From a virus: 38,432 nt of DNA. Below the pieces are notes generated by a model. That model was not told the DNA's origin. It saw only the letters and a list, made by a program, of their open reading frames with translations, and made no database searches. This document shows positions 1 to 38,432 of the stretch, one piece after another. A program made the translations under genes and the position numbers. Numbering within the stretch: position 1 is the stretch's first letter; each line of letters begins with the position of its first letter. Location: positions 1 to 38,432 of IMG/VR virus record IMGVR_UViG_3300045988_091866; one strand, written 5' to 3'.

Positions 1-99
1 CTTTTTTTTCTTGTTGCAGCAGGTATAATAATAATGCTTTTCTCCATTACGTGATGTTCCGGAGTCGCCGAACAAGGATGCACCGCACTGTGCGCAAAC
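1..99. repeat. Terminal redundancy, copy 1 of an exact 99-bp direct repeat (identical to 38334..38432); circular-closure overlap
   Basis: Read directly: cttttttttcttgttgcagcagg...gcaccgcactgtgcgcaaac is identical base for base at both window ends, and it lies inside the integrase reading frame. Confidence 0.95.
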
Positions 100-921
100 A
101 AGCTTCCCTGTTAAAACAAAACTGTCACCTTTTCTTTTTGTCATTTTTTTAAGCTCCCTTCTTTCTTGAATTGCGTTATATTCTTCCAAACTGATTATCG
201 CCGGGATCATATTATCTATATATTGACCTTTAAATTTATAGGCCCCGGCATTACAGCGGTTATCAAGCATAGACGTAATATTGATTTCTGTGAAAGGTTT
301 TCCCTTATGCCAGCGCCAACCTCTGCGATTGAAATCTCGCTTTATAGCAGCAATAGTCTTTCCTTGCAAATACTGATCTTTAGCTTCTCGGATGATCATG
401 GCTTCCTCGGGTACGATTTCCGGCCTGCCATCGGCACCAGTACGATGCCCGAACTTACGTTGACCACCGTTACTCTTGCCTTTCAAAGCATTGTTGTCCA
501 TTCCGCGCCTGACCTTCTGGCTCAGCTCCAGAGAGTAATATTCAGCCATGCCTTCCAGGACGGATTCAAGGATGACAGATTCCGGATTGTCAGATAGGTT
601 CTCCATAGCTGACAATAGTCTTATGTTATTTTTCTTCAAGCGCGCTTTAAGTGTGGCGCTGTCATAGCGGTTGCGTGCGAAGCGATCCAGCCGATAGACG
701 ATAACTACATCCACCTGCTTTCGATCGCAGTCATAGAGCATGCGCTGCAGCTCTGGACGGTTCTCTGCGTGCTTCCCGGAGATCGCCTTGTCAGCGTAGG
801 TGCCAACAATTTCGATATTGTTTCGTTTTGCATAATCTTCAATGATCGCGATCTGCTGCTCAATAGATTCACTTTTCTGGCTCGCTGATGAGTAGCGAGC
901 ATAGATATAACCTCTTTGCAT
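1..921 (-). CDS. Large serine recombinase (phage integrase), N-terminal 307 codons; the ORF runs off the left edge and continues at 38333..37701 through the overlap
   Basis: My own minus-strand translation from ATG 921 gives MQRGYIYARYSSASQKSESIEQQIAIIEDYAKRNNIEIVGTYADKAISGKHAENRPELQRMLYDCDRKQVDVVIVYRLDRFARN..., a resolvase catalytic domain with the Y-x-R-x-S-x3-Q serine motif. This is followed by a recombinase domain and the start of a CxxC zinc ribbon. AAGGAGG sits at 931-937, 9 nt upstream. The ORF is missing from the ORF track because it has no stop on this side of the window. Confidence 0.92.
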   Translation of the reverse strand, partial: MQRGYIYARYSSASQKSESIEQQIAIIEDYAKRNNIEIVGTYADKAISGKHAENRPELQRMLYDCDRKQVDVVIVYRLDRFARNRYDSATLKARLKKNNIRLLSAMENLSDNPESVILESVLEGMAEYYSLELSQKVRRGMDNNALKGKSNGGQRKFGHRTGADGRPEIVPEEAMIIREAKDQYLQGKTIAAIKRDFNRRGWRWHKGKPFTEINITSMLDNRCNAGAYKFKGQYIDNMIPAIISLEEYNAIQERRELKKMTKRKGDSFVLTGKLVCAQCGASLFGDSGTSRNGEKHYYYTCCNKKKK

Positions 922-949
922 TTTGTTCGGCCTCCTTGTATAATAGAGG

Positions 950-987
950 CATAGAAAAAGCATTGTCCGCACGACAATTTTTCTATG
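950..987. repeat. 38-bp inverted repeat (10-bp perfect arms CATAGAAAAA / TTTTTCTATG around an 18-bp centre containing ATTGTC..GACAAT) just upstream of the integrase start; candidate attP core or int regulatory hairpin
   Basis: Read directly in the 130-bp gap between the integrase start (921) and the lipoprotein stop (1051). Confidence 0.4.
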
Positions 988-1050
988 CAGTGGATCCTTG
1001 TTGGTAGCTCGGATCTTATTCCCTGGCTGTTGGTAGCAGCTGGGGCTTTT

Positions 1051-1530
1051 TTAATTAAATAAATTTGAAAGTTCTTCCGGGATATCTAATCCTGTAATTG
1101 CAAATCCCTCTGAATTAAAGGTTGCTGGAACATTTCCGTAGCCCTCTAGACTAACAGTATTTGATTCAATACCAGATTTGTAAGCATCTGACGTTTTATC
1201 AAATTGATATATTTCAATATTACCTACAGATGTTTTATATTTGTAACCTTCAACAGCACCTATTAACTCAGCCCCCATGCGGACTTCTTCATCGATACTA
1301 TATCCAGCATTTAGAATTTCATTTTTAAACTGAATAAAGGATGCTATTGATTTTGAGCTTACATCTTGTATTGGCTCCGATGTTGGCTTAGATGTTGGAT
1401 CGGGACTTGCTGGTTCCGAAACAGGAGTCTGCTCAGGTGTACTGCTGGGACTGTTTTTTGGTTCTTCCTTAGCTGTGCATGCGGATAACAAAAGTAATAC
1501 GGCAAGAACTAGAGCAGTCGGTTTTTTCAT
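1051..1530 (-). CDS. Secreted lipoprotein of unknown function (candidate superinfection-exclusion or lysogenic-conversion protein)
   Basis: The N-terminus MKKPTALVLAVLLLLSAC is a signal peptide with an L-S-A-C lipobox, followed by a Pro/Ser/Thr-rich linker. The RBS is GAGGAGGG. It sits between int and the repressor on the same strand. Confidence 0.85.
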   Translation of the reverse strand: MKKPTALVLAVLLLLSACTAKEEPKNSPSSTPEQTPVSEPASPDPTSKPTSEPIQDVSSKSIASFIQFKNEILNAGYSIDEEVRMGAELIGAVEGYKYKTSVGNIEIYQFDKTSDAYKSGIESNTVSLEGYGNVPATFNSEGFAITGLDIPEELSNLFN

Positions 1531-1577
1531 AAATATTCCCTCCTCTTAAATATGTACATGCTTAATTGCATAGACGA

Positions 1578-2303
1578 TTATTTCATCACTCCGATAACTC
1601 TTCCGACGCAGCGGAAATCACTGTATTCTGATGGGATGATGTCTGGATATTTTGGATTATGGGAAATCAATCGATCTTCCCCGAATTCTTTAACATAGGA
1701 CTGACCGTCGATGATGAAAATACCAATTTCGCCGACATTGACAGACTCAGTGTGCTGCACAAGCAGCTTATCTCCATCAGAGAACGTCGGATCCATTGAA
1801 TCGCCGTCGACGTTTATCACATAATCTGATTTACGATTTTTTGGCGTGTCAGGCAGCATGATTTCAGATGCGTCCATGCCATCAATTAAGTATTCGCCGT
1901 ACCCTGCTGACGCACCTTGAGAGTAGTAGACTCTTGGAATATAAGTCATAGGTTCCTCAGCAATTTCGGCTTCGTAATTGCAGCGTTCATATTCTATATC
2001 TAATACAGAATTTACTGCTTTCTTTCCGTACGCATCAAGCGCACGGAGTTTTTTTATGTGTTCCTGCTCAGAGATAGTGCATTGAAACTCAGAATTACCA
2101 TAATAGTCAAGCAAATATGAAGCGGATACTTTTAGCACTTCGCACAATTTGATTATTTTTTCAGCGTCAGGCTTATTTAAATCACGTTCCCAATTGCTAA
2201 TTACACCGGATGATGCTTTTACTTCTATCAAATTAGCTAGCTCAGCTTGAGATATTCCGAGATTTTCTCTAGCTTTTTTTATGCGCTCACCAAGAGTGTT
2301 CAT
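1578..2303 (-). CDS. CI/LexA-like phage repressor: N-terminal XRE-type HTH plus C-terminal S24 peptidase (autocleavage) domain
   Basis: MNTLGERIKKARENLGISQAELANL... is an HTH and ...VDGDSMDPTF... is the S24 Ser motif. ATG 2303 is preceded by AAGGAGG (2311-2317). The 59 codons further upstream in the 300-aa track ORF run through the promoter region. Confidence 0.9.
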   Translation of the reverse strand: MNTLGERIKKARENLGISQAELANLIEVKASSGVISNWERDLNKPDAEKIIKLCEVLKVSASYLLDYYGNSEFQCTISEQEHIKKLRALDAYGKKAVNSVLDIEYERCNYEAEIAEEPMTYIPRVYYSQGASAGYGEYLIDGMDASEIMLPDTPKNRKSDYVINVDGDSMDPTFSDGDKLLVQHTESVNVGEIGIFIIDGQSYVKEFGEDRLISHNPKYPDIIPSEYSDFRCVGRVIGVMK

Positions 2304-2324
2304 ACAATTCCTCCTTTTGACTAG

Positions 2325-2353
2325 ATTATATAGAAAAAAACATATTAAATCAA
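2325..2353 (-). promoter_or_regulatory. Leftward sigma-A-type promoter for the repressor operon: -35 TTGATT, 17-nt spacer, -10 TATAAT
   Basis: The minus strand reads ttgatt-taatatgtttttttcta-tataat. The -10 is at 2325-2330 and the -35 at 2348-2353. Confidence 0.6.
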
Positions 2354-2394
2354 GAAAATCTGGATTTTGATATGAGAAATTCTCGAAATTAATG

Positions 2395-2423
2395 TTGACT
2401 ATCGTGAAAAACACGTTTATACT
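2395..2423 (+). promoter_or_regulatory. Rightward early promoter for cro: -35 TTGACT, 17-nt spacer, -10 TATACT
   Basis: ttgact-atcgtgaaaaacacgtt-tatact. It is flanked by the palindromes GAGAAaTTCTC (2374-2384) and TCGAGaaataCTCGA (2432-2446), and by inverted TTCGAGAA copies at 2380-2387 and 2431-2438. Confidence 0.6.
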
Positions 2424-2466
2424 GTAATTGTTCGAGAAATACTCGACACGAAAGGAGGAGTTATGA

Positions 2467-2697
2467 ATGTCAGTAAACAAAAAGGTGAAAAGTCTATTGC
2501 AACAAAATGGCAGAACTCAAAAATGGACTATTCAGAAAATGAATGAGATTGATCCAACACTAGGAATGGATAGATGCAAAATGAGTGCCATTATAAACGA
2601 AACTAGGAAAATGACTGGTGATGAATTATTGGCGTTTTGCATGGCACTCAAGATAAGCCCTGATGAATTCGTTTCAAATGAAAAGAGGCTAACGTAA
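2467..2697 (+). CDS. Cro-like small HTH regulator
   Basis: A 76-aa ORF divergent from the repressor, with RBS AAAGGAGGAG 6 nt upstream. It has an HTH-like segment ...MSAIINETRKMTGDELLAFCMAL... Confidence 0.75.
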   Translation: MSVNKKVKSLLQQNGRTQKWTIQKMNEIDPTLGMDRCKMSAIINETRKMTGDELLAFCMALKISPDEFVSNEKRLT

Positions 2698-2709
2698 AGA
2701 AGGTGGAAA

Positions 2710-2874
2710 ATGAATAAGTGGAAGAAGTGTATTGATGGATTTAAATTGTATTGGAAAAGTTTTGTTACTCTGCTTTTTACAGATTGTCAGTTCCAGATAG
2801 GGTTTAGTATTAGCCTTATTTCATTAATCTTTTCAATAATCGTGTTAATCTTCATATTTATCAAAAAAATGTAA
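2710..2874 (+). CDS. Small (54 aa) membrane protein, unknown function
   Basis: My translation is MNKWKKCIDGFKLYWKSFVTLLFTDCQFQIGFSISLISLIFSIIVLIFIFIKKM, with RBS GAAGGTGG. It is below the ORF-track length cut-off. Confidence 0.45.
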   Translation: MNKWKKCIDGFKLYWKSFVTLLFTDCQFQIGFSISLISLIFSIIVLIFIFIKKM

Positions 2875-3202
2875 AGTACAACGATATTGCAGAGATAAGT
2901 ATGGCAATGATCGAGATTATGACTGGAATCCAAAATTTTATCCATTCGTTTCTTTTATTTGAAAAGTAATCTTTTCCAAAGCTAGTAAGACCATAAACGG
3001 GATTCGTTCCAACAAGCTGATTTCCAATGGCGACTGCATTAGTGAATTGTTTGTAACAAAGTTTTATATCGACAAGGTAATCCAATTCAGCGTGGAGTTG
3101 ATCTTCTTTGAGATTCAAGGCATCTGCAATTTCTTGAGATGACTTTGACTCATCTTTTAACAATTTGATAAGCTGCTTCATTAATTTTTTCTCATGATTC
3201 AT
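2861..3202 (-). CDS. Tail-anchored membrane protein with a winged-helix-like N-terminus (113 aa), unknown function
   Basis: MNHEKKLMKQLIKLLKDESKSSQEIADALNL...WIKFWIPVIISIIAILISAISLYFTFF. ATG 3202 is preceded by AAGAGGTG and an extended -10. The upstream 105 codons of the 218-aa track ORF start at a TTG with no RBS. Confidence 0.7.
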   Translation of the reverse strand: MNHEKKLMKQLIKLLKDESKSSQEIADALNLKEDQLHAELDYLVDIKLCYKQFTNAVAIGNQLVGTNPVYGLTSFGKDYFSNKRNEWIKFWIPVIISIIAILISAISLYFTFF

Positions 3203-3221
3203 AACTACACCTCTTAATTCC

Positions 3222-3230
3222 ATTATATCA
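3222..3230 (-). promoter_or_regulatory. Extended -10 promoter element (TGATATAAT) for the 113-aa gene
   Basis: The minus strand reads cttGAtataatggaattaagaggtgtagttATG. Confidence 0.5.
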
Positions 3231-3257
3231 AGAAAATCTGACAGAATCGCCCTAAAT

Positions 3258-3290
3258 GTAACACCGAATGATTTATTTAAGACAGATTGA
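3258..3290. repeat. 33-bp direct repeat, copy A (29/33 identical to 3508..3540)
   Basis: gtaacaccgaatgatttatttaagacagattga versus gtaactccaaacgatttattcaagacagattga, at an offset of exactly 250 bp. Confidence 0.9.
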
Positions 3291-3332
3291 AGTACCAGTA
3301 CCGAAGCGAAAGGATAAGGAGTGTGAACAAGT

Positions 3333-3506
3333 ATGATCGATTTATTAATCGGATTAACCGGATTTCTTATGTTCTCAAGTTGGCTACTTCTGATTTTTAA
3401 CAAAAACCTCATGTGGCCAGAGCCTAATGACAATTCGGTATTATTCGAAGTATCTGTCCTGATCGGATCTTCATTGCTGTTTATTCTGTTTGGTTCTATT
3501 AGATAG
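3333..3506 (+). CDS. Small (57 aa) two-TM hydrophobic peptide, antisense to the leftward island; toxin-like or holin-like
   Basis: My translation is MIDLLIGLTGFLMFSSWLLLIFNKNLMWPEPNDNSVLFEVSVLIGSSLLFILFGSIR, with a strong RBS AAGGATAAGGAGTG. It is bracketed by the 33-bp repeats. Confidence 0.5.
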   Translation: MIDLLIGLTGFLMFSSWLLLIFNKNLMWPEPNDNSVLFEVSVLIGSSLLFILFGSIR

Positions 3507-3507
3507 C

Positions 3508-3540
3508 GTAACTCCAAACGATTTATTCAAGACAGATTGA
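3508..3540. repeat. 33-bp direct repeat, copy B
   Basis: See copy A. It is followed by the perfect 12-bp palindrome GGAATTAATTCC (3544-3555). Confidence 0.9.
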
Positions 3541-3570
3541 TTAGGAATTAATTCCATAGCCAACGCCGCA

Positions 3571-3600
3571 CAAAAAAAGGAAGTCTAAATAAGACTTCCT
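3571..3600 (-). terminator. Rho-independent terminator for the 155-aa gene (9-bp stem AGGAAGTCT/AGACTTCCT, 5-nt loop, U-run on the minus strand)
   Basis: The stem is 3578-3586/3592-3600 and the A7 run at 3572-3578 gives U7 on the minus-strand RNA. It overlaps the last codons of the gene. Confidence 0.7.
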
Positions 3601-4052
3601 AAGAGTTGAATAAAAGCAACGATGTAAGGAATCCAATCAGGAACTAAAGCCATTAAACTGATGAGTCGGTCTAAAGAAATGAAATGTGAAGTTACTTTCT
3701 TTGTTCCATCAGTTTGGTAAAAGTAGTTGATTGTAACATTGGCATAATTATTCAAGGTAATGTGTGGCGGTGCGTTCGGCAGAGATTTGCATAGGGTTTC
3801 AAGTTCACTTGTGCGAAGTAATTCTTGAAATTCAAAATGTTGATGAAGATGTTGCTCAGCTGAAAAAGTTTCCCAAGTTTTTAAGGCGATGAAGGCTAAG
3901 CGCCGTATAAGCTTGAGAATAGCGCTTTGTTGAATCTTTAGAGCGTCAGAAGCAAGGTCTGATAACGCTTGAGCTTGAGCAACTATATCCTCAGAAAAGC
4001 TAAGCATATCTCTGTCGTTTGCAATACGCAATTTAAGTGATGCACTTTCCAT
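3585..4052 (-). CDS. Hypothetical protein (155 aa): helical N-terminal part and a hydrophobic C-terminal tail anchor
   Basis: MESASLKLRIANDRDMLSFSEDIVAQAQAL...LISLMALVPDWIPYIVAFIQLLGSLI. AGGAGG lies 8 nt before ATG 4052; the track start at 4061 is a GTG inside the RBS. A TATAAT is at 4078-4083 on the minus strand. Confidence 0.75.
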   Translation of the reverse strand: MESASLKLRIANDRDMLSFSEDIVAQAQALSDLASDALKIQQSAILKLIRRLAFIALKTWETFSAEQHLHQHFEFQELLRTSELETLCKSLPNAPPHITLNNYANVTINYFYQTDGTKKVTSHFISLDRLISLMALVPDWIPYIVAFIQLLGSLI

Positions 4053-4161
4053 AATTTTCACCTCCTTTCTGTATTTGATTATACAGCAAGATGAGTGAAT
4101 GTGTGGCGCTGGCTATGGAGTAGTTTTTGACAACTTAAATGAAAGGAGCGAGGTGAATTAG

Positions 4162-4521
4162 ATGAAATGGAATGGCATAGTGAATGGTTTACCGGCTAAG
4201 CATTTAACGATAGACACGGAAAAAGAAACCTTCTTGATTGATGGTAAGGATTTCTCAAAGGGGTGCTTGAATTTGACGCTTAGACTAAAAGCTGGAAAAT
4301 TTCTGCTTGAAATTAACACCAAAGAGAACAATGGAATCAACGATCTAAAAGAGCTTGCTACTCCTCTGCAGAAATGGCTGGCAAGTAATTATGATCCGAT
4401 GTGCTGCATTGTGGTGCAGGCTGATCGGGTTGAAGTGCTTAGATCTGAAATGTCGATACCTGCAGAAGTAGTAGAAATTCACGAACACTGGATTAACATG
4501 GATGACCGGGAAGCGAGGTGA
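4162..4521 (+). CDS. Hypothetical early protein (119 aa)
   Basis: The ORF has RBS AAAGGAGCGAGGTG and is the first gene of the rightward early block. Confidence 0.75.
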   Translation: MKWNGIVNGLPAKHLTIDTEKETFLIDGKDFSKGCLNLTLRLKAGKFLLEINTKENNGINDLKELATPLQKWLASNYDPMCCIVVQADRVEVLRSEMSIPAEVVEIHEHWINMDDREAR

Positions 4522-4693
4522 TGATGTGGAACAAACCAACGAGGCTGTTTATGACGGATTGGCGCGAGCGCTTGCGGAAGCAATAAGGCGCTTCTACGCG
4601 GATCCAGCAAATGAGGCTGAATTCCAAGAATGGCTCAAACAAAAAAAGGAACCCTCGGCGAGCTTGGCGGCAACCGAGAGTTCAACAAGATGA
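4502..4693 (+). CDS. Hypothetical early protein (about 55-63 aa; start uncertain, GTG 4526 also possible)
   Basis: The ORF overlaps the end of the previous gene and is followed by a hairpin. Confidence 0.55.
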   Translation: MTGKRGDDVEQTNEAVYDGLARALAEAIRRFYADPANEAEFQEWLKQKKEPSASLAATESSTR

Positions 4694-4724
4694 TCTTATT
4701 GGATTGAGATCATCTCTATTTTAT
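4688..4724 (+). terminator. Candidate terminator or attenuator hairpin (9-bp stem AGATGATCT/AGATCATCT, 10-nt loop, then CTATTTTAT)
   Basis: Read directly; the T-tract is short and interrupted. Confidence 0.4.
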
Positions 4725-4761
4725 CACAAGCAATCAAGCTTGTGAAGGAAGGGAGAAATAA

Positions 4762-4941
4762 ATGACAATAACAAACGAAGCAGCTCGCGCTTATGCAGCA
4801 ATCGCCGCACAGAACATCGGCATCAAGGTAGATGATATCATGCTCCTTGTCGATGAAATGATGTATCTAATGGACGTTTATACAGAGGCAGAGATCCTTG
4901 CCAAAATGCGCAAATTGATCGGCCAGGACGGAACAAAATGA
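4762..4941 (+). CDS. Hypothetical protein (59 aa), paralogous to both halves of the next ORF
   Basis: My translation is MTITNEAARAYAAIAAQNIGIKVDDIMLLVDEMMYLMDVYTEAEILAKMRKLIGQDGTK, with RBS GGAAGGGAG. There is an ATGA overlap with the next gene. Confidence 0.6.
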   Translation: MTITNEAARAYAAIAAQNIGIKVDDIMLLVDEMMYLMDVYTEAEILAKMRKLIGQDGTK

Positions 4942-5321
4942 ATTACGAAGAGATGTGCGCCCTTGCGGCAGTGGCCTTATGTCGGATCCCAGTGAGTAAA
5001 AGAACGACCGACTATGAAAGTATAACGAGAAATCTGTGCGAAAACATGATTAAACTGATGCCACGTATGACAGGATCAGAGCTTATCAAGTGCGCTGATG
5101 CCGCCATAAACAAGGGGCGGACAGGTGAGAAAATGGTCAGCAAAAAAGTTGCTCAGGATTACGCGGCCGTAGCCTTGACAGCGGTGCCTGAACAGCTTAG
5201 GGAGACTGATCTGATGTATGCAATCAATTTGTATGACCAGATGGACAAGCTCATGCAAGAATACACGCCTGCACAGATTCGGGCGCAGGCGCTGGAACTG
5301 CTAGATGGAGAGGTGTACTGA
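4938..5321 (+). CDS. Hypothetical protein (127 aa) made of two copies of the same ~55-aa helical domain
   Basis: The C-half VAQDYAAVALTAVPEQLRETDLMYAINLYDQMDKLMQEYTPAQIRAQALELL aligns by eye with the 59-aa ORF. Confidence 0.75.
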   Translation: MNYEEMCALAAVALCRIPVSKRTTDYESITRNLCENMIKLMPRMTGSELIKCADAAINKGRTGEKMVSKKVAQDYAAVALTAVPEQLRETDLMYAINLYDQMDKLMQEYTPAQIRAQALELLDGEVY

Positions 5322-5842
5322 TGCGCAGGCTTAGACGCCCGGCCCTGGTAGTCATCACGGCTGCGCTGACTGCCGGCGTGACGCTCAACCTGCCGGCAGC
5401 TGATGCCGAGACACCAGTACGGCAGACGGTGACCGTGATCGATCTCTATCAGCCTGATACGCCGGCTTATACAGCCGACATGGACGTCAGCTGGCATGAG
5501 TGGCAACCGATCGCCAAGGCGGCCGGGGTTGTCCCGGTGGCGCTGCTGGAGCTGGCCGAGGAGTACAATATCAGCCCAGTCTACGCCGCGGCGGTGTTTG
5601 TACTTGAAACCGGCTGGGGATCATCGTCAGTCTGGCTGACCAAGCACAATCCCGCCGGGATCCGGTGCGGATCTAGGTACTGCAGATACAGCACAGCTGC
5701 AGATGGGCTTAGACGGATGTTTGAGATCATGGCCGACTACTACGGCAACGGCCTGACCACGGTAGCACAGCAGCGCTCGCTGTGGTCGGAGGCTGATGAT
5801 ACAGAAAAGATAGTCCAGCTCATGGAGCAGCTGGCTGAGTAG
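5321..5842 (+). CDS. Secreted glucosaminidase/FlgJ-like peptidoglycan hydrolase domain protein
   Basis: The signal peptide is MRRLRRPALVVITAALTAGVTLNLPAADA. ...AAAVFVLETGWGSSSVWLTKHNPAGIRCG... matches the E-[ST]-G-W-G ... N-x-x-G-I pattern of the mannosyl-glycoprotein endo-beta-N-acetylglucosaminidase family. Confidence 0.65.
   Translation: MRRLRRPALVVITAALTAGVTLNLPAADAETPVRQTVTVIDLYQPDTPAYTADMDVSWHEWQPIAKAAGVVPVALLELAEEYNISPVYAAAVFVLETGWGSSSVWLTKHNPAGIRCGSRYCRYSTAADGLRRMFEIMADYYGNGLTTVAQQRSLWSEADDTEKIVQLMEQLAE
5815..5835. repeat. 21-bp exact direct repeat, left copy (CCAGCTCATGGAGCAGCTGGC); candidate attL-type core
   Basis: It is identical to 7521-7541 and has internal dyad CCAGCT-N8-AGCTGG. 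Confidence 0.9.
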
Positions 5843-5845
5843 CTT

Positions 5846-6463
5846 ATGGAGGCAATCATCAACGGCATCAACAGGATGGCGGGCAGCTATCATGCTCAAG
5901 ATATCTTCCAGGATTGGGTGCAGATGTCCGGGATCTCTATATCAAACCAGTTATTTTTCGATCAACGACTGGAAGAGCAGTATCTGACACTTGCAAAAAA
6001 ATACAACGATGAGCAGTTAAAAGAAATGTGCCGATGGACCGCAAGGCTTGTAGAGCTGTTTGAGAATGATATCAATGATTATCTCGGCAGCATCTACATG
6101 ATGTTAAATGCCGGGAATTCGAGGACAGGTCAATTTTTCACACCATTTCATGTGTGTGTGCTGATGGCCAAGGCGGTACTTACTGGATATAGCGGCGAAA
6201 AGATCACAGCCAATGAGCCCAGTGTCGGCGGCGGGGCCAATTTTCTGGCGGTAGCCAAGGAGATCCAGCGTTTAGGTTACGATTATCAAAGTTTGCTTGA
6301 CGTTGTCGCCCAGGATCTTGATTACAAATGCGTGTGGATGTCTTATCTACAGTTTAGCTTTGCGGGTATTAGTGCGATATGTGTGCAAGGCAATACCCTG
6401 CAAAATGAAATCAATTTTACCTTAGTCACGCCAATGTATTGCTTGAGAGGTGTGTCACCGTGA
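5846..6463 (+). CDS. N6-adenine methyltransferase-like protein lacking the catalytic NPPY/F motif (205 aa)
   Basis: ...DYLGSIYMMLNAGNSRTGQFFTPFHVCVLMAKAV... is HsdM/gamma-class motif X, EPSVGGGANFL is a degenerate motif I, and ...VVAQDLD... and ...QGNTL... follow. The ORF stops before any NPP[YF]. Confidence 0.6.
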   Translation: MEAIINGINRMAGSYHAQDIFQDWVQMSGISISNQLFFDQRLEEQYLTLAKKYNDEQLKEMCRWTARLVELFENDINDYLGSIYMMLNAGNSRTGQFFTPFHVCVLMAKAVLTGYSGEKITANEPSVGGGANFLAVAKEIQRLGYDYQSLLDVVAQDLDYKCVWMSYLQFSFAGISAICVQGNTLQNEINFTLVTPMYCLRGVSP

Positions 6464-7512
6464 AAAATGATGTAATCAATTTAATCATTTTGAAGCTAAA
6501 TGATAAAATTGAAAGCCGTGAAATCGAGCTTATAAAGAATACGCTAATCACCTGTCTTGAAGATTATGATCTGGTACCTAAAAAGAATGAAGTCGTACCG
6601 TATGGCTACGAAGACGAAAAGCTGATTCAGCTGTTCTTGGTAAGCAAAAAGATTGATGGATTGAGTGATCGATCCATTAAAGTGTATAGGCAGGAGTTAA
6701 ATTCACATCTACACCTATACATTCAAAAAAAGATCACCGACATTACAACGGACGATCTGCGGATGCACTTTGCGAAACGGATGATCGATAGCCCGAATTT
6801 ATCAAAATCGACGCTAAACAGTGAACGGCGGTATTTATCCAGCTTCTTCACTTGGCTTGCGGACAACGGATATATTTCCAGAAATCCAATGCGAGCGATT
6901 AAGATGATGAAAGAGGACAAGCGGATCAAGAAGCCATTTACACAGGAGGAAATTGAACTCATGCGAGACGAACTCAAGAATCGAGTTGAAAAGGCAAGAA
7001 ATAATCGGGATCGGTTTGTCGCAATAAGAATGCAAGCACTCTTTGAATTTATGCTGAGCACCGGTTGCCGTGTAAGCGAAGCTTCCGGTGCTAAACTTAA
7101 GGATTTAAACATGACAAGCAACGAGATTCTCGTGTTTGGAAAAGGGGCAAAAGAACGTGTTTGTTATCTAAACGAAATCTCGATCATCCGCTTAAAACAA
7201 TGGCTTGAGGTTAGATCAGAGATGTCAGTAGACAGTGAGTATTTGTTTACGGGATATCAGAACTCATATACCGATGAAACGCAGCTCGGTGCTGGAAGCA
7301 TTGAGAGCTATTTCCGGCATTTAGGTAATCAGCTCGGGATCAAGTGTCATCCGCACAAGTTCAGACGGACGTGCGCTACGATGGCACTCACAAAGGGGAT
7401 GCCAATCGAAGAAGTACAGCAGATGCTTGGTCACAACGAGATCAACACAACCATGATCTACGCCCAAGTATCGCAAGAGAATGTGAAACACAGTCATAGA
7501 AAATATATGTAA
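6460..7512 (+). CDS. Tyrosine recombinase (XerC/D / phage-integrase family)
   Basis: Catalytic signature: ...STGCRVSEA (Arg), GKGAKER (Lys), HPHKFRRT (His-x-x-Arg), LGHNEINTTMIY (His...Tyr). GTG 6460 overlaps the upstream TGA; the track start is TTG 6439 and the exact start is uncertain. Confidence 0.88.
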   Translation: MKNDVINLIILKLNDKIESREIELIKNTLITCLEDYDLVPKKNEVVPYGYEDEKLIQLFLVSKKIDGLSDRSIKVYRQELNSHLHLYIQKKITDITTDDLRMHFAKRMIDSPNLSKSTLNSERRYLSSFFTWLADNGYISRNPMRAIKMMKEDKRIKKPFTQEEIELMRDELKNRVEKARNNRDRFVAIRMQALFEFMLSTGCRVSEASGAKLKDLNMTSNEILVFGKGAKERVCYLNEISIIRLKQWLEVRSEMSVDSEYLFTGYQNSYTDETQLGAGSIESYFRHLGNQLGIKCHPHKFRRTCATMALTKGMPIEEVQQMLGHNEINTTMIYAQVSQENVKHSHRKYM

Positions 7513-7520
7513 GAAATTGA

Positions 7521-7541
7521 CCAGCTCATGGAGCAGCTGGC
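7521..7541. repeat. 21-bp exact direct repeat, right copy; candidate attR-type core
   Basis: It is identical to 5815-5835, and 24/25 identity is reached when extended through ...GAG. Confidence 0.9.
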
Positions 7542-7556
7542 GGAGGAAAAGGAAAC

Positions 7557-9596
7557 ATGGAATTAAAAAAGGTCATCATCGAGAATTTCCGCAATATCGT
7601 GCATGCAGAGTATGATCTTACATCCCGCAGCATTTTCGCGGGCCCGAACCGCAAGGGCAAGACAAACACCATCCTGGCGATCTATTGGGCGTTAACAGAT
7701 CTGCTGCTTGATGGATCATCCAACTATCAGTCGTTTAAGCCAGGCTACATTGAGGAGGCCGAGGTCAGCGTCGAGCTAGTCTGTGATGCCTTCACGCTCA
7801 AAAAAGTTTATAAGGGTTGGCGGCCAAGACAGCAAGGTTCTGGTGATCCAGGCGATCTGCAACATACCACCGATTATTGGATAGATGGCACCAAGTACAA
7901 AACACAGAGTGAGGCAAAAAGGGCGCTGCTTAAGCTGCTTGGCACCGATCGACAGCTTGAGACATCAAAGTTCGATCTGACCCGGACATTGATTGACCCG
8001 TACTACATCGGTCAAGAGTGTGACTATAAGACGCTGCGAAGCTTTATCGTTGAGATCATCGGCGATGTAAGTAATGAAGATGTCTTTGCATCCGATCCGG
8101 CGCTGCTGACAATTCGTGATCTGATGGCGCGGTATCAGTATGATCCTGGACTTGCGCAAAAGTTTGTCAAGCAACAAGTCACAGCGGTTAAAAAGGATAT
8201 TGAGGCAAGTGAGCAGCAAGTTAAAGGTCTGGAGTCTGTACAGGACGTGGATCCAGCACTGCTCAAAGAGGCTCAAGAGGCGCTTGATCAAATTGACAAG
8301 CAGATCGAAGGCTTACAGGTGCAATTGTCCGGCAAGGATAATCCACAAGTTAACGAGGCAAAGCTCAAACTATCTGATCTGACCTTAAAACTTGCGGAGA
8401 GCCGGACAAAGGATATGGAGGCGGTACAGGAGCACAACCGACAAATTGAGGCGGAGATCAGCCGACTGCAAAAAGTGCAACAGGATGCAGAGCAGCAAGC
8501 GCAGGATTTAATCCGGCGGAAAATTTCCGCGGAAAACGCAATCCTCGGCAATGATCAAAAGATTGTCAGCATTGAGCAGCAGATCGAGGACTTAGAAGCT
8601 CGCAGACAAGATCGGCTACAGGAATACCATGCAAGAAGTGCTGAAGAATATATGCTGCCAGAATCTCAGAAAGAAGTGTGTCCGAATTGTGGTCATGTGC
8701 TCAATCTAGAAGCGCTTGAAAGTTATAGATCAGCCTGGGAAGCTAACAAGCAGCGGGATCTGGACTACATCGTTCGCCAGGGAAAGCAGCTAAATAATGA
8801 CATTGAAAATTTGCGATTTAAAATCGAAGAACTGCGAAAAGGGAAAGCTTCCTCAGAGGAAAATCTACCGCTGATCAAGCAGGAAATCAGATCATTTGAA
8901 ACAGAGGCTCAGCAAGCCCAGGACAGCGTCGGACAGCTGCGTAAACAACTGACTGATATAGTTGACTCAGAGCGGACAACAGCTCTCAAAGAGTCTGTAA
9001 AAGAGGCTCAGGACAACTATGACAATTTGATCAAAGCACAACAGGCATCTGTGGAGGAGGTACAAGGGGAGATCAAGCGGTTAAAGGCTGAGACATTGCA
9101 ACATCACGGCGTGTTGGATTATCACGTCGCCTACATGGTAACTCAGAAAAAAGCTGAGGCTATGCGCAACCAGATCAAAACAAAAGAGGACACACTGATT
9201 GATTTTGAGCAGCAGTCCATTCTGGTTGATCGGTTTTTGGAGATCAAGTTAGGTTTGTTTCAGCGCCGGATTTCCGGCGTGTTTGGTGACCGGGTCCAAT
9301 TTACGCTGATCAAATACAACCTTAAAAAAGGTAGCTGGGATGAGGTGTGCTATCCGTCAGTATTGGATAAAAACACACCGTTCGAGGACGGCTCAGGATC
9401 CGAAAAGATCTTGACCGGTATCTACCTGGCGGAGTGTGTCAAGCGTCATCTGGGACTGGGCGATCTGCCTTATATCTTTGATGAGTGTGACAAGCTCGAC
9501 ACAGCCAGCCTGGCGGCGATTCCGACGCAGGCGCAGATCATCACAACAAAAGTTGACGATGTCAACTATAACAAAGTAACGCTGATTAGCGCATAG
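7557..9596 (+). CDS. Rad50/SbcC-like SMC-type ATPase with a long coiled coil and a CxxC zinc hook
   Basis: Walker A is GPNRKGKTN at the N-terminus. A roughly 400-aa Glu/Gln/Lys-rich coiled coil is interrupted by CPNCGH. Walker B / D-loop is LPYIFDECDKLD near the C-terminus. Confidence 0.8.
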   Translation: MELKKVIIENFRNIVHAEYDLTSRSIFAGPNRKGKTNTILAIYWALTDLLLDGSSNYQSFKPGYIEEAEVSVELVCDAFTLKKVYKGWRPRQQGSGDPGDLQHTTDYWIDGTKYKTQSEAKRALLKLLGTDRQLETSKFDLTRTLIDPYYIGQECDYKTLRSFIVEIIGDVSNEDVFASDPALLTIRDLMARYQYDPGLAQKFVKQQVTAVKKDIEASEQQVKGLESVQDVDPALLKEAQEALDQIDKQIEGLQVQLSGKDNPQVNEAKLKLSDLTLKLAESRTKDMEAVQEHNRQIEAEISRLQKVQQDAEQQAQDLIRRKISAENAILGNDQKIVSIEQQIEDLEARRQDRLQEYHARSAEEYMLPESQKEVCPNCGHVLNLEALESYRSAWEANKQRDLDYIVRQGKQLNNDIENLRFKIEELRKGKASSEENLPLIKQEIRSFETEAQQAQDSVGQLRKQLTDIVDSERTTALKESVKEAQDNYDNLIKAQQASVEEVQGEIKRLKAETLQHHGVLDYHVAYMVTQKKAEAMRNQIKTKEDTLIDFEQQSILVDRFLEIKLGLFQRRISGVFGDRVQFTLIKYNLKKGSWDEVCYPSVLDKNTPFEDGSGSEKILTGIYLAECVKRHLGLGDLPYIFDECDKLDTASLAAIPTQAQIITTKVDDVNYNKVTLISA

Positions 9597-9616
9597 AAAG
9601 AGAGAGGTAAAAGATT

Positions 9617-9820
9617 ATGATTAAAGGCACTGTTAAGTTTTTTGAGGAAAAGAAGGGCTACGGATTTATCGCAGGCGACAACGGAAAGGTTTATTTCTTC
9701 CACTGGTCAGACATCCAAGCTGAGGGCTACAAAAAAGCTGAAAAGAACCAGCGCGTAACCTTTGAGGTAATCCAAAGCGACCGCGGTGAAAAGGCAGGCT
9801 ATGTCTGCTTGGAGAAATAA
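9617..9820 (+). CDS. Cold-shock domain protein (CspA family)
   Basis: MIKGTVKFFEEKKGYGFIAGDNGKVYFFHWSDIQ... contains the RNP1-like KGYGFI and RNP2-like VYFFH motifs. Confidence 0.9.
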   Translation: MIKGTVKFFEEKKGYGFIAGDNGKVYFFHWSDIQAEGYKKAEKNQRVTFEVIQSDRGEKAGYVCLEK

Positions 9821-9821
9821 C

Positions 9822-10895
9822 ATGGCAGAAGAAAAAAATAATGCAACGGTAAAGGCTCAGAGTACAAACTCTCAGCCTTTCCAATCAGCGCTGGCGAAGA
9901 CACAGACTGCCTACACAGAGATGGTTGTTAAGGCAGGATTAAAGCTTAATATCAAGTATTCAGAGTATCAGAAGCTGTGTGTGGCAAACCTTCTAACGAA
10001 AATGAAAGAACTGCTCGACAAAGAAGGGCTTGATATCACGCAGATCAATCAAACAAACATCACGTCTATTTTACAGACAGCAGCCATGCTCAATCTTAAT
10101 GCTGCTGCTTCTCCAAGAGAGTGCTATGTCATCACGCGGAATGTTAAGACAGCGAACGGTTGGTCTAAAGAATTTGAATTTGGAATTGAGGGCGACGGTA
10201 ACGACAAAATCCTGCGAAAGTACGGTGCCGGAGTGAAACAGGTCTATCCAATCTGGGAAGTCCGCGAAGGTGATGAGTTTACCTATCCAGCCTTTAAGGG
10301 TATCAACCTGGATCCGCCATCATGGGCGCCTAAAAGCATGACCGGCAAGGTTGTGCGAGTGGTCTATCCGATCCGATATGAGGATGATCAGATCCAGTAT
10401 CACATTTCTGAGCGTGATGAGGTCAAGGTCAACCTGCAGGCGCATATCAGCAATAATCTGCTCAAGTCAAAAGATTACACAGAAGCAAAAAAGACGGAGA
10501 TCATTGATCGTCTTAAAGACATGACGCTGGATCAGATTTTTGAAGATTCCGACGCATTAAAAATCATGTCACCAGCCTGGCGATCGCCGCATTCGCGTGA
10601 AGCGATGATTTTACGCAAAATGCGAAATAATGCGATCAAGAAGATCCCGAAGGATTTCAGTGATGCTTTCATGGCCAAGGCGTATGAATCTACGTTTGAG
10701 GACTACGATCAGTATCGCGACGATCGAATTGATAAAGAAGGAGCAGTTGACGCAGAAGTCGCTGAGCAAGCCGGAATCCGCCCAGTACAAGACGATATTC
10801 CGGCGATCCCTCAACAGGCCGAGAGCGTAAAAAAAGCCCCGGAAATCATCTGTAACGAGGCCGAGAAGGTCGCTGTGTCGGCGGATCCATTCTGA
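9822..10895 (+). CDS. recT: RecT-family single-strand annealing recombinase
   Basis: ...NITSILQTAAMLNLNAAASPRECYVITRN... matches the RecT core pattern. ATG 9822 has GGAGA 6 nt upstream; the track start at 9786 lies inside csp. Confidence 0.72.
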   Translation: MAEEKNNATVKAQSTNSQPFQSALAKTQTAYTEMVVKAGLKLNIKYSEYQKLCVANLLTKMKELLDKEGLDITQINQTNITSILQTAAMLNLNAAASPRECYVITRNVKTANGWSKEFEFGIEGDGNDKILRKYGAGVKQVYPIWEVREGDEFTYPAFKGINLDPPSWAPKSMTGKVVRVVYPIRYEDDQIQYHISERDEVKVNLQAHISNNLLKSKDYTEAKKTEIIDRLKDMTLDQIFEDSDALKIMSPAWRSPHSREAMILRKMRNNAIKKIPKDFSDAFMAKAYESTFEDYDQYRDDRIDKEGAVDAEVAEQAGIRPVQDDIPAIPQQAESVKKAPEIICNEAEKVAVSADPF

Positions 10896-10897
10896 TC

Positions 10898-11647
10898 ATG
10901 GAATTCCGTTGCTTGGCCAGCTCATCCGCTGGCAACTGTTATCATATTACATTAAATCGCAAAGACTTGCCTCCGGTAGTGCTGCTACTGGAGGCCGGCC
11001 TTCCCTACGCTGAGCTTCTGCGGCGTATGACCTCTGAGGGGCTTGATTTGCGGGCCGTGGATGCTGTTTTAATCACGCATAATCACAAGGACCACTGCGC
11101 TGCTTTCGGCGATCTGCGACGCCGCGGGAAGCGTGTGTATGGCAACCGGTTGATCGTTGGAGAGAACCAGAGCACACTGCTGGAGGCCGGCCGGATTAAG
11201 ACCCTCGCTGCAGAAACGAGAGTTTACCCGTTTGCCGTTGAGCATGACGCAGAGGATAGCCTGGGTTTTGTAATTTACACCGATATGGAGATGATCCTGT
11301 TTGTCAATGATTGTAAGTATTTCGCTGAGGATTTATCTAAACAAAAATTCAACTATATTTTCATCGAGTCTAACTATGACGGCCAGGTGATCCACTTTGC
11401 TTACGAGGCTGCCAAAGAGCAACATAACGAGGTCGATATTAAACGGTATGAGCGCATTTTAAACAGCCATATGTCTATCAAACACACCTGCGATCAGCTC
11501 AAAAAGCTTGATCTCAGCAACTGCAAAGGCATCTTCTTGATGCACCTTTCAGATCGTCATGCCAACCCAAATTTGTTTAAACAAAGGGTTCAGAAACAGT
11601 TCGGAAAGCCTTGCTTTGCGTGTCGAAAAAGCGGGGGTATTTTGTAA
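10898..11647 (+). CDS. Metallo-beta-lactamase-fold hydrolase (probable recombination exonuclease partner of RecT)
   Basis: The H-x-H-x-D-H motif is LITHNHKDHC, and the gene sits immediately after recT. Confidence 0.75.
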   Translation: MEFRCLASSSAGNCYHITLNRKDLPPVVLLLEAGLPYAELLRRMTSEGLDLRAVDAVLITHNHKDHCAAFGDLRRRGKRVYGNRLIVGENQSTLLEAGRIKTLAAETRVYPFAVEHDAEDSLGFVIYTDMEMILFVNDCKYFAEDLSKQKFNYIFIESNYDGQVIHFAYEAAKEQHNEVDIKRYERILNSHMSIKHTCDQLKKLDLSNCKGIFLMHLSDRHANPNLFKQRVQKQFGKPCFACRKSGGIL

Positions 11648-11663
11648 AGGAGGGGTTTATACA

Positions 11664-12653
11664 ATGTATTCCAAGATTGATAGCCTGTTTTGGCGGGATC
11701 AAAAAAATAGAAAATTAAGTGATGATGGGAAATTGTTGTTTTTATATCTTCTCACTTGTCCTCATCGTAGTTCAATAGGGTTGTATTACCTCCCTGAACA
11801 ATATGTTGCTTCGGACATAAAATGGACACTTGAAAGGGTTCAAAAAGGGTTTAAAGAACTGTTACAAAACGGTTGCGTTAAGTACGACAAAGATAACGAA
11901 ATCGTCTTTATTAAAAACTTTTTACGGTATAACAGCTTTGAAAACTCAAACCAAATTAGAGGAGCTTTAAAATACCTTATTACATTGCCTGACACAGTGT
12001 TTTTAAGCGATCTTATAGAGGTTATAAAAATGGGATACGAAGACTGTTCTAAGGATAAAAGCCAAGACTTTAAGAAGGCTTTAGAAACCCTTATGACAAC
12101 CCTTGCCGAAAGAGTTCGGAATACAGTAGCTTATAACAGTAACAGTAACAGTAGCTTATATTTAAATACTTTAGCGCCGAGCTCTAACGACTCGACGCCG
12201 GATAAAAATGCACTCGAACCTGTTCCCGATGGTGAGGAAAACCCGGAGGAGTTTTCAGAATTGTTACAAGAGCCACCGTTGATCATGTTGCCGTTGAACG
12301 ATGGAACAGAATATCCAATCGCTACATCAATGGCTAATGAATGGCAACAACTTTATCCAGCAACCAATGTCATAACAGAATTAAGAAAAATGCGAGGATG
12401 GTTATTGTCAGAGCCCACAAAAAGAAAAACCAGTCGTGGCATTTTAAGATTTGTCACGAATTGGTTAAGCCGTGAACAGGACAAAGGATCCCGTAATTTC
12501 CCAAAGACGGTTCGTCAGGATGTCTTACCTGACTACTACCAGCAGATGAAAACCGGATCTGAAAAAGAAACCGCAGAGGAAACCGATTTCAACCGCGAAG
12601 AATATGAAGAAATCCGCAGGCAGTTGCAGGAACAGGAGGAGGAGAAAAAATGA
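11664..12653 (+). CDS. Phage replication initiation / replisome organizer protein
   Basis: ATG 11664 follows AAAGGAGGGG. The C-terminus ...MRGWLLSEPTKRKTSRGILRFVTNWLSREQDKG is the conserved phage replication-protein C-terminal motif. An internal AT-rich iteron patch lies at 12123-12170. Confidence 0.7.
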   Translation: MYSKIDSLFWRDQKNRKLSDDGKLLFLYLLTCPHRSSIGLYYLPEQYVASDIKWTLERVQKGFKELLQNGCVKYDKDNEIVFIKNFLRYNSFENSNQIRGALKYLITLPDTVFLSDLIEVIKMGYEDCSKDKSQDFKKALETLMTTLAERVRNTVAYNSNSNSSLYLNTLAPSSNDSTPDKNALEPVPDGEENPEEFSELLQEPPLIMLPLNDGTEYPIATSMANEWQQLYPATNVITELRKMRGWLLSEPTKRKTSRGILRFVTNWLSREQDKGSRNFPKTVRQDVLPDYYQQMKTGSEKETAEETDFNREEYEEIRRQLQEQEEEKK

Positions 12654-12934
12654 ACAAAGAAAAATTATACAATCTCGCCATCGCAACATATGGAGATGAA
12701 GAACAGATCAACCAAGGTATCGAGGAGATGGCTGAGCTGATCCAGGCAATTAATAAATTCCGGCGCAATCCATGCGAAGAAACTCTGAATGGCATAGAGG
12801 AGGAAATAGCCGATGTTGAGATTATGCTGGAGCAGTACAAGATCATTTATGCTGCGAATCCTATTGTTGAGAAACTAAAAAATCAAAAACTGCAGCGCTT
12901 GGCATCTCGATTAGGGGTAAAAGACTATGATTAA
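12650..12934 (+). CDS. MazG-like nucleotide pyrophosphohydrolase
   Basis: The EExxE...EExxD pattern is present: GIEEMAELIQAI...GIEEEIADVEIMLEQ. Confidence 0.7.
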   Translation: MNKEKLYNLAIATYGDEEQINQGIEEMAELIQAINKFRRNPCEETLNGIEEEIADVEIMLEQYKIIYAANPIVEKLKNQKLQRLASRLGVKDYD

Positions 12935-13418
12935 CCGAGTAGTCATAACCGGGCGACTTTCCCGGGATCCTGAGTTGCGCAAGACACAATCTGGCTTGTC
13001 CGTCTGCAGCTTCCAGCTCGCAGTAGATCGCCCTAAGCAAAAGGGGCAGGATGAGGCGGTAACGGACTGGATCAGCTGCCAGGCTTGGCGGCAGGCTGCG
13101 GACTACATTTGCAACTATGCAAAAAAGGGCGCACTGCTTGCGGTGGACGGTAGACTCCAGACACGCAGCTACGACAACTCTTCGGGTCAAAAAGTCCATG
13201 TCACCGAGGTTGTCTGTGAGCGTGTTGAGATCCAGCGGCAGGCGTCAACGCAGGGCAGTGGTAAGCAGCAAACAAGATCAAACCAAGGTTATCAATACAC
13301 TGACGATGGAGGATTCGCAAACAGCTACACATCAACAGGTTCCCAAGATCCATTTGCCGATGATTACGGCCCGGGTCCGGCACTGGATATCAGCTCAGAC
13401 GATCTCCCTTTTGACTAA
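12927..13418 (+). CDS. ssb: Single-stranded DNA-binding protein
   Basis: MINRVVITGRLSRDPELRKTQSGLSVCSFQLAVDR... is an OB fold. A Gly/Gln-rich linker and the acidic tail ...DDLPFD follow. Confidence 0.92.
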   Translation: MINRVVITGRLSRDPELRKTQSGLSVCSFQLAVDRPKQKGQDEAVTDWISCQAWRQAADYICNYAKKGALLAVDGRLQTRSYDNSSGQKVHVTEVVCERVEIQRQASTQGSGKQQTRSNQGYQYTDDGGFANSYTSTGSQDPFADDYGPGPALDISSDDLPFD

Positions 13419-13490
13419 CCTTGTACAGCGTGGCTGACTGTGCAGGGTAAACGAATAAGCCAAAACTTAGATCGAAGGAGGGGAAAAAGG

Positions 13491-14201
13491 GTGAATGAAT
13501 TATTGAAAATTACATACAACGCTGATCAGATTACAGTATCAGCAAGAGAACTACATGAATTTTTGGAAGTAGGAACTAGGTTCAATGATTGGTTTTCTAG
13601 AATGTGTGAATATGGTTTTTCCAAAGGAATTGACTATGATGATGTTTTACTCAAAAATGAGCAAAACCCATTAGGCGGTCGTCCAGCTACAGATTACCAG
13701 CTCACTATCGATATGGCCAAAGAACTTGCAATGATCCAACGTAATGAGAAAGGCCGGCAGGCGCGTCAATACTTCTTGGAGGTTGAGCGTTGCTGGAATT
13801 CGCCAGAATACGTTATGAAGCGAGCTTTGGAGATTGCTGATCAGAAAGTAAAGCAACTTACCACTGAGAATAATAATCTGCGACCGAAAGCGAGGTTTGC
13901 TGATGCTGTTGCTGGAAGTGATACCAGTATTTTGATCGGAGAGCTTTCCAAGCTTTTGAAACAGAATGGTGTAAATATTGGACAAAAGCGTTTATTTGAA
14001 TGGTTGCGGCAAAATGGATATTTGATGAAGTCGGGCTCCAGCAAAAATATGCCTACACAAAGATCTATGGAACAAGGACTAATGGAAATCAAAGAGCGAA
14101 CGATTAACAATCCAGACGGCAGTGTACGAATCACTAAAACACCGAAAGTAACAGGAAAAGGACAGATATACTTTGTTAATCAGTTTATCTTTATAAAGTA
14201 A
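13491..14201 (+). CDS. Phage antirepressor (AntA-like N-terminal domain plus KilAC/ANT C-terminal domain)
   Basis: ...ITVSARELHEFLEVGTRFNDWFSRM... and ...RFADAVAGSDTSILIGELSKLLKQNGVNIGQKRLFEWLR... GTG 13491 follows GAAGGAGGGG. Confidence 0.8.
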   Translation: MNELLKITYNADQITVSARELHEFLEVGTRFNDWFSRMCEYGFSKGIDYDDVLLKNEQNPLGGRPATDYQLTIDMAKELAMIQRNEKGRQARQYFLEVERCWNSPEYVMKRALEIADQKVKQLTTENNNLRPKARFADAVAGSDTSILIGELSKLLKQNGVNIGQKRLFEWLRQNGYLMKSGSSKNMPTQRSMEQGLMEIKERTINNPDGSVRITKTPKVTGKGQIYFVNQFIFIK

Positions 14202-14225
14202 TTTCTATGACTACACAAACATTTA

Positions 14226-14252
14226 TAAAAAGAAAGCACCTATAAAAGGTGC
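14226..14252 (-). terminator. Rho-independent terminator for hicAB (stem GCACCT/AGGTGC, then a U-rich run on the minus strand)
   Basis: The minus strand reads gcaccttttataggtgctttcttttta. Confidence 0.65.
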
Positions 14253-14262
14253 AGTCGATGGA

Positions 14263-14664
14263 TTACATGGATTGGAGCTTATTCATAAGTGCTTCTTGGA
14301 GTACCTGAGAAAAATTAATTCCTTTCGCTGTTGCTTCTTCATTAAGCCAGCCAGGGATGCTTAAAGTTTTCTTGACAGCTTTTGAGTTTACACGTTTTTT
14401 AAAAGCCACGAAATCAAACTCAACAATGACAAGAAATTCGTCATTATTAACTTGGATGACTTCCGGAGAAGATGGCGACGGGAAGCTTTCATTTTCGTCT
14501 CGTTTGACTGAAAGCGCAAGCCCAAGACAGTCAACGGCCATTTCGTAGGCTTCTTGCATATTATCCCCTTCAGTAATAGCTTCAGGGATATCAGGGAAAG
14601 TAACCCAGAAACCGCCTTCTTCAGCTTTGTGGAAAATTGCAGGATAAAAAATTTTGTTGTCCAT
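14263..14664 (-). CDS. hicB: HicB-family antitoxin
   Basis: MDNKIFYPAIFHKAEEGGFWVTFPDIPEAITEGDNMQEAYEMAVDCLGLAL... is a typical HicB N-terminal fold. It lies directly downstream of hicA. Confidence 0.85.
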   Translation of the reverse strand: MDNKIFYPAIFHKAEEGGFWVTFPDIPEAITEGDNMQEAYEMAVDCLGLALSVKRDENESFPSPSSPEVIQVNNDEFLVIVEFDFVAFKKRVNSKAVKKTLSIPGWLNEEATAKGINFSQVLQEALMNKLQSM

Positions 14665-14701
14665 AAAATGACCTCCTAAGTTTATTTTATGGCAGGAGGG
14701 C

Positions 14702-14896
14702 TTATTTCAGCCCAGCCTGCTTAAGAATAGCTTGCTCCATTCCTTTTTTCAAAGTAGTAGAGCCGTGATCAGGTACGGTCGTCTGTTTTCTGGTTTCGGG
14801 GTTTCTCATAATTACATGAGAAGTACCACGTTGCCTTAAAATGACGAATCCGTTCTTTTTTAGGAACTTAATCATTTCCTTAGACGTCATTGGCAT
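14702..14896 (-). CDS. hicA: HicA-family mRNA interferase toxin
   Basis: ...SKEMIKFLKKNGFVILRQRGTSHVIMRNPETRKQTTVPDHGSTTLKKGMEQAILKQAGL is the HicA signature. Confidence 0.88.
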   Translation of the reverse strand: MPMTSKEMIKFLKKNGFVILRQRGTSHVIMRNPETRKQTTVPDHGSTTLKKGMEQAILKQAGLK

Positions 14897-14927
14897 GATT
14901 GGTTCTCCTTTCCCTTATCACATCTCT

Positions 14928-14956
14928 ATTATAACACGTATAAATACGTATGTAAA
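14928..14956 (-). promoter_or_regulatory. hicAB promoter: -35 TTTACA, 17-nt spacer, -10 TATAAT
   Basis: The minus strand reads tttaca-tacgtatttatacgtgt-tataat. Two ACGT-core boxes lie inside the spacer. Confidence 0.7.
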
Positions 14957-14979
14957 TAAGAAATACGTAACTTTACGTA
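14935..14979. promoter_or_regulatory. Array of four (T)ACGT(A) palindromic boxes (two pairs with 10-bp spacing); probable operator for HicB autoregulation
   Basis: ACGTA occurs at 14936, 14946, 14965 and 14975. Confidence 0.5.
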
Positions 14980-15062
14980 AAATTTTAAATATGTTCTTAA
15001 TATAGCAAAACGACGATTTACAACATCCGGAGCCCTAAAAAGGCAGGAGGAAGGAAAAAGGT

Positions 15063-15275
15063 ATGAACATTAAACAAGAAGCTGAACTTTTTTATAAGGC
15101 GTTAACAAGGGTGTCAAATAGAGTGGACAAAGTGGATGATTTAACTGCTATTATAGCTCACCTTGAAATTGATCTCGAAAAACTTGAACGTGAAAACCTC
15201 GGCTTACGACAGCAAGTTGAAAACTTAAAAAGAAAGGAAGAATCGCGTTATAAAAGTGACGCATGGGCGGATTGA
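15063..15275 (+). CDS. Hypothetical coiled-coil protein (70 aa)
   Basis: The ORF has RBS AGGAGGAAGG. Confidence 0.7.
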   Translation: MNIKQEAELFYKALTRVSNRVDKVDDLTAIIAHLEIDLEKLERENLGLRQQVENLKRKEESRYKSDAWAD

Positions 15276-15626
15276 ATGATTGACGAAAAGAAACTGATTG
15301 ATCGGTTAGAAAGAATGAATAAATATCAAGAAGCGTTGGATTTTCTGTGCAATCATGCAATGGAGTATGTAGAGGATTATGATTGGCAAGAGAATTATGA
15401 TTGCGGCGAATTCCGCCCATTGAACGAAGAAGATCTAAATGCTCATAAGTCTATCTTGCAAGAGTTAGTGGATAAAGCAACACCAACAAAGCCGAAAGGA
15501 TTGAGCATATCCCACGATGGCAGGTTAGGAAACTGCCCAAACTGTAATAAAATAGTTCGGGAAAAAGATGAAAAGAAGAATATATGTGTGTGTGGGCAGG
15601 CGTTGGATTGGAGCGGCAATCAATGA
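15276..15626 (+). CDS. Hypothetical protein with a C-terminal CxxC...CxC zinc ribbon (116 aa)
   Basis: ...CPNCNKIVREKDEKKNICVCGQ... Confidence 0.7.
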   Translation: MIDEKKLIDRLERMNKYQEALDFLCNHAMEYVEDYDWQENYDCGEFRPLNEEDLNAHKSILQELVDKATPTKPKGLSISHDGRLGNCPNCNKIVREKDEKKNICVCGQALDWSGNQ

Positions 15627-15697
15627 TCCCCGTACTGCTCGCCGTCGTGTTTGTTGCGATCGTGCTGCTGATTGATCGGATGGGAGGTGATCAATAA
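15623..15697 (+). CDS. Possible 24-aa single-TM micro-protein (MIPVLLAVVFVAIVLLIDRMGGDQ)
   Basis: It has an ATGA overlap with the upstream gene and a TAATG overlap with the downstream gene, which suggests translational coupling. Confidence 0.35.
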   Translation: MIPVLLAVVFVAIVLLIDRMGGDQ

Positions 15698-16119
15698 TGC
15701 CAATTAAAAACTACACGACAACAATCAAAGCGTCAAAGACTATCGGCGAGATCCAAGAGATTCTCGCTTCGCGGGGCGCACGTCAGATCATGATTGACTA
15801 CCAAGACGGTCGTGCTAATCGTGTTTGCTTTACAATTGATACGCCTATCGGATTGCAGGCGGTAGTTCTGCCGGTTCAGCCCGATCGGGTTCTCGCAGTG
15901 CTTAAACGCGATGGAGTTAAGGCTGATTATACCCGCGCTGAAAATGTAGCGTGGCGTATCGCAAAAGATTGGCTTGTGGATCAGCTTGCGATCTTGGATA
16001 CCGAGATGGTCACTATTGATCAGGTGTTACTGCCATACTTTGTTGATCGATCTGGTCGATCGGTGTATGAGCTGTATGGCAGCGGACAACTGATGATTGC
16101 AGGAGGTGACCTGCCATGA
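15697..16119 (+). CDS. Hypothetical protein (140 aa)
   Basis: The ORF has RBS GGGAGGTG. Confidence 0.75.
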   Translation: MPIKNYTTTIKASKTIGEIQEILASRGARQIMIDYQDGRANRVCFTIDTPIGLQAVVLPVQPDRVLAVLKRDGVKADYTRAENVAWRIAKDWLVDQLAILDTEMVTIDQVLLPYFVDRSGRSVYELYGSGQLMIAGGDLP

Positions 16120-16256
16120 CCTCCGCTGAGCTCCAGGCGGCCATCCTGGCCACGCAAAAGCAGATCACAAACACAATGTCGCCGCTGCGCAAAAGAGACC
16201 TGCAGCGCCATTTGGCGAGGCTCAGACGCAAGCTGCGGGCGATAGAGAGGAGATGA
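16116..16256 (+). CDS. Possible small basic protein (46 aa, MTSAELQAAILATQKQITNTMSPLRKRDLQRHLARLRRKLRAIERR)
   Basis: There is an ATGA overlap with the upstream gene, and RBS AGGAGGTG is present. Confidence 0.5.
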   Translation: MTSAELQAAILATQKQITNTMSPLRKRDLQRHLARLRRKLRAIERR

Positions 16257-16262
16257 CAGGTA

Positions 16263-16466
16263 ATGCGCAACCTGGATAAGTACGCGGCGGCCTTGTGCGA
16301 GCAGTTTAGCCGATCAGATCCGTGCGTCTTAAGCGCGGATAATGACTGTGATTACTGCGAGCTGCTGGGTATCTGCTCCAATCCTGATAAGCTGCTGGCA
16401 TTTATGATGCAGCCTGCAGCCGATGACGATCAGCAGCTCCTGCATGAGCCACAAGGCACAGTATAG
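16263..16466 (+). CDS. Hypothetical acidic Cys-rich protein (67 aa)
   Basis: The ORF has RBS GAGAGGAG. Confidence 0.65.
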   Translation: MRNLDKYAAALCEQFSRSDPCVLSADNDCDYCELLGICSNPDKLLAFMMQPAADDDQQLLHEPQGTV

Positions 16467-16480
16467 CCGATAGAGGAGGG

Positions 16481-16912
16481 ATGGCGGTGGACGAGAGGAT
16501 CAAACGGACAAAGGATAAGCTGCGGGTGTACGGGTCATACTCCCGTGAGATTAGCAAGTTACGAGTATGGCTGCTTGATCTTAGCACCTATCTTTGGCTG
16601 CATGAGGACTGGCCAGAGCAGGCAGCCAGAGAGATGCACATCAGAGGCTTAGATAACAAGCATCCACCAGGCCAGCAACTCTGCGTGCAAAAGGCAGCCA
16701 TCGAGGCGCAGCTGGAGCAGTTAAGAGCTGCAAGGTCTGCTTTAGGACTGGATGACTGGCTTGACAGTTTAAGCATGGAGGATCGGCAGATTGTCCAACT
16801 GGTTTATGAGGAGGGGTATAGCTATCAGGCAGCTGCGCCCATGGTCAACATGTCAAAACCAGGATTGCAGTATAGGATTAATAAAATTTGTAAAAACTCC
16901 ATACGCGTATAG
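16481..16912 (+). CDS. Sigma-70 region-4 / ArpU-like late transcription regulator (start may be GTG 16487)
   Basis: The C-terminal HTH is LSMEDRQIVQLVYEEGYSYQAAAPMVNMSKPGLQYRINKI. It is the last gene before the packaging module. Confidence 0.65.
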   Translation: MAVDERIKRTKDKLRVYGSYSREISKLRVWLLDLSTYLWLHEDWPEQAAREMHIRGLDNKHPPGQQLCVQKAAIEAQLEQLRAARSALGLDDWLDSLSMEDRQIVQLVYEEGYSYQAAAPMVNMSKPGLQYRINKICKNSIRV

Positions 16913-17012
16913 TTGACTTTTGTGGTACTATACGCGTGTAAGATGCCAGAGGGTATCTGAGCCGATAGTACCGCCGGCGCCTCTGCTTTCTCCAGCGGCG
17001 GTCAGGCATATC

Positions 17013-17040
17013 AAGCACTCAGCGATGGGTGCTTTTTCTT
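17013..17040 (+). terminator. Candidate terminator of the early operon (stem AAGCAC/GTGCTT, 10-nt loop, TTTCTTT)
   Basis: Read directly. It is preceded by the GC-rich hairpin ACCGCCG-N19-CGGCGGT. Confidence 0.45.
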
Positions 17041-17142
17041 TGGTTTCCAGCAACCAGGCTGGATGCGGAAGGATGTTCTTTTCCCCCTCTACTTTCTAAC
17101 TTTCCTGCAAACTCACAGCTCCGCGTATCGCCTTGCGGGGCT

Positions 17143-17168
17143 AAATAAAAAATAGGCACGAGGCCTAT
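17143..17168 (-). terminator. Rho-independent terminator of the Spo0A-like gene (stem ATAGGC/GCCTAT, then TTTTTTATTT on the minus strand)
   Basis: The minus strand reads ataggcctcgtgcctattttttattt. It overlaps the stop codon. Confidence 0.65.
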
Positions 17169-17650
17169 TTGACGGGATGACGAGGGATGATGCATCGCTT
17201 ATGTACGATGTCACTCATCACAAGCAAAAATTGTAGATTGGTGGGCTTGCCTTTGGCGGACAAGATGGTGTTGCCAAAATACTTTGATAACACACTGATG
17301 TCGCCTCGGGTCCAGGCTCCCTCGATTGATGTGCGGATGTTGCGCTCGACGCGCGTGGCTGTAGTGTGATGAGCAGTCGCTACCTTGGGATAGAGACGGC
17401 CCTTGAGATTTTGCAGCAGAGTCTGATCTGACACTGCATAAGTCAGAGCACTGGCCAATAAGTTGTATCCTTGATTTACGACACCACATTCCTTGAGCAG
17501 TTCCACAGCGACGCCGTGGATGGCAAGAGCGTCAACTCGATCATCCTCGTCTGGTGTAAGATCAAAAAACTGCTCAAGAGTGTCCAGCAAGGTCATATAA
17601 ACATCAAGCCTATGCGGACAACTTAAGCAGTATTCGGGTAATCTTTCCAT
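17165..17650 (-). CDS. Receiver-less Spo0A C-terminal (DNA-binding) domain protein
   Basis: ...GYNLLASALTYAVSDQTLLQNLKGRLYPKVATAHHTTATRVERNIRTSIEGAWTRGDISVLSKYFGNTILSAKGKPTNLQFLLVMSD aligns residue by residue with my memory of the Bacillus subtilis Spo0A C-domain (...[62 protein letters not shown]). Only about 45 aa precede it, so there is no receiver domain. Confidence 0.85.
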   Translation of the reverse strand: MERLPEYCLSCPHRLDVYMTLLDTLEQFFDLTPDEDDRVDALAIHGVAVELLKECGVVNQGYNLLASALTYAVSDQTLLQNLKGRLYPKVATAHHTTATRVERNIRTSIEGAWTRGDISVLSKYFGNTILSAKGKPTNLQFLLVMSDIVHKRCIIPRHPVK

Positions 17651-17769
17651 ATTTTTCCTCCTCTCAAAGTCAATTGTAAGCAGCTATACGAGAGGATAAA
17701 ACCGTATTTAAGGCGTATAAACAGCAAAGTTTAAAAAAACAGACAAATGTTGTCTAAAATCAACGAAAT

Positions 17770-17776
17770 TGTCGAA
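17770..17776 (+). promoter_or_regulatory. Consensus Spo0A box TGTCGAA in the divergent Spo0A-like/terS intergenic region, flanked by related AACGAA (17762) and TGTCGG (17780)
   Basis: Read directly. A 7-mer match alone is weak, since about 5 are expected by chance in this window. Confidence 0.3.
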
Positions 17777-17805
17777 AAGTGTCGGTTGCATCAGGAGGTG
17801 ATAGG

Positions 17806-18243
17806 ATGCGCGGTAAATATGAAACACATGTTAAGCCTAAGCTGGATCTGATCGCTCAGTGGGCGCGTGACGGCGCGATTGAGCGGGACATTGCTAAAAA
17901 GCTCGGCGTGTCCGAGAGTACCTTTAGTGGATACAAGAAAGAGCACCCTGAGCTGATGGAGACGTTAACCGTTAACAAAGAGGTCGCGGATGCCAGAGTC
18001 GAGAGTGCGCTGTATAAACGAGCAATCGGATATGAGTACACAGAAACCAGCAAAGAGGTTGGTCCTGATGGTACAAAGACCAAAACAACAACCAAGCAGG
18101 TCGCCCCTGACGTCACAGCGCAGATCTACTGGCTCAATAACCGCCGCCCAGATCGTTGGCGCAACAAACAGGACATCAGCATCGAGGGCGCATCTAAGGT
18201 GGAGATTATCAATGACATTCCAAAACCTACCGACTCGGATTAG
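17806..18243 (+). CDS. terS: Terminase small subunit
   Basis: ATG 17806 follows CAGGAGGTG. There is an HTH-like N-terminus, and ...ALYKRAIGYEYTE...QIYWLNNRRPDRWRNKQ is typical of small terminases. Confidence 0.8.
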   Translation: MRGKYETHVKPKLDLIAQWARDGAIERDIAKKLGVSESTFSGYKKEHPELMETLTVNKEVADARVESALYKRAIGYEYTETSKEVGPDGTKTKTTTKQVAPDVTAQIYWLNNRRPDRWRNKQDISIEGASKVEIINDIPKPTDSD

Positions 18244-19498
18244 ACTGACGGAGCTGATTGCCCCGTCTTTTTACGATCTGTATTGGGATGTTGTCGAGCA
18301 CAAGCACACGCACTACAAGCTCGCCGGCGGCCGCGGATCAACCAAGTCATCGTTTATCAGCATCATGATTGTCCTGGGCATGATGTCCAATCCAGACGCT
18401 AACGCGATGGTGCTGCGCAAAGTAGGCCGTTACCTTGAGGAGTCAGTCTTTGAGCAGCTCCTCTGGGCCATCGAAAAGCTCGGCGTCGATCACCTTTGGA
18501 AACCGAAATACTCTCCCCTCGGTTTAACCTATTTGCCGACCGGACAGCGCATTGTCTTCCGTGGTGCGGATGAACCTAAGAAGATTAAATCTGTTAAGCT
18601 GCAGCATGGATACTTTGCATACACATGGTACGAGGAGCGCGATGAGTTTGACGGGGACGAGGAGGAGCGCACGATCAATCAGTCCTTGATGCGCGGTGGC
18701 GACAAGTACTGGGTGTTTTATTCCTGGAACCCGCCAAAGAGTATCAACAGTTGGGTCAATCAGGATGTGCTGCTGCCACGAGAGGACACGATCGTGCATC
18801 ACAGCGATTACCGATCGGTTCCGCGGGAGTGGCTCGGACCTCAATTTTACATCGAGGCTGAGGAGCTTAAGCGCAACAAGCCGATGGCTTATCGTCATGA
18901 GTACCTTGGCGAAGCAACTGGTACAGGCGGTCAGGTATTTGACAACGTTACGATCCGAGAGATCGCGGCTGATGAGCTGGTAGTCTTTGACAAGATTCAT
19001 CATGGCCTAGACTTCGGCTTTGCGGCAGATCCGCTAGCCTATATCAAAAACCATTTTGACAAGACGCGACGACGTCTTTTTATTTTCGGCGAGTTGTATC
19101 AGGTTGGGCTGTCCAACGCCAAGGCAGTCCAGCAGATCAAGCTGCTCAATCCGCTTAACCAGCTTGTTATCGCGGACAGCGAGGATCCGCGGACGATCAA
19201 CGAGTTCCGCGAGCTGGGCCTGCGGATCATCGGCGCTAAAAAAGGTCCGGGGTCCGTTGATCATGGGATCAAGTGGCTGCAGGATCTCAATGAGATCATT
19301 ATCGATCCGCGCTATTGTCCAAACACAGCCCGCGAGTTTAGCAGCTACGAGCTGGAGCGAGATAAAAACGGCAACTTCAAGGGTAGCTACCCGGATAAAA
19401 ACAACCACAGCATTGACGCCACCAGGTATAGCCTGGAGGATCAGATGACAATGAGCAAAGCGAAAGCCCGCCGGAAATCCCGGTATGGCATTGTGTGA
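18212..19498 (+). CDS. terL: Terminase large subunit (PBSX/Terminase_3 type)
   Basis: MTFQNLPTRIRLTELIAPSFYDLYWDV...LAGGRGSTKSS contains Walker A. ATG 18212 follows AAGGTGGAG; the track extension back to 17990 overlaps terS out of frame. Confidence 0.9.
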   Translation: MTFQNLPTRIRLTELIAPSFYDLYWDVVEHKHTHYKLAGGRGSTKSSFISIMIVLGMMSNPDANAMVLRKVGRYLEESVFEQLLWAIEKLGVDHLWKPKYSPLGLTYLPTGQRIVFRGADEPKKIKSVKLQHGYFAYTWYEERDEFDGDEEERTINQSLMRGGDKYWVFYSWNPPKSINSWVNQDVLLPREDTIVHHSDYRSVPREWLGPQFYIEAEELKRNKPMAYRHEYLGEATGTGGQVFDNVTIREIAADELVVFDKIHHGLDFGFAADPLAYIKNHFDKTRRRLFIFGELYQVGLSNAKAVQQIKLLNPLNQLVIADSEDPRTINEFRELGLRIIGAKKGPGSVDHGIKWLQDLNEIIIDPRYCPNTAREFSSYELERDKNGNFKGSYPDKNNHSIDATRYSLEDQMTMSKAKARRKSRYGIV

Positions 19499-19507
19499 GG
19501 TGAGGAC

Positions 19508-20923
19508 ATGAGGAAAATGAAATATATCGGCGCATTTGATGAGCAGAATTTGGATAAGTCCAAGATTCTGCAGCTGATCAATGCGCATCGAAGCACAGAA
19601 GGCGTGCGGATCCATCGGAATCTGGATTATTATGATGGAAGTCACGCCATTCTTCGGCGCAAAAAGAAAAATGAAGCCGCAAGCAATAATCGATTAGTAT
19701 GCAACCATGCGAAGGATATCGCCGATACAGCCACCAGTTACTTTTTAGCGGCACCGATCACTTATAGTACCAGTGATAAGGCGATGGATATTGACCGGCT
19801 TACCGACTATTTTGATATGGCGGATGTCGACGAGACCGATCACGACAATGCCCTTGATATGTCGCGAGCAGGTGTAGCGTATGAATACATCTATGCCGCG
19901 CAGGATGAGGCGCGTCCTTTGATCAAAAATCTTGAGCCTCAGCACACATTTTTGGTTTACGATGACACGATTGAGGAAAATGTTCTATTTGGTGTTTACT
20001 ACTATTGGATCGTGGACGCAGCGACAAAGCAGGAAATTTACAAAGCGGTCGTGGCTACGAAGCACTTTATCCACACGATCGACATTATCAACGATTCTGT
20101 TGCTGCTCAAACTGCTCAGAGCAATCCAGAATCCCATCTGTTTGATGACGTGCCGATCGTTGAGTATCGTAACAACAAAGATGGGATTGGTGATTATGAG
20201 CAGCAGATCAGCCTGATTGACGCTTACAATACGCTGATGTCAGACCGGGTCAATGACAAGGAACAATTCCTAGAAGCGATCCTGGTGCTCATCGGAGCGC
20301 TGCTTGGTGATGATGAAAAGGAAACAGGCGAAGCTGCAAAACAGATCAAAGACTTGGGTATCCTAGAGCTGCCGTCAGGTGCCAGCGCGGAATACATCAC
20401 GCGAACCTTTGACGAAACATCGGTCGAGGTGCTGAAAAAGGCGATCAAGGATGATATTTATACCTTTTCGCACGTGCCATGTTTGACTGATGAGAACTTT
20501 GTCGGCAACAGCTCGGGCGTAGCCATGGAGTATAAACTGCTTGGTCTTGAGATGATCACTAAGACCAAAGAGCGATACTACACCAAAGGGCTTAAGCAGC
20601 GGATGCGGTTAATCTGTAATTATCTCGGTCTGAAAAATATCGCGCTGAATCCGGCGGCGATCATACCCGAGTTTAAGCGTGGATTGCCGAAAAACATGCT
20701 GGAGCTGTCACAGATGATCGCGAATCTGTCCGGTGTGGTGAGCCAGAAAACGCTGATCAGCCAGCTGGACTTTGTTGAAGATCCGGATGCGGAAGTGGAA
20801 GCGGTAAAGAAGGAAAGTCAGGAAAAGTTGAAACAACAGCAGCAGGCTTTTGGAAACTATGCGGAAGGCGATCCTGACGACCAGACAGAGCCGCAGAAGG
20901 ACGAAAAAGAGTTGAATGAGTAA
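19508..20923 (+). CDS. Portal protein (SPP1 gp6-like)
   Basis: The call rests on size, position after terL and an acidic C-terminus. The RBS is GAGGTGAGGA. Confidence 0.85.
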   Translation: MRKMKYIGAFDEQNLDKSKILQLINAHRSTEGVRIHRNLDYYDGSHAILRRKKKNEAASNNRLVCNHAKDIADTATSYFLAAPITYSTSDKAMDIDRLTDYFDMADVDETDHDNALDMSRAGVAYEYIYAAQDEARPLIKNLEPQHTFLVYDDTIEENVLFGVYYYWIVDAATKQEIYKAVVATKHFIHTIDIINDSVAAQTAQSNPESHLFDDVPIVEYRNNKDGIGDYEQQISLIDAYNTLMSDRVNDKEQFLEAILVLIGALLGDDEKETGEAAKQIKDLGILELPSGASAEYITRTFDETSVEVLKKAIKDDIYTFSHVPCLTDENFVGNSSGVAMEYKLLGLEMITKTKERYYTKGLKQRMRLICNYLGLKNIALNPAAIIPEFKRGLPKNMLELSQMIANLSGVVSQKTLISQLDFVEDPDAEVEAVKKESQEKLKQQQQAFGNYAEGDPDDQTEPQKDEKELNE

Positions 20924-22451
20924 TCCTGACTACTGGCAAGAACGTGCCGAAAAACGCATCCACAGAGCTCACAAGAACAGCAATAAGACAATCAAAGAAG
21001 TTACAGCAGCCTATCAACAGGCGATTGACGATATTAACCGCGATATTGAAAAAATCTTTTACCGCTATGCAGGTAAGAACGATCTATCTTCCGCGGAGGC
21101 AAAGGATATCTTAAACCAAAGAATCAACGAGAATGAATGGAACAAGATGAAGCTGCAGATCAGCACAATCAAGGATCCAGTCGTAAAAAAGCATCTGCGG
21201 GCGAAGTTAGAAGCTTCTGCCTATGGCGCGAGAATTGATCGGTTGGAAGCTCTGAAACAAGACATCTACATCAAGACAAAACAAGTCGCTGATGTAGAGC
21301 TGCAGAAGTCTACTGAGCTGTATAGAAAAACAGTTGAGGACAATTATTTGCACAATGTTTTCGACTTCCAGCAGGGGACAGGGTATGCCTATGAATTCGC
21401 ATCGATGTCACCGGAACACATTGAGGAAATCCTGAAAAACAATTGGAGTGGGAAACATTACTCAAAAAGTGTCTGGGACAATACGGATGTTCTCGCGGAG
21501 AAGCTGCAGCAAACGTTAACCGCAGGGCTTATGTCAGGCAAAAGCTACAAACGTATGGCAGCGGAGCTGACAGAACTGACCAGCTATGGGCAATATGCTG
21601 CAGAGCGTCTGATCAGAACGGAAACAGCCTATCTGATTGAGGAATCAGACAAAGCAGCAGCGATTGATCGTGGGACGAAGGTCAGAATTTTCCGGGCAAC
21701 CTTAGATTTGAAAACGTCGAAGATTTGCCAGGAGCATGACGGAGATCGGGTGCCGATTGAAAAATCAGTGCCTGGAAAAAATGTGCCTCCGCTCCATCCA
21801 CACTGTCGGTCATGGATGGAAGAAGAAATTGAAGGCTACGAGCATCGGAGCCGCGCGGCTAGAGATCCAGTCACGGGAGAGCGTGTAATGGTTCCAGCGG
21901 AAATGAAATATGCAGACTGGTATGATAAGTACGTTAAGAATAATCCTGAAGCGATGGCAAAAGAAAAGGCACTCAAAAACTACCAATTGGATAAAAAGCA
22001 ATATCAGGAGTACGAAAACATCCTAGGTGTCAAAAAAGTGCCAAAAACGCTTAAAAAATTCCAAGAAATGAAGTATAGTAATAGTGAAGAATGGCTAAAG
22101 AAGCAACGTGAGTTCAGCACAGTTAGCAAGATCAAGAATAAACCAACCTACAGTGATATTTATCGTCAAAAAATGATAGATTCCTACTACCATTTTAGAG
22201 ATCTTGGCTATGAGTTTACAGATCACTCATTAAATCGATTCCATGGGCAAAAAGCAAGTAAAGGAAAGCGTTTATTCACTGAGGAGGATCTTTTAGAAAT
22301 TCTATCAAAGGATTCCAACTATATGGAAGAAGCAACAAATAGAATCGTGAAATTTTATGATAATATCGCAGTAATCCAAAATGCTGAAACGAAAGAAGTT
22401 GTCAGCATAGTCACTCGATCTACAGTAAAGGAAGGATGGAAAAAGTTATGA
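20916..22451 (+). CDS. MuF / SPP1 gp7-family minor head protein with a ~180-aa C-terminal extension ending in a toxin-like module
   Basis: The MuF core is ...RATLDLKTSKICQEHDGDRVPI...PPLHPHCRSWMEE. The linker is ...LGVKKVPKTLKKFQEMKYSNSEEW... The C-terminal module is ...FTDHSLNRFHGQKASKGKRLFTEEDLLEILSK...IAVIQNAETKEVVSIVTRS. Confidence 0.85.
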   Translation: MSNPDYWQERAEKRIHRAHKNSNKTIKEVTAAYQQAIDDINRDIEKIFYRYAGKNDLSSAEAKDILNQRINENEWNKMKLQISTIKDPVVKKHLRAKLEASAYGARIDRLEALKQDIYIKTKQVADVELQKSTELYRKTVEDNYLHNVFDFQQGTGYAYEFASMSPEHIEEILKNNWSGKHYSKSVWDNTDVLAEKLQQTLTAGLMSGKSYKRMAAELTELTSYGQYAAERLIRTETAYLIEESDKAAAIDRGTKVRIFRATLDLKTSKICQEHDGDRVPIEKSVPGKNVPPLHPHCRSWMEEEIEGYEHRSRAARDPVTGERVMVPAEMKYADWYDKYVKNNPEAMAKEKALKNYQLDKKQYQEYENILGVKKVPKTLKKFQEMKYSNSEEWLKKQREFSTVSKIKNKPTYSDIYRQKMIDSYYHFRDLGYEFTDHSLNRFHGQKASKGKRLFTEEDLLEILSKDSNYMEEATNRIVKFYDNIAVIQNAETKEVVSIVTRSTVKEGWKKL

Positions 22452-22720
22452 AAACAGTTAAAGCTCTACTTAATCTATTTGAAGAATTGTTTGCAGGAAG
22501 AATCTCTTGCTTGGCTTTTTCTTATGACTTTCCTAATTTGATGCTTGATCTCAGGGATGATTCAATACAGAAAACACTCGACGATATGCCTGAATTGTGT
22601 GCGTTCTATTCACCCTACAAAGATTCAAATTATGATGATGAAGAGATATTGAATGACGAGGAGTTTTTGAAAAAGATCAAGCCCATATACCACAAATTGA
22701 AAATGCAAATGAAAGATTAA
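22436..22720 (+). CDS. Small acidic protein, candidate immunity protein for the MuF C-terminal toxin (start 22436 or ATG 22448, which overlaps the MuF stop as ATGA)
   Basis: Position, overlap and composition support the call: KALLNLFEELFAGRISCLAFSYDFPNLMLDLRDDSIQKTLDDMPELCAFYSPY... resembles helical colicin-type immunity proteins. Confidence 0.6.
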   Translation: MEKVMKTVKALLNLFEELFAGRISCLAFSYDFPNLMLDLRDDSIQKTLDDMPELCAFYSPYKDSNYDDEEILNDEEFLKKIKPIYHKLKMQMKD

Positions 22721-22749
22721 AGCGGGTTAAATGCAAGCCTGCTTTTTTC
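22720..22749 (+). terminator. Candidate terminator after the toxin/immunity pair (stem AAGCGGG/CCTGCTT with one G-U, then T6); a second weaker hairpin is at 22757-22781
   Basis: Read directly. Confidence 0.45.
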
Positions 22750-22794
22750 ATGCCCTAGACATGGCAAAAAACTGTCTTTTTATTATGGCTGCAC

Positions 22795-22819
22795 ACTGTC
22801 CGGGCACGAACTGGGCGGG
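22795..22819. repeat. GC-rich 25-bp direct repeat, copy 1 (ACTGTCCGGGCACGAACTGGGCGGG)
   Basis: 22/25 identical to 22837-22861, with a 42-bp period, in the gap upstream of the scaffold gene. Confidence 0.85.
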
Positions 22820-22836
22820 GTAATGCAATAAATAGG

Positions 22837-22861
22837 ACTGCCTGGGCACGTACTGGGCGGG
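22837..22861. repeat. GC-rich 25-bp direct repeat, copy 2 (ACTGCCTGGGCACGTACTGGGCGGG)
   Basis: See copy 1. Confidence 0.85.
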
Positions 22862-22879
22862 CCGGAAAGGACGATGTAT

Positions 22880-23560
22880 ATGGATTTATTATTGAAGCGA
22901 CTACCACTCAACATCCAGCTATTTGCGGAAGGGAACGACGGTAATGCCGGAGGAACTGATAGAGTAGCTGGCTCGGAAGGAAATCAAGGCACGGGAGGAA
23001 CTTCTGGAAGTCTTGACGATGTTTTAAAGGTGTTTAAGCCAGAGGATGTATTGAATCATCCGTCATTTAAATCAGTCTTAGACAGTCGGATCGGATCCGC
23101 GACCAGTACCGCACTGGCAAATGCCAGAGCACGATGGGAAGCTGAACAGAATGAGAACCTCAGCGAAGCTGAAAAATTGGCGAAGATGACCAAGGAAGAA
23201 CGGGAACGGTATCAATTCAAAAAAGATCAGGAAAAGTTTGCGACTGAACGATCTAAATTTGAACATGAAAAACTGATCGTTGAAGCTGCGAAAGAATTAA
23301 CAGGAAAAGGAATTGATTCCGCCCTCGCGGCTTTTGTCGTTGGCAAAGATGCCGATGAAACAAAGAAGAATTTGGAAGCCTTCGAGAAATCCTACAACGC
23401 TGCTGTAGAAGCTGCAGTCAATGAGAAGCTGAAAGGTGGAGTACCACCGAAGAAAGCTCCAGCTAACATAACAACTTATACTGATGATCAGTTACGGAAT
23501 ATGACGCCGGAACAGATCAATGCCAACTGGGACGCTGTTGTTGCGTCCATGAAAAAATAG
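22880..23560 (+). CDS. Scaffolding protein (start 22880 preferred over 22874 on RBS spacing)
   Basis: MDLLLKRLPLNIQLFAEG... carries the LNLQLFA-type N-terminal motif. The protein is Lys/Glu-rich and helical, and lies directly upstream of the capsid gene. Confidence 0.8.
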   Translation: MDLLLKRLPLNIQLFAEGNDGNAGGTDRVAGSEGNQGTGGTSGSLDDVLKVFKPEDVLNHPSFKSVLDSRIGSATSTALANARARWEAEQNENLSEAEKLAKMTKEERERYQFKKDQEKFATERSKFEHEKLIVEAAKELTGKGIDSALAAFVVGKDADETKKNLEAFEKSYNAAVEAAVNEKLKGGVPPKKAPANITTYTDDQLRNMTPEQINANWDAVVASMKK

Positions 23561-23575
23561 GAGGAGTGAACAATT

Positions 23576-24424
23576 ATGTCTATTCAGAATTTTATCCCTA
23601 CCATTTGGAGCGCTCGTTTGCTGAACCATCTGGACAAAAGCCACGTTTATCTGAACCTGCTCAACCGCGATTATGAAGGCGAAATCAAAAACTTTGGTGA
23701 CACCGTTAAGATTAATCAGGTCGGTGACGTGTCGATTAAGGACTACACCAAAGGCACAGACATCGATGCACCGGAAGACATCACCGGCGAACAGCAGGAG
23801 CTGAAGATCGACCAGGCGAAGTATTTTAACTTTGCTGTGGATGATGTCGATAATGCACAGACCAATCCAAAGCTGATGGATAAAGCGATGCAGCGCGCGG
23901 CCTATGCGATGAACGATGTTGTTGACGCCTTTGCGGCAAACTTGCTGGCAATCAATGTGCATGCCGACAACGCGATTGGAACCAACGACGCCCCGATCGT
24001 GCCAACAAAAGCGGATGCCTACGACTACCTGGTCGATCTGAACACGAAGCTGACGGAAGCCAACGTTGCCAAGATGGGACGCTGGGTTGTCATTCCAGCC
24101 TTTTACCATGGTCTGCTGCTGAAGGATGACCGCTTTGTCGGCAATGGCACGGATTATAATCAGGCGATCCTGGAAGGTGGCGAGGTTGGTAAGGCTGCTG
24201 GATTCACGGTTTATGTATCGAACAACGTGCCGCACACCGAAGGGACGAAGTACAAGGTTATTGCGGGTACCACAGAAGCGGGATCTTATGCGGAACAGAT
24301 CCTGAATACGGAAGCCTACCGCCCAGAGAAGCGCTTTTCGGATGCCGTTAAGGGTCTGCATACTTATGGCGCAAAGGTGCTGCAGAGCAAGTGCATTGCC
24401 GTCTTAACTTGCAATAAAGCGTAA
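23576..24424 (+). CDS. Major capsid protein
   Basis: The call rests on position, strong RBS TAGGAGGAG and size (282 aa). The N-terminus is MSIQNFIPTIWSARLL... Confidence 0.85.
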   Translation: MSIQNFIPTIWSARLLNHLDKSHVYLNLLNRDYEGEIKNFGDTVKINQVGDVSIKDYTKGTDIDAPEDITGEQQELKIDQAKYFNFAVDDVDNAQTNPKLMDKAMQRAAYAMNDVVDAFAANLLAINVHADNAIGTNDAPIVPTKADAYDYLVDLNTKLTEANVAKMGRWVVIPAFYHGLLLKDDRFVGNGTDYNQAILEGGEVGKAAGFTVYVSNNVPHTEGTKYKVIAGTTEAGSYAEQILNTEAYRPEKRFSDAVKGLHTYGAKVLQSKCIAVLTCNKA

Positions 24425-24444
24425 GCAGAGAGAGGAGAGTTACT

Positions 24445-24753
24445 ATGGCTTTTATCTACAATTTAAAAACCAAGCTGCTTCATGAGTGCAGAAATGCCGA
24501 TGTAGCTAAATGGTGCAAAAACAGACCAGAAGAATATCTGGTTTCTGATGATAAAGAAAAACTGGTACAGGTATTGGCGTTGAACAATGCTTTAGAAAGT
24601 GCAGAACCTGCCAAACAGGAAAAGAAGAAGTCCCCTTCGCAGATGAATCTCGAAGAACTGAAAGCCTGGGCGGCTGAGCTGCAGCTGGAAATCCCGGAAT
24701 CCTTGACCAAAGCTGAGATCCTCGCGCTGATCAAAGAGAAGCAGGGCGTATGA
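24445..24753 (+). CDS. Head-associated protein with a C-terminal HeH/Rho_N-like motif
   Basis: ...MNLEELKAWAAELQLEIPESLTKAEILALIKEKQG. Confidence 0.65.
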   Translation: MAFIYNLKTKLLHECRNADVAKWCKNRPEEYLVSDDKEKLVQVLALNNALESAEPAKQEKKKSPSQMNLEELKAWAAELQLEIPESLTKAEILALIKEKQGV

Positions 24754-25076
24754 AAACCCCTGCAGAAGTAATCACTGCGTTAACCGGCTGTAAAAACGCT
24801 GACCTGGTTGCGGTCGTTTTGGAAGCTGCAGAACAGACGATCTTAAGCTTGACCAACCGCACAAAGCTGATCTCGTCGTTAGAATCTGCACGGCGGGATC
24901 TTGCGGTTGTGATGATCAACCGATTGGGTACAGAAGGCGAATCCAGCCGCAGCGAGGGCGGCATCAGCGTTAGTTTTGAAGACATGCCGAAGGCAATCCA
25001 GACGGTGATTGAAACCTATAGATTAGCGAGGGTGGGCGGTCATGCGTTTGAGGCAGTGCCGGATCAAGACGTATAG
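24750..25076 (+). CDS. Head-tail connector (gp6-like)
   Basis: The call rests on position, size and an ATGA overlap. Confidence 0.65.
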   Translation: MKTPAEVITALTGCKNADLVAVVLEAAEQTILSLTNRTKLISSLESARRDLAVVMINRLGTEGESSRSEGGISVSFEDMPKAIQTVIETYRLARVGGHAFEAVPDQDV

Positions 25077-25365
25077 CCTTAAAAGGCATGTCATAGCTCG
25101 AAATGAGGAAGGCAATACTTACCCAATGTGGGGAAATCCTGTAGAAATTGACGCTGAAATCTGGCCGGCTGGCGGACAGCTGCAGGCGCAGATTTATGGC
25201 CAGGAGCTGCAGTATATGCTGAACATGCTCTACCAGGGCGAGCAGGAGATCAAAGAGACCGATGGGATTTGTGTTTTTGTTGCTGCAGATCAGGATCCTG
25301 ATTACCAGGTGATCTCACAGCAGCGATACGCTAGCCATCAGCTTTTTGTGTTGAAGAAGCGATGA
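25042..25365 (+). CDS. Head closure / head-tail adaptor protein
   Basis: The call rests on position and size. Confidence 0.6.
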   Translation: MRLRQCRIKTYSLKRHVIARNEEGNTYPMWGNPVEIDAEIWPAGGQLQAQIYGQELQYMLNMLYQGEQEIKETDGICVFVAADQDPDYQVISQQRYASHQLFVLKKR

Positions 25366-25892
25366 GCGATCTTGTCGGTTTGAAAAAGCTGCTAGATCAG
25401 CTGGATGCCGTGTCGGATAACGCCCAAGACGTCCTGTTAAAGTCCATGAAAAGGGCTGCGGGTTTTGTTCGCGATGACGCTCGTTTGCGGGTGCCGTTTA
25501 AAACAGGGGATCTGCGCGAGAGGATTCACAGTCGCACAACCAAGACCGAAACGGGTGTACAATCAGTTGTCTCTGTCAGCTCTGAGTATGGTGCTTATGT
25601 CGAGTTTGGTACGGGTCCGCGGGGTGAAGAAAACCATGAAGGAATCTCACCAGAGCTGAATCCTCATTACTCACAAACAGGCTGGATGATTCCGGCCAGC
25701 GCCATGTCAGAAAAGGATGCGGAGGAATATGGTCTGGGGATTGCCAAAAAGGACGGTAAGGTCATTGGTTATTATACCAAGGGTATGCCAGCCCGTCCTT
25801 TTATGTATACCGCCCTTAAAGATAACGAGGATCAGATCAATAAAAACATAGCGAAGGATCTCAAAAAAGCGATCAAGGAGGCAGCGAAATGA
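25362..25892 (+). CDS. HK97 gp10-family tail-completion/neck protein
   Basis: ...VPFKTGDLRERIHS...YGAYVEFGTG... is the gp10 signature. Confidence 0.75.
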   Translation: MSDLVGLKKLLDQLDAVSDNAQDVLLKSMKRAAGFVRDDARLRVPFKTGDLRERIHSRTTKTETGVQSVVSVSSEYGAYVEFGTGPRGEENHEGISPELNPHYSQTGWMIPASAMSEKDAEEYGLGIAKKDGKVIGYYTKGMPARPFMYTALKDNEDQINKNIAKDLKKAIKEAAK

Positions 25893-26245
25893 TTGACGTC
25901 AAAAAGATTATCTTCGAGGAATTAAAGAAAATCTCTGAAAACGTAACGGATACCTATCCGGATGACTGGAAGAAGTTTCCCTGCATTCAGTTTTTAGAAG
26001 AAGAAAATATCCCACAGGAGATTACCGACGACACAGAGCGTATGTCATATATCCGCTATAAGGTGGATATCTGGGATAAAATCAGTACAACAGCGGCAGC
26101 CCTGCAGGTCAATGTGGTGTTTGCCAATCTTGGGCTTAACCGGTCATCCAGCGTGGATGTGCCGGAGCAGTCTTATTTAAAGCACAAAATGATGCGTTTT
26201 GAGGGTGTTGTGGATCACGATACTCTGATTGTTTATCAGAAATAG
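25889..26245 (+). CDS. Tail terminator / tail completion protein
   Basis: The call rests on position and size. Confidence 0.6.
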   Translation: MIDVKKIIFEELKKISENVTDTYPDDWKKFPCIQFLEEENIPQEITDDTERMSYIRYKVDIWDKISTTAAALQVNVVFANLGLNRSSSVDVPEQSYLKHKMMRFEGVVDHDTLIVYQK

Positions 26246-26260
26246 AAAGGGGCGAAGTGA

Positions 26261-26674
26261 ATGCTTGCCAATGGAATTAAGTTAGGCTACAAAGAAACAG
26301 CGGAAGCCGTAGAGTTTACCGATCTGACTGGATTGAAGGAAGTGCCAGAACTTGGATCAGACCCTGAAAAAGTGGATAATACTGATTTAGCTGCTGATGT
26401 GAAGCAGTATGAAATGGGAATCGGTGATGCCGGAGATATGGAGTACAAGTTCAAGTATGTGAATACGGCTAATTCCTCTTATCGAAAGCTGCGGGCTGCG
26501 GCAGATAGCAAGAAGGTTTATCCTTTCCAGCAGACGATGCCAGACGGAACTAAATATCAGTTCGACGCGCAGGTCAATGTCAAGGTCGGCGGCGGGGGAG
26601 TGAATGCCGCGATTGAATTTACTGCATCGATGGCGCTGCAGAGTAAGATCACAGTTGTGGATCCGACGGAATAG
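26261..26674 (+). CDS. Major tail protein
   Basis: It lies before the chaperone pair and the tape measure gene, and has RBS GAAAGGGG. Confidence 0.75.
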   Translation: MLANGIKLGYKETAEAVEFTDLTGLKEVPELGSDPEKVDNTDLAADVKQYEMGIGDAGDMEYKFKYVNTANSSYRKLRAAADSKKVYPFQQTMPDGTKYQFDAQVNVKVGGGGVNAAIEFTASMALQSKITVVDPTE

Positions 26675-26684
26675 GAGATGATGA

Positions 26685-27068
26685 ATGATGAATGAAACGA
26701 AAAGAAAACCTTTTGCAGTTTGGACTGTAGGGGAAACCGACTACAGGCTCAAGCTGGACACAGCCACGATTGCAGAGCTGGAAACAAAGTTTAAATGCAA
26801 TCTTTTGAATCTGCTGGAAAGCAGCGGCAGTATGCCGGCTTTGTCAGTCATGCTAACGATCATCCATGGGGCGATGAAAAAATTCAACCATGGCATCACC
26901 TACAAAGAGGTTCAGAGCCTGTTTGATCAATATTTGGATGAAGGTGGCTCTCAGGTAGCGTTTCTGTCAGATATTGTACTGCCGGTTTATCAGGTGTCCG
27001 GTTTTTTCTCGGAAGCTCAGACGGAAGTCATGGACAGCCAGATGGCGGAGGTTCGCGAGAATATCTAA
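26685..27068 (+). CDS. Tail assembly chaperone, short (G-like) form
   Basis: It lies immediately upstream of the tape measure gene and contains the slippery site near its 3' end. Confidence 0.8.
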   Translation: MMNETKRKPFAVWTVGETDYRLKLDTATIAELETKFKCNLLNLLESSGSMPALSVMLTIIHGAMKKFNHGITYKEVQSLFDQYLDEGGSQVAFLSDIVLPVYQVSGFFSEAQTEVMDSQMAEVRENI

Positions 27069-27454
27069 CTGTTACTGACTATCTGAATGAGCTTTATGTT
27101 CAGGCGCTGAAATTTGGAATCACCCCCGATTGTTTCTGGGCGTCAACGGTCCAAGAGATCATTGACATGATCGATGCCCGGCAGGAAAAACAAACAGAGG
27201 AGCTTAAGCTGCAGATCACGATGCTATCTGTCCAAGCGGAACAGATTTTTGAAGGCATGGTCACAATTTGGAGTGATAAAAACAGTAAGCCTCAGCGCCG
27301 GCAAATTTGGGACTTTTACCCGAAGCTTTTTGAAAAAGAGCATGAGGCGTATGAAATTCAGCGCCAAAAAGAAGAAATGGCTTTATATCAAGCGAAATTT
27401 AATGATTTCGTGCTCAGGCATAATCGTAAATTTGGAGGTGATGACCAAGCATGA
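26685..27454 (+). CDS. Tail assembly chaperone, long (G-T-like) -1 frameshift product (26685..27008 joined to 27008..27454)
   Basis: The -1 frame reads ...DGGGSREYLTVTDYLNELYVQALKFGITPDCFWASTVQEIIDMIDARQEKQ... and continues into the 27167..27454 track ORF. Confidence 0.65.
27002..27008 (+). other. Programmed -1 ribosomal frameshift slippery heptamer T_TTT_TTC
   Basis: The zero frame reads GGT TTT TTC (..SGFFSE..). The -1 frame is open from here to 27454 with no stop. Confidence 0.7.
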
Positions 27455-29952
27455 ACGGAATTACTCTTGAAAAGCTGCAGGTCATCATTGAAGCGCAGAC
27501 CCAGGATCTGCGCAACGAGCTTGCCAAAGTAAAACAGCAGCTCACATCAACCTCAGCCGCAGTAAAAAAAGAAACCGGGAAGATCGGAAATTCCTTTGGC
27601 GGAATGATGAAAAAGGTCATGGGTTTGGTAGGAATTACCGCAGTTGTCGCTGCTATTAAGAAAGTGGGATCAGCGGCAATCGAGATGGCCAGCGATCTGC
27701 AAGAAGTGCAGAATGTGGTTGATACGGCGTTTGGTGACATGGCTTATATGGTTGAGAATTTCTCAAAGAAAGCGATCGATCAATTTGGCATGTCGGAGCT
27801 GACGGCAAAGAGGACCGCATCTACTTACATGGCCATGTCAAAAGGCATGAGAATTGCCGGAGACAAAGCAGCGCAGATGGCGATCAGCGTTGCGGGGTTA
27901 ACCGGTGACGTTGCGTCGTTTTACAACGTGAGCCAGTCAGTTGCGGACACAGCGTTGAAATCCATCTGGACGGGCGAGACGGAAAGTTTGAAGCAATTCG
28001 GCGTTGTCATGACGCAAACCAATCTGCAGCAGTTCGCTTACAGCAAGGGGATTCAGAAAACGATTGCCGATATGGATCAGGCTGAACAAACCACGCTGCG
28101 GTATATGTATGTTACCGAGCAGCTTAGCCTGGCTCAGGGTGACTTCTCTAAGACCAGCGGCAGCTGGGCAAATCAGATCCGGATCCTGCAAGAGCGCTGG
28201 AAGCAACTGCTGGGGATCATCGGTAATGGTTTGATTCAGGTGCTGACGCCGGTTGTTCAGTTTATCAATATGATCGTGTCTAAGCTGTTGTGGTTTGCCC
28301 AGGTGTTGCAGTCTGTCTTCCACGGCTTATTCGGTGGCGGTACAGCGGATCCAGTTGCTGGTGCTGCAGCGTCAGCGAGCAAGGCGGAATCTGCACAGGA
28401 TGGCTATACAAATTCATTAAAAAAATCAGACGCGCAAGCTAAAAAGAATCAGAAAACTTTGGCTGGCTTTGATGAAATCAATAACATCAACCAACCACAA
28501 TCTGGAGCTGAGGGCGCTGATTTATCAGGGCTTGGCGGAGATGGGTTTGCGATTGATTTCGGAGATCTTGGTCTGGATGAAGAACCTGATACATCCGGAA
28601 TTGAGAAAGCAGCCGAGAAGATCAGAAATATTATCAAGGGTGTGATGGACTTCCTTGATGAGAATAAGGCTAAAATTCTTGCGATTATGGGTGGTGTTGC
28701 CGCCTTTTTAATTGCCTTGAAATGGCCTGCAATCGCAGCGTCGATTGGAAAGATTGTAATGCCGCTTAAAAATGCATTTGACTGGTTAAAGGCGTTTATG
28801 AGTCTGGCGTCCAGTGAAGGGATTATCGGAGCTTTAAAAGCTGCTTTCTTGGGCTTCAGCACTACAGGGCTGATTGTAGCGGCGGTCATTGGAGCTGTCG
28901 TAGCAGCGGTGATCTACCTCTGGAACACTTCTGATGAATTTCGCAATAACGTGATGGCTGTTGTGGATGGTCTGATGTCGGTGCTGAATCAGTTATGGCA
29001 AGGCGTGCTGGTTCCGATCGGCAACTTCATCCTAGATTTGATCGACAACGTGATCATGCCGTTGGTCAATATCATCGCTCAGGCTGTTTGTGCTGTTGTT
29101 TTAGAACTGAGTGGTGTATTATCTGCTTTATGGATTAACATACTGCAACCTTTAGCAGAATTCATCGTAGGCATCTTTTCAGCTTGTTTTAAGGGATTGT
29201 ATGATATCTGGGTGAATATGCTTCCAGCGATCAATGAGATCATGGCAGCCTTGCAGACAATTTGGGTTGATACGCTGCAACCGATTGCAGCTTTTATTGC
29301 AGATGTGCTCATCGTCGCAATACAAATTTTAGGTACGATCATTCAGACCGTTCTAACAACTGCTCAGACGATGTTTAATAAGCTGGTAACCTTTCTTACC
29401 GGAACCTTCTCAACGAGTTGGGAAAAGGTTTGGGGCGGCTGTAAAACGGTGTTTGCAACGATCTGGAACACGATTATCGACATCATAGAAACAGCTGTGA
29501 ATTTTATCATCGACGCGATTAACTGGTGTATTGATCAAATTAATAAGATCCACATTGATGTGCCTGGGTGGGTTACGGCCTTAACCGGAATGACCACTTT
29601 TGGCTTTAATATCGCTCGTATAGAGCGTGTGTCGTTACCGCGGATTGAGATGCCGAAACTGGCCAACGGTGGTTTGGCCTACGGTCCTACTACGGCGATT
29701 GTCGGTGACAATCCAGGGGCATCGTCGGATCCAGAGGTTATCGCACCACTGTCTAAGCTGCAGAACTTAATGGGCTTCGGCAGCGCGGAAACGCTGAACG
29801 CTTTGAATCGTCTATACGATATCCTGCTCATGATTTATGAAAAGGACGACACCGTTATCATTGATGGGGAATCATTGGCCGATCGAATCAACAGGATCAA
29901 CAAGGACAATGACCGCAGGCGGGGAAATCCGGTATTTGCCTTAGAAAGATAG
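27451..29952 (+). CDS. Tape measure protein
   Basis: It is 833 aa, with a helical N-terminus, a central hydrophobic/TM-rich region, and a position after the chaperones. Confidence 0.9.
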   Translation: MNGITLEKLQVIIEAQTQDLRNELAKVKQQLTSTSAAVKKETGKIGNSFGGMMKKVMGLVGITAVVAAIKKVGSAAIEMASDLQEVQNVVDTAFGDMAYMVENFSKKAIDQFGMSELTAKRTASTYMAMSKGMRIAGDKAAQMAISVAGLTGDVASFYNVSQSVADTALKSIWTGETESLKQFGVVMTQTNLQQFAYSKGIQKTIADMDQAEQTTLRYMYVTEQLSLAQGDFSKTSGSWANQIRILQERWKQLLGIIGNGLIQVLTPVVQFINMIVSKLLWFAQVLQSVFHGLFGGGTADPVAGAAASASKAESAQDGYTNSLKKSDAQAKKNQKTLAGFDEINNINQPQSGAEGADLSGLGGDGFAIDFGDLGLDEEPDTSGIEKAAEKIRNIIKGVMDFLDENKAKILAIMGGVAAFLIALKWPAIAASIGKIVMPLKNAFDWLKAFMSLASSEGIIGALKAAFLGFSTTGLIVAAVIGAVVAAVIYLWNTSDEFRNNVMAVVDGLMSVLNQLWQGVLVPIGNFILDLIDNVIMPLVNIIAQAVCAVVLELSGVLSALWINILQPLAEFIVGIFSACFKGLYDIWVNMLPAINEIMAALQTIWVDTLQPIAAFIADVLIVAIQILGTIIQTVLTTAQTMFNKLVTFLTGTFSTSWEKVWGGCKTVFATIWNTIIDIIETAVNFIIDAINWCIDQINKIHIDVPGWVTALTGMTTFGFNIARIERVSLPRIEMPKLANGGLAYGPTTAIVGDNPGASSDPEVIAPLSKLQNLMGFGSAETLNALNRLYDILLMIYEKDDTVIIDGESLADRINRINKDNDRRRGNPVFALER

Positions 29953-29964
29953 GAGGGATAGGCA

Positions 29965-30342
29965 ATGATCTATATTTGGACAGACGATGATCCGACGCTG
30001 CGAGAATTGCCAATCCCTTGTAAATTTGACTGGCAGTTCTCTGACCTAGATCGGGGATCCGGGCGAAATGATTTTGGCTTAATGATGAGAGAAAGAATTG
30101 GGTCAAAAGTAAAATTAACTCTGATTTGGAATCCAAAAAAACAAAACAGAAAGGCAAATGAGGCAATGATCCGTTTTTTGAAGTCATTGCCTCCTTATTG
30201 TTATTTGAGATATCCGGATCCGGACGGGACAACGCCAACGATTGAGTGCTATCGCGGCGATATTAAATCCGGGATGTATCATTATGATCCGATCAGTGGA
30301 TCCATCTGGAAGGATACATCAACATCCTTCACTGAAAGGTAG
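29965..30342 (+). CDS. Small tail-tip component (possible distal tail protein analogue)
   Basis: The call rests on position after the tape measure gene; no domain was recognised. Confidence 0.5.
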   Translation: MIYIWTDDDPTLRELPIPCKFDWQFSDLDRGSGRNDFGLMMRERIGSKVKLTLIWNPKKQNRKANEAMIRFLKSLPPYCYLRYPDPDGTTPTIECYRGDIKSGMYHYDPISGSIWKDTSTSFTER

Positions 30343-30350
30343 GCGGCAGG

Positions 30351-32309
30351 ATGGCAAAAACAACGCAGACCTTTTATGAAAATTCTGTTTACAAATTTCG
30401 TGACACGGAATCAGAGATTGATATCGACGTTTTTGACAACACAGCCAAGGGTGATATCGCAGCTGTGACCACAAGCCAGCAGCGCCTGGCTCATCTCAAT
30501 GAGGTGTACGACGGAGATCGAGATATACCCAAGCGGTTTGCGACTTGCGAGTATGATCAGTTTTTGCTTGATGGGTCCATGACCCTGATGCCGGACGATT
30601 ACAGCCGGGAAAAGGTCGGCTGGTGGTCTGAGCTATCCGATGACAACTGCGAGTTTGCCAAACCTCAGATCATCACGGTACAGTTCGACAAGCGGCACAG
30701 CTCTGCTGGGATCACTTGCTATTACGATGAGTACAGCAAGCCGGTGGAATCGATCTGCCGCTGGTACCGCGGTGAGGAGCTGCTGGCAGAGTACAAGCTG
30801 ATTTATCCAGCCTGGACAGTTGAGACGTTTAACAGCGCCAACATTACTGTGGAGCAATTTAATGAGATGACCGTTGGATCGTTTAATTACGGTGAGGCAC
30901 CGGCAAAACAGGAGTATGGACAAAGTGTTGACGGCTATGATCGTATTCAGATCGAGATGATTCAGACGCAACATCCGCAGACTTATGTCAAGCTAGTTGA
31001 GATTGATTTTGGGTTGACATATGCTCTGACCGGCGAGCAGACGCAGGGGGCAAAGGTTAAAGAGCAGGTGTCCTTACTTAGCAACACCTTGTACCCCAAC
31101 GAATTATCATTTAACCTGGAAAACTATGAGCGTAAATATGACTTGCTCAACCCGTCGGATCTGTTGCGCTATTTTAAAAAAGGGCAGGAGGTGCGGGTCC
31201 AGGCCGGTGTTAAAAACCGCAAGACCGGGATCTTCGAGCGGATCAATATGGGCAAGTATTATTTGGATCCACCATCCAGTAAATCCGCCAAACTGACCTG
31301 CAAAGCTTACGGCATTTTAAACATACTGCTGGATGATGAGGATTATTACTCCCCGTTTTGGCAGGACGCCGCGGTTGCGGTTATCGTTGATGACATCCTG
31401 ATCGGCTACGACCACTACGTCCATCCTAACGTCGCCGGGATTAAGCTGACCGGCTACATCCCGACGCAAAACAAAAAGGATGCTTTAAAGGTAGTAGCGA
31501 TCGCGGTTGGCGCTATTGTCAAAGAGGGCCGTGACGGTAAGATTTATTTTTACCAGGCGACCGAGGAGCTGATCAGCAACCAGATCATTGCGGAGGACAC
31601 AGTCTATACTGGCTGGCCGCATGCAGGCATGTTGATGGCAGGTTCGCAGCCCTTACCGCAAACAATCGTTGCGATGCCGTATGTGCTTAAGGCGGATCGC
31701 AACACCCGTCTTGGGGATATTGATACCAAAGATATTGGTAGCTACACCAAAGTATCTGTCAATTACTTTAACTACGGACCCACGGATCCGACTGCTGAGC
31801 TGCAGGAGCTGTTTAGCGGCGAGGTGATCACTGATGAGGACGGTAATGCCAAGATTACTTATTCAGATGCGCCAGTCTACGATCTGACCTGTGAGCTGCC
31901 AGCTGGCTGCACAATCAAGCATTACGCTGACGTCAGCCTGTTTCATGGCGATCCTGAGACGATTTATGAGCTGGTAGTCAATGGCCGGGTGCGCAAGGTT
32001 TCGAGCGCTACGGCCAGCGCTACGCTGCCACAGATCGAGATTGATCCGCAAGCGCAAACGCTGGTACTGGACAGCTGCAATGAGCTGATCGGCAGCGCCC
32101 AGCAAGCCAGGACTGCCGCTAGGTGGTATCTGGATCAGATGCAAAAACGGCTGGACATCAGCTTCAAGTGGTGGGCGGTCGCAACGACAGAAGCCTCCGA
32201 GTATTTGGAGGTGGAAACCACTTATGGCACCATCGTTAAGGCGCAGATCAGCAGCATTGAGTACGATCTGGGCGGCGGGCTGACCGCAACCGTTAAGGGG
32301 GTGGTGTGA
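30351..32309 (+). CDS. Large tail-tip/baseplate protein (652 aa)
   Basis: The call rests on position and size only. Confidence 0.6.
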   Translation: MAKTTQTFYENSVYKFRDTESEIDIDVFDNTAKGDIAAVTTSQQRLAHLNEVYDGDRDIPKRFATCEYDQFLLDGSMTLMPDDYSREKVGWWSELSDDNCEFAKPQIITVQFDKRHSSAGITCYYDEYSKPVESICRWYRGEELLAEYKLIYPAWTVETFNSANITVEQFNEMTVGSFNYGEAPAKQEYGQSVDGYDRIQIEMIQTQHPQTYVKLVEIDFGLTYALTGEQTQGAKVKEQVSLLSNTLYPNELSFNLENYERKYDLLNPSDLLRYFKKGQEVRVQAGVKNRKTGIFERINMGKYYLDPPSSKSAKLTCKAYGILNILLDDEDYYSPFWQDAAVAVIVDDILIGYDHYVHPNVAGIKLTGYIPTQNKKDALKVVAIAVGAIVKEGRDGKIYFYQATEELISNQIIAEDTVYTGWPHAGMLMAGSQPLPQTIVAMPYVLKADRNTRLGDIDTKDIGSYTKVSVNYFNYGPTDPTAELQELFSGEVITDEDGNAKITYSDAPVYDLTCELPAGCTIKHYADVSLFHGDPETIYELVVNGRVRKVSSATASATLPQIEIDPQAQTLVLDSCNELIGSAQQARTAARWYLDQMQKRLDISFKWWAVATTEASEYLEVETTYGTIVKAQISSIEYDLGGGLTATVKGVV

Positions 32310-32310
32310 T

Positions 32311-32712
32311 ATGGAGTATAAAACCTTCAGGGCAACAGATCGGTACAACGTTGACGACCTGCTGCGGGTTGAGCGTAACTGCCAAATTCTGCGGGATCGG
32401 ATTGCAGCGCTGCTTGGTTTTAATCTGCAGCTGGACATCCGGACGGACTGGGATCTGACCAGCCTGCCGACGATCAGCCAGATGGATCGGATCCGGCGTA
32501 ACATCGAGCAGCTGGCACGCACCATGCGCGACGCCTACACGATCCCCGATTTTGGAGATTATTTTGATTACACGATCGCTAACCAGTTTGAGCGGGCGTT
32601 TGAGTTTATGGATCAGTACCTTGCGGATCTGATCGCGATCATCAGTCAGCCGCTGGCTGGTCAGCATTTTGCCAACGAGCCATTATTTCTGCCTGCAGAG
32701 AGGAGGGATTAA
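32311..32712 (+). CDS. Hypothetical tail protein (133 aa)
   Basis: It lies between the tip protein and the fibre. Confidence 0.6.
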   Translation: MEYKTFRATDRYNVDDLLRVERNCQILRDRIAALLGFNLQLDIRTDWDLTSLPTISQMDRIRRNIEQLARTMRDAYTIPDFGDYFDYTIANQFERAFEFMDQYLADLIAIISQPLAGQHFANEPLFLPAERRD

Positions 32713-34701
32713 GTGGCAAATTTATATGATTTCACGGAGCGGCTCAAGCTGCTCCTTTATTTAAACCATCGCAAGTCATCGGTCAACACCCGACATTTTG
32801 ATGACAACTTTCAGGCGGTGGACGACTTTGCACGGGAGACAGACCAAAAGTTTGTCGACCAGGACACGGCGCGGAGTCAGCTGCAGTCTGATCTGATGGA
32901 GATTATCCGCACCAACAAGAATGCATTTGATAATCACGTTGCCGATCAAACCAACCCACATGCCGTTACCAAGCTGCAGGTTGGGCTTGGCAGTGCCGAT
33001 GATACCAGTGATCTTGATAAACCAGTATCGACTGCACAGGCTGCTGCTATTAAGGTAGTGCAAGATGATCTATGCAGCCATAAAGGATCGACCTCCAATC
33101 CCCACAGTGTAACAAAATCACAAGTAGGTTTGGATAACGTGCCTAACGTGGCTACTAATGATCAGACACCAAGTTACACTGCAGCTACTACCCTGGCTGC
33201 TCTCGTGTCCGGTGAGAAACTCAGTGTTGCTTTTAGCAAATTGGCCAAGGGTACAACGGATCTGATATCACATCTTGCCAACAAGTCAAACCCGCATGGA
33301 GTGACTAAAGCCCAGATTGGATTAGGCAGCGTGGATAACACTGCGGATAAGTCAAAGCCAGTATCGACACCACAGCAAGACGCGATTGACGCCGCAATGG
33401 CTCAGGCCAATGCTTACACACTGCAAAAGATTGCCGATCTGATCAACGGTGCTCCAGAGTCGATGGACACCTTAAAAGAGGTTGCCGATGCAATCGCAGC
33501 TAATGAGGATGTCATGGCTGCCTTAAATGCTGCTATTGGCATCAAAGCGTCACAAGCAGAGCTGGATGGTCACACCGGCAATACGACGATCCACATCACC
33601 GCAACCGAGAGGACAAAATGGAATGGTGCGGTTAACGCAAAACATAGCCATGCCAACAAGGCACTCTTGGACACCTACACACAAACCGAAGCCAATCTTA
33701 AAAGCGCTGTGGACAACAAGCACAGCCACGGTAATAAGTCTGTTATTGACAAGATCACTCAAGCTATGTTGGACACTTGGGATACAGTGAGCAGTAAAGC
33801 AGCTGCGGTGCATAAGCATGTTAAAGCTGATATCACAGACTTTCCTGCTTCATTAAAAAATCCAACAGCTCTGACGGTAAAGCTAAATGGCACTGATGCA
33901 GCTACTTATGATGGATCCATAGCCAAAGAGGTCAATGTGACGCCGGCAGGAATTGGTGCAGCGGCATCAAGCCACACGCACAGCTATTTACCATTGTCTG
34001 GTGGAACCCTGACAGGCAATCTTACTCTTAAAGGAGCGCCAACTGCTGATCTGATGGCGGCAACTAAAAAGTATGTAGACGATCTTGCGGCTAGTGCAGG
34101 CAATGGCGATATGCTTAAATCTGTTTACGATACAAACGGTGATGGCATCGTTGATAACGCAGCAAAAGTAAATGGGCTGACCGTATTGACAGCTGTCCCG
34201 GTGGGTGCGAAATTTACTGATACTACTTACAGTGCATTTAAAGCTGCTACAGCAAGTGCTGCTGGAGGAACTGGATTGGTTCCTGCCCCTGCTGCTGGAG
34301 CTCAAGCAAAATATCTGCGTGCCGATGGTACATGGCAAACACCACCAAACACGACTTACGGCTTAGCGACCGCAAGCGCCAATGGATTAATGTCTGCTGC
34401 AGACAAGGCTAAGATGGACAAGCTCAAAGATGAGAGTGTTATCCGCAATGTCACCATCGCAACGTCCGCATTTGTAGCAAATACTGACGATAATGCCACT
34501 CAGTACCCATACTGTGCAGACTACACGGTCAGCGGTATGACGGCCACGTGCTGGGCTAACGTTAATCTGTCAGCGGCATCCAAAGCGCTTGGAGTTATCG
34601 AGCAGGGCAACACGATGGCGGGCAAGCTGAGGCTGTATGCTAATGCGGTGCCATCAGCTGATATTGTCATTGATAACATTATCTGGAAGGAGGTAGGGTG
34701 A
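32713..34701 (+). CDS. Tail fibre / receptor-binding protein with repeated NPH-x-VTK-x-Q[VI]GL motifs
   Basis: Three copies are present: TNPHAVTKLQVGLGSADDTSDLDKPVSTAQ, SNPHSVTKSQVGLDNVPNV and SNPHGVTKAQIGLGSVDNTADKSKPVSTPQ. HSH-x-NK repeats are also present. GTG 32713 follows GAGGAGGG. Confidence 0.85.
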   Translation: MANLYDFTERLKLLLYLNHRKSSVNTRHFDDNFQAVDDFARETDQKFVDQDTARSQLQSDLMEIIRTNKNAFDNHVADQTNPHAVTKLQVGLGSADDTSDLDKPVSTAQAAAIKVVQDDLCSHKGSTSNPHSVTKSQVGLDNVPNVATNDQTPSYTAATTLAALVSGEKLSVAFSKLAKGTTDLISHLANKSNPHGVTKAQIGLGSVDNTADKSKPVSTPQQDAIDAAMAQANAYTLQKIADLINGAPESMDTLKEVADAIAANEDVMAALNAAIGIKASQAELDGHTGNTTIHITATERTKWNGAVNAKHSHANKALLDTYTQTEANLKSAVDNKHSHGNKSVIDKITQAMLDTWDTVSSKAAAVHKHVKADITDFPASLKNPTALTVKLNGTDAATYDGSIAKEVNVTPAGIGAAASSHTHSYLPLSGGTLTGNLTLKGAPTADLMAATKKYVDDLAASAGNGDMLKSVYDTNGDGIVDNAAKVNGLTVLTAVPVGAKFTDTTYSAFKAATASAAGGTGLVPAPAAGAQAKYLRADGTWQTPPNTTYGLATASANGLMSAADKAKMDKLKDESVIRNVTIATSAFVANTDDNATQYPYCADYTVSGMTATCWANVNLSAASKALGVIEQGNTMAGKLRLYANAVPSADIVIDNIIWKEVG

Positions 34702-35150
34702 TGGTTTTAAGCGAGATTAAAGACACAACCGGGTCAAGGCTCAACCAATACAAGATAACCCACGCAGACGGCACCACGGAGGTCGTTACGCTGGAGTTTA
34801 GCCCGGGGGAGGACTATGTGCCGGGCACTCCGTTTAATGCCGCTACGGTCAATCCTTGGCTGCGTAAAATCAACAACCACGATCTGGTGCCGATTGAGAA
34901 TATCACGGTGCCGACATCGCAGTTTGTTGACTCCACGGATTATCCGCAGTATGCGTATCACGTGGACATTGCAGTGGCCGGGTTGCTTGAATCCGACTAC
35001 TGCCACGTGACGCTCTCGCCAGCAACTGACGAGGAGGGCTGCATCGCCAAGGGGCGGAGCCTTAACGGTATCCTGCGATTGTATGCGATTGCACTTCCGG
35101 AGGAGAGCATCACAATATCGACACTTGTAATAGATAGGAGGGGTGTTTAA
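34701..35150 (+). CDS. Second fibre-related protein; its C-terminal ~85 aa is paralogous to the fibre tip
   Basis: ...GTPFNAATVNPWL... is a fibre-type motif. PIENITVPTSQFVDSTDYPQYAYHVDIAV...GILRLYAIALPEESITISTLVI aligns with the fibre C-terminus. Confidence 0.7.
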   Translation: MVLSEIKDTTGSRLNQYKITHADGTTEVVTLEFSPGEDYVPGTPFNAATVNPWLRKINNHDLVPIENITVPTSQFVDSTDYPQYAYHVDIAVAGLLESDYCHVTLSPATDEEGCIAKGRSLNGILRLYAIALPEESITISTLVIDRRGV

Positions 35151-35599
35151 TGATTTTTGATATCTTAGGATCAGGCAAAGGTAAAAATCCGTTCCCGGGA
35201 TACCAACTAAAAGTAGGGGAATTGTGTTCCTTGCCCGCATTGTCAACTAATGATTCTTCTGCAAGAGCATTATCAATTCCGACGGGGTGTATTCCTTTGT
35301 GCGTAAAAGTTGAGCCAGAGTTCAGGGCTAATTCTGGAAATGGCGAAACTCCAAATTTATATATTGTTATTTATGACAATAATAACAAATATTATTATGC
35401 ATGGAGAAACAGTTCCGGATGGGTTTCTGGCGGAAGTAAGACACAGTATTTATGCCCGATAGGAGCATATGACGGAGATGTTGAAGCCGCAAGTGCAATC
35501 AAGACGATTTATGCGCGAGCGTATAACGGAGCAGGATGGGCTTATAGCGATTACAAATACGGAAAAATCTCAGTCACAATGTGGCTGGAAAAGAGGTAA
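35150..35599 (+). CDS. Hypothetical protein (149 aa), by eye AT-richer than its neighbours
   Basis: The ORF has RBS AGGAGGGG and a TAATG overlap. Confidence 0.65.
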   Translation: MIFDILGSGKGKNPFPGYQLKVGELCSLPALSTNDSSARALSIPTGCIPLCVKVEPEFRANSGNGETPNLYIVIYDNNNKYYYAWRNSSGWVSGGSKTQYLCPIGAYDGDVEAASAIKTIYARAYNGAGWAYSDYKYGKISVTMWLEKR

Positions 35600-37128
35600 T
35601 GCCTATGTACGACTATACCTCACCTGCTGATCTCTGCTCATGGGCAGAGCAGCAGCTCAGTCGTAAGACCATCTACCAGCTCGGCGGGATCGGACGCTAT
35701 GACTCATCCAGTCGCCGGGTGTTTGACTGCGTAGGGCTGATCAAGTGCTTTTTATGGCATGACTACGGTCCGGGCAATACCAGCTACTACGGCAAGACGG
35801 CGCCGGATATCAACGCTGATCAAATGTACTCCAGGGCAACCGATAAGGGTCCGATCAGCACGATTCCGGAGATTCCTGGGCTGCTGGTCTGGCAGCGAGG
35901 GCACATCGGAATCTACATCGGCAATGGCCAGGTCATCGAGGCCACGGCTAAGCGCTGGGGAACCATTGGCGGCTGCGTCGTCAAGTCACAATTCAAAGAT
36001 AAAACCGCGGCGATGTACCGTGGCACATGGACACACTGGCTCAGGTGTCCTTTTTTAATGTATCAGAAGGAGGATGAGGACATGGGCATTAAAGACAGTT
36101 ACAAAACAGAGGTCTACAACGGTCTAACGATTCAGATCGCACGTATGGGACTGGATCCTGACTATGAGTACAAGGGTACGGTCGTTGGTAAGCCGTTTGG
36201 CCCTAACGCTGTGCAGCGATCTCAATCTATTGATGATCCGGAGCTGGAGGCAGCCGGCTGGCAGTCCTGCGGTCATACCAACGGCGGCATCTTTTACAAA
36301 GAGCCGAGTAACGGTAATTGGATGGCAAGTGGTATCGAGGTGCTGATGGGCAATGTTACACAGCTTTGGGATACCCGGTTTGATAGCTGCGCAGCCATTG
36401 GTTTTTATCACTCTGGAGAGATGGTGATTGCAACCCAGGCTGAGATCAAAGCTTTAGCAGCAGCGGGTCAGCTCCGCGGGGCAGTGACCGCAGCCTTTGG
36501 GATTAAACTTAATGGGCAGCGGTGGACTGCGGGATCGGAGTTTAATTCTCAACGTGATTACATCTATTCCAACAAGTCCGGACGCACAATCTTCGGTCAG
36601 GCTGCCAACGGCCAGTATGTGATGATATCTGTGCCAGGCGTAAGCGGCAAGTCTGGGTTAACCGGCAGCCAGTTGCCAGCACTGGCGGATCACCTGGGAT
36701 TAACCGCAGCGGTCTGCCTGGATGGTGGAGGCAGCCGTTACTTGTCTTACTGCGGGTCGATCAAAACAAACACCACCCGCGCCGTTAAAAACGATATCAT
36801 CATCTACCGCCGCAAAAAGGCAACGCTGGAGCCGGATCCGGAACCGGACACAAAACCAGATCATCAGCCGGATGCAGCTGGTGACGGTATGGTGCTGATC
36901 ACAGACAAGGGGGCGCTGCGGATCCGCAATGCGGTGATGGGTGACAAGATCCTGTATACAGTACCACAGGGCGAGCAGATCGACATCTTGGACATGCTGG
37001 CCGGCCGGCAGAAGGATGGTTACCAGTGGGCATTTGTGTCATATAAACCAACGGGCAAAGACAAGATCATCGGGTACAGCCAGGTTGATGGTGATTACTC
37101 GTTATTGGACGAAAAGGAAGGAAACTAA
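35599..37128 (+). CDS. Three-domain endolysin: NlpC/P60 endopeptidase, phosphodiester-glycosidase (NAGPA-like) domain and SH3-like wall-binding domain (start 35599 or 35605)
   Basis: ...FDCVGLIKCFLW... carries the catalytic Cys and ...GHIGIYIGNGQVIEA the His. ...AAVCLDGGGSRYL... is a NAGPA-type DGGGS motif. A PDPEPDTKPDHQPD linker and the C-terminal ...DGYQWAFVSYKPTGKDKIIGYSQ follow. Confidence 0.8.
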   Translation: MPMYDYTSPADLCSWAEQQLSRKTIYQLGGIGRYDSSSRRVFDCVGLIKCFLWHDYGPGNTSYYGKTAPDINADQMYSRATDKGPISTIPEIPGLLVWQRGHIGIYIGNGQVIEATAKRWGTIGGCVVKSQFKDKTAAMYRGTWTHWLRCPFLMYQKEDEDMGIKDSYKTEVYNGLTIQIARMGLDPDYEYKGTVVGKPFGPNAVQRSQSIDDPELEAAGWQSCGHTNGGIFYKEPSNGNWMASGIEVLMGNVTQLWDTRFDSCAAIGFYHSGEMVIATQAEIKALAAAGQLRGAVTAAFGIKLNGQRWTAGSEFNSQRDYIYSNKSGRTIFGQAANGQYVMISVPGVSGKSGLTGSQLPALADHLGLTAAVCLDGGGSRYLSYCGSIKTNTTRAVKNDIIIYRRKKATLEPDPEPDTKPDHQPDAAGDGMVLITDKGALRIRNAVMGDKILYTVPQGEQIDILDMLAGRQKDGYQWAFVSYKPTGKDKIIGYSQVDGDYSLLDEKEGN

Positions 37129-37131
37129 AAC

Positions 37132-37317
37132 ATGGAAGACATCAAAAAACGTATCTCCAAGCTGGTCGATCTGAAATCGATCATCTCCATCATCATGGTG
37201 GCCGCAATGGTTGCCGGATTTTTTGCCAAGATGGTATCTGCAGAGCAGTTTGTGCCGCTGGTTACGATGATCGTAACCTTTTATTTTGCCAAGCAGGACA
37301 AGCCTGATAAGGAGTAA
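37132..37317 (+). CDS. Holin-like two-TM protein (61 aa)
   Basis: ...SIISIIMVAAMVAGFFAKM...FVPLVTMIVTFYFA... with a charged C-terminus, adjacent to the lysin. Confidence 0.7.
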   Translation: MEDIKKRISKLVDLKSIISIIMVAAMVAGFFAKMVSAEQFVPLVTMIVTFYFAKQDKPDKE

Positions 37318-37323
37318 GCGCCA

Positions 37324-37638
37324 ATGTTTGAGTTTATCTCTACGCACATCATGGAACTTGGCTGGACTTGTATTGTCGGCATCCTTGCGATGCTATACAA
37401 AACGATCCAAAAAAACTTTAAAAAAGTATTGGCCGATAATCAAAATATGAAGTTTGGTGTTCAGGCAGTGCTCCATGATCGGCTCATACAAAAGTGTACC
37501 TACATCATCCAGCGTGGATACGTGACCACCGACGACCTCGAGGAGCTTGAGGAGCTCAACAAGCCTTATAAAGCGCTCGGCGGTAATGGCACAGTCAAAA
37601 CAGCACTGGAAAAAGTCAAACAGCTGCCTCTTAAATAG
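37324..37638 (+). CDS. Membrane-anchored protein (104 aa), possible second holin or lysis regulator
   Basis: It has an N-terminal TM segment MELGWTCIVGILAMLY and is the last gene of the late operon. Confidence 0.55.
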   Translation: MFEFISTHIMELGWTCIVGILAMLYKTIQKNFKKVLADNQNMKFGVQAVLHDRLIQKCTYIIQRGYVTTDDLEELEELNKPYKALGGNGTVKTALEKVKQLPLK

Positions 37639-37644
37639 CAAACA

Positions 37645-37686
37645 CCCCACCTTCCAATGCCGGAGGGTGGGGATTTTTTATTTTGT
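37645..37686 (+). terminator. Strong rho-independent terminator of the late operon (11-bp stem CCCCACCTTCC/GGAGGGTGGGG, then ATTTTTTATTTT)
   Basis: Read directly. Confidence 0.85.
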
Positions 37687-37700
37687 GTCTTTTCCTTATA

Positions 37701-38432
37701 TTAATATGCTGCATGGCTGCTTGCAATAACAGCCATGTAAGACGGGATAAGATAAAGGTTCGGATGTATTAAAATTTTTTCCACCATAGTAAAGTTATCC
37801 GAACCGCTGAATAGCGGTTTTTGTTTTGTGTCAATGTTGGTAGCCTGAAGGTTGTAGGCTACCTTGATATCAAATTTGCCATCTTCGTGGACATTGACCT
37901 GGATTTCTCGGATAAGCATATTCACAATATCTTCTTGCCATTTTGGATCTGTAACGGATCCATTTTTATATTTCATAAGCCAAAATTCAATGCGTTCTTT
38001 CGTCATCATCGGCTTAATGGATTCGATCTGATGCAGCCTGTTTTTCAGCTCAACTTGTCGTTGTTCCAAAGCAGCCATTTGATCTTTCAACGACGCAGAG
38101 TACAAGCCATCTTCTATAGCGCGAATGATATTTGAGATTTTCTTTTCAACGTCTCTTAAATCGCGAGTAGTAATCTCTTTTTCCAGGGCGTATGAGTCAT
38201 CCTTCTCCATGATTTCTGCACATCTTTCTGCGATGGTGGAAATAATGTCTTCTTTTAAAATAGCATTTTTAGTAAGCTCAAAAACCGCAGATTCGAGATC
38301 AGCTTTCACCACAGATTTCATACTGCAGGTTTTCTTTTTTTTCTTGTTGCAGCAGGTATAATAATAATGCTTTTCTCCATTACGTGATGTTCCGGAGTCG
38401 CCGAACAAGGATGCACCGCACTGTGCGCAAAC
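37701..38432 (-). CDS. Large serine recombinase, C-terminal part (zinc ribbon plus coiled-coil); same gene as 1..921 across the circular junction
   Basis: ...CAQCGASLFGDSGTSRNGEKHYYYTCCNKKKKKTCSMKS... is followed by a coiled coil (MAALEQRQVELKNRLHQIES). The frame is continuous with 1..921, and the joined gene is 517 aa. Confidence 0.92.
   Translation of the reverse strand, partial: VCAQCGASLFGDSGTSRNGEKHYYYTCCNKKKKKTCSMKSVVKADLESAVFELTKNAILKEDIISTIAERCAEIMEKDDSYALEKEITTRDLRDVEKKISNIIRAIEDGLYSASLKDQMAALEQRQVELKNRLHQIESIKPMMTKERIEFWLMKYKNGSVTDPKWQEDIVNMLIREIQVNVHEDGKFDIKVAYNLQATNIDTKQKPLFSGSDNFTMVEKILIHPNLYLIPSYMAVIASSHAAY
38334..38432. repeat. Terminal redundancy, copy 2 (identical to 1..99)
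   Basis: Same 99 nt as 1..99. On the minus strand it encodes VCAQCGASLFGDSGTSRNGEKHYYYTCCNKKKKK in both copies. Confidence 0.95.

What the first reader, a model, noticed from the sequence alone, without database searches (positions are those of the whole stretch)
5815..7541. A 1.7-kb tyrosine-recombinase cassette nested inside the phage, bounded by a 21-bp direct repeat with core-site symmetry
**The repeat**
- CCAGCTCATGGAGCAGCTGGC occurs exactly at 5815-5835 and again at 7521-7541, and reaches 24/25 identity when extended through ...GAG.
- The repeat is itself a dyad, CCAGCT-N8-AGCTGG. This is the arm/8-bp-spacer/arm layout of tyrosine-recombinase crossover sites.

**The cassette**
- Exactly two genes lie between the copies: a methyltransferase-like ORF and a tyrosine recombinase whose 3' end abuts the right repeat.
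- By eye, the recombinase gene is much more AT-rich than the flanking genes.

**The restored junction**
- Removing one 1706-bp unit in silico makes the upstream glucosaminidase-like ORF read ...QLMEQLAEEKETWN*.
- That ORF would then stop 10 nt into the next gene (ATG 7557), which is a typical compact phage gene junction.

**Interpretation**
- The phage already has a serine integrase for chromosomal integration.
- This therefore looks like an autonomous mini integrative element, or a mobile cargo cassette, that uses a phage gene junction as its attB.
- An alternative is a multimer-resolution or inversion module acquired with its site.
Basis: partly seen in the sequence, partly recalled or inferred. 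Interest (0 to 1): 0.75.

Follow-up and report, generated by a model that had tools for sequence, protein, structure and literature searches.

The report
Recombinase gene pair nested in phage
A 1.7-kb pair of genes (a Xer-like tyrosine recombinase and a truncated methyltransferase-like partner) is inserted at the end of a phage gene between two copies of a 21-bp sequence; related phages carry the exact empty site, so it is probably a small site-specific insertion, but movement by its own recombinase is not shown.

Summary
CCAGCTCATGGAGCAGCTGGC occurs exactly twice, 1706 bp apart, around two translationally coupled genes: a half-methyltransferase-like ORF (mt) and an intact Xer-like tyrosine recombinase (rec).

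The right copy is a displaced remnant of the 3' end of the upstream glucosaminidase-like gene (gluc). At least nine related Holdemania-type phage contigs carry the empty site. One (L111) has exactly the predicted junction, ...QLMEQLAEEKETWN* overlapping the next gene by 10 nt.

All three variants of the site's central codon (GAG, ATC, TGT) occur in empty sites, left junctions and right junctions. The cassette can be 99-100% identical between phages whose gluc genes are 77% identical.

My best reading (about 0.55) is Campbell-type site-specific insertion at a 7-6-7 dyad, catalysed by rec.

Several points weaken the "autonomous element with cargo" interpretation:
- mt is not cargo. The mt-rec pair was present in 8 of 8 distant homologue contexts checked, including a Mu-like phage.
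- The four other phage groups whose pair was checked for repeats show none, and in two of them the pair is either fixed or swapped with another gene.
- Four close relatives lack the right repeat.
- No excised-circle junction was found.

The main rival (about 0.3) is a scar from ordinary short-homology mosaic recombination.

The parts
5321..5842 (+). Target gene gluc: a secreted glucosaminidase-domain protein of 173 aa. Its last 9 codons (VQLMEQLAE*) contain the left repeat, and its stop codon TAG (5840-5842) is supplied by the cassette side of the junction.
   Evidence: Pfam PF01832, E 2e-8. GC is 0.605 against 0.461 for the genome. Empty alleles end ...QLAEGR*...QLAEEKETWN* and similar.
5815..5835 (+). 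Left repeat (candidate attL core): CCAGCTC-ATGGAG-CAGCTGG(C). It is coding and part of gluc.
   Evidence: Exact match.
5846..6463 (+). mt: a 205-aa half-methyltransferase-like protein (phrog_5696). It has an N-terminal helical domain and the SAM-binding half of a Rossmann fold. TPMY replaces the NPPY motif, and the fold has only 4 beta strands.
   Evidence: Pfam N6_Mtase covers profile positions 4-117 of 311. phrog_5696 E 1e-61. Alignment. AF2 model pLDDT 92. Foldseek best matches are HsdM and gamma-class m6A MTases. Motif positions.
6460..7512 (+). rec: a 350-aa Xer-like simple tyrosine recombinase. The GTG start overlaps the mt stop as GTGA. Catalytic residues are R204, K228/K231, H299-x-x-R302, H325 and Y334.
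   Evidence: PF00589 E 2e-38 plus Phage_int_SAM_4. NCBIfam XerA, XerC and XerD are the best hits but below cut-off. Best PDB sequence hits are XerC-like 4a8e, XerA and XerD. Residues.
7513..7556 (+). Non-coding remnant of the original gluc 3' end. It consists of the linker GAAATTGA, the right repeat, and the original tail GGAGGAAAAGGAAAC up to the next gene's ATG.
   Evidence: From the core onward it is identical to the empty-site contig L111.
7521..7541 (+). Right repeat (candidate attR core).
   Evidence: Exact match.
7557..9596 (+). Downstream gene: a 679-aa SbcC/SMC-like ATPase. In the empty-site phage L111 its ATG overlaps the gluc stop by 10 nt.
   Evidence: phrog_77. Context of L111.
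37704..38432 (-). C-terminal part of the phage's large serine integrase. The gene runs across the ends of the circular contig.
   Evidence: Zn_ribbon_recom. Circularised ORF of about 517 aa starting MQRGYIYARYSS.
1..921 (-). N-terminal part of the same serine integrase. Positions 1-99 duplicate 38334-38432.

Best explanation
The window carries a 1706-bp insertion relative to sister phages. It consists of two translationally coupled genes, mt and rec. It sits inside the last codons of the phage gene gluc and is bounded by a duplication of the gluc 3' end: 21 bp exact here, and 26 of 27 bp in the ATC-type relatives.

The most likely origin is Campbell-type site-specific recombination. A circular mt-rec unit carrying a matching site (rec stop, linker, CCAGCTS-ATGNNN-CAGCTGG, then GAGTAGCTT and the mt ATG) recombined with the same sequence in gluc. 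The cassette's own Xer-like tyrosine recombinase would have catalysed this.

Insertion leaves gluc almost intact (...QLAE* instead of ...QLAEGR* or ...QLAEEKETWN*). It places the promoter-less pair under gluc transcription and translation.

**Shown**
- The duplication.
- The exact empty sites.
- The intact catalytic residues of rec.
- The spread of near-identical cassettes across diverged gluc backgrounds.

**Inferred**
- That rec, rather than short-homology recombination, made the junctions.
- That exchange occurs in the interval ATGNNNCAGCTGGC.
- That the unit can excise as a circle.

mt is a conserved partner of rec with unknown role. It is too truncated to be an active methyltransferase on its own. 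I suspect it is an accessory or regulatory subunit of the recombinase.
For: 1. The repeat is exact and non-random, and it contains a dyad.
2. At least nine empty-site contigs have a single copy of the site: L004, L020, L021, L022, L023, L062, L071, L111 and L112. L111 equals the in-silico deletion of the window from the core onward. L023 and L071 share their downstream gene with occupied L012/L045 and L103 respectively.
3. Of 120 gluc protein clusters, 42 have the occupied-type tail and 78 an empty-type tail. All three central-codon alleles (E, I, C) occur in both states.
4. The left and right copies usually share the central 6 bp: ATGGAG/ATGGAG in the window lineage and ATGATC/ATGATC in L001, L002, L012 and L035. 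An ATC-type empty site (L062) also exists. Where the copies differ, the differences lie in the outer arms (position 5 or 7 on the left, position 22 on the right). This brackets exchange to ATGNNNCAGCTGGC.
5. The cassette is more conserved than its target. Mean nucleotide identity is 92-93% for mt and rec against 81.6% for gluc. L002 against L011 gives rec 100%, mt 99.0% and gluc 76.9%. One identical rec protein, P0001, lies upstream of at least three different downstream gene sets.
6. rec is a complete simple tyrosine recombinase with all catalytic residues. Simple tyrosine recombinases are known to mobilise elements, for example Brujita Int and XerT of TnPZ (PMC8138268, read).
7. The phage has its own serine integrase, so rec is not needed for lysogeny.
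Against: 1. The mt-rec pair in the other phage groups inspected for repeats shows no flanking repeats. It is fixed in 12 of 12 loci of the HNH group. In the primase group it is replaced by an unrelated small gene at conserved boundaries. This is ordinary mosaic behaviour.
2. Four close relatives (L031, L032, L033, L039) have no right repeat.
3. Mismatched left/right central codons are fairly common: L003/L044, L029, L104, L105 and L108. Variant combinations imply exchange points in all three conserved blocks of the site. That pattern fits short-homology recombination (RecT or ERF type) as well as a fixed-site enzyme.
4. No attP junction was found in IMG/VR.
5. No empty/occupied pair has near-identical flanks; the best is 85-96% on one side.
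6. The site is not more conserved than the rest of gluc. In the VQLMIQLGE lineage the left copy's right arm has drifted synonymously to CAATTGG.
7. The symmetric arms are only 6-7 bp, which is short for a tyrosine-recombinase site.
Confidence: 0.55

Rival explanations
1. **Recombination scar.** mt-rec is an ordinary accessory early-gene module that phages exchange by illegitimate or short-homology recombination. An ancestor of the arrangement gluc'-mt-rec-X (as in L031-L033) recombined unequally with a phage carrying intact gluc. This left the last 30-35 nt of gluc behind rec. Later RecT- or ERF-type annealing with co-infecting phages converted and reshuffled the two short copies. rec has another job and does not act on the repeats.
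For: - The pair lacks repeats in the other phage groups inspected, and it is either fixed or swapped slot-wise there.
- Relatives without a right repeat exist.
- Exchange points are scattered over all three conserved blocks of the core, and several left/right pairs are mismatched.
- These phages encode RecT or ERF plus SbcC-like recombination genes next to the site.
- No circle junction was found.
- There is no extra DNA-level conservation of the site.
- The cassette has co-diverged with its left junction: each attL class has its own mt 5' sequence.
Against: - It needs two rare events at almost the same nucleotide positions, or repeated crossovers within blocks of 13 nt or less.
- It does not explain why the duplicated segment happens to contain a dyad that only 1.7% of 35-nt windows have, directly beside the genome's only tyrosine-recombinase gene.
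- It explains matched ATC/ATC and GAG/GAG pairs only through population structure.
Confidence: 0.3
2. **Resolution or cyclisation module.** rec, with mt, is a Cre/loxP-like or XerS/difSL-like system. It acts on the dyad at the end of gluc to resolve phage genome multimers or to cyclise or recombine phage DNA. The second copy is incidental. With two direct copies the enzyme would merely delete its own genes occasionally.
For: - rec is closest to dimer-resolution Xer proteins.
- In single-recombinase Xer systems the gene lies beside its site (own knowledge).
- Relatives with only the left copy (the no-right-repeat class) keep the pair.
- The pair is stably kept in other phage groups.
Against: - The pair also occurs as the first early genes of a Mu-like transposable phage, where multimer resolution has no obvious role.
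- Empty-site phages carry the same sequence without any recombinase, so the site is not dedicated to rec.
- No similar dyad is seen next to the pair in other groups.
Confidence: 0.1
3. **Host- or defence-directed module.** The half-HsdM-like protein and the recombinase are early genes that act on host DNA or host restriction-modification complexes. Examples would be poisoning a Type I enzyme or rearranging a host phase-variable locus. The repeats would be irrelevant to function.
For: - mt resembles only the HsdM N-terminal half and cannot be a complete enzyme.
- The pair sits in early operons of unrelated phages, including directly after the repressor in a Mu-like phage.
Against: - No direct evidence exists.
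- rec has no match in the defence-system library.
- It does not address the duplication.
Confidence: 0.05

Closest known systems
Small integrative elements driven by simple (Xer-like) tyrosine recombinases, e.g. the mycobacteriophage Brujita integrase system and XerT-driven TnPZ of Helicobacter pylori (PMC8138268; PMC2731543 listed)
   Same: - A two-domain recombinase without an arm-binding domain is encoded inside the unit.
- Short direct repeats of the target lie at both ends.
- Empty sites exist in relatives.
   Different: - The unit here is only 1.7 kb with two genes.
- The host replicon is a phage, and the target is the 3' end of a phage gene.
- The recombinase has a conserved half-methyltransferase partner.
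- Mobility has not been demonstrated.
Cre/loxP of phage P1 and single-recombinase Xer systems (XerS/difSL, XerH/difH, archaeal XerA/dif)
   Same: - The recombinase is Xer-like.
- The candidate site is a simple dyad with a 6-8 bp spacer next to the gene.
- Two direct copies would make the intervening DNA excisable as a circle, like a floxed cassette that encodes its own enzyme.
   Different: - The symmetric arms are only 6-7 bp, against 11-13 bp in those systems.
- Scores are below the NCBIfam cut-offs for XerA, XerC, XerD and XerS.
- The site is coding sequence of another gene, and it also occurs in phages that lack the enzyme.
Integron gene cassettes
   Same: - A promoter-less cassette is inserted at a recombination site.
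- It is expressed from upstream transcription.
   Different: - The cassette carries its own recombinase.
- There is no attC-like structure.
- Integron-integrase models score far below cut-off: 61 against 265 bits.
Phage morons and mosaic module exchange (illegitimate recombination model of phage mosaicism; relaxed recombination by Rad52-like phage recombinases; own knowledge)
   Same: - An accessory gene block is variably present at a gene boundary.
- An alternative gene occupies the same slot in another phage group.
- Gene-fragment scars occur at junctions.
   Different: - The scar contains a dyad and lies beside a recombinase gene.
- The two copies usually share their central 6 bp across lineages.
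Phase-variable Type I restriction-modification loci with an associated tyrosine recombinase (e.g. SpnD39III/CreX; own knowledge)
   Same: An HsdM-like sequence is adjacent to a Xer-like recombinase.
   Different: - There is no hsdS gene, no inverted repeats and no hsdR here.
- mt is a truncated protein of about 205 aa lacking the catalytic motif.

Membership tests
Tyrosine recombinase superfamily (PF00589), simple/Xer-like group | Catalytic residues R-K-H-x-x-R-H/W-Y in the C-terminal domain | tested here: met
   R204, K228/K231, H299-x-x-R302, H325 and Y334. They align with XerC-like 4a8e and XerA 5hxy. PF00589 E 1.6e-38.
Tyrosine recombinase superfamily (PF00589), simple/Xer-like group | Core-binding SAM-like domain plus catalytic domain, with no arm-binding domain | tested here: met
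   Phage_int_SAM_4/SAM_1 at residues 62-143 and the catalytic domain at 195-346 of the 357-aa reading. An extra N-terminal stretch of about 55 aa has no domain match.
Bona fide XerA/XerC/XerD/XerS orthologue | Score above the NCBIfam equivalog cut-off | tested here: not met
   XerA 182.6 against 220; XerC 160.6 against 335; XerD 148.3 against 330; XerS 93.8 against 267.
Site-specific integrative element (Campbell model) | Identical core sequence in direct orientation at both ends | tested here: met
   21/21 identity here. Present in most close relatives but absent on the right in L031, L032, L033 and L039.
Site-specific integrative element (Campbell model) | Empty target site with one copy of the core in related replicons | tested here: met
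   L004, L020-L023, L062, L071, L111 and L112. L111 equals the predicted deletion product.
Site-specific integrative element (Campbell model) | Excised circular form or attP junction | tested here: inconclusive
   The attP junction pattern gave 0 hits in IMG/VR. A 1.7-kb circle would rarely be assembled into viral contigs, and read data could not be searched.
Site-specific integrative element (Campbell model) | The encoded recombinase acts on the terminal sites | not testable with these tools
   Needs a recombination or binding assay.
Site-specific integrative element (Campbell model) | The same unit occurs at its att site in independent backgrounds | tested here: met
   Near-identical cassettes (rec 100%, mt 99%) lie in gluc alleles 77% identical and next to different downstream genes. 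The target is always the gluc 3' end.
N6-adenine DNA methyltransferase (PF02384) | Motif IV (D/N)PP(Y/F) | tested here: not met
   TPMY at 195-198. The family has xPx(Y/L) throughout.
N6-adenine DNA methyltransferase (PF02384) | Complete seven-stranded Rossmann fold with a target-recognition region | tested here: not met
   The AF2 model (pLDDT 92) has only 4 strands after a helical N-domain. The Pfam match covers profile positions 4-117 of 311.
N6-adenine DNA methyltransferase (PF02384) | SAM-binding motifs X and I | tested here: met
   GQFFTP at 95 and EPSVGGG at 124, invariant in 59 homologues.
Integron (IntI plus attC cassette) | IntI-type integrase | tested here: not met
   TIGR02249 scores 61 against a cut-off of 265.

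The most novel reading that the evidence does not exclude
The mt-rec pair is a previously undescribed two-gene recombination module that is widespread in phages of gut Firmicutes: siphoviruses with serine integrases, Mu-like phages and others. A truncated, catalytically dead HsdM-like protein would be an obligatory partner of a Xer-like recombinase. In Holdemania phages the module would still be caught in its mobile state, as a 1.7-kb self-inserting element that parasitises phage genomes at a gene end. That would make it one of the smallest autonomous tyrosine-recombinase elements, with a virus as its host replicon.
Probability: 0.3. Interest if true: 0.8.

Novelty: new variant of a known kind. 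Interest (0 to 1): 0.6.

Why it matters
**If rec moves the pair.** This would be a minimal two-gene mobile element whose habitat is phage genomes. It would be a natural self-encoding floxed cassette. It would add a route by which phages acquire genes, besides illegitimate recombination.

**Independent of mobility.** A half-methyltransferase is strictly linked to a Xer-like recombinase across unrelated gut phages. This points to an uncharacterised recombinase-accessory pairing, or to an early phage function that no annotation currently captures.

**Practical use.** The site and enzyme are simple enough to test, and a compact recombinase with a site of about 20-30 bp could serve as a tool.

**If it is only a mosaic scar.** It is still a clean, well-sampled example of how short-homology exchange shapes phage gene boundaries.

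Tried and rejected
- **Near-identical public phage.** Megablast of 5 kb against 50,697 GenBank phages found nothing.
- **tRNA target.** There are none in the window.
- **Extra DNA-level conservation of the site.** Diversity in the core columns (0.164) is close to the gluc average of about 0.19, so I make no claim of constraint.
- **Recent excision.** No empty/occupied pair has near-identical flanks on both sides.
- **attP circle or tandem junction.** 0 hits in IMG/VR.
- **The same dyad near mt-rec in distant groups.** None was found. A single 8-6-8 dyad upstream of mt in L076 is within chance expectation.
- **Flanking repeats in other groups.** Loci L076, L077 and L078 gave only short chance-level matches. 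The primase group shows slot replacement without repeats.
- **Defence-system identity.** rec has no PADLOC hit, and mt has only weak Type I MTase hits.
- **Literature.** Four searches found no description of this pair or of a tyrosine-recombinase cassette nested in a phage.
- **MrpR-like repressor idea** (a tyrosine-recombinase-like repressor in phage SPbeta, PMC10516654). I rejected this on the intact catalytic residues, a separate CI/LexA-like repressor at 1578-2480, and the position of rec in the early lytic operon.
- **Integron cassette.** Rejected on scores.
- **Left/right co-variation as decisive evidence.** I first treated it as such. I downgraded it after finding several mismatched pairs, and because one-sided annealing with co-circulating alleles could produce the association.
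Full report
**1. What the window is**

The 38,432-base window is a circularly assembled phage genome: bases 1-99 repeat at 38334-38432. A large serine integrase of about 517 aa runs across that junction on the minus strand. Next to it lie a CI/LexA-like repressor (1578-2480, minus strand) and then a rightward early operon. The operon holds small ORFs, a secreted glucosaminidase-domain protein (gluc, 5321-5842), the two genes of the finding, an SbcC/SMC-like ATPase (7557-9596), a cold-shock-domain protein, RecT, a metallo-beta-lactamase-fold hydrolase and a DnaD-like loader. Close relatives are prophages of Holdemania (Erysipelotrichaceae); one Holdemania genome carries two of them.

**2.

- CCAGCTCATGGAGCAGCTGGC is exact at 5815-5835 and 7521-7541. 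No other match exists with up to 3 mismatches, and none arises in 100 shuffles.
- It is 24/25 identical through GAG, and the copies are 1706 bp apart.
- It contains the dyad CCAGCT-N8-AGCTGG. In most relatives the right copy is a perfect 7-6-7 dyad, CCAGCTG-ATGATC-CAGCTGG.
- Only 1.7% of random 35-nt windows of this genome hold a comparable dyad. Part of the symmetry comes from coding Q-L twice.
- Exactly two genes lie between the copies.
- The compositional argument is weak. GC is 0.415 for rec and 0.455 for mt, against 0.461 for the genome. The outlier is gluc at 0.605.

**3. The two genes**

rec (6460-7512; GTG start overlapping the mt stop as GTGA) is a two-domain simple tyrosine recombinase with R204, K228/K231, H299-x-x-R302, H325 and Y334. 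It is closest to XerA, XerC and XerD but scores below every orthologue cut-off.

mt (5846-6463) belongs to phrog_5696, a family of unknown function. It matches only the first third of the N6_Mtase profile. It keeps SAM-binding motifs X and I but has TPMY where NPPY should be. A confident model (pLDDT 92) shows a helical N-domain followed by only four beta strands, which is half a Rossmann fold. Its best structural matches, all weak, are HsdM and other gamma-class adenine methyltransferases. It cannot be a complete methyltransferase.

**4. What the right repeat is**

It is the displaced original 3' end of gluc.
- Empty-site relatives end ...GTCCAGCTCATGGAGCAGCTGGCGGAAGGGAGATAA (VQLMEQLAEGR*) or variants.
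- In occupied genomes gluc ends ...QLAE*, with the TAG stop provided by the cassette side.
- The old tail survives after rec, down to the old stop codon in L012.
- So the repeat is not explained by homologous coding sequence on both sides.

**5. Empty sites, including the predicted one**

- Empty contigs found: L004, L020, L021, L022, L023, L062, L071, L111 and L112.
- Of 120 gluc protein clusters, 42 carry the occupied-type tail and 78 an empty-type tail.
Its contig L111 has gluc overlapping the SbcC-like gene by 10 nt.
- From the core onward L111 is base-for-base the in-silico deletion of the window.
- L111's flanks are only 80-84% identical to the window. It is therefore the matching allele, not a fresh excision product.

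**6. Evidence on mechanism from about 35 junctions**

- The central codon of the site exists as GAG, ATC or TGT. All three occur in empty sites, left junctions and right junctions.
- Left and right copies usually share the central 6 bp. It is ATGGAG/ATGGAG in the window lineage and ATGATC/ATGATC in L001, L002, L012 and L035, whose target allele also exists empty (L062).
- Where the two copies differ, the differences are in the outer arms. This brackets any single exchange to ATGNNNCAGCTGGC.
- The cassette is more uniform than its target. Mean identity is 92-93% for mt and rec against 81.6% for gluc. L002 against L011 gives rec 100%, mt 99.0% and gluc 76.9%.
- One identical rec protein is found before at least three different downstream gene sets.
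- These points favour repeated Campbell-type exchange at the site.

Against that reading:
- Mismatched pairs are not rare: L003/L044, L029, L104, L105 and L108.
- The combinations imply exchange points in all three conserved blocks of the core.
- Four relatives have no right repeat.
- Each left-junction class has its own mt 5' sequence, which indicates long co-residence.
- The site is not unusually conserved.
- No attP junction was found.
- These phages encode RecT or ERF annealing proteins, which could convert short copies by one-sided homology.

**7. The unexpected result: the pair is a conserved module**

- Five rec homologues at 47-54% identity lie in unrelated phage backgrounds. Each is immediately preceded by an ORF of about 210 aa that overlaps or abuts rec; four of the five carry a weak N6_Mtase hit on record, and the fifth (L078) is about 90% identical to one that does.
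- Three mt homologues at 42-45% identity are each followed by a tyrosine recombinase.
- One of these contexts is a Mu-like phage. There the pair lies between the repressor and the ner-like and transposase genes.
- So mt is a partner of rec, not cargo.
- In the four of these groups whose pair was inspected, there are no flanking repeats. The pair is fixed in 12 of 12 HNH-group loci. In the primase group it alternates with an unrelated small gene at conserved boundaries.
- More distant rec homologues lack mt: 42% identity, 36% (L015) and 30% (Terrisporobacter phage).

**8. Verdict**

- **Best explanation (0.55):** site-specific, Campbell-type insertion of the mt-rec unit into the gluc 3' end, catalysed by rec. 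It has since been blurred by recombination among occupied and empty phages, and in some lineages fixed by loss of the right site.
- **Main rival (0.3):** the duplication is a scar of unequal, short-homology mosaic recombination, and rec does something else.
- **Minor rivals:** a Cre/lox-like resolution module (0.1) and a host- or defence-directed function (0.05).
- I found no description of this pair in the literature held here.
- The kind is known: a small element driven by a simple tyrosine recombinase (PMC8138268).
- The variant is new in three respects: it is 1.7 kb, it lives in a phage gene end, and it has an obligatory half-methyltransferase partner.

Noticed in passing
window 5321-5842: gluc is a strong compositional outlier (GC 0.605 against 0.461 for the genome). 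It encodes a signal-peptide-bearing glucosaminidase-domain protein in the early operon, which is an odd place for a secreted cell-wall hydrolase. It looks horizontally acquired and is highly mosaic among relatives.
   Followed up: partly
window 1-99 and 38334-38432; 37704-38432 and 1-921 (minus strand): The contig is circular, with a 99-nt assembly overlap. The large serine integrase gene is split across the ends, so ORF lists of the linear window miss it.
   Followed up: yes
window 5841-5851 versus 5817-5827: The mt start region AGCTTATGGAG is a 10/11 copy of the left half of the core, AGCTCATGGAG, 24 nt downstream. It could be a third half-site or a coincidence. It is weaker in ATC-type relatives.
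   Followed up: no
L098/L099 (ENA ERZ14651332, ERZ941172), 3001-4760: In a Mu-like phage the mt-rec pair forms the first early genes, between the repressor and the ner-like HTH and MuA-type transposase genes. This phage type needs neither an integrase nor dimer resolution.
   Followed up: partly
L015 5617-5690 and 8510-8583: A rec homologue at 36% identity, without mt, lies together with two other genes between two 76%-identical copies of a tiny gene for a 24-25-aa transmembrane peptide. The block sits between the tail-fibre and lysis regions of a 66-kb viral contig. It may be another nested recombinase cassette.
   Followed up: partly
L075 (Terrisporobacter phage TPELB_ph1, PP197244.1) 3929-4924 and 6813-8396: This cultured phage has a Xer-like 'integrase' between the tail genes and the holin, in addition to a second, larger integrase at the usual position. 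That is the same situation of two recombinases in one phage.
   Followed up: no
window 7557-9596: The SbcC/SMC-like ATPase next to the site has N-terminal matches to defence ATPases (LmuB, AriA, Old, GajA) in PADLOC. Relatives carry at least five alternative genes at this position immediately after gluc, so the gluc 3' end is a mosaic hot spot.
   Followed up: partly
L044 and L045 (Holdemania sp. Marseille-P2844); L021 and L062 (IMG genome 2832183975): One Holdemania genome carries two related prophages that are both occupied by the cassette. The two IMG/VR contigs L021 and L062, whose names share genome identifier 2832183975, are both empty and carry different central-codon alleles (GAG and ATC).
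   Followed up: no
L036 99-1165; L087 5305-6367: rec appears frameshifted in two assemblies. L036 is a contig with 1.7x coverage, so this may be sequencing error rather than decay.
   Followed up: no
window 5815-5834 and 7520-7541, minus strand: Both repeat copies score as intrinsic-terminator-like hairpins on the minus strand (dyad followed by a T-rich run), although all neighbouring genes are on the plus strand.
   Followed up: no
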